This document shows positions 1 through 32,000 of a DNA stretch of 32,000 nucleotides, piece after piece (position 1 is the first letter of the stretch; every line of letters starts with the position of its first letter). The translations under genes and the position numbers were made by a program. The notes under the pieces were generated by a model. That model saw only the letters and a list, made by a program, of their open reading frames with translations. It was not told where the DNA came from and did no database searches. Origin of the DNA: Promethearchaeota archaeon (GTDB taxonomy: Archaea > Asgardarchaeota > Lokiarchaeia > Sigyniarchaeales > Promethearchaeaceae); assembly GCA_016933055.1 (NCBI GenBank), contig JAFGBS010000011.1, positions 22,632 to 54,631 on the forward strand. The letters are read 5' to 3'.

Positions 1-234
1 TTGACAATTTTAGCAAAAGAAACTACAGATGTAAATTTACATTTGGAGGATTATGCAGATGGCATTTATTATTTCGTTGTAGTTGCATCGAATCCATTTG
101 GAAGCACCCTATCAAATTGTATACAGGTAGTCATTATTAGGACCAAAATCGTTCCGGGTTATAATATACCACTACTCTTAGGAGTTTTAGGACTAGTAGT
201 TATTCTTATTCGGAAGAAATACAAAAATCTATAG
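1..234 (+). CDS. 3' end of a surface protein (5'-truncated by the window edge): Fn3/Ig-like terminal strands plus Loki-CTERM-like sorting anchor
   Basis: DGIYYFVVVASNPFGSTLSNCIQVVI (Fn3-like C-terminal strands), then VPGY, a hydrophobic helix and the basic tail RKKYK; stop TAG at 232-234. Confidence 0.8.
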   Translation: MTILAKETTDVNLHLEDYADGIYYFVVVASNPFGSTLSNCIQVVIIRTKIVPGYNIPLLLGVLGLVVILIRKKYKNL

Positions 235-275
235 AATTGGGTTAGGTTTCCAGCCTAATCGAATGATCTTTTTTC
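231..275 (+). repeat. Copy A of a 45-nt direct repeat containing a 21-nt hairpin (240-260) followed by a T-tract
   Basis: 39/45 identity to 3171-3215; stem GGTTAGG/CCTAATC with loop TTTCCAG. Confidence 0.8.
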
Positions 276-354
276 TAATGTTTGGAAATAATCCTTTATA
301 GAATAAACCAAGGTTAGTAAATAAAAAAAGAAGAAAAAATGGGAATTACATAGA

Positions 355-3003
355 TTATTTGGTAGGAGTGGAATCGGTACTTTTAGGTCTTGTTGGTGAT
401 TTTTTCTTCTTGCGAACGATGATAATAGCTGCTGTTGTTCCACCTACAACTGCTAATCCACCCAAAATAATTCCAATTATCTCCCATATACCTAATCCTG
501 GTTCAGAAACGTGGATCTCCACAGTATTTACAGCAGAATCTCCGTCCACATCCACAACAGTCAGAGTCACCGAGTAATCTCCCGGAGTAGTATACACATG
601 TGTAGGATTCGTTAATGTGCTATTTGCTGATCCATCCCCGAAATCCCATTGATAGGTTTCTCCACCATTCCCGATACTTCCTGTAAATGAAAACTGGATA
701 ACGTCATTGATTCCCACAGAAGTGCTGTTCGCTGCAAAGTTTGCAGTAGGAAATAGATCAGCAATGACGGTTATATAATCTTCTTTAGTTAGTACTGAGA
801 TGTCTCCATCTTCGTCTGTTATTGTAAGTGTTATAGAATAGCTTCCGACTCCAGTGAATACATGATTAGGATACCTTTCAGTCGAATTTGGACTAGAATC
901 TCCGAAATACCACTGAATATTATTTTGTCCATTTCCGTATATCGCTTCAATATAAAATTGGACAGATTCCCCATCAATCACGTTAGTTGGATTTGCAGAA
1001 AAAGCTGCCACTGGGAAATAATCTATTTCAACAGTTATAAGATCTATTTCTGTGTGATACGATGTATCCCCATCAACATCTGTCACTTTTAAGCTCACTG
1101 TATATGTACCATCATCTAAATATATGTGAATAGGGTTTTGTTCATCGGACGTGGGACTTTCATCTCCAAAATCCCACTCATATTCAACAGGAGTATTTCC
1201 CGTGTTTCCGGTGAATGTGAACTGAATTTCCTCTCCCTCAAATATAGTTGTAGCATTTTGATCAAAACTTGCAAGGGGTTGTTCATCCGGGAACACCGTA
1301 ATATGATTTATTTTGGTGATTGTTGCTATATCTCCATCTGAATCAGTAACTGTGAGAGATATATCATATATTCCGGGGCTCGAATAGGTATACACGGGTT
1401 CAGCATCAGTTAAATTATTCGTAACTTCTCCAAAATTCCATTGGTAGTCTGAAATCAAATTTCCTACTTCACCGGTGAATTCTGCTTCAACAGACATACC
1501 CGCTATGATTTCAGTTTCATTTACGACAAAATCTGCTGTGGGAACTTCATCTCCAATAGTGGGGTAATTATCAAATATACCTCCAACTCCTATAGCTTCG
1601 TACGGAATGGAATAATAATATCCATTATGCGTAGCAGCAGGATAGCGAGTTTTATAATCATCCCAATAGTTTCCTATGGATCCATTATCCAGATGGACAT
1701 TGGTATAGGTTGCCTCGGACCGGGTTTCAATGTGACCAGACGCATTATAAAACTCGTTACCAAAAACGGTGATGTTGGTTAAATCATTCCCTAACCCTAA
1801 AGATCTTGCGATAGAGCTGTTCACGATATTATTTTTAATTATTCCATTGGTCCCCCCTTCCAAATCGATTCCCAATCGAGTATTATTAATATAATTTCCT
1901 TCCAGTGTGAAATTTAAGGTGCTATCTTTTGTTGATATCCCATCGGAAACGCCAAATTCGACGTAATCTATATAATTATCTGAAACGGTTACATTATATG
2001 ACCAAATATCTATGCCGTATTTACAGTATTTCAGAGTATTATGAACTATTTCACTATGGTTACTTTCAATTGAGATCCCATACCCATCTAAGTCTCCAAC
2101 TATAGTGTTGTTTTCAATTAGTAAGTAGGTCCCTTCATCTGATGAAATACCTGTATTACAATTCTCAATCGTATTGTTATAAACATGACCCGAGAATGTG
2201 TTTAGATTTATACCACTTCCCATTCCGCCAATATTCTTAATGGTATTGTTATAAACAGTGATATTATCCGTTGCGATTCCCTCCATAAAATCATTCCAAA
2301 ACCAGATTCCAGAGCGAGAATTGTTGATAGTATCGATAGTGTTATTTAAAATTGTTACATTGGATGAAGCAAACATGTTAATTCCATTATTACTACTATT
2401 CCGTATCGTATTATCGTAAATCCAGATTCCAAATTCAGGTTCAAGCCTACTTCCTTTAATTGATCCATAGCTTGGAGAATAAAAGGAATTATCTTCCATT
2501 AGACACTCTGAGATATTTACATTATCTACAATCGAGCCAGACATATAGACTGCCACACCAATGTCTCGGAAGGTACAATTTTTTATCCAAATATTTTTGG
2601 AGTTAGCTAGTTCAATTTGATAATCTGCATCTGGGCCATAAATGGTAATGTTTTGCAGTACCAAGTAACTGCTCGTTACACTAATTCGGATTGCTGGCCC
2701 CCAAAAATCACTTGCATTAAATATCCTATTTTCAATAATATAGGGATCTTGTGCAGTACCAGAACCACGATCTTTGGCGGAACTTAATTCCGAATTTCCC
2801 ATAATATTAATCGGAGTATCTTCACTACTTTTTGGGGAAAGAAATTCAATTTCCCCCCCATAATTGACATAAGGATTAAAATTGATGCTAATACATATAA
2901 AAAATGCAAATACTATAATCTCTGATAGTTTCCTAATTTTTTTCAATATAATCACCTTTTGTGAAAAATCTCTTCTTTTCTCTAAATAATCAGACGCATA
3001 CAT
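355..3003 (-). CDS. Cell-surface protein: right-handed parallel beta-helix (NosD/pectate-lyase-like), 4 PKD domains, C-terminal TM anchor
   Basis: N-terminal hydrophobic segment; GSGTAQDPYIIEN motif; repeated IxNNTI beta-helix units ending in GNYWDDY; four units of the form PxAxF...W(D/N/Y)FG(D/E)...P.H/Y.Y...G.Y.V.L.VTD.DGD; terminal TM plus RKKKK. Confidence 0.9.
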   Translation of the reverse strand: MYASDYLEKRRDFSQKVIILKKIRKLSEIIVFAFFICISINFNPYVNYGGEIEFLSPKSSEDTPINIMGNSELSSAKDRGSGTAQDPYIIENRIFNASDFWGPAIRISVTSSYLVLQNITIYGPDADYQIELANSKNIWIKNCTFRDIGVAVYMSGSIVDNVNISECLMEDNSFYSPSYGSIKGSRLEPEFGIWIYDNTIRNSSNNGINMFASSNVTILNNTIDTINNSRSGIWFWNDFMEGIATDNITVYNNTIKNIGGMGSGINLNTFSGHVYNNTIENCNTGISSDEGTYLLIENNTIVGDLDGYGISIESNHSEIVHNTLKYCKYGIDIWSYNVTVSDNYIDYVEFGVSDGISTKDSTLNFTLEGNYINNTRLGIDLEGGTNGIIKNNIVNSSIARSLGLGNDLTNITVFGNEFYNASGHIETRSEATYTNVHLDNGSIGNYWDDYKTRYPAATHNGYYYSIPYEAIGVGGIFDNYPTIGDEVPTADFVVNETEIIAGMSVEAEFTGEVGNLISDYQWNFGEVTNNLTDAEPVYTYSSPGIYDISLTVTDSDGDIATITKINHITVFPDEQPLASFDQNATTIFEGEEIQFTFTGNTGNTPVEYEWDFGDESPTSDEQNPIHIYLDDGTYTVSLKVTDVDGDTSYHTEIDLITVEIDYFPVAAFSANPTNVIDGESVQFYIEAIYGNGQNNIQWYFGDSSPNSTERYPNHVFTGVGSYSITLTITDEDGDISVLTKEDYITVIADLFPTANFAANSTSVGINDVIQFSFTGSIGNGGETYQWDFGDGSANSTLTNPTHVYTTPGDYSVTLTVVDVDGDSAVNTVEIHVSEPGLGIWEIIGIILGGLAVVGGTTAAIIIVRKKKKSPTRPKSTDSTPTK

Positions 3004-3147
3004 TATCGTCGGTAATTAAAATAAATGTTTCATCATTTCCCAATCATAATAATACCCAGTTGGAAAAAATAGACCACTGATACATTTCATATCAATCTAG
3101 ATCTGTTCGACCTGTCTGTTGAGAAATGGAACGATTGAACCCAATAC

Positions 3148-3215
3148 GATTAGGTTTCCAACTTAATCGAATAGAATTTGATTAGATTTCCAGTTTAATC
3201 GAATGATATTTTTTC
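3148..3215 (+). repeat. Copies B1 (3148-3168) and B2 (3180-3200) of the same hairpin, in tandem with 32-nt period; 3171-3215 is the 45-nt direct repeat of 231-275
   Basis: GATTAGG-TTTCCAA-CTTAATC and GATTAGA-TTTCCAG-TTTAATC, each followed by GAAT. Confidence 0.8.
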
Positions 3216-3307
3216 GAGTTCTTGTGGAAATTATTAATAGCAGCGCCATGTTCGTTATTATAAGTCGATTTCAAAAACTCAAAAAAGATGGAAATTTCAT
3301 GATCTAG

Positions 3308-3538
3308 AACGATTATAGTGATGTTGGACTAGAAAATGGGAAGTATTACTATGTGATATCTGCCCAAAATCCCAACGGGCTTTCATCGTTATCCAATTGT
3401 GAATCTATAGAAGTTCAACTTGAAGAACCAACCGAGCGAGGAATAAGAGGATATTCCATTGGGATTATTCTAATGCTAGGAAGCTCAGTACTGGCATTAC
3501 TCTACTTAATTACCTCAAACCAACACTCATTTTATTAA
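3308..3538 (+). pseudogene. Orphan 3' remnant of an Fn3-like plus Loki-CTERM-like surface protein
   Basis: The frame of ORF 3353..3538 is open back to a TAG at 3305-3307 and reads NDYSDVGLENGKYYYVISAQNPNGLSSLSNCESIEVQL...IRGYSIGIILMLGSSVLALLYLI. This resembles ORF 1..234 but lacks the N-terminus and the basic tail. Confidence 0.65.
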
Positions 3539-3548
3539 TTTTTTTTTT
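3539..3548 (+). terminator. Oligo-T archaeal-type terminator
   Basis: 10 consecutive T immediately after the TAA at 3536-3538. Confidence 0.5.
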
Positions 3549-3609
3549 AATAATAAAAATTTACAAGATTTGAGTTCAAGTTAAGAATAAGTCCGCATCC
3601 TAAGGTATC

Positions 3610-3645
3610 TTTATATAACTCTAATCCCCATTAGGATCGAGGGTT
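3610..3645 (+). promoter_or_regulatory. TATA box (TTTATATA 3610-3617) and SD-like GAGGG (3639-3643) upstream of the LRR-TIR gene
   Basis: Spacing fits an archaeal promoter and supports the GTG start at 3651. Confidence 0.5.
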
Positions 3646-3650
3646 ATCCG

Positions 3651-6600
3651 GTGTTACAAAAGCAGTATGTTGTGGTCCATGGGAAAAAAATCTTCATGGA
3701 TGAGAATGGTTGTTTAGATCTCCATCAAAAAGCAATCAGTAATATGAATCAAATCGAAGGTTTAAACGGTTTAGTTGGATTGAAGCATTTGATCATTGGA
3801 AATGCAACAATGGCTTATAAATTTGCTGACGATACTGAAGATGACGTTATCCTTTATGATTTTAATGACTTCTCAGATTTTGTAATCGTAGAGTCCATGA
3901 AGTCTCTGGAAGTTCTTGAGGTCGTTCATCAAGAGCATCTTTTAAGATTTTCTGAGGAGTTAGGAGCCTTACCTTACCTTAAAGAAATGATATGTTATTT
4001 TTGTCCAAATCTTCGGGACATTCCAGAATCTATAGGAAACCTCTCAGCACTTGAGAAATTGCATTTTATCGATTGCAATGCAATAAAAAAACTCCCAAAT
4101 TCAATAGGATCTTTGAAAAAACTAAATGAATTTACGGTCAACTCACCGGTATTGACAGAACTACCAGAGAGTTTTAAAAATCTTACAAATTTAACAAAGT
4201 TAGATTTAAAATCCAATAAAATAATCAGCCAGATTCCAGGATTTGAATCCTTCAGTAACTTAATAACACTTAATCTTGCGTATTGTGAATCTCTAAAACC
4301 AGAATCTTTCCAAAATTTGCAATTATCAAAAGTTGAATCACTTTATTTAAGAGGATGCCAGTTAGCGTATAAAGATTATACATTTTTGAGTCAGTGTAGT
4401 AATTTGAAAAATTTGAGTATTGGGAATGATGAACTCATCAATACACCCGTGGAACTAAAATATTTGACTAAATTAGAGACTTTACATATTTATTCTTGCG
4501 CAAATTTGAAGACAATTGGAGAAGAGATTGGTGAATTAACAAATTTACTAGAATTGGAACTTACTTCATTAGGTTCGTTAGAAAAACTTCCGAACTCAAT
4601 TGAGAACCTCATTTCATTAAAGAAATTGAATCTCTCCTATTGCGATTCATTAAAAACTATCCCAGATACACTATCAAACCTAAGGTCATTAGAACAATTA
4701 TACTTAATTGCAAATAAAATGCTATTATCTCTCCCAGAAGATGTTGGGTTATTAAAATCATTAAAAAAAATGTATATATCGAAATCTGGAATAATAAATA
4801 ATTTGCCAGATTCGATATGTAATTTGTCAAATCTTGAAGAATTTGTATATTTTGGTTCACCAAATGACCAGTTATCCGAAATTCCTCGTATTATCTCAGA
4901 GATTAGAAACTTAAGGAATTTGAAATTCAGTTTTTGTAGGTATTTAACCAAAATTCCCACGAATCTTAGTAATCTTAATTATTTAGAGACTTTGAGCCTA
5001 GTGGGAACTAAAATTGAAAATTTACCTGAAAATATTGTGAATTTGACTTCTTTAAAAGAGTTAGATTTATCAAGTTGCAGAAGTCTCCTCCAATTGCCAG
5101 AAGGAATTAATAATTTGACAAATTTAGAAATTTTAAACTTAAATGACTGTGAAAAACTTGCTGCTTTGCCGGATAATATTGCTAACTTAAAGAATCTTAA
5201 AAATTTGAACATTGAAATGTGTCATGAAATAAAGGAAATCTCTGTGGATTTTAGTCACATGAGTTCTCTAGAAATTCTTAAAATTTTTTGTAAAAATCTT
5301 ATGTCAATTCCAAATAGCATAGGAGAATTGACAAATTTAATCGAGCTCAAAATTGGGGCACAAATTCAAGAGATCCCTTTTAATTTTAATAAATTAAAAT
5401 CATTAAAAATACTAAATCTTGAATATTGCAGTTCTCTAACCGATCTTCCAGAAGGTATAGGTAAATTAGTCAAACTTGAAAAAATGAATCTCTCAGAACT
5501 TCAAAAATTAAGATGTTTACCCGAAAGTATTGGACAACTCCAAAATTTGACTTTTCTCAATTTGAATGCTACTGGTATAGAGAGATTGCCAATATCTCTC
5601 GGAAATTTGAAATCCCTCAAGATCCTTGATATTCAATATTGCAAACAACTTCAAGAACTACCGAAAAACATAGGTGATATAGAAAATCTGGAAATTTTGG
5701 TTGCATCCGGATGCAGTCAATTGAAATCACTACCGATTTCCATTGGAAACTTAATATTTTTAAGGATATTAACCGTTGGAATAGCATTTGAAAATTTCAA
5801 TAAAATGTTTGACTATGGAATTGACGGGTATTATCAAGAATATTCCCATGAAGCTCCAGAGATATCCGAAAATAAACTAAGTTCTTTACCAAATTCATTC
5901 TGCAAATTAAGAAATTTAAAAATTTTAGATCTTGGAAACTCTCAATTCTTAGAGACTTTACCTAAGGAAATTGGTAATTTAGAGAGTCTAGTTTATTTAA
6001 ATCTATTTAATTGCAGACCTTTGGTAAATTTACCGGATTCTTTTTCAAATCTGACAAATTTAAAAGTTTTGGATTTAACCAGCTGTCATAGTTTAAAAAG
6101 CCTACCAGAGCCATTTTCTCTAAAGAATCTAGATATTTTACTGTGTTATGATTGTACAAATTTAAGAAGATTACCAGACGGATTTGGGAATTTAAGCTCA
6201 ATTAAAATAATCGATTTTTATGGATGTAATAGACTAGAGATCCTTCCAAGTTCGATAGGAAATCTAAAAAATCTTTTTTTCATGAGGCTTACTAGATGTA
6301 GGAGTTTGCAAAACTTACCAGAAACCATAGGCAATTTAATTTCATTGAGAAATCTATGTTTTGGGGATTATCAACCTATTTCTGATCAATCTTTATCTTA
6401 CATAGAAGAAACCATAAACAAATTCAAAACTGAAGGATTTTCTGAATATTATGGGAAACAATCTGCAGAATCCGTACTTACAAGTCCAATGCTAGGATTG
6501 AGTGTAATTTACAATCAAGCAATACATATTAAATCATTACCAGAATCCATTGGGGATTTACATAATCTGGAAACATTAGATCTTAGCTATTTAGTAAACC

Positions 6601-7649
6601 TCAAATCAATTCCTGATAGTATAGATAAACTAAAATCCTTGAAGAATTTAAAACTCTCCTATTGTTTTTCCTTAGAATCCATCCCAGAGAGTGTATCGGA
6701 ATTACAAAATTTAACCGAATTAGATCTCAGCTATTGTAAAAACGTTCCGAAAATTCCAAAAAATATAGGCAATCTATCAAATCTCACAAATTTGAACTTG
6801 AAGTATTGTATTTCCATTGAGAACCTTCCAGAAAGTCTACAAAATTTAAAAAATCTTAACAACTTGAATTTACACAATTGTAAGCTTACAGAAATCCCCA
6901 TATCATTAAGAAGCTTGGAGAATTTGGAAACTTTAGATTTAACAGAGAATTTATTTACCCCATCCGAACTCGAGATCGCAAAAAACGATATTCCCGTAAT
7001 TTTTGATTATCTCAAACGTAAAACTGCAATCAATGTTTTCATAAGTCATGCAGTTGTCGACTTTAAGAGCCACCGAATTGAAGATCTCGCTACATTTCTG
7101 GAGCACCAAAAGGAAATCTATCAAGCATACTTTTGCGAGGAGGATCTCGTGGGAAATATTGATGACTTCATGAATGATATGTTACCTCAGTGTCAATTAG
7201 TCTTGTTTATTGGAACCCAAAAATCAGTGTTTAATTCAGTCGATTGCAGTCATGAAATCGAACTAGCTCGAAAAAATGATATACAAATAATCCCAATTAA
7301 GGGAATTGATATTGATTGGAAGGATCTAGAAGCAATTGGGTTAAGTCGGGAATTAGGAATTGAGTTTAATTTGGAGCAATTTGATAAATTCTGTGAAGAT
7401 GTTTATGATTACATTTTCCAATTCAAACGAAAAGTAGATTTATTTGATAAAAGTACGGCAAGAATTGAAAAGTTAATCCTCGAGTACGGAACTCTCATTA
7501 ATGAAATCCTAAGTTCAGAAGCCTATAAGGAACTTTTTTCGAATAAATTTGCAGAACTCAAAACCTTGAAAGCAAATTTCAGATCTGATAAGATCGATTT
7601 CAGTGATTTTCTACAGGGTATGTATAAGATCTTAAAGAAAGATAATTAG
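3651..7649 (+). CDS. Soluble leucine-rich-repeat protein with a C-terminal TIR domain (LRR-TIR) and helical tail
   Basis: Roughly 35-40 repeats (by-eye estimate) of about 24 aa, LxxLxLxxCxxLxxLPxxIGx. TIR starts near nt 7029 (VFISHA...LVLFIGTQKSVFNSVDCSHEIELA...IIPI). No signal peptide, TM segment or P-loop. Confidence 0.92.
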   Translation: MLQKQYVVVHGKKIFMDENGCLDLHQKAISNMNQIEGLNGLVGLKHLIIGNATMAYKFADDTEDDVILYDFNDFSDFVIVESMKSLEVLEVVHQEHLLRFSEELGALPYLKEMICYFCPNLRDIPESIGNLSALEKLHFIDCNAIKKLPNSIGSLKKLNEFTVNSPVLTELPESFKNLTNLTKLDLKSNKIISQIPGFESFSNLITLNLAYCESLKPESFQNLQLSKVESLYLRGCQLAYKDYTFLSQCSNLKNLSIGNDELINTPVELKYLTKLETLHIYSCANLKTIGEEIGELTNLLELELTSLGSLEKLPNSIENLISLKKLNLSYCDSLKTIPDTLSNLRSLEQLYLIANKMLLSLPEDVGLLKSLKKMYISKSGIINNLPDSICNLSNLEEFVYFGSPNDQLSEIPRIISEIRNLRNLKFSFCRYLTKIPTNLSNLNYLETLSLVGTKIENLPENIVNLTSLKELDLSSCRSLLQLPEGINNLTNLEILNLNDCEKLAALPDNIANLKNLKNLNIEMCHEIKEISVDFSHMSSLEILKIFCKNLMSIPNSIGELTNLIELKIGAQIQEIPFNFNKLKSLKILNLEYCSSLTDLPEGIGKLVKLEKMNLSELQKLRCLPESIGQLQNLTFLNLNATGIERLPISLGNLKSLKILDIQYCKQLQELPKNIGDIENLEILVASGCSQLKSLPISIGNLIFLRILTVGIAFENFNKMFDYGIDGYYQEYSHEAPEISENKLSSLPNSFCKLRNLKILDLGNSQFLETLPKEIGNLESLVYLNLFNCRPLVNLPDSFSNLTNLKVLDLTSCHSLKSLPEPFSLKNLDILLCYDCTNLRRLPDGFGNLSSIKIIDFYGCNRLEILPSSIGNLKNLFFMRLTRCRSLQNLPETIGNLISLRNLCFGDYQPISDQSLSYIEETINKFKTEGFSEYYGKQSAESVLTSPMLGLSVIYNQAIHIKSLPESIGDLHNLETLDLSYLVNLKSIPDSIDKLKSLKNLKLSYCFSLESIPESVSELQNLTELDLSYCKNVPKIPKNIGNLSNLTNLNLKYCISIENLPESLQNLKNLNNLNLHNCKLTEIPISLRSLENLETLDLTENLFTPSELEIAKNDIPVIFDYLKRKTAINVFISHAVVDFKSHRIEDLATFLEHQKEIYQAYFCEEDLVGNIDDFMNDMLPQCQLVLFIGTQKSVFNSVDCSHEIELARKNDIQIIPIKGIDIDWKDLEAIGLSRELGIEFNLEQFDKFCEDVYDYIFQFKRKVDLFDKSTARIEKLILEYGTLINEILSSEAYKELFSNKFAELKTLKANFRSDKIDFSDFLQGMYKILKKDN

Positions 7650-7652
7650 GCA

Positions 7653-7823
7653 CTATACAATTTTTGTATCTTCATCCTCTGTAGGTTTCTTTTTTCCTTT
7701 TTGAGGATAAATACGGCTACGACGTTCTTTATCTTTCTTAAAAACTACACCATATTCTTCCGAATTGTTTTCTGTAACTTTTTTTTTCTTTTTTTTATTC
7801 TTAGTATCGGTCAATAATCCCAC
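7653..7823 (-). CDS. Possible small, highly charged Lys-rich protein (56 aa, GTG start)
   Basis: Manual translation MGLLTDTKNKKKKKKVTENNSEEYGVVFKKDKERRSRIYPQKGKKKPTEDEDTKIV; below the ORF-track length cutoff; convergent with LRR-TIR. Confidence 0.3.
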   Translation of the reverse strand: MGLLTDTKNKKKKKKVTENNSEEYGVVFKKDKERRSRIYPQKGKKKPTEDEDTKIV

Positions 7824-8383
7824 TACTTTTTCTTAGAAAGAACAGAAATTTAAATAATAGGGCAACTAGGAAGAATTTTCGATGAGTATGATCAAATTAG
7901 TCAATTAATCCTTCTCTAGCTTTTTTCTGGATGATTTTAATAATATCTTTATTAATTGGGCCTTTAACAACTAAATCAGAGAAATATAAGGCATTAAAGA
8001 ATATACGCAGTGTTATCAACTAATAATTTTCAAAAATCGACGTTTTCGCTTGGTGGGAGGTGGCTTTTTTACCGTTGGGGAGCGTAGCAATCACAAAAAA
8101 TTCTTCATAGAAAACATTTCCCTCAATAATGATAACTACAGGTTCAAATTCTAAAGCGGCAGCTTTCGAGTATAGCTATCTCAACCATTTTTGAACTCCT
8201 TTTTTGCTAAAATATAACTGATGTTTTTCCTGAAATCGTATTTTCCTTTGGATTCGGAAAAATTTCCTTGTGCTTCCGTGCGAGCTTTTTTTTCTGACTT
8301 GCACAAATGGAATAGATACCGGAATAATTATTCCAACAGCAACTGCAGCTACTTATCTCCCAATAAACACCAAATTATGTTGA

Positions 8384-8884
8384 TTAAGCTATTTCGGATA
8401 AAACTCTGGAATATAAATCTGCAGAGAGATACAATAGCTGATTAATTTTATTTAGTATATTAACTGCAGTTCGAGAATTGATGAAACTCTTCTTGTAATT
8501 TTCAATTAAAATTCCTAATGTTCCTTTCACTCTCAGTCCCAAATTTCTAGCATAAAGTCGAGCTTCTTCATCATCCAGTAAAATACTATTGCTTCCTTGA
8601 AGAGAAAGTGCAAGAAGAATTGATTCAGACTCACCAGGATGAATATTCGAAAAATCTAGATTGTGCTCTACTTTTTCTGGATTTTTTATGATTATTTTTT
8701 TATTTTTTATTTCACTGGCGATGAGGTGTCCATCATGATAATGTTCTGCAATTCCTTGCATTACCGCTTCTTCATATACCGCGGGAGGGATATAGACTTC
8801 ATCGAATAAGTTGAATATAAGGTCAAGGGAGTTTATAGTAGAAAGAATGATTAAAGGGCTTGAGTTACTAATCGCTATTTTCAC
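8384..8884 (-). CDS. DUF3368 / COG2405-type PIN-domain protein (predicted toxin)
   Basis: ISNSSPLI, IPPAVYEE, IHPGESESILLA, LLDDEEAR..A..LGLRVKGTLGIL motifs. Confidence 0.9.
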   Translation of the reverse strand: MKIAISNSSPLIILSTINSLDLIFNLFDEVYIPPAVYEEAVMQGIAEHYHDGHLIASEIKNKKIIIKNPEKVEHNLDFSNIHPGESESILLALSLQGSNSILLDDEEARLYARNLGLRVKGTLGILIENYKKSFINSRTAVNILNKINQLLYLSADLYSRVLSEIA

Positions 8885-9167
8885 CCAGTTCCCGCTCCAA
8901 TTCTTCTATAGATAAGGGATATGGTATGTTTTCTTCTCGTAGAATTCTAAGAAAAGATCTATAAGATTCTCCACAGTATTGTGCCGCTTTCCAGACTGTC
9001 CAACGCCGTAATCGGACATTTTCAAGCGATTCTTGTCTTTTTACAACTTGCAATCCCTTTTCTATTATTTGCCGTGCTGCTGTGGATTTATCTACTTGAT
9101 TCTTTTTGGCATATTCTTCTATTTCGCGTTCTTGGTTTTCTTCTAGCCTTATGGAGGTAGTTTTCAT
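8868..9167 (-). CDS. UPF0175 / COG2886 antitoxin with an N-terminal ribbon-helix-helix-like segment
   Basis: MKTTSIRL...DKSTAARQII (RHH-like), then TVWKAAQYCGESYRSFLRILREENIP...ELEREL; overlaps the PIN gene by 17 nt; ATG at 9167 (the track uses TTG at 9170). Confidence 0.85.
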   Translation of the reverse strand: MKTTSIRLEENQEREIEEYAKKNQVDKSTAARQIIEKGLQVVKRQESLENVRLRRWTVWKAAQYCGESYRSFLRILREENIPYPLSIEELERELGENSD

Positions 9168-9173
9168 CAAGTA

Positions 9174-9192
9174 TACAAATTCATAATTTGTA
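9174..9192. promoter_or_regulatory. Palindromic candidate autoregulatory operator of the TA operon
   Basis: TACAAATT-CAT-AATTTGTA, perfect 8-bp arms just upstream of the antitoxin start. Confidence 0.55.
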
Positions 9193-9339
9193 ATAAATTC
9201 TTGGGTTTTTGAAACGGAATTTTTGACATCTAGAGGGATTAATTAAAAGCCTTGATTATTTGACGGCTGCGATTTTTTTAGTGTTAATTGTCGCATTAAA
9301 GAATATGATAAGGCATAATAAAATTCAAAATAGAATTAT

Positions 9340-9350
9340 AAAAAAAAAAA
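9340..9350 (-). terminator. Oligo-T terminator
   Basis: 11 A on the + strand directly after the stop of 9351..10220. Confidence 0.55.
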
Positions 9351-10220
9351 CTACTTTCTTTTTCGCCCTACAAACAAAAGTAATCCTCCGATAACCACCA
9401 CTCCTCCCACCACACCTAAAATAATCCACAGTAGGTTGGACGAGCCGTATATTGCTCCAATTTGGGTGGTTACATATTGAACATCCGCTGCAGATGTATA
9501 TTCAGCTAAAGGAAGAGGTGCTCCGGGTAGTAGACTAGAACTTGCTACTGGAGTTGGGATCTCTCCACCAATCAAGTTAACAATAGTCTGAAATGCCGCT
9601 AGAAAACTTGCCATTACAACCAATCCGGCTTCAAAAAAATCAGGTACATCATTATAATATTCAACGACGTATGCAATCCAGTCATTGCTGATTTCGAATG
9701 CGAGAGTGAAGATAAGGAATTCAGCATCCTTTGCAAGAATAAAGTAAGCTCCTCCTCCCATATCGAACTCAATTGCCCCATCCGTTGTGGAGATGAGATG
9801 CGAAATGTCATTAACTTCTGCTGCGACAGTAACTGCTTTCACTAGAAGGTCCCAATAGGTTTCAACATCTTCATATTCAGGATAAAGAGACAAAGCCATT
9901 CTGATTAGCGTAGGCAATTTTTTACCGAATACATCTTCAGAAAACTTAACCACTGATACTCCTACTACTGCTATGACATTGTTTGTCGTATCATTTTTCA
10001 CCCATATTTGGGATCCAGCACTTACATTATCTGCTGAACTGTCTAAAGGGTTTTCAACTTCAATAATTTTTTCCCAAATTAAATCATATCCTTCAACATC
10101 TTCGGGATCTGGAAGATAAGATTCAACAGCTGCAGCAGTTCCTGCGAATAATATCGAACCAAATATTCCAAAGAGAAGTATTCCACCAATTAATTGTGAT
10201 TTTTTCATGGTTATTCCCAT
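9351..10220 (-). CDS. Exported, C-terminally membrane-anchored protein of unknown function
   Basis: Signal peptide MKKSQLIGGILLFGIFGSILFAGTAAA (alternative start 10208); terminal TM LLWIILGVVGGVVVIGGLLLFVG plus RKRK. Confidence 0.8.
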   Translation of the reverse strand: MGITMKKSQLIGGILLFGIFGSILFAGTAAAVESYLPDPEDVEGYDLIWEKIIEVENPLDSSADNVSAGSQIWVKNDTTNNVIAVVGVSVVKFSEDVFGKKLPTLIRMALSLYPEYEDVETYWDLLVKAVTVAAEVNDISHLISTTDGAIEFDMGGGAYFILAKDAEFLIFTLAFEISNDWIAYVVEYYNDVPDFFEAGLVVMASFLAAFQTIVNLIGGEIPTPVASSSLLPGAPLPLAEYTSAADVQYVTTQIGAIYGSSNLLWIILGVVGGVVVIGGLLLFVGRKRK

Positions 10221-10413
10221 ATAACAAAATGAAAATTCCGATATTTAAATTATCATTCCAATTGGTATGGAAATCATACATATTAAGATTAAATCTGCAG
10301 TATTAAAATAAATAGGATTCCCCAAGGATGCATTTCCCATAAAAAGGGGGATTTATTAGGTAAAAAAATAGGTGGTAAAACAATTTAAATTGGAATGACT
10401 TATTTTGTTCTTC

Positions 10414-11718
10414 TTAAGAAATGTGTTGTGTCAGATATAGGAATCTCTCTAGGTAATATGACCATACTTGACCTATATTTGAACTTAAGACAAAATCATT
10501 GGCGTGACCTGCGAATGGAAACTTAACTAAACAGCATTTTACTCCTTTAGATTCTAGATTCGCTTCTAATGCTATTACTCTTTCAATCCAAACTTGTCCA
10601 TCACTAGTACCTTGAAAAATAAGTACGGGGGGATCTTGAGGATCAGCTAAATGAACTAGATCATATGCATTATAAAGATCAGGGTTGGTAGTTTTATTTT
10701 CTTTAAGAAGGAATTCAGGCGCAGCGGATGGCGGATATAATGGGATAACACCTTTAACAGTTATATTAGGACTAAAAGTGGTATTATGAAAATCATTATT
10801 ATATCCTAATCCTGCTACTCCTCCTAAGTGAGCACCAGCGGATCGACCCATAAAGTAAACACAATCTAAATTTCCTCCATAAGTTGCGGCAAATTCACTT
10901 GCGCATCTATTAGTAAAAATGCCTATATGGCGAATTTGATCCTCGATAGTAAAGTTTCCCATAACATATTCTGGAGTGTCAGGGGCTTCAGCAGCATACT
11001 CAAACCAATCAATTAATCCATACTCAATATCAAAAACCACATAACCTTGACCTGCTAAATATTTGCTTGTAGAGATCATATTCCACGTTCCTTTTCCACC
11101 AGACATCCAAGCACCTGGGTGTAAATTAATGATGATACTTCCATTCCCTGGTAATTGGGAAGCGTCCATCTTTGATCTGTACACATCAAAATATAGCGTT
11201 ATATTTTCCCCGGTATAAAATAACACATCTTTTTCTACAATAATTTCTCTTTCCGGGATAGAAAGGAAGTGAGATGAGAAAAAGTATGGGGATGGAAGAA
11301 AATACTTGTATATATTCGAAGGAATAGAATTTTCCCAATCAAGATCAAAGGCGGTATCAAATTCTTGATTAGTGTTTATTATTGTATATGGAGTAGCAAG
11401 TAAAGAAGCAGCATTTAGTCCAGAAATAGTTAATCCAATTATAATTATTGCATAATATTGTTTAGGATGGTTAATTTTTCGTGAAGCTAATAGTTTTAAG
11501 AGTAATATGGTGACGGCGATGCATAATCCCACTATTAAAACTGAACTCTGAGCTACGTACTGCTCAATTACGATCGTTATTCCTTTTAAAACCCTTCCCC
11601 CAAAAAATAACATAAACGCCCAAACTACTCCTACAACTAGTACTACGAAACAAAGGAATGCGAGAATAACCTTAATGATTCTATGTTTATTCAAATTGCC
11701 AAACCTCCCGTTTGTCAA
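10414..11718 (-). CDS. Membrane-anchored alpha/beta hydrolase (HSL/BD-FAE-like esterase)
   Basis: Three N-terminal TM segments; HPGAW oxyanion motif, GRSAGAHL nucleophile elbow, FQGTSD (Asp), AGHA (His); TTG start overlapping the upstream gene. Confidence 0.88.
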   Translation of the reverse strand: MTNGRFGNLNKHRIIKVILAFLCFVVLVVGVVWAFMLFFGGRVLKGITIVIEQYVAQSSVLIVGLCIAVTILLLKLLASRKINHPKQYYAIIIIGLTISGLNAASLLATPYTIINTNQEFDTAFDLDWENSIPSNIYKYFLPSPYFFSSHFLSIPEREIIVEKDVLFYTGENITLYFDVYRSKMDASQLPGNGSIIINLHPGAWMSGGKGTWNMISTSKYLAGQGYVVFDIEYGLIDWFEYAAEAPDTPEYVMGNFTIEDQIRHIGIFTNRCASEFAATYGGNLDCVYFMGRSAGAHLGGVAGLGYNNDFHNTTFSPNITVKGVIPLYPPSAAPEFLLKENKTTNPDLYNAYDLVHLADPQDPPVLIFQGTSDGQVWIERVIALEANLESKGVKCCLVKFPFAGHANDFVLSSNIGQVWSYYLERFLYLTQHIS

Positions 11719-12136
11719 GGGATTTAAGATTCAAATATGAAAAGATTGATCCATAGATGAAAAAGCTAAAAAAGCCAAATATTATCAGCGAATATTGAAG
11801 TATAGGGGAAAACCAATTAGCGTTTAAGAGGAATAAACCAGCTACTAAGAGTATTATATCTATAATGTTAACTCCAACAAACCCATACCCTAGGTGATGT
11901 ATTTTTTTTCCCATAAGACTGCTTTTTACAATTTTATAATCATTATATACAATTAATATAATATTTAAGAACCAAGAAAGAACTATGAGAATACTAAAGC
12001 TTGTGCCAAAAACGATATTTAGACCAATGAAATAATGGAAAATCCCCATCAAAATTAGGGCAATATTTGCCCCAAATGATATAATACATAAGTATTTAAT
12101 CATTTTTTTGCTAATTTTCATTTTTTTCCTCATCAC
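11687..12136 (-). CDS. Small 4-TM integral membrane protein
   Basis: Four hydrophobic helices in 149 aa; overlaps the hydrolase gene by 32 nt. Confidence 0.75.
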   Translation of the reverse strand: MMRKKMKISKKMIKYLCIISFGANIALILMGIFHYFIGLNIVFGTSFSILIVLSWFLNIILIVYNDYKIVKSSLMGKKIHHLGYGFVGVNIIDIILLVAGLFLLNANWFSPILQYSLIIFGFFSFFIYGSIFSYLNLKSLDKREVWQFE

Positions 12137-12399
12137 TGTTAGTTTTTTTGAAAAAATCGAAAGACCTAATTGACTTTATAGTTCGTTTTATTCATATTTA
12201 AAGTTTTAAAATGGTTTTTTTCGATATATTCAAAAAGATTTCAAAGAAAGAACTGATAAAGATGGTGGTTGTGTTATTTTACTTGATTGAAACGATTATT
12301 TTACGACACTTCTTGATTACATCTTTGTTTGAATGTTCGCGGTGGTTTGGAATTGAAATATTTTTAGCACCAAGTGGTTGTACTAATAGAAGAAATATC

Positions 12400-14046
12400 A
12401 TGAGAAATAAGAAAACAAAACTATTTATCACTATTTTTTTTTTCATCCTCTTTTATAGCTGTATAGGGTCTATAAATGCTCGTTTATTCAATATGACCAC
12501 AAATGTAATCGAACCGGAAGATGTATTCATTCTTTATAAAAATGAATTAGGTTTAGGGAATACCGGGCAAATTGATATTGATTCCTTGGGTAATGTCCAC
12601 GGAGTATATATCAATGATAGCGGGGATTTTGAAGAAATAGTATACATTACCAATAGTACTGGGATATGGACGAAACAACTGGTCAATGACTACGGATATG
12701 GCCATTGGTGGACCGATATTGAAATTGACTCACATAACAACATTCACCTACTTGCTCAAGAAGATTGTTGCGGTATAAAATATCTAAAAATCAATGCAAC
12801 GGGAGAATGGAATACTCTAACACAGATTGGTAACGGTGGCTATCCAAAGATTGTTACAGATACCCAAAACATCTCCCACATCGTGTATGGATTAATTCCT
12901 GGGACAGAAATCATTTATATCAATACCTCCTTGAATGCTCAACCAGTAAGTATTTCTGATCCTACGATTGAAACCCATTCTTTTCCAGATCTTGCTATTG
13001 ATGCAGATGGCGATGTCCATATTGTCTTTGAAGGGACTTCAATGGCAGATTCATCGATAAGGGAAATATATTATTGTAAATACAGTACTCAAACGGGGAT
13101 TTTATCATCAATCACAGATATCTCAAATTATGGACTCAGCGCTTCCACACCTACCATAGAGGTTGATTCCACGGGAACAGTTCATGTTGCATTTGTCTGT
13201 CAGAATGTTTCGACCGAATATTTAAAACTCTGGTATTTAAGTTTTGATGGGGATATAGGACCTTCAAGCGTTACTCCAGCTAAGATAAACAGTGATGATG
13301 TTCCATGTACATTCCCGCATATTGAACTGGATTCTAATGACAAAGCGCATATCGTATATGAAGCATCATATCCCGTTGATTTCCGGATATCGGAAACAGC
13401 AACCTCCCCTCCAGAAATAAATTATGTTACAAACAAAGGAGGGTCATGGAGAGATACTCGTGTAACAAGAGAATTGATTCATTTGGAGTTTACAGGGATC
13501 TCTATCAGTCCAATAACGGATTCACCCATTATTTGTTATTCAGATCGAGAAGATAATGAAGAGGGTGCAAAATATCATTTTAACTTATTAGAAATGAAAA
13601 ATGGATATTTTGGAGATTTGTTTAGTATTTCCGCTCAATTTAGTGATGAGGATCTTCAAGTGGATGAGGAGGTTGAATATCAATTCCAAGTAACCATCGG
13701 CAATCCATTAACATACCAGCAACATTATGATCTAACAATTAGTTTGTCTGATGTGGATACCATTAACTTAGTTACAGGTGATAGAACCAGAAATCTGGCA
13801 GATCTTGCTGGATTAGAGAATATTACGTATATATGGGGTATTTCAACGGAATACAGCGGCTCAAAAAGCGTAAATGCAATTTTAACATCAGATGGAGAAT
13901 ATGTATGCCAGATCGGTTTCGGAATTGTAGTTGCTTCTGGTCTCGAAATTGGTGGTTTTCATACATTTGCATTATTAGCAATCGGTGTAATCACAATTAT
14001 ATTTGTTATTAGAAAGAAGTTGTGGACGAAAGCACAGGCAAACTAA
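12400..14046 (+). CDS. Surface protein: beta-propeller-like repeats, Ig-like domain and Loki-CTERM-like anchor
   Basis: Signal peptide from MRNKKTKLFITIFF (ATG 12400); repeated I.IDS.G.VH(I/V)(V/A)(Y/F) blades; C-terminal IGGF, TM and RKK. Confidence 0.8.
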   Translation: MRNKKTKLFITIFFFILFYSCIGSINARLFNMTTNVIEPEDVFILYKNELGLGNTGQIDIDSLGNVHGVYINDSGDFEEIVYITNSTGIWTKQLVNDYGYGHWWTDIEIDSHNNIHLLAQEDCCGIKYLKINATGEWNTLTQIGNGGYPKIVTDTQNISHIVYGLIPGTEIIYINTSLNAQPVSISDPTIETHSFPDLAIDADGDVHIVFEGTSMADSSIREIYYCKYSTQTGILSSITDISNYGLSASTPTIEVDSTGTVHVAFVCQNVSTEYLKLWYLSFDGDIGPSSVTPAKINSDDVPCTFPHIELDSNDKAHIVYEASYPVDFRISETATSPPEINYVTNKGGSWRDTRVTRELIHLEFTGISISPITDSPIICYSDREDNEEGAKYHFNLLEMKNGYFGDLFSISAQFSDEDLQVDEEVEYQFQVTIGNPLTYQQHYDLTISLSDVDTINLVTGDRTRNLADLAGLENITYIWGISTEYSGSKSVNAILTSDGEYVCQIGFGIVVASGLEIGGFHTFALLAIGVITIIFVIRKKLWTKAQAN

Positions 14047-14072
14047 TCTTCACTAATTCGGTGAAATAAAAT

Positions 14073-16184
14073 TCACCCCTTTTTTTTGTACCGGAAACCA
14101 AAATTTACTTCATTCCCCTCTTCTATCCATTCATTCTTAAGGCGATTGGAATTCCCCTCAGCGATTGCTAAATCTTTAACACAAAAATCCAGATTTAGCT
14201 CTTTAAGAGTTGTTTCTAAGGGGAGGCCATCCTCTGTATACCCCATTGCCTTATAGTATATAAAAGCAAGTTTTTCTAGATCTAATGTTACTCCTTTCGT
14301 GGGACCTTTAGTTAACGGAGGATTACCGATTGCTCTCTGGCTTAACTCATGACGAATCGCTCCCTCTCGAGCATTAAACATCTGACGTAGAGTTTGTATG
14401 CGATGCCCTGTTTTAAGTAATTCTTCGGGTTTTACTTCCCAATCAAACACCGCTTTCATCATTTGTAAATACGGGTACAATCCGAAATTTGTGGAGAACA
14501 TGCATAATCCTAGTGTTTCATAGGTCTGATGGAATTTTACTACATTTGCAAAGTATGCAGCTTGTTCTTCTGGTATTTTTGAATCCTCAAATTCCAAACC
14601 ATCGACGAAGTATGAAAGCCCCATGCCAGCCTCCGTATTCATAGAAGCAGCAGTATGTCTTCCTGGAGTCGGATCAATGATATAAGTTAATCCGACGCTG
14701 GGATCAAATCTAGGATCATGCATTGGAAGTTCTTGTCCATTACAATGCATTACAAATTCGGAAGTATTTGGAATTTTCTGAGATGCAACCATTGTACCAT
14801 CTGCAAGAGTATCTCCAATTCCCTCTCTGGTTACTATTAATTTTAGCAAGGGTATTACCCATTGGGCGGCTCCCCAGGTTGGCAGAAACCCATCTGGATA
14901 TTCTGTACATTTAAAATCAGATTGCTTGAGTATTCCATTCTCTACAGCCTCCATGACAAAAGCAACAATATTTCCCGCGGAAATAGAGTCCATTCCCACT
15001 CGGTTAAGAAATTCATTGATTTTCATTAAGGCATCGAAATCATCACACAATATCATACATCCAAAAGATGCTGATGTTTCGTATTCAGGTCGATGAGTAG
15101 TTTTTTTTTCGTATGGTAAATTTTCGTATTCCAAAATGGCTCCACACTGGACGGGACAACCGAAACATCCATATTTACGTTTAGTTAATTTCTTAAACCG
15201 TTTGCCACGTAGTTTCATTGCTTTTTTGAAAGGAAAATCCTTGTATCCAATTCCCTTGAAATTCTTGACAGGCGCATCTCCAGTTTGCACACTCAGTACA
15301 TTTGCAACTGTTGTCCCTAATTTGCTTCCTCCGAACGTAGCGGTGGTAATTTTGGCGAAACTCTCCCCTGATCCTCCCAAACCGGATTTTAATAATCGCA
15401 GCATTGGTGATATCCGATCTAGCATTGGGAAAAAACCATTTATCATCTTATTGCTAGTGTAGGATTGTATTTTTTTGTTATATTCTTTAGCAAGAGCAAA
15501 AGCGCTTTTTTTGTCCGCATAATTCAACTGAGTGTTACCACACGCACAAATAGCTTTAAGTTTTTTTGATCCCATTACTGCCCCAAGACCACTTCGTGCA
15601 GCTATCCTCCCTCCATCAGTTACAATACCTGAAACTAAGCTAAGATTCTCTCCTGCCTGTCCTATAGAAGCAATTTCACATGATTTTCCGTGCTTTTTTT
15701 TCAATATCTCCTCGGTTTGAACACAATCTTTTCCCCAGATCTCTTTGGCAGATTCAATTGATGCCACTCCCTGATTTAATAAAAGATATACTGGATGTTT
15801 TGAGATTCCATGAAAAAAAATTCCATCATATCCTGTTTTTCGTAATGATGGTCCGAACATCCCTCCTGAATTCGAGTTCCCCCATCCTCCCGTACTATAT
15901 TTTCCATTTTTTCGTGAACCCTTCCCAGTTAAAGGAGACTTACCGCAAACAATAAATCTACCTGTCAAAGGTGCGGGAGAACCGGTCAACAATCCTGGTA
16001 ATACCCCTAAAATATTATCAGGACCTAAAGGATCACAGCATGGTACTATATTTTTATAGATATAGTATACTCCTAAGCCATATCCCCCATAGTATTGCCG
16101 ATAAATTGACTCGTCTATCATCTCGTCATTGGTTATACTCGAGCTAAGATCTACCACAAGAATTTTACCATGAATGCCTTCCAT
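14073..16184 (-). CDS. aor: Tungsten-dependent aldehyde:ferredoxin oxidoreductase family protein
   Basis: AARSGLGAVMGSKKLKAI, CFGCPVQC plus distal GLCMF (4Fe-4S Cys), RPEYET, GMDSIS, HDPR motifs. Confidence 0.92.
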   Translation of the reverse strand: MEGIHGKILVVDLSSSITNDEMIDESIYRQYYGGYGLGVYYIYKNIVPCCDPLGPDNILGVLPGLLTGSPAPLTGRFIVCGKSPLTGKGSRKNGKYSTGGWGNSNSGGMFGPSLRKTGYDGIFFHGISKHPVYLLLNQGVASIESAKEIWGKDCVQTEEILKKKHGKSCEIASIGQAGENLSLVSGIVTDGGRIAARSGLGAVMGSKKLKAICACGNTQLNYADKKSAFALAKEYNKKIQSYTSNKMINGFFPMLDRISPMLRLLKSGLGGSGESFAKITTATFGGSKLGTTVANVLSVQTGDAPVKNFKGIGYKDFPFKKAMKLRGKRFKKLTKRKYGCFGCPVQCGAILEYENLPYEKKTTHRPEYETSASFGCMILCDDFDALMKINEFLNRVGMDSISAGNIVAFVMEAVENGILKQSDFKCTEYPDGFLPTWGAAQWVIPLLKLIVTREGIGDTLADGTMVASQKIPNTSEFVMHCNGQELPMHDPRFDPSVGLTYIIDPTPGRHTAASMNTEAGMGLSYFVDGLEFEDSKIPEEQAAYFANVVKFHQTYETLGLCMFSTNFGLYPYLQMMKAVFDWEVKPEELLKTGHRIQTLRQMFNAREGAIRHELSQRAIGNPPLTKGPTKGVTLDLEKLAFIYYKAMGYTEDGLPLETTLKELNLDFCVKDLAIAEGNSNRLKNEWIEEGNEVNFGFRYKKKG

Positions 16185-16260
16185 TGTTGTTTCATCCTTA
16201 TTTGTTATATATAGAAAGCTACGTTTATCCTATCTCCAAAAAAGAATCAAAAATTAATTT

Positions 16261-17361
16261 CTAAAATTCTGGATACTTCTGGAAATCCTCCAGTTTTTGT
16301 TTGATCTCTTGTTTTCGTATGATTTCCTCTTCTGTGGGGTAAGGAGTTTCTGCCCATAAATCCACTTCCGGCATCTGCAATGATTTTCTTACTTTAGTTT
16401 CCAAGCGCCCAAATCCTACGCGGGAAGCAAAGAATTTGATTACCTTGAATTTCAATTTCGTAAGTTTCTTTTCCCATTCTTCAGCGAAACCACCATCTTC
16501 GATATATTGTAGAATAGGTTTTTGAATCTCTGAAATTTCTCGAAATATTTTGTCATATCGTATCGTACGACTGAGAATGCCATATTGAGATCGGTCCTCC
16601 ATAGTTTTGATACCATTAATCACCCCAAAATCTCGTATACCATTGAAGGTATACTTCATTTTCCCTGAAAGGATCATCTCAATTAGTATAGCTTCTGCAG
16701 GAATACCGAATTCAAGTAAAATATCCATAGGTTTCATAAGCATGCTACTACTGGCTGGTCCAAATCCTTGTTCGGTAAATAGGTCTAACACTGTTTCTTC
16801 CTTGAAATTCGTTTCTAAAGCTCCTTTGGTTAGCCCTCCTACACCCTTAGTTAGTGCAAGTAATATTTCTTGAGCTTTCCCTGTCCCATTCTGCCCAACT
16901 CCGATGAAGCTGAAGTAACCCTCACCATTTAAATAACACTCACGCACACCAATCCCTATCATTCGTGGTGCAATGATGAGAAGATCTATATCTTTAGGTG
17001 GTATGATGAAATTAAAAGCAATATTATATCCGTGGGCAAAAACCAGAGCAGAACCAGATTTGAGAAAAGGAAAGATTGAAGTTTTATAGACATCACATTG
17101 AATCTCATCTGGAATTAGCAAAAATATGACATCTGCACGTTTAATTGCCTCCGGAATATCAAAAGTCTCGAATCCATCTAAATTAGCACGTTCTCGATAG
17201 GAATCAGAGATATTTCCTACAATAACGTTTACACCATGGTCTCGCAAATTTAGCGCTTGAGAGCGCCCTTGATTTCCATATCCAATGAACGCAACAATTT
17301 TCCCATCGAGTATTGACATATCTGGTACATCAGATTCGCGATAAATCTTCACATCTCTCAT
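16261..17361 (-). CDS. ilvC: Ketol-acid reductoisomerase-like protein, paralogue A (N-terminal catalytic half intact)
   Basis: GYGNQGRSQALNLRD, LLIPDE, FAHGYNI, FKEETVLDLFTEQ; the distal motif is degenerate (SGK, no HSxTSQYG). The symbol denotes family only; the physiological substrate is unproven. Confidence 0.85.
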   Translation of the reverse strand: MRDVKIYRESDVPDMSILDGKIVAFIGYGNQGRSQALNLRDHGVNVIVGNISDSYRERANLDGFETFDIPEAIKRADVIFLLIPDEIQCDVYKTSIFPFLKSGSALVFAHGYNIAFNFIIPPKDIDLLIIAPRMIGIGVRECYLNGEGYFSFIGVGQNGTGKAQEILLALTKGVGGLTKGALETNFKEETVLDLFTEQGFGPASSSMLMKPMDILLEFGIPAEAILIEMILSGKMKYTFNGIRDFGVINGIKTMEDRSQYGILSRTIRYDKIFREISEIQKPILQYIEDGGFAEEWEKKLTKLKFKVIKFFASRVGFGRLETKVRKSLQMPEVDLWAETPYPTEEEIIRKQEIKQKLEDFQKYPEF

Positions 17362-17372
17362 TTTTTCCCCTC

Positions 17373-18479
17373 CTATATTCCTCCATAAAACTCCTTGATT
17401 TTTACTACTTCATCCTCCAAATAAAGGTCTTTTATGCTTTCTTCTGGTAGCGTAGCAGGTGTAAAAGTCTGCAACTTCCTAAATCCAAGGTTTTGCCTCA
17501 CCTTTTGCTCTATTTCTGCAAATTTCGAATGCTCAAAATAGAATTTCATAGTTTGCAGTAGCACTTTGCTTTTCTCTTCTTTCCATTCAGCAATAAACTC
17601 CCCGTCAACGATTTCCTGTAATATTCTGCGTTGGATTTTCTCGACGTCCTTAGATAGCGAACGGAATTTTATTCCTCGTGACATTTGACCATATTGACTG
17701 GTGTGTGAGTGAAAATTCATTTGTTTCATCATTCCAACTTCTATTGCCTTATCCATGGTGAATCCGCCCTCACCGGATAGAACTTGTTCCACCATTATGG
17801 ATTCCGCTGGATATCCATTTTCTACTAAATTCTCAACTGATCGAATGAGTATTTGAGCCATTACATAACTAAAAGTCTGTTCTGCAAATAGCTGCATCGT
17901 AATTTGCTGGGCGAAACTAATTTTCACAGCGGGTAACTTCAATCCCCCGATAGCTAGTGTCAATGCGAGCATGAGGTCTTCAGCAACTCTGGTTGGGTCT
18001 TGATGTATACCCACTAAACTGAAGAAACTATCATAATTCAGATATTTCTCTCGAATAGCTGCACCAGGTATTCTAGTAGTAATCAAAATCGCAGTACAAT
18101 CCGAAGGTAAGTGAATTTCTTCGTATATAACCGGATATCCACTGGAAAACACGAAAATCATTGATTTTTTCAAATTTGGTTGGATAAACTCCTCATATAT
18201 CCCCGCAATATCATCATCAGCTACCAAAAAAAAAATTATATCAGATTCTATGATCAATTCGGGGATTGATAACGGGGTAAACTCATCACGTTCTGCACGT
18301 TTTTTATATTCCTCATGATGAGTAGCGATTTTAACTTCTATTCCTGAATCCCGAAAATTCAAAGCATACGCTTTTGCAACGTTCCCATAACCGATGATAC
18401 CTATATTGTATGATTTTAAAATATCTAAATTTCCATCTTTCTCAAAATAGATTTTAACTGTCATTTTGCCTATACTCAT
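17373..18479 (-). CDS. ilvC: Ketol-acid reductoisomerase-like protein, paralogue B (N-terminal catalytic motifs degenerate, distal knot motifs intact)
   Basis: GYGNVAKAYALNFRDSG, FSSGY (His lost), QLFAEQ (Asp lost), but VEQVLSGE and HSHTSQYG are retained. The symbol denotes family only. Confidence 0.8.
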   Translation of the reverse strand: MSIGKMTVKIYFEKDGNLDILKSYNIGIIGYGNVAKAYALNFRDSGIEVKIATHHEEYKKRAERDEFTPLSIPELIIESDIIFFLVADDDIAGIYEEFIQPNLKKSMIFVFSSGYPVIYEEIHLPSDCTAILITTRIPGAAIREKYLNYDSFFSLVGIHQDPTRVAEDLMLALTLAIGGLKLPAVKISFAQQITMQLFAEQTFSYVMAQILIRSVENLVENGYPAESIMVEQVLSGEGGFTMDKAIEVGMMKQMNFHSHTSQYGQMSRGIKFRSLSKDVEKIQRRILQEIVDGEFIAEWKEEKSKVLLQTMKFYFEHSKFAEIEQKVRQNLGFRKLQTFTPATLPEESIKDLYLEDEVVKIKEFYGGI

Positions 18480-18531
18480 GGTAATATTTTATTTTCAGCT
18501 TATTCATAGGTGAACTATAAAAAATGGGATT

Positions 18532-20022
18532 TCATCCCACGAAATACATAATTAAGAAAAATATGTAAAATAAAATCGCTAATATTATCAAAATCAATTC
18601 AAATATCGACATTCTATAACGGCTAGGTAATAATATATAATTAACTCCTATTGTACCCAAACAGAAAATAATCCCACCAATATTGGCAAGGGATCCTGCA
18701 AGCTGCACTTGTTCTACTGGTGCTACTCCGAATGCTATTACCGCAATCCATATTATGGTTAGAAGTGCTAATAAACCATAATATAGTCGACGAACATCTT
18801 TTTTCAGTAATTTTGAGGATTGTAATTTTGGATATGCATTCCATAACATATTTGTATAGTTCCGAACGGCTCCATCAATCACCCCCGAACCATCTACGTA
18901 AAAGATACCGGCCATAATCACGAGAATTAACCACCATGGGATGAAAGCAGGCATGTTTTGGGCAAGAACAGCAGTAAAACCGAATATTTGATCGGTTGCT
19001 GCTTCAGCAGGGACAAATTGCTCATATAATGCTACTGGGAATATCATAGTTACAATTGAACCTAAGAAAAAGATTGGGAACAACTCAGCCATAATATATC
19101 GATACCATTTTTTTGCTCGCTTATGGTTCACTTCATCATCTTTGGGCATATACCCCATTGTTTTAAACTCTATTTTCTCGCCCCCAGCTCCTCCAATATG
19201 CCCCATTCGTTTCGCCATACCCCATTCTGAATCTCGATAATATGTTGATATGGATAATCCAGCAGAAGCGGCCAGTCCTGCAAAACCTGCAACTGCTCCG
19301 AGTGCTTGCCAGTCTGGATCAGAAGGGACACTGCCGAACATAAACAAACCTTTGGTAACGTTCCATAAAGTAATCGGTTCCACGGTGATGATAGTGATAA
19401 TGATGATTGCTGGGATAATAATGATGAAATGTACAATAAAGAACATCAATCCCAAGGTTTTCATGATTTTCTTTCCGAGTATAAGGGGAAGCAATGTGAT
19501 AAGGAGAGCAATAATTCCCATAATCACCCAAAGGGTCAAATTTGCCTCCACTGTCGGAACATCTTTAATTATTAGAGCTACAAAAGTCATTCCCAGAAGT
19601 GCAGGATAATATGGGATTACTACCGAAGGTATACCCACCAATACCCATATAGGCGTCCATGCTTTCTTATTCATGAATAACCGATTCATCCCAACTTGCA
19701 CAGGCTCTCCTGTTAAGATAGTATATTTACTTCCAATGATGGCTGTATAGGTTTGAATTAAAATGGAAAACAAGGCGATCCATAAGATATTCGGACCATT
19801 CTTGACTACCAAAAAAGGAGCTGCTACTATTTCTCCCGTTCCTAACCCTAATCCCATAGCAATGATACCTGGTCCGATAAGGAATTTAAAATAATCTCTG
19901 ATTCCTTTCAATTTAAAGGGTTCTGGGATATCCACCGTGTCCGTAAACTTCTTATTCGTTCGAAATAATTTTTCTTTTTCTACAGGAGGATTAGCTGGTT
20001 CGTTTTCGTTCATAAGTGACAC
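18532..20022 (-). CDS. Nramp-like / APC-superfamily secondary transporter (YcsG-like), substrate unknown
   Basis: About 11 TM segments; N-terminal IGPGIIAMGLGLGTGE motif; GTG start at 20022 (alternative ATG 20013). Confidence 0.8.
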   Translation of the reverse strand: MSLMNENEPANPPVEKEKLFRTNKKFTDTVDIPEPFKLKGIRDYFKFLIGPGIIAMGLGLGTGEIVAAPFLVVKNGPNILWIALFSILIQTYTAIIGSKYTILTGEPVQVGMNRLFMNKKAWTPIWVLVGIPSVVIPYYPALLGMTFVALIIKDVPTVEANLTLWVIMGIIALLITLLPLILGKKIMKTLGLMFFIVHFIIIIPAIIIITIITVEPITLWNVTKGLFMFGSVPSDPDWQALGAVAGFAGLAASAGLSISTYYRDSEWGMAKRMGHIGGAGGEKIEFKTMGYMPKDDEVNHKRAKKWYRYIMAELFPIFFLGSIVTMIFPVALYEQFVPAEAATDQIFGFTAVLAQNMPAFIPWWLILVIMAGIFYVDGSGVIDGAVRNYTNMLWNAYPKLQSSKLLKKDVRRLYYGLLALLTIIWIAVIAFGVAPVEQVQLAGSLANIGGIIFCLGTIGVNYILLPSRYRMSIFELILIILAILFYIFFLIMYFVG

Positions 20023-20050
20023 ACCTTAGTGTTTAAGTTGGTTGTATGAG

Positions 20051-20091
20051 TTTATAAAGGTTTTCAAAATTCGACCATTCAAAATTTGAAT
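20051..20091. promoter_or_regulatory. TATA box (TTTATAAA 20051-20058) for the leftward operon plus two adjacent 15-bp operator-like sites
   Basis: ATTCAAA-A-TTTGAAT perfect palindrome at 20077-20091, and an 11/15 copy at 20062-20076. Confidence 0.55.
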
Positions 20092-20146
20092 AAACATAAA
20101 TAGGACGACATTAAAAAAATACCTATACTCAGAAGAATAGTTCGAG

Positions 20147-20737
20147 ATGGTATTCATTAAGCAAAAAACACTTGCAGAATTATTTTTGGATCTTGATAAT
20201 GACCCTATCCTAGTTCAACTGGCTCTGGCAATTAATAAATTCCAAGGAATTACTGCCAATCGTTTGAAAAAGATTTTCTTTTTTTCTGGTAATAAAATCT
20301 ACTACTACTTATCCAAATTAGAGAAAAAAAAAATCATCTATAGTGAAGAGGAAAAAATAAAACGTAATTTCATCCAAAAAAAATACTATGCCAAATTACA
20401 ATATGAAGACCAAGGAAATTTTCTGGAGAGTTTTAGAAACGCAGAGAAAAAAGAGCATATGATCCTTAGACTCAGTATGATGTGTTCACTATTGCAAAGA
20501 CAAATAAATCAAATCCAAAAATTGAGCCAAGAGGAATATGAACAAAGGAAGGGAGAGATTTCCCAAATGTCGGAATTATATACAATCAGAGGGAAATTAA
20601 GCCCTAAACTAAAGAAACTCTTTACAGAACTGCAAGAGACTTTAAAGGAAGAATCTCTTACAGCTTTTGGTTCCAATCTTGAAGCAAGATTGCAAGCAGA
20701 CCATATTGGATATTTTGGATTTCTTCCTATGTATTGA
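20147..20737 (+). CDS. Winged helix-turn-helix (ArsR-like) transcriptional regulator
   Basis: ITANRLKK...NKIYYYLSKLEKKKIIY...KRNFIQKKYYA (HTH plus wing); divergent from the transporter operon. Confidence 0.75.
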   Translation: MVFIKQKTLAELFLDLDNDPILVQLALAINKFQGITANRLKKIFFFSGNKIYYYLSKLEKKKIIYSEEEKIKRNFIQKKYYAKLQYEDQGNFLESFRNAEKKEHMILRLSMMCSLLQRQINQIQKLSQEEYEQRKGEISQMSELYTIRGKLSPKLKKLFTELQETLKEESLTAFGSNLEARLQADHIGYFGFLPMY

Positions 20738-20744
20738 ATAATCC

Positions 20745-20774
20745 GTTCAAATTTTTAACATTCAAAAATATAAT
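20745..20774. promoter_or_regulatory. Second pair of adjacent 15-bp operator-like sites, upstream of the DUF3604 gene
   Basis: GTTCAAA-T-TTTTAAC and ATTCAAAAATATAAT; 11/15 and 12/15 matches to the 20077-20091 palindrome. Confidence 0.4.
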
Positions 20775-20806
20775 ATTAAAAAAGACCAATCGCAAATTAA
20801 TATTTC

Positions 20807-22954
20807 ATGATGGAAGAACCCCCTAAAAGCGTATCAAAAATTAAATCCATTTTAATTATTATTCTCAAATCAATGGGTTATCTTATTGGAATTTGCATGA
20901 TGATGCCTTATTTCTATAACATTGTTGCAGTTCTCATAGGATTAGCGTATTTTATTACATTTACGAAGAAATGGCGGCTTAGTGGATTTATGCTCGTACT
21001 TGCTACTGCACTGGGAACCAATGCTCCGCAACGTGGGTTTGTAGAAATAACCGGAATCTATCCATTAATGTTAGTATTTTATACAAGCTTCGGTTTTATC
21101 GGAATTTACTTGATTTGTTTATTACTATGGGGGATTTTTAGTCGAGTTAAATCCATTAAATCTTGGATTGAATCAATTGAAGAAAATTTGTCTCGGAAAT
21201 GGAGGATTTCTTCAAAGTTAAAAACCATACTATTGATAGGAGTTATAAGCGCACCTACGTTATTTTATGGATCAATTAGCATCCATTTTGGAGTGATGTT
21301 TGATAACAAACCCCAATTATTATGGGTTCATGCACCTACTACTACTCAACCAGGTACACCCTTTACAGTAACTGTGCAATCTTGGGATAAATTCGAAAGA
21401 GTATCCGCTCAATATAAAGGCACAGTATCATTTTCTCTGGAATCTTATAATATTACCACTCAGAACTTAATTTCCACTCCAATTGCTAGCCTTCCATCCA
21501 GTTATGCTTTTTCAGGGATAAATTGTCCCTCGGGAACGGCTTATTTACTTGAAAATGGAAAAGACAATGGAATACATCAATTTAGTATGAGTATATCCAC
21601 TGAGGGAATTCATTATCTTAAGGTTTCAGATACCACAACTAATAATGTGTATTATAGTAACCCAATAGTGGTGCGTCATACTGGTCCACAAATCTATTGG
21701 GGAGATATTCATTCTCATTCCATCTATTCAGATGGTAGTGGCACCCCATCACATGCGTTGCTTTACGCAGAGCAAGTTGCATGTCTAGATTTTTTTGCCT
21801 TAACAGAGCACGGGGAACTTATTACTTTGGGGAATTCTTGGTTTAAGAATTATAAAGAAGTCATGATTGCAGCTAATAAACCGGGTGAGTTTGTCACTTT
21901 CCTGGGAATGGAATATACGAACCACAAAACGGGACACATTACATGTATCTTTGATAGTGAGGAATTGCCATACCAACCCATGGTCACATCGAAAGGTATA
22001 GACACTCCGTTTGAACTCTGGGATCTTTTAGATAATTTCACGCTCTATACTGGCTCTCGTGCTTTAGCGTTACCTCATCATACCGTGAAGGAACGATATA
22101 TGCAAGACTGGACATATTATAATCCTAAATATGTAAAAATTGCAGAAGTGACCTCCACTCATGGAGATTGTTTATATGATCAACACCATCCACTAAGTTA
22201 TCGTGGAGCTACCGTTGCACCCCCAGTTGGCACTCGGGGTGCATCAATTACAGATGCATTGCAAATGGGAATAAATTTAACCTTATATGCATCTTCAGAT
22301 GGGCATGACGGTCATCCAGGTCATACATTATCTCATACTAAAGTGCGGGTCGCGCATCAACAACCTTTAACTCCATGGTGGACCAGAATTGATAAACCCT
22401 ATCCGGGAGGAATCACAGCCGTATATAGCTCAAGTTTAACTCGCTCTACTGTTTTCGATCAACTACAAGATTGTAGTATCTACGCGAATTCCGAGCATGG
22501 ACGACCTTATCTTGATTTTGCAATTAATGGAAGAAGAATAGGGGGTAATTCGACCTTGAAAGTTGTAGATGCAAGCACACCACGAAATATTACCATATGG
22601 ATTGCGCAAGATGGTGCACCAGCAAGCAGTTTGAATAAAGCAGCAAGTGTAACAGCAAGTTGGATTCCTAATTGGAATGCGGAAGTTGAAATTTTAAAAA
22701 ATGGAGTTCTCTTAACCAGTATACCAATTACTACTCCCTATGAGCAAGTAGAGTATCAAGATTTAACAAATATTACGGGAACATCTTATGACTACTGTGT
22801 GGAGATTGATGGAGAGTATTACTTAAATGAATACAGTGACAATGCGGTAGATCCTACCAGTCTAAATACCGATGGAAGAGATTTTTATATAATTCGAATA
22901 GTGGGAGAAAATGGTAGACATTCCTATATCGGCCCTTTATGGGTAACCTTCTGA
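20807..22954 (+). CDS. Membrane-anchored DUF3604 / CehA-McbA-like PHP-fold metallohydrolase
   Basis: N-terminal TMs, an Ig-like segment, then WGDIHSHSIYSDG, LTEH, GMEY, LPHH, EVTSTHG, ASSDGH metal-binding motifs. Confidence 0.85.
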   Translation: MMEEPPKSVSKIKSILIIILKSMGYLIGICMMMPYFYNIVAVLIGLAYFITFTKKWRLSGFMLVLATALGTNAPQRGFVEITGIYPLMLVFYTSFGFIGIYLICLLLWGIFSRVKSIKSWIESIEENLSRKWRISSKLKTILLIGVISAPTLFYGSISIHFGVMFDNKPQLLWVHAPTTTQPGTPFTVTVQSWDKFERVSAQYKGTVSFSLESYNITTQNLISTPIASLPSSYAFSGINCPSGTAYLLENGKDNGIHQFSMSISTEGIHYLKVSDTTTNNVYYSNPIVVRHTGPQIYWGDIHSHSIYSDGSGTPSHALLYAEQVACLDFFALTEHGELITLGNSWFKNYKEVMIAANKPGEFVTFLGMEYTNHKTGHITCIFDSEELPYQPMVTSKGIDTPFELWDLLDNFTLYTGSRALALPHHTVKERYMQDWTYYNPKYVKIAEVTSTHGDCLYDQHHPLSYRGATVAPPVGTRGASITDALQMGINLTLYASSDGHDGHPGHTLSHTKVRVAHQQPLTPWWTRIDKPYPGGITAVYSSSLTRSTVFDQLQDCSIYANSEHGRPYLDFAINGRRIGGNSTLKVVDASTPRNITIWIAQDGAPASSLNKAASVTASWIPNWNAEVEILKNGVLLTSIPITTPYEQVEYQDLTNITGTSYDYCVEIDGEYYLNEYSDNAVDPTSLNTDGRDFYIIRIVGENGRHSYIGPLWVTF

Positions 22955-23652
22955 AGATTCAGTTCTCTCTATTTTTTTATTTATATTTCAACACCTATTC
23001 TGTCCTATCCAACGATTAAGTAAGCGTTTTAATGTACTATTATCGAAAAATAGCATGGAATGTATAAACCACAGAAAATATAGCAATCTATCGCAAATTT
23101 ATATCCGAACAGCGAATAGTACTTAAGGAAAAAGTGCATGAGGATATCATGGATAAAATCTCGTATTTATAGAGCCAAAAATGGCCACATTCGAACAAAT
23201 CCGACCGTACTAAATAGTATATCACGGGATAGAATTATGAAAAGAAAGGTCAAAATTACCATAATTTCCCTTGCAAGCATCTTAGTTTTTTTGTTATTCT
23301 GATTTTTATAGGTGGAGGTTTTGCGGGTATACACCATTAATTTCAATTTAGTGTATTTTTCAAACACTTATATATCTCTTTTTTAATTATTTTTCCAGTC
23401 TCAAGACTAAAAGAAAACTGATTTTGGACTATCTCTGGGTATGGCAAAACTTTAGTGGAGTTCATTTATGCTATCAAAACTAACGTAACTCATATCTTTT
23501 TTGAAAAGTATTAATCAAAACGGAGAATTGATGACTTTTACTTTGTAAATCAGTTCTCCATTAAGATATTAGCCATTCACAAGGTTGGGCGTAGACGCTG
23601 AAATCTCGTCTATTTTTCACCCTTCTCTTTTTTATTATAAAAATTTATAAAT

Positions 23653-24915
23653 TTATTTCCAATTAAGCGGATATTTTCCATATTTCGCAATCGCATGAAC
23701 CGTTCGTTCAACATTGACAAGAGGAGTATCTAAGAGGTCATGTGCTGGTCCTGGAATATATCCTCCCTCCATAGTTTCCCCGTCTAACGTTGTTGCGGCA
23801 ATAATTTGGCTTTTTACATGAGCTTCCATTTCATCAGGAGTGCCAAATGTCATTACTCTGCTACTATCTATACCCCCAATCAAACACAACTTATCCCTAA
23901 CTTTGGCTCTAATTCGAGCCAGATCATTTCCTGCGGGAACTTCTAAACTTTGGAGTCCATCCAGTCGGGCTTTCATTAGTAAATCGAGAAATTCCTCGAT
24001 AAAACCACAAGAGTGCATCCAAATGATCGCTCCATGCTTGTGGGCTAAATCGCAGCGACTTTTTAACGCAGGGTAAAAGAATTCTTCATACATTTTAGGT
24101 GAAATCAATCCTCTTCCCTTTTGACCGAGATCATCCCCTGTATCGATTATTTTAAAACCTGCTTCCAGAGCAGCTTTCTCCATTAAAATACACACTTTTT
24201 CATACTTCTTGCAAATATCTCGTAAAACATTAGGCTTCTTGCGCGACAATTTTGCGATGGTGCTTGGACCGAATCCTCCAAAAATTGCTTCAAAATGATT
24301 TGTCACATTACCGGTCAATGCATAAGGTTTTCCCTTTCTTTTATTATACGCTAATACTGTTTTAGCCAATTTTATCAAATTGCTTTTTGGATTAAATTCT
24401 TGCTCCCAAAGTGCACAATCAAATTCATTATAAAATGCCTCAAATTTCTCTAATGCATCTGGACCACTGAAAAAAGGTTTGTAATACCAATCATATTTAT
24501 GAAGTCGCTCACCTTTTTCTCCTAATTGATGGCCGGAACTCATCACACTACCCCGATAGGTGATTCTATATCTTTTCTTACTTTTTGGAAGGGTTTTAGC
24601 TTCCTCTTTCGAATAGAAATTATCGGTTTCAGGATTATAATACACGGTCGGAAATTCACACTCGGGATTCCATGCAGGGATAGGTAAATAACCGGAGGTT
24701 CCCCGTGATAACCAATTTCGCGAATAAAGTAATCCCAATACAAAATTTCTTCTCGATTCTTTCAAATATTTAATTAAGTGTTTTTTTTTGTATTCTTTAA
24801 ATTCCTTGAAAAACAATCCCGATCTTTCAATACTGAACCAACAAGATGGCATGCGATCCACTTCTTCGCATCGGAGGGCAGAAATAAATCTTTCTTCCCC
24901 ATTCATTTCTTTCAT
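23653..24915 (-). CDS. Uroporphyrinogen decarboxylase (URO-D)/MtaA-CmuA-like family protein
   Basis: ERFISAL..EEVDRMP, GDDLG....LISPKMYEEFFYP, MHSCG, IGGID, YIPGPAH; start ATG at 24915 or 24906. Confidence 0.88.
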   Translation of the reverse strand: MKEMNGEERFISALRCEEVDRMPSCWFSIERSGLFFKEFKEYKKKHLIKYLKESRRNFVLGLLYSRNWLSRGTSGYLPIPAWNPECEFPTVYYNPETDNFYSKEEAKTLPKSKKRYRITYRGSVMSSGHQLGEKGERLHKYDWYYKPFFSGPDALEKFEAFYNEFDCALWEQEFNPKSNLIKLAKTVLAYNKRKGKPYALTGNVTNHFEAIFGGFGPSTIAKLSRKKPNVLRDICKKYEKVCILMEKAALEAGFKIIDTGDDLGQKGRGLISPKMYEEFFYPALKSRCDLAHKHGAIIWMHSCGFIEEFLDLLMKARLDGLQSLEVPAGNDLARIRAKVRDKLCLIGGIDSSRVMTFGTPDEMEAHVKSQIIAATTLDGETMEGGYIPGPAHDLLDTPLVNVERTVHAIAKYGKYPLNWK

Positions 24916-25080
24916 AGAATTGATTCGGATTAACAAAATATAAAGATTTGATGCAGTAATTTTTGTAAATTAATCCAATTATTTCTGCAGAAGAACCTAT
25001 GGATGTTTCATTTTTTAGTTTATCTCATATCTTAGATAGAATTCTTAATTTATAAAAATCGAGATCCCGAGAGAGGCAGG

Positions 25081-25257
25081 GTGACTTGTCATGCATTTCT
25101 GTGCAAAGAAGAGGATTGGAGTAAACTAAAAGATAAATCTGTAGATGTGGAATCAATAATTCTAAAAAATATAGAAGAAGCCAATGAAGACAGTTTAGCT
25201 TTCGACCATAACCATATTCTCAAAAAAGCTCTAAAAAAATACAACAGAATCGGGTAA
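25081..25257 (+). CDS. Possible small protein or gene fragment (58 aa)
   Basis: GTG start after purine-rich GAGAGGCAGG; MTCHAFLCKEEDWSKLKDKSVDVESIILKNIEEANEDSLAFDHNHILKKALKKYNRIG looks helical and protein-like. Confidence 0.35.
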   Translation: MTCHAFLCKEEDWSKLKDKSVDVESIILKNIEEANEDSLAFDHNHILKKALKKYNRIG

Positions 25258-25632
25258 ATCGGTAGCAAGGATTTTACGAATTGATGCTCCACTTGTGGAG
25301 TTGGTTTTCTAGATTTCTGATTCTGAATATTTCAGCTTATTTAATATTAAGTATACTAAGAAAATTAGGCTTATTCCCAAGAAAAGGATTAAATAACTCC
25401 TAGAGTGTGAACGTGGACTAAGAATAGAAACCCAACTAGTGGAGTTGAGTACTGTGTGATGTCATTGTTTTCTGTATCGCATGAGTCTGAAGAAAAAATC
25501 ACTCGGACATGACCGTAACCCACATTAAATTCGACAAATGTTCATTCTTCTATCAAGGATATGAATGCTGTTACGAAAATCACCCATCTATTAGATATTG
25601 ACTAGAGAAATTTTAATTATAAGTTTAGTTCC

Positions 25633-25962
25633 ATGCCAAACATGAGCGGAAAAAATACGTTTTCCAGGTTTAATTTAATTGGTATTCTATCTCTTGCATC
25701 ATGCATAATTGGTATTGTGTTTTTTATTCTATTCGATAGAGGTATTATGTTTGAATTTGAGAATAGTCATGTATTTTATTTGTTATTTATCATTTGTACG
25801 CCATTTCTTAGATTGTTATCCTTTATTTTGGGAATAATCGGACTCGTCGTAGGCAAAAAGAAAGATTTAGAGAATTTTAGCTCGATACCCGGTTTAATTT
25901 TTCTACCTGGATTGATAATTTATATAATCTATGCGCTTTCAAATTTTTCTATGACCCTATAA
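25633..25962 (+). CDS. Small 3-TM membrane protein
   Basis: Three hydrophobic helices, with a GKKKD loop before the last. Confidence 0.65.
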   Translation: MPNMSGKNTFSRFNLIGILSLASCIIGIVFFILFDRGIMFEFENSHVFYLLFIICTPFLRLLSFILGIIGLVVGKKKDLENFSSIPGLIFLPGLIIYIIYALSNFSMTL

Positions 25963-26129
25963 TTTATACTAATAGTACTTCTGATGTTTAGTATGGGGCT
26001 AGTGGTAGCAGCAGGCATCAATCTTTGTTCATATTTCCAATTCATGCGATAAAAAAGAATGGAATTCACAAACAAGTAATCCCAAAGGAGCTTTTGCTCA
26101 TACATAGTTTTTTCAAGGGGAAAATTTCA

Positions 26130-28685
26130 TTATTTTTTTTCTCCTTCTTCATCAGACTCATATTTTCCGATTATTCGATTGTTTTTGATTTCTACATCTA
26201 ATTTCACGTCATTCACCGTGATAGAGTCAATTTTGAAATCTATGGGAATTTCAACACGTCGAATATTGATGTCTTTTAGCGTTGTTGATATTCTTAGCTC
26301 AGAACCAACTATTTCTGCTGAAATAGCACATGACCAGTCGTCATCAATAATGTGATAATTAGATATTTGATTTTTCGCGGTCGGAATAACTAGTAAAGTC
26401 AATGGATTCGTCATTTGCATTTGTTTCGTATGTTGTACGACGTCACCCAATGGTAAAATTGAACCTCCTTTAATGAAAAACGGGATTCTTTCAATAGGAC
26501 ATTCATACTCAATCCACTTTTTCCCTTCTATTTTTTCTAAAGACCAATAGTCAAACCAGTCTCCCTTTGGAAAGTAGATTTTTCGAGTATCCTCTCGAGT
26601 AATAATTGGAGCGATGAGTAAATTTCGCCCGAACAAATATTCATCTTCGATGTTGTACACATTTGGATCTTCTATATACTCTAAAACTAAGGATTTCATC
26701 ATAGGTAATCCTTTACTAGCACAGATTTGTGACTCAGTGTAAATATAGGGGATAAGCTTGTATCGTAAATTTAACATATCCCGTGTAATTTTTTGTGTTT
26801 CTTCATTGTAATTCCAGGGTTCCCTAAACCGTGGAGGATTTCCATGAAATCGGATGTGACTATTAAAGATACTAAATTCGGTCCAACGAATGTAGAGTTT
26901 GTCTGAGGGAGAGAATATAAAACCCCCAACATCCTGGCTCCAAAACGTAAATCCACACATTCCCAGACTTAACCCTGATCTTAAAACATTTGGGAGTTCT
27001 TCAAAATGGGATGAGGAATCTCCGGACCAATGGAGAGGATACCTCTGACTTCCCGCGTAACCACTTCGTGCCCAAATAATTCCTTTCCCAAAGAAATCCT
27101 TGGTTACTTCGAAAGCAGCTTTTTGGTAAAGTAATGAGAAAAGATTATGCATTTTTCGTCCATCTCCTTCTTGAAATTTCATGTGAGATTCAATTTGTTC
27201 CCCAAAATCAATCTTTATCACATCAGCCCCTATCTCAAATAGATTACGTAACTTGCCTTGATACCACTCTACAGCCTTTGGATTACTAAAATCAAGCACG
27301 GAGGAAGGATTTGTTAAGAAAATAAAAGGACCTCGGTTTTTTGCTAGCAATCCTAATTTTTTTGCTTCTTTATATTCAGGCAGCAACTTCATTATATACG
27401 GCATTTGCCATAATGATAACCGAAAGCCCATTTCGTGGAGTTTTTTACACATCTCTTTAGGATCAGGAAATTTCTTTTCATCAAACTTCCAATCACAACA
27501 CCAGTCTTTCTTAAACCAATTAGTGTCAATGCAAATCACATCAAATGGATATTCTTCTTCACGAAGTCGTTGGGCTGTAGATAATACCTCATCTTGCTGT
27601 AAATAACTGATACGACTCATCCAAGTCCCGAATGACCATTTTGGAGGTTTATTAGCTTTACCAGTTAATTCTGTATAGTTGTGTAATACATGTTTAAGAT
27701 CAGGACCGTAGAAGAAATAATAATCAATTAAATCCCCTTCCACAGCAATGAAGTTTCGATTGTATTCACGCGAACCCACCCAATACGTAATAGGTTTAGA
27801 TTCATTGAAAAATACCCCATATCCCCGAGTGGAGAGGAAGAACGGAATACATTTGTATGTTCGCCCCGTACTGTTTCCATATCCCTCCCAATTCCATAAA
27901 CTAATAGTCTGTCCAATCTTGTTAAGAGAGGAGAATCGTTCGCCTAAACCGTAAATAGCTTCACCAGGATAAAGTGTGAATGACTCTGTCCCAAATAATC
28001 GTTTTCCTCGTTTTATCTTAACGAATCCCAACGGTAGGGAATCTGTGGCATAGGGGAAATCATTACTAGAATATCCAGAAGATTCTGTGATCAATTTCCC
28101 CTCGAGATTAAAGACATCAATTCGGAAATCGTCATTGTAAAGCCTAAGCAGTAGTTTCGTTGATTTTAGCTGAAAATACTCATCTGATTCAGAAAAATCA
28201 ATAGATAATGTGGAATCACTAATATCTCCTTGAATCATCTGTGTTTTATGTTCTGGTATTTCTTCACCCATTGTGCACGTGACACGATACGCATCAGTTC
28301 GCAGAAAATGGATTTGTAGCAACAATTTTGAGGGTTTTGCGTTTGTTGAAAAACTTGGATACTGATTCCTTGTATACTCATCATCTGGTATGCGTCTCTG
28401 GAGGAAAATGTTATGTCCTATGCACTCGAAAAGAAATTTGTTATTATCTCTTGAAAGGAACTTAAGCATTCGAATGGAATAGCTTTTTTTCCCAAGTAGT
28501 TTCTTGGCTACTCCAAAGAGAGATCCCAATGGAGTGCCATTCATATCCAAAGGATGATCGGTTAAACCATAGGAAATATTGGGTTCTGCATACTCATTAA
28601 TGCGTTTTTTAAATGTGAACGGGTATTTAATTCGATTTTTTACGTATTCCCATAGACTTCCTGCAATATTCATTTTTAGGGGCAT
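26130..28685 (-). CDS. Glycoside hydrolase family 31, YicI-like alpha-xylosidase type, cytoplasmic
   Basis: YGLGE, YKCIPFFLS, IKIDFGE (nucleophile Asp), QRYPLHWSGD (acid/base Asp), RFHG, YLFGRNLLIAP; no signal peptide. Confidence 0.92.
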   Translation of the reverse strand: MPLKMNIAGSLWEYVKNRIKYPFTFKKRINEYAEPNISYGLTDHPLDMNGTPLGSLFGVAKKLLGKKSYSIRMLKFLSRDNNKFLFECIGHNIFLQRRIPDDEYTRNQYPSFSTNAKPSKLLLQIHFLRTDAYRVTCTMGEEIPEHKTQMIQGDISDSTLSIDFSESDEYFQLKSTKLLLRLYNDDFRIDVFNLEGKLITESSGYSSNDFPYATDSLPLGFVKIKRGKRLFGTESFTLYPGEAIYGLGERFSSLNKIGQTISLWNWEGYGNSTGRTYKCIPFFLSTRGYGVFFNESKPITYWVGSREYNRNFIAVEGDLIDYYFFYGPDLKHVLHNYTELTGKANKPPKWSFGTWMSRISYLQQDEVLSTAQRLREEEYPFDVICIDTNWFKKDWCCDWKFDEKKFPDPKEMCKKLHEMGFRLSLWQMPYIMKLLPEYKEAKKLGLLAKNRGPFIFLTNPSSVLDFSNPKAVEWYQGKLRNLFEIGADVIKIDFGEQIESHMKFQEGDGRKMHNLFSLLYQKAAFEVTKDFFGKGIIWARSGYAGSQRYPLHWSGDSSSHFEELPNVLRSGLSLGMCGFTFWSQDVGGFIFSPSDKLYIRWTEFSIFNSHIRFHGNPPRFREPWNYNEETQKITRDMLNLRYKLIPYIYTESQICASKGLPMMKSLVLEYIEDPNVYNIEDEYLFGRNLLIAPIITREDTRKIYFPKGDWFDYWSLEKIEGKKWIEYECPIERIPFFIKGGSILPLGDVVQHTKQMQMTNPLTLLVIPTAKNQISNYHIIDDDWSCAISAEIVGSELRISTTLKDINIRRVEIPIDFKIDSITVNDVKLDVEIKNNRIIGKYESDEEGEKK

Positions 28686-29162
28686 TGTTGACCAATATTA
28701 ACTGTTCTTTTAAGTATGCTTTAATTTTTACTTATGTTTACTTACTTATTTTTACCATCCCGCTCTTGTAGCTTTAAATGTAATCGCTCGTTCTGTTTTT
28801 CAAATTTTATACGTCTCTTCAGTTATTTTAATCAAATGACGTCCAATTTCCTCTTTGAGAATTAAAAAATTGTATCGGCTTTGTTCTATTTGGGATTAGT
28901 GGGTATATACAAAATATGATTTCTTTCAGTAATCTTCTACCTCAGCCATAGATGAACTAAAATACTCTTTAATTTTTACTCTAGCAATAAAAAAACAAGG
29001 TAGTTAATTGATAATCTAAGAATTTATAAAATAAGTGGTTGAATTAACGACTGACTAATCAAAACTATCGTATTTCATTCCTTAAGTACATCTAAGAGTG
29101 GCACCATCCATAAGATATTCCTATTTATCTTTATCAACAATATGAGAATGTAGTGATCCGGA

Positions 29163-30119
29163 ATGTCGGAGAATATTAAAAACATAAAGAAGGAACATGC
29201 TGATGAAGATTTATTAGCATTATTGGAAAAAAACAATAGAAATGTGCCGTATTTCTATAATGAAGGGATTAGTGATCCCTTTTATATCCCTGTAAAAGGG
29301 GGGGAGATCCGAGCATTCCACCATATACCAAAAAAATCTATTACTAAAAGACCAGTTCTATTTGTACCGGGTTTTGGGACATCGATGTGGGCTTGGAGGG
29401 AATTTAGTCTACCGTTTGTGGAACAAGGAGAATTTTACTTTTTGGAAACACGGGAGAAAAAATCTAGCAAATTTAAGAGCCGATTTAAGGCAAAAATGAC
29501 TCTTGAACAAGTAGCAGAGGATATCAAAGTGGTAATCCAATATCTGGACTTGGATTCTAAAGATTTTGTACTTTTTGGAACCAGTTATTGTGGAGGAGCT
29601 ATATTAAAAGGATTAATAGATAAAACACTCACTGCTCCTACAATTGTTTTATTTGATCCTTTTTTCAAATTACTATATTATAGAAGGTTGATTTCGATTT
29701 TGAGATTTATACCCCCCCGAATTCTGAGTGCTATTCGGTATATTTTAGGTAGAATAGCATTGAAAGGGGAAAAAAATGAGTCACAGAGAGAAAGAGCGAA
29801 ATTTATCAGGGATGAAGCGGAACTGTGGAAATGGCGAAAAGCAAGTGTGAGTATATTAAAATCGAATTTGTTGAATGATCTATCGAAAATCCATGAGGAA
29901 GTTTTAATTTTTCACGGGCCTCAAGATAAACACCATCCGAGTGGAGTATATGAAGATGTTGCAAAACGCATTCCAAATGGGAGATATTTTTCCGCTTTAT
30001 CCCCCGAAGATAAACGAGAACTGGCTTGTGGAGTAATCGGGTTAGAATTTTGTAAAATAAGAGCTGAGGATGGAATACCGAATTCGATACATTTATTCGA
30101 ACACCCCGTGATAAAATGA
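29163..30119 (+). CDS. Alpha/beta-hydrolase-fold protein with an atypical nucleophile elbow
   Basis: VLFVPGFG, LFGTSYCGG (G-x-S-x-C), FHGPQD. Confidence 0.8.
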   Translation: MSENIKNIKKEHADEDLLALLEKNNRNVPYFYNEGISDPFYIPVKGGEIRAFHHIPKKSITKRPVLFVPGFGTSMWAWREFSLPFVEQGEFYFLETREKKSSKFKSRFKAKMTLEQVAEDIKVVIQYLDLDSKDFVLFGTSYCGGAILKGLIDKTLTAPTIVLFDPFFKLLYYRRLISILRFIPPRILSAIRYILGRIALKGEKNESQRERAKFIRDEAELWKWRKASVSILKSNLLNDLSKIHEEVLIFHGPQDKHHPSGVYEDVAKRIPNGRYFSALSPEDKRELACGVIGLEFCKIRAEDGIPNSIHLFEHPVIK

Positions 30120-30245
30120 ATGCTACTGTATTGAAATAAATCCAATGTCAATATTAATGATATGAGTGCTACTCTCTGTACATCTAAGGGAAAATTTTTT
30201 GGATATTACGGGAAGATGTTGCCTAACTAAGTTCTCAAGATAGTA

Positions 30246-30656
30246 TCATGAAGAAATAGGGTCAATTATCTTTACAAAATCCACTCTCATGAAATCTTCA
30301 TCATGAGTTGCAATCGCTTTAATTCCTTTTTTCTTCATATAAGCCAGTATCGTCGCATCTCTACCTCCAACTCCTGTGAATGAATAGGTTTTCAACATCT
30401 TAAAAGCATCATTTATTTCATTGTGAAAGAAATTCCCTATTTCAAATGGTATAGCACTGAATAGCTCCCATTTTTCTTGTGCAATTTCCGGATCGAGTCG
30501 TTTAACTAGATAGTGCATTACTTCCATCACTACCACTACGTTGACTATAATATTAAAATTTGGATAAATCGTATGGAAATGTCTCTTCACAGACTCATGT
30601 TCAGGAGTAGTTTTATCAAACAAGTCCACCCAATAATTAGAATCCACAAATATCAT
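30246..30656 (-). CDS. vapC: VapC-family PIN-domain toxin
   Basis: MIFVDSN, VMEVMH, RDATILA, IATHDEDF (PIN acidic tetrad); the ATG at 30656 overlaps the antitoxin stop (TAATG). Confidence 0.92.
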   Translation of the reverse strand: MIFVDSNYWVDLFDKTTPEHESVKRHFHTIYPNFNIIVNVVVVMEVMHYLVKRLDPEIAQEKWELFSAIPFEIGNFFHNEINDAFKMLKTYSFTGVGGRDATILAYMKKKGIKAIATHDEDFMRVDFVKIIDPISS

Positions 30657-30961
30657 TATTTTGGCTTGTTGGTTTTCCATATTCCTTTAATCGACTCCAC
30701 GGTAATTTTCTTAGAAGTGGGATGTGTGATACATCCGACTAATTCTTTTTCTATTTCATTCAAGGATGGAGATTTTCGTAATGTGATGGAATTGTCAGAT
30801 TCTATTCTTACAGATAGTTTGTCTCCAGATTTCAGTGCTAGTTTTTCTCGTATATCAGCTGGTATGGTAATTCGTCCTCGATCATCCAATTCAATCTTAC
30901 CCATGGTCATACCCATGCCCATAATTTTTCCCATTGTATTAATAAATTTGGATAGAGTCAT
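30656..30961 (-). CDS. AbrB/MazE/SpoVT-family antitoxin (VapB-like)
   Basis: KIELDDRGRITIPADIREKLALKSGDKL; the start is ambiguous (30961, or 30934-30904). Confidence 0.9.
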   Translation of the reverse strand: MTLSKFINTMGKIMGMGMTMGKIELDDRGRITIPADIREKLALKSGDKLSVRIESDNSITLRKSPSLNEIEKELVGCITHPTSKKITVESIKGIWKTNKPK

Positions 30962-31202
30962 TCTACTACTACTACTCTTTAATTATAAGGAAGAGTACAA
31001 TGGGTAAGGTCTATGGGTGATGGGATGGTAGCGGAATGTAAGCGAATACTTAGCATACATATCTACCCATATGGATTTTCTTGCCTTTAGATATTAAATT
31101 TTGGGGAATGGACCTAGATTAAATGCAATAGATGTTGGTTTCATGATAGATATAGTTTATATTCGAATATAACGGTATATTTAGGTCAAGAGGTAGATCA
31201 TT

Positions 31203-31541
31203 TTGGTGAAAATTGATATCGGGTTTAACCCCGAATTAACTGAACAAGCAGTTCTGAACATTTTACAACAACATCTGCCGTATAAAGTAGAGATGTGGAA
31301 AGCGATTGGTTCAGGTGTCTCAGTTTGGAAAAACGTGCTTTTAGGAGCAATAGTGAAATTGAAACAAGGTTCAAATACTACGATCCTGTCTGTTGAGGGT
31401 AATCCTCCCTCGCTAATAATGCGTCTAGTATGTTGTGTCTTTGGATTTATCTGCGGATTAATTGTTTTATTCTTATTATCAGGGAACTTTGCGGGTAAGG
31501 TAGCAGAAGAGATTAGAAAGATTCCACAATTCCAAAAATAA
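31203..31541 (+). CDS. Small protein with one C-terminal TM helix, unknown function
   Basis: 112-aa ORF with an alpha/beta N-terminal part and LVCCVFGFICGLIVLFLL helix. Confidence 0.7.
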   Translation: MVKIDIGFNPELTEQAVLNILQQHLPYKVEMWKAIGSGVSVWKNVLLGAIVKLKQGSNTTILSVEGNPPSLIMRLVCCVFGFICGLIVLFLLSGNFAGKVAEEIRKIPQFQK

Positions 31542-32000
31542 TACAGTAACTCAAATTATAGAAAATTGAAGATTTCTTTCACTTCATATTTTTTTTTTAT
31601 TAATCGACATCTATTCTGTTGAATACATCGTAAATAGAATCCCTTTGACTTAAAAATATCTTTCTAAAGCGTGAAATGCATAAACTGGAATATGTTAGAA
31701 ATTTTAGCACCCGTACGCATGTAGAATAGGGCGGTCCTCGGTCCGGGAACGTAAAATGAGGTCAGATCTATTTCAAAAACCGAATGTGAAGCATGAGTCG
31801 TATTCATACGCAACATGAATCTAAAGTTACACCAAATAGACAGAAGTTTGGACTATATGCCCTCTGTACACCTAAGTGAAAATTATTGGGTACCACGGAA
31901 TAAAATTTAATTAATCAACATCTACACCGCCCTTTTAACGAGAACTATAGTCCCATTTCAAAAATTGGTAACGCACGTGGATAACCACGCATAGCGTGGG

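Follow-up and report, generated by a model that had tools for sequence, protein, structure and literature searches.

KARI is a heavily studied enzyme, a target of herbicides and antibiotics, a mainstay of isobutanol engineering and a standard example of a knotted protein. Its natural forms, as far as the literature and solved structures that were searched go, are only homo-oligomers or internally duplicated single chains. In the known class I enzymes, which are homodimers or dodecamers, every chain carries both half-sites, and in the class II enzymes of E. coli and plants one competent site is made from one N domain and two non-equivalent copies of the knot domain, all on one chain. The class I dimer forms via intertwined knot domains with each site built from two chains (PMC5940873, PMC13753588), one subunit contributing its N and C domains to the pocket and the other subunit its C domain (PMC13753588). 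In a solved KARI, Asp191/Glu195 and Glu227/Glu231 are contributed by different monomers (PMC5940873), and the metal ligands are given identically in PMC8615647. The Glu230 position is a direct ligand of Mg site II, with the role of Glu231 described (PMC8615647, PMC5940873), and Glu230 is completely conserved (PMC13753588). The family is able to change its chemistry, as exemplified by BurG (PDB 7pcc and others) and ApnO, which share the KARI fold (PMC13753588). No heterodimeric, heteromeric or Asgard KARI was found in the literature searched, so the remark of the sequence-only reading that it knew of no described heterodimeric KARI stands within that search.

The window analysed here, that is, the whole stretch of 32,000 nt from a Promethearchaeota archaeon, carries two KARI-like paralogues on its minus strand, gene B (17373..18479; 368 aa, P0002) upstream and gene A (16261..17361; 366 aa, P0001) downstream. 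They are separated by 11 nt, as the sequence-only reading had placed them without stating the strand. This spacer (17362..17372, minus strand) includes a Shine-Dalgarno-like run, GGAGGGG, overlapping the B stop codon TAG, which suggests that B and A would be co-transcribed and coupled in translation. Both proteins meet the class I architecture of a KARI_N Rossmann domain followed by one KARI_C knot domain in about 330-370 aa (Pfam PF07991 and PF01450; 5.9e-54 and 1.4e-09 in A, 3.1e-36 and 3.8e-14 in B), and they are 34% identical to each other. They fall below the ilvC equivalog cut-offs, with 230 bits for A and 189 bits for B against 336 for NF004017, and 207 and 160 bits, respectively, against 226 for TIGR00465. 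At NCBI the single-copy relatives (singles) are named KARI, whereas homologues of the pair go under 'NAD(P)-binding domain-containing protein' or 'NAD(P)-dependent oxidoreductase'. In pathway reconstructions for these Asgard archaea the KARI step would consequently be counted as absent. The pair is the sole KARI_N gene content of the source genome and of two other pair-bearing genomes, one of these two being a single 4.9-Mb contig.

The best solved relative of A is the Saccharolobus solfataricus enzyme (Sso-KARI, PDB 6jcv; 5.6e-66), a class I KARI of the 'E-x5-E / HSxTSQYG' kind, with which the pair shares the two-domain layout, FASGY, APRMIG, the E...SGE spacing and HSxTSQYG. Unlike Sso-KARI, A and B have a C-terminal extension of about 35 residues, common to the Asgard 'long' singles. 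BurG structures are also among the structure matches of A and B, and 5e4r, an engineered domain-duplicated class I enzyme of 490 aa, matches the knot domain of each of them twice. In this subclass a 2-residue 'SG' insertion lies between the two Glu residues, giving E-x5-E and not E-x3-E. When aligned by HMMER to solved KARIs and by MAFFT, K234 of A and E237 of B fall under Glu230/231 and Q196 of B falls under Asp190/191, which agrees with the placing of the SGE and SGK motifs at the E230 position by the sequence-only reading. The identity of the SGE Glu with Glu230 rests on sequence alignment across the insertion and on invariance, since this Glu is unchanged in more than 90 members of the subclass, to which the solved Sso-KARI belongs, and not on residue-level structural superposition.

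All residues previously quoted for A and B were checked codon by codon. Paralogue A has G27/G29/G32, P84-D85-E86, H110, E189, D193, E197, E228, K234 and E255-D256-R257-S258, so its reported retention of GYGNQG, PDE, H110, E189, D193 and E197 is correct. With GYGNQG and IPDE present, its nucleotide fingerprint meets the GxGxxG and LxPD(E) criterion, and its acidic residues E189 (16795-16797), D193 (16783-16785) and E197 (16771-16773; all within 16771..16797, minus strand), the equivalents of E186/D190/E194, are all kept and are invariant in the A-type homologues and the singles. The decay reported for its distal motifs was recovered from both the codons and the alignment: K234 (16660..16662, minus strand) occupies the Glu230 position, which in A-types is never Glu and is K, N, A, T, R, W or Q instead, and E255-D256-R257-S258 (16588..16599, minus strand) is a decayed form of the ancestral H-S-x-T in the Ser249 region. 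The full set of ligands and polar residues (E186, D190, E194, E226, E230 and Ser249/251) is thus absent from A, which is without E230 and the HS motif. In the monomer model of A the N domain is confident, whereas the knot domain reaches a pLDDT of only about 50-60, a poor value that the absence of a partner would lead one to expect; a helix break at S232-G233 is all that the model shows.

Paralogue B has G30/G32/A35, A87-D88-D89, S113, Q192, Q196, E200, E231, E237 and H257-S258-H259-T260-S261. Its trans half-site, comprising E231 (17787-17789), E237 (17769-17771) and H257-S261 (17697-17711; all within 17697..17789, minus strand), is retained as had been reported for E231, E237 and HSHTSQYG, and E231, E237, H257, S258, T260 and S261 are invariant across B-types and singles. 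The companion claim, that B had lost the proximal set, survives in full only in its acidic part. At 17880..17906 (minus strand) the codons give Q192 (=E186), Q196 (=D190) and E200 (=E194); D190 is the ligand bridging both Mg ions, and its position in B-types is never Asp and is Q, S, N, E, K or G instead, while the E194 position is lost in about half of the B-types. Ser113, previously counted as a lost His, is not a loss on the evidence of the alignment, Ser at this position being ancestral (99 of 102 singles have FASGY, as does Sso-KARI) and the His of A (H110) being a derived change within one A subclade. The cofactor motifs of B are GYGNVA and VADD, and B-types generally have GxGxxA and an xDx in place of PDE with the Asp kept, by which the nucleotide fingerprint is to be read as weakened and not erased. 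The robust same-chain loss in B, as far as can be read from the residues, is E186/D190 of the acidic set. Going by sequence alone, with GxGxxA and the PDE Asp kept, the N domain of B might yet be able to bind a dinucleotide and serve some separate function. B is accordingly also short of the full ligand and polar set, lacking E186 (Q192) and D190 (Q196), and the set is complete only when A and B are combined.

A single intact 'long' KARI is found in each of about 120 related Asgard genomes, and at least 18 loci have a B-then-A pair. Of these, 16 were examined motif by motif and all 16 showed the same reciprocal losses, placing the pattern in the source genome and at least 15 other Asgard loci; two further loci agree in gene order. 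The losses recur in all 34 A-types and all 10 B-types examined. Single-copy relatives are fully intact in every case (27/27 from genomes and 102/102 from the database), which identifies the losses of A and B as derived, and no A-type or B-type motif pattern was present among these 129 singles. Wherever the contig is long enough to judge, the partner type is adjacent or within 4.3 kb with B always upstream, the intergenic distance in the other pair loci being 4-60 nt or the genes overlapping, and no lone A-type or B-type gene was found on any such contig. The reciprocal residue pattern, taken across these sequences, is not chance. Co-occurrence with a shared reciprocal pattern, which the sequence-only reading had proposed as a check, therefore holds, and B without A, which it had named as refuting, was looked for on these contigs and not found.

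These data bear on the possibility that A alone is the enzyme, working as a homodimer or higher oligomer that has no need of Glu230 or Ser249, for example as an NAD(P)H-dependent 2-ketoacid reductase, with B as a non-catalytic regulatory or scaffolding paralogue. Such a reading could draw on the whole cofactor site and E189/D193/E197/E228 retained in A, on the clear degeneration of B in its own site, and on the existence of KARI relatives with changed chemistry, BurG and ApnO (His at the Glu230 position; PMC13753588). However, BurG and ApnO are homodimers with conserved replacement chemistry, whereas the Glu230 replacement in A-types is not conserved, which speaks against a new catalytic role; variable lost positions are as expected under relaxed constraint, and would fit a dead site rather than a new function. 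The half donated by B (E231, E237 and HSxTSQYG) is invariant even though B-types are only 42-49% identical overall, an invariance that would be puzzling if no working site were ever completed by B, and the absence of A-type genes without a B-type gene, on contigs long enough to judge, points the same way. We consider it quite improbable that A acts by itself.

In the phylogenetic tree the A-type and B-type genes form separate clades (support 100/99 and 100/100, respectively) into which the source genes fall accordingly, and the internal branching of the two clades is congruent, which indicates that A and B would have arisen by one duplication followed by co-divergence. All pairs hence descend from a single duplication, and the many loci represent one maintained event and not independent replicates. 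Reciprocity extends beyond single residues to whole segments: for the N domain, A has a pairwise identity of 0.66 and B one of 0.51; the corresponding values are 0.76 and 0.48 for the D190 helix, and 0.51 and 0.77 for the E226-S251 segment. Based on the motif table, the segment conservation and the published cis/trans assignment (PMC5940873), the losses can be assigned to a single site of the heteromer, with purifying selection maintaining the other.

Independent divergence is common among tandem paralogues, and neither A nor B reaches the ilvC equivalog cut-offs, so one might also regard them as separate homo-oligomers with unrelated functions, or B as a decaying copy, their adjacency being a leftover of tandem duplication. 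This is countered by the B ORF, which is intact in 15 of 16 checked loci, co-diverges with A and occurs in three or more families of the phylum (f1, f3 and f16), and by the losses, which are complementary and not random. A B/B dimer would moreover be without the bridging Asp in both sites, and in the sole degraded locus (G186) A and B are damaged together. We give hardly any credence to this explanation.

The reading that we prefer, and consider likely, is that A and B together constitute an obligate heterodimeric KARI of class I type with one competent site, physical association and activity being inferred. A class I site consists of the Rossmann domain and first knot helix (E186/D190/E194) of one chain together with the E226/E230 helix and Ser249/251 loop of the other. 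The Asgard 'long' KARI is proposed to have duplicated once, after which both copies would have decayed in opposite ways, copy A keeping the contribution to its own site and losing what it donates to the partner's site, and copy B keeping the donated half and losing its own metal ligands, with its cofactor fingerprint weakened too. In an A/B dimer the live site would be formed by the N domain and E189/D193/E197 of A with E231/E237/H257-S261 of B, and the other site would be dead. The central claim of the sequence-only reading, that neither homodimer is complete and that an A/B dimer builds exactly one intact site, is thereby supported by the residues, the published architecture, the co-occurrence, the co-divergence and a complex model that passes its controls, with activity and association still inferred. 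We likewise infer that the two proteins associate physically in the cell, that activity requires both to be present, and that the pair and the intact single-copy enzyme use the same substrates, namely acetolactate-type 2-hydroxy-3-ketoacids, with NAD(P)H and Mg2+. What has been observed in favour of the heterodimer is the residue pattern, its conservation, the co-occurrence, the co-divergence and a dimer model of high confidence, while evidence from biochemistry or expression is lacking.

The complex modelling foreseen in the sequence-only reading gave an ipSAE of 0.90 for A/B, against 0.00 for the best of three controls, a mark that 58 of 80 solved complexes but only 2 of 110 mismatched pairs reached. 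At least 95% of contacts are common to the three runs, the partner has a pLDDT of 89, and the interface of about 410 contacts includes residues 84-86, 133-135 and 191-208 of A facing 230-269 of B. This pass may reflect memory of solved KARI homodimers and indicates likeness, not binding; the model is also unable to discriminate A/B from A/A or B/B. At contact positions, B-specific changes occur from F to L at B308 and from I to M at B311, opposite an M to L change at A263. That they compensate in favour of A/B over A/A or B/B is suggestive only and was not used as evidence.

Next to the pair lie a Nramp-like membrane transporter (18532..20022, minus strand; 496 aa, P0004; NCBIfam Nramp_1 5.5e-27, no Pfam match), with homologues of 59-62% identity beside the pair in 7 other loci, and a membrane-anchored DUF3604-like metallohydrolase candidate (20807..22954, plus strand; 715 aa; Pfam DUF3604 6.9e-12), with homologues of 48-53% identity in two other pair loci (L020 and L054). 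Overall, 11 loci link the pair to a Nramp-like or NIPA-like transporter, and 7 link it to a hydrolase that is DUF3604-like or PhoD-like. Two further neighbours were considered as members of the unit and rejected: the aldehyde:ferredoxin oxidoreductase gene downstream of A (14073..16184, minus strand; Pfam AFOR_N and AFOR_C), which is set off from A by a 76-nt gap with a T-run and a TATA-like box and is without homologues among the 15 further pair loci that were searched, and a small upstream putative regulator, of which no homologue was found in other pair loci.

The conserved transporter and hydrolase linkage could point to a different physiological role, in which the A/B heteromer was recruited to a new pathway acting on another hydroxy-keto acid tied to these neighbouring genes. 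The singles examined are without such context, and what surrounds them is otherwise uninformative. There is little evidence for a complete branched-chain amino acid pathway. IlvD matches are above cut-off, with both IlvD/EDD genes of the source genome lying within sugar-acid clusters; the acetolactate-synthase large-subunit match is below its cut-off, and a search for the small subunit found none. An HMGL-like synthase is present in genome G000 and was not found in the complete genome G041, and aconitase-family and Iso_dh genes are present. Weighing against a new pathway, the composite A+B site is residue for residue that of the intact single-copy enzyme with no sign of a changed substrate pocket, and the pair is the sole KARI homologue in the three genomes mentioned above. 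We keep such recruitment in mind as a possibility while doubting it; it bears on physiological role alone and does not conflict with the heterodimer mechanism.

Unlike the class I homo-oligomers, the A and B chains are each incomplete and two genes are needed. The analogy drawn by the sequence-only reading to class II KARI applies in that two non-equivalent knot domains would serve one site, and fails in that B retains a whole N domain: class II is a single internally duplicated chain without a second N domain, whereas the A/B knots lie on separate chains and the Rossmann domain of B is complete but degenerate. In trypanosomatid AdoMetDC-prozyme and in deoxyhypusine synthase, one copy likewise lost catalytic residues after a duplication, and activity needs a shared-site heteromer. 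There one paralogue is simply dead; A and B are instead degenerate in complementary halves. A further idea, which we regard as unlikely and offer as speculation, is that the pair is a natural, long-maintained asymmetric KARI, a two-gene intermediate between symmetric class I and single-site class II. The dead site, to which B contributes its still-folded GxGxxA Rossmann domain and A its conserved Arg-bearing loop, would then have been kept as a regulatory or structural pocket binding nucleotide or metal. If true, this could account for the way in which the pair stays linked to putative divalent-cation transporters of two unrelated families.

A conserved two-gene KARI would be a clean natural case of reciprocal degeneration, in which subfunctionalisation took place at the level of the half-site. 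It would also offer a living model for the origin of the asymmetric class II architecture, and a ready-made single-site enzyme for studies of half-of-sites mechanism.

Gene B (17373-18479, minus strand, 368 aa) and gene A (16261-17361, minus strand, 366 aa) are both complete open reading frames, with B lying upstream of A across an 11-nt spacer that reads GAGGGGAAAAA; this spacer and the last bases of B form a GGAGGGG Shine-Dalgarno-like run that overlaps the TAG of B. Pfam KARI_N and KARI_C domains of ketol-acid reductoisomerase (KARI) were found in both products, which share 34% identity over 341 residues, and both scored under the NCBIfam ilvC equivalog cut-offs. Among solved enzymes, A is closest to the Saccharolobus solfataricus KARI 6jcv (5.6e-66), and B matches the Sulfolobus acidocaldarius KARI 5yeq best.

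It is documented that the KARI active site combines same-chain (cis) residues with residues donated by the partner (trans): Mg(I) has D191 and E195 as its ligands, and Mg(II) has D191, E227 and E231 (PMC5940873), with identical ligands in a methanogen KARI (PMC8615647). All residues named for A and B in the sequence-only reading were found to be present. A carries the cis and nucleotide-binding set GYGNQG, P84-D85-E86, H110, E189, D193 and E197, and its trans region reads E228...K234 and E255-D256-R257-S258; B has GYGNVA, A87-D88-D89, S113, Q192 and Q196 in the nucleotide and cis region, and the trans set E231...E237 and H257-S258-H259-T260-S261. Both HMMER alignment against solved enzymes and MAFFT placed B Q196 at Asp190/191, and A K234 and B E237 at Glu230/231. 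S113 of B, which had been counted as a lost His, is the ancestral Ser of the subclass, common to the solved Sso-KARI, and so represents no loss. Judged from the aligned sequences, it is the His at the ‘His107’ position of A that is a secondary change, confined to one subclade of the A-like homologues (A-types): at A H110 (window 17032-17034) the ancestral Ser of FASGY became His, as in canonical KARIs (FAHGF), in this genome, locus L020 and genomes of family f16, and the remaining A-types retain Ser.

By searching for an outgroup in 40 relatives and then in 400 genomes of the phylum, a single ‘long’ KARI of 360-370 aa was found in about 120 genomes and two KARI copies in 11 genomes of the phylum scan; among the 40 relatives, the intact long form was the sole KARI of most family f3 genomes. 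The NCBI names of the homologues span Promethearchaeota, Heimdallarchaeota, Hodarchaeota, Lokiarchaeota and Thorarchaeota. The single-copy forms were intact in 27/27 genome singles aligned by MAFFT and 102/102 database clusters, with the motifs GYGNQGR, IPDE, FASGY, APRMIG, E..LD..F.EQ, E....SGE (with SNE and SEE as variants that preserve the Glu) and HSxTSQYG. Since all singles are intact, the defects of A and B are derived losses.

Other proteins with B-like losses (B-types) were found at 44-49% identity. Wherever the contig allowed a look, namely at loci L019, L020, L022, L070, L071 and in ten phylum-scan genomes, a B-type was followed by an A-type, and in a prospective test a B-type gene lay upstream of 4/4 further A-types chosen on long contigs. 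B homologues without A, sought as counter-evidence, did not occur on any contig that allowed a look. In total, 18 B-then-A loci were obtained, the gene order being the same in 18/18. In one lineage (L056, L067) 2.8-4.3 kb separate the two genes; in all others they are direct neighbours or overlap. The reciprocal pattern was present at the 16 loci checked motif by motif. No A-type has Glu at the Glu230 position (K/N/A/T/R/W/Q instead), and their HS motif is scrambled; they retain GxGxxG (third Gly to Ser in a few), PDE, APRMIG and E186/D190/E194. No B-type has Asp at the Asp190 position (Q/S/N/E/K/G instead). Their E186 has become Gln, or Ala in one lineage, roughly half of them have lost E194, Ala takes the place of the third Gly of GxGxxG, and PDE has usually lost its Pro; E226, E230 and HSxTSQYG are invariant. 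The variability of the replacements indicates relaxed constraint rather than a new catalytic residue.

Among the few newly conserved residues of the decayed A half is an Arg (A R257, window 16591-16593) that replaces the Thr of HSxTSQYG in 12/14 A-types (xxDERSQYG), and this Arg could plug or re-purpose the dead site. At locus L060 (G186:C57:651-2575) both pair members look degraded together, B having an internal TAA and no C-terminus, and A lacking the first ~30 residues with SSGNQGR replacing GYGNQGR; the two may have become pseudogenes together, or the assembly may be wrong here.

Whole segments follow the same reciprocal pattern as the single motif residues. Pairwise identity in A-types and B-types was 0.66 and 0.51 in the N domain, 0.76 and 0.48 in the D190 helix, and 0.51 and 0.77 in the E226-S251 segment, respectively; retention of residues conserved at ≥90% in singles was 95% and 74%, 80% and 43%, and 55% and 79% in the same order. 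Asgard long KARIs also carry a C-terminal helix extension of ~35 residues ending F-x-x-[FY]-Y/P-E-[FY] (residues 331-366 of A and 331-368 of B), which is well conserved in A-types (identity 0.55) and poorly in B-types (0.30), and is predicted to contact the partner chain in the complex model.

In an A/A dimer, neither site would have the direct ligand of Mg(II) or the Ser loop, and in a B/B dimer the bridging Asp would be missing from both sites. An A/B dimer would gather all lost elements in one physical site, made of the N domain and cis acids of B and the trans half of A, and all invariant elements in the other. The donated half of B is invariant though its own site is dead, so it must complete the site of another chain, and the donated half of A, being free to vary, is used by no partner. 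This heterodimer reading is an inference, though one that follows directly from the data, and we regard the A/B mechanism as probable. Complex prediction with family alignments gave an ipSAE of 0.90 for A/B in 3/3 runs and 0.00 for three controls, with ~410 contacts and a partner pLDDT of 89; this mark was attained by 58/80 solved complexes and 2/110 mismatched pairs. Contacts in the model include those of A 84-86, 133-135 and 191-208 with B 230-269, plus the reverse. Because KARI homodimers have been solved, the pass may merely reproduce those structures, and the model is unable to rank A/B against A/A or B/B.

The pair is adjoined by an Nramp-like transporter at 8 loci and by a NIPA-like one at 3, with a DUF3604-like hydrolase nearby in 3 or a PhoD-like one in 4; in the window these are an Nramp-like transporter (18532-20022, minus strand) and a large DUF3604-like hydrolase (20807-22954, plus strand). 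The pair travels with a putative cation-type transporter from either of two unrelated families, and the large hydrolase is likewise drawn from two. Such context was seen at the window, L019, L020, L022, L053-L055, L058 and L065-L067 (Nramp-like and PhoD-like together at L067), and was absent from the singles examined. On inspection by eye, GLGTGE stands in the Nramp-like protein at the place of the canonical Nramp motif DPGN, which leaves the substrate of this protein open. Downstream of A lies a tungsten-type aldehyde:ferredoxin oxidoreductase (AOR; 14073-16184, minus strand) with its own TATA-like box and a T-run ahead of it in the gap (16185-16260). AOR and a small ORF (20147-20737), considered as conserved neighbours, were rejected, as neither is kept beside the pair at its other loci.

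The window's genome (91% complete), a complete genome of 4.9 Mb and a third genome have no KARI_N gene besides the pair. By default the pair is expected to catalyse the same reaction as the singles, whose active site is identical to the composite A+B site. A complete pathway for branched-chain amino acids was not secured in the genomes examined: the ALS-like enzyme scores below its cut-off, an ALS small subunit was looked for and not found, and the search of the complete genome G041 gave no HMGL-like synthase. IlvD matches exceed the equivalog cut-off, with both copies within sugar-acid clusters, and despite these scores they may act as dehydratases of sugar acids and not in the branched-chain pathway. 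The two IlvD/EDD loci of the window's genome are L068 (G000:C22:107000-126999) and L069 (G000:C10:36000-52000); one cluster holds an MFS_2 transporter, a Gfo/Idh/MocA oxidoreductase, a second AOR and a divergent TPP enzyme, and the other MFS_2, an RraA-like aldolase, an epimerase or dehydrogenase, a metallo-beta-lactamase-fold protein and a LarA-like protein. L068 also has adjacent eukaryote-signature-type genes (12177-16669: a Gtr1/RagA/Arf-like small GTPase, a SNAP/TPR-like protein and a VWA and RING-finger protein), which fits an Asgard archaeal origin.

No heterodimeric or heteromeric KARI, and no work on KARI paralogues of Asgard archaea, turned up in full-text literature searches. The closest known systems are class I homodimers of the same KARI subclass, class II KARI and the engineered duplicated enzyme 5e4r; enzyme-prozyme heteromers are another parallel. 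In the maximum-likelihood tree, one A-type clade (100/99) and one B-type clade (100/100) were nested among family f3 singles, with identical internal branching order and longer B branches. This indicates one duplication and subsequent co-inheritance of the pair, its presence in three families of the phylum (f1, f3 and f16) included. The many pair loci therefore represent one event kept over deep divergence, not independent origins.
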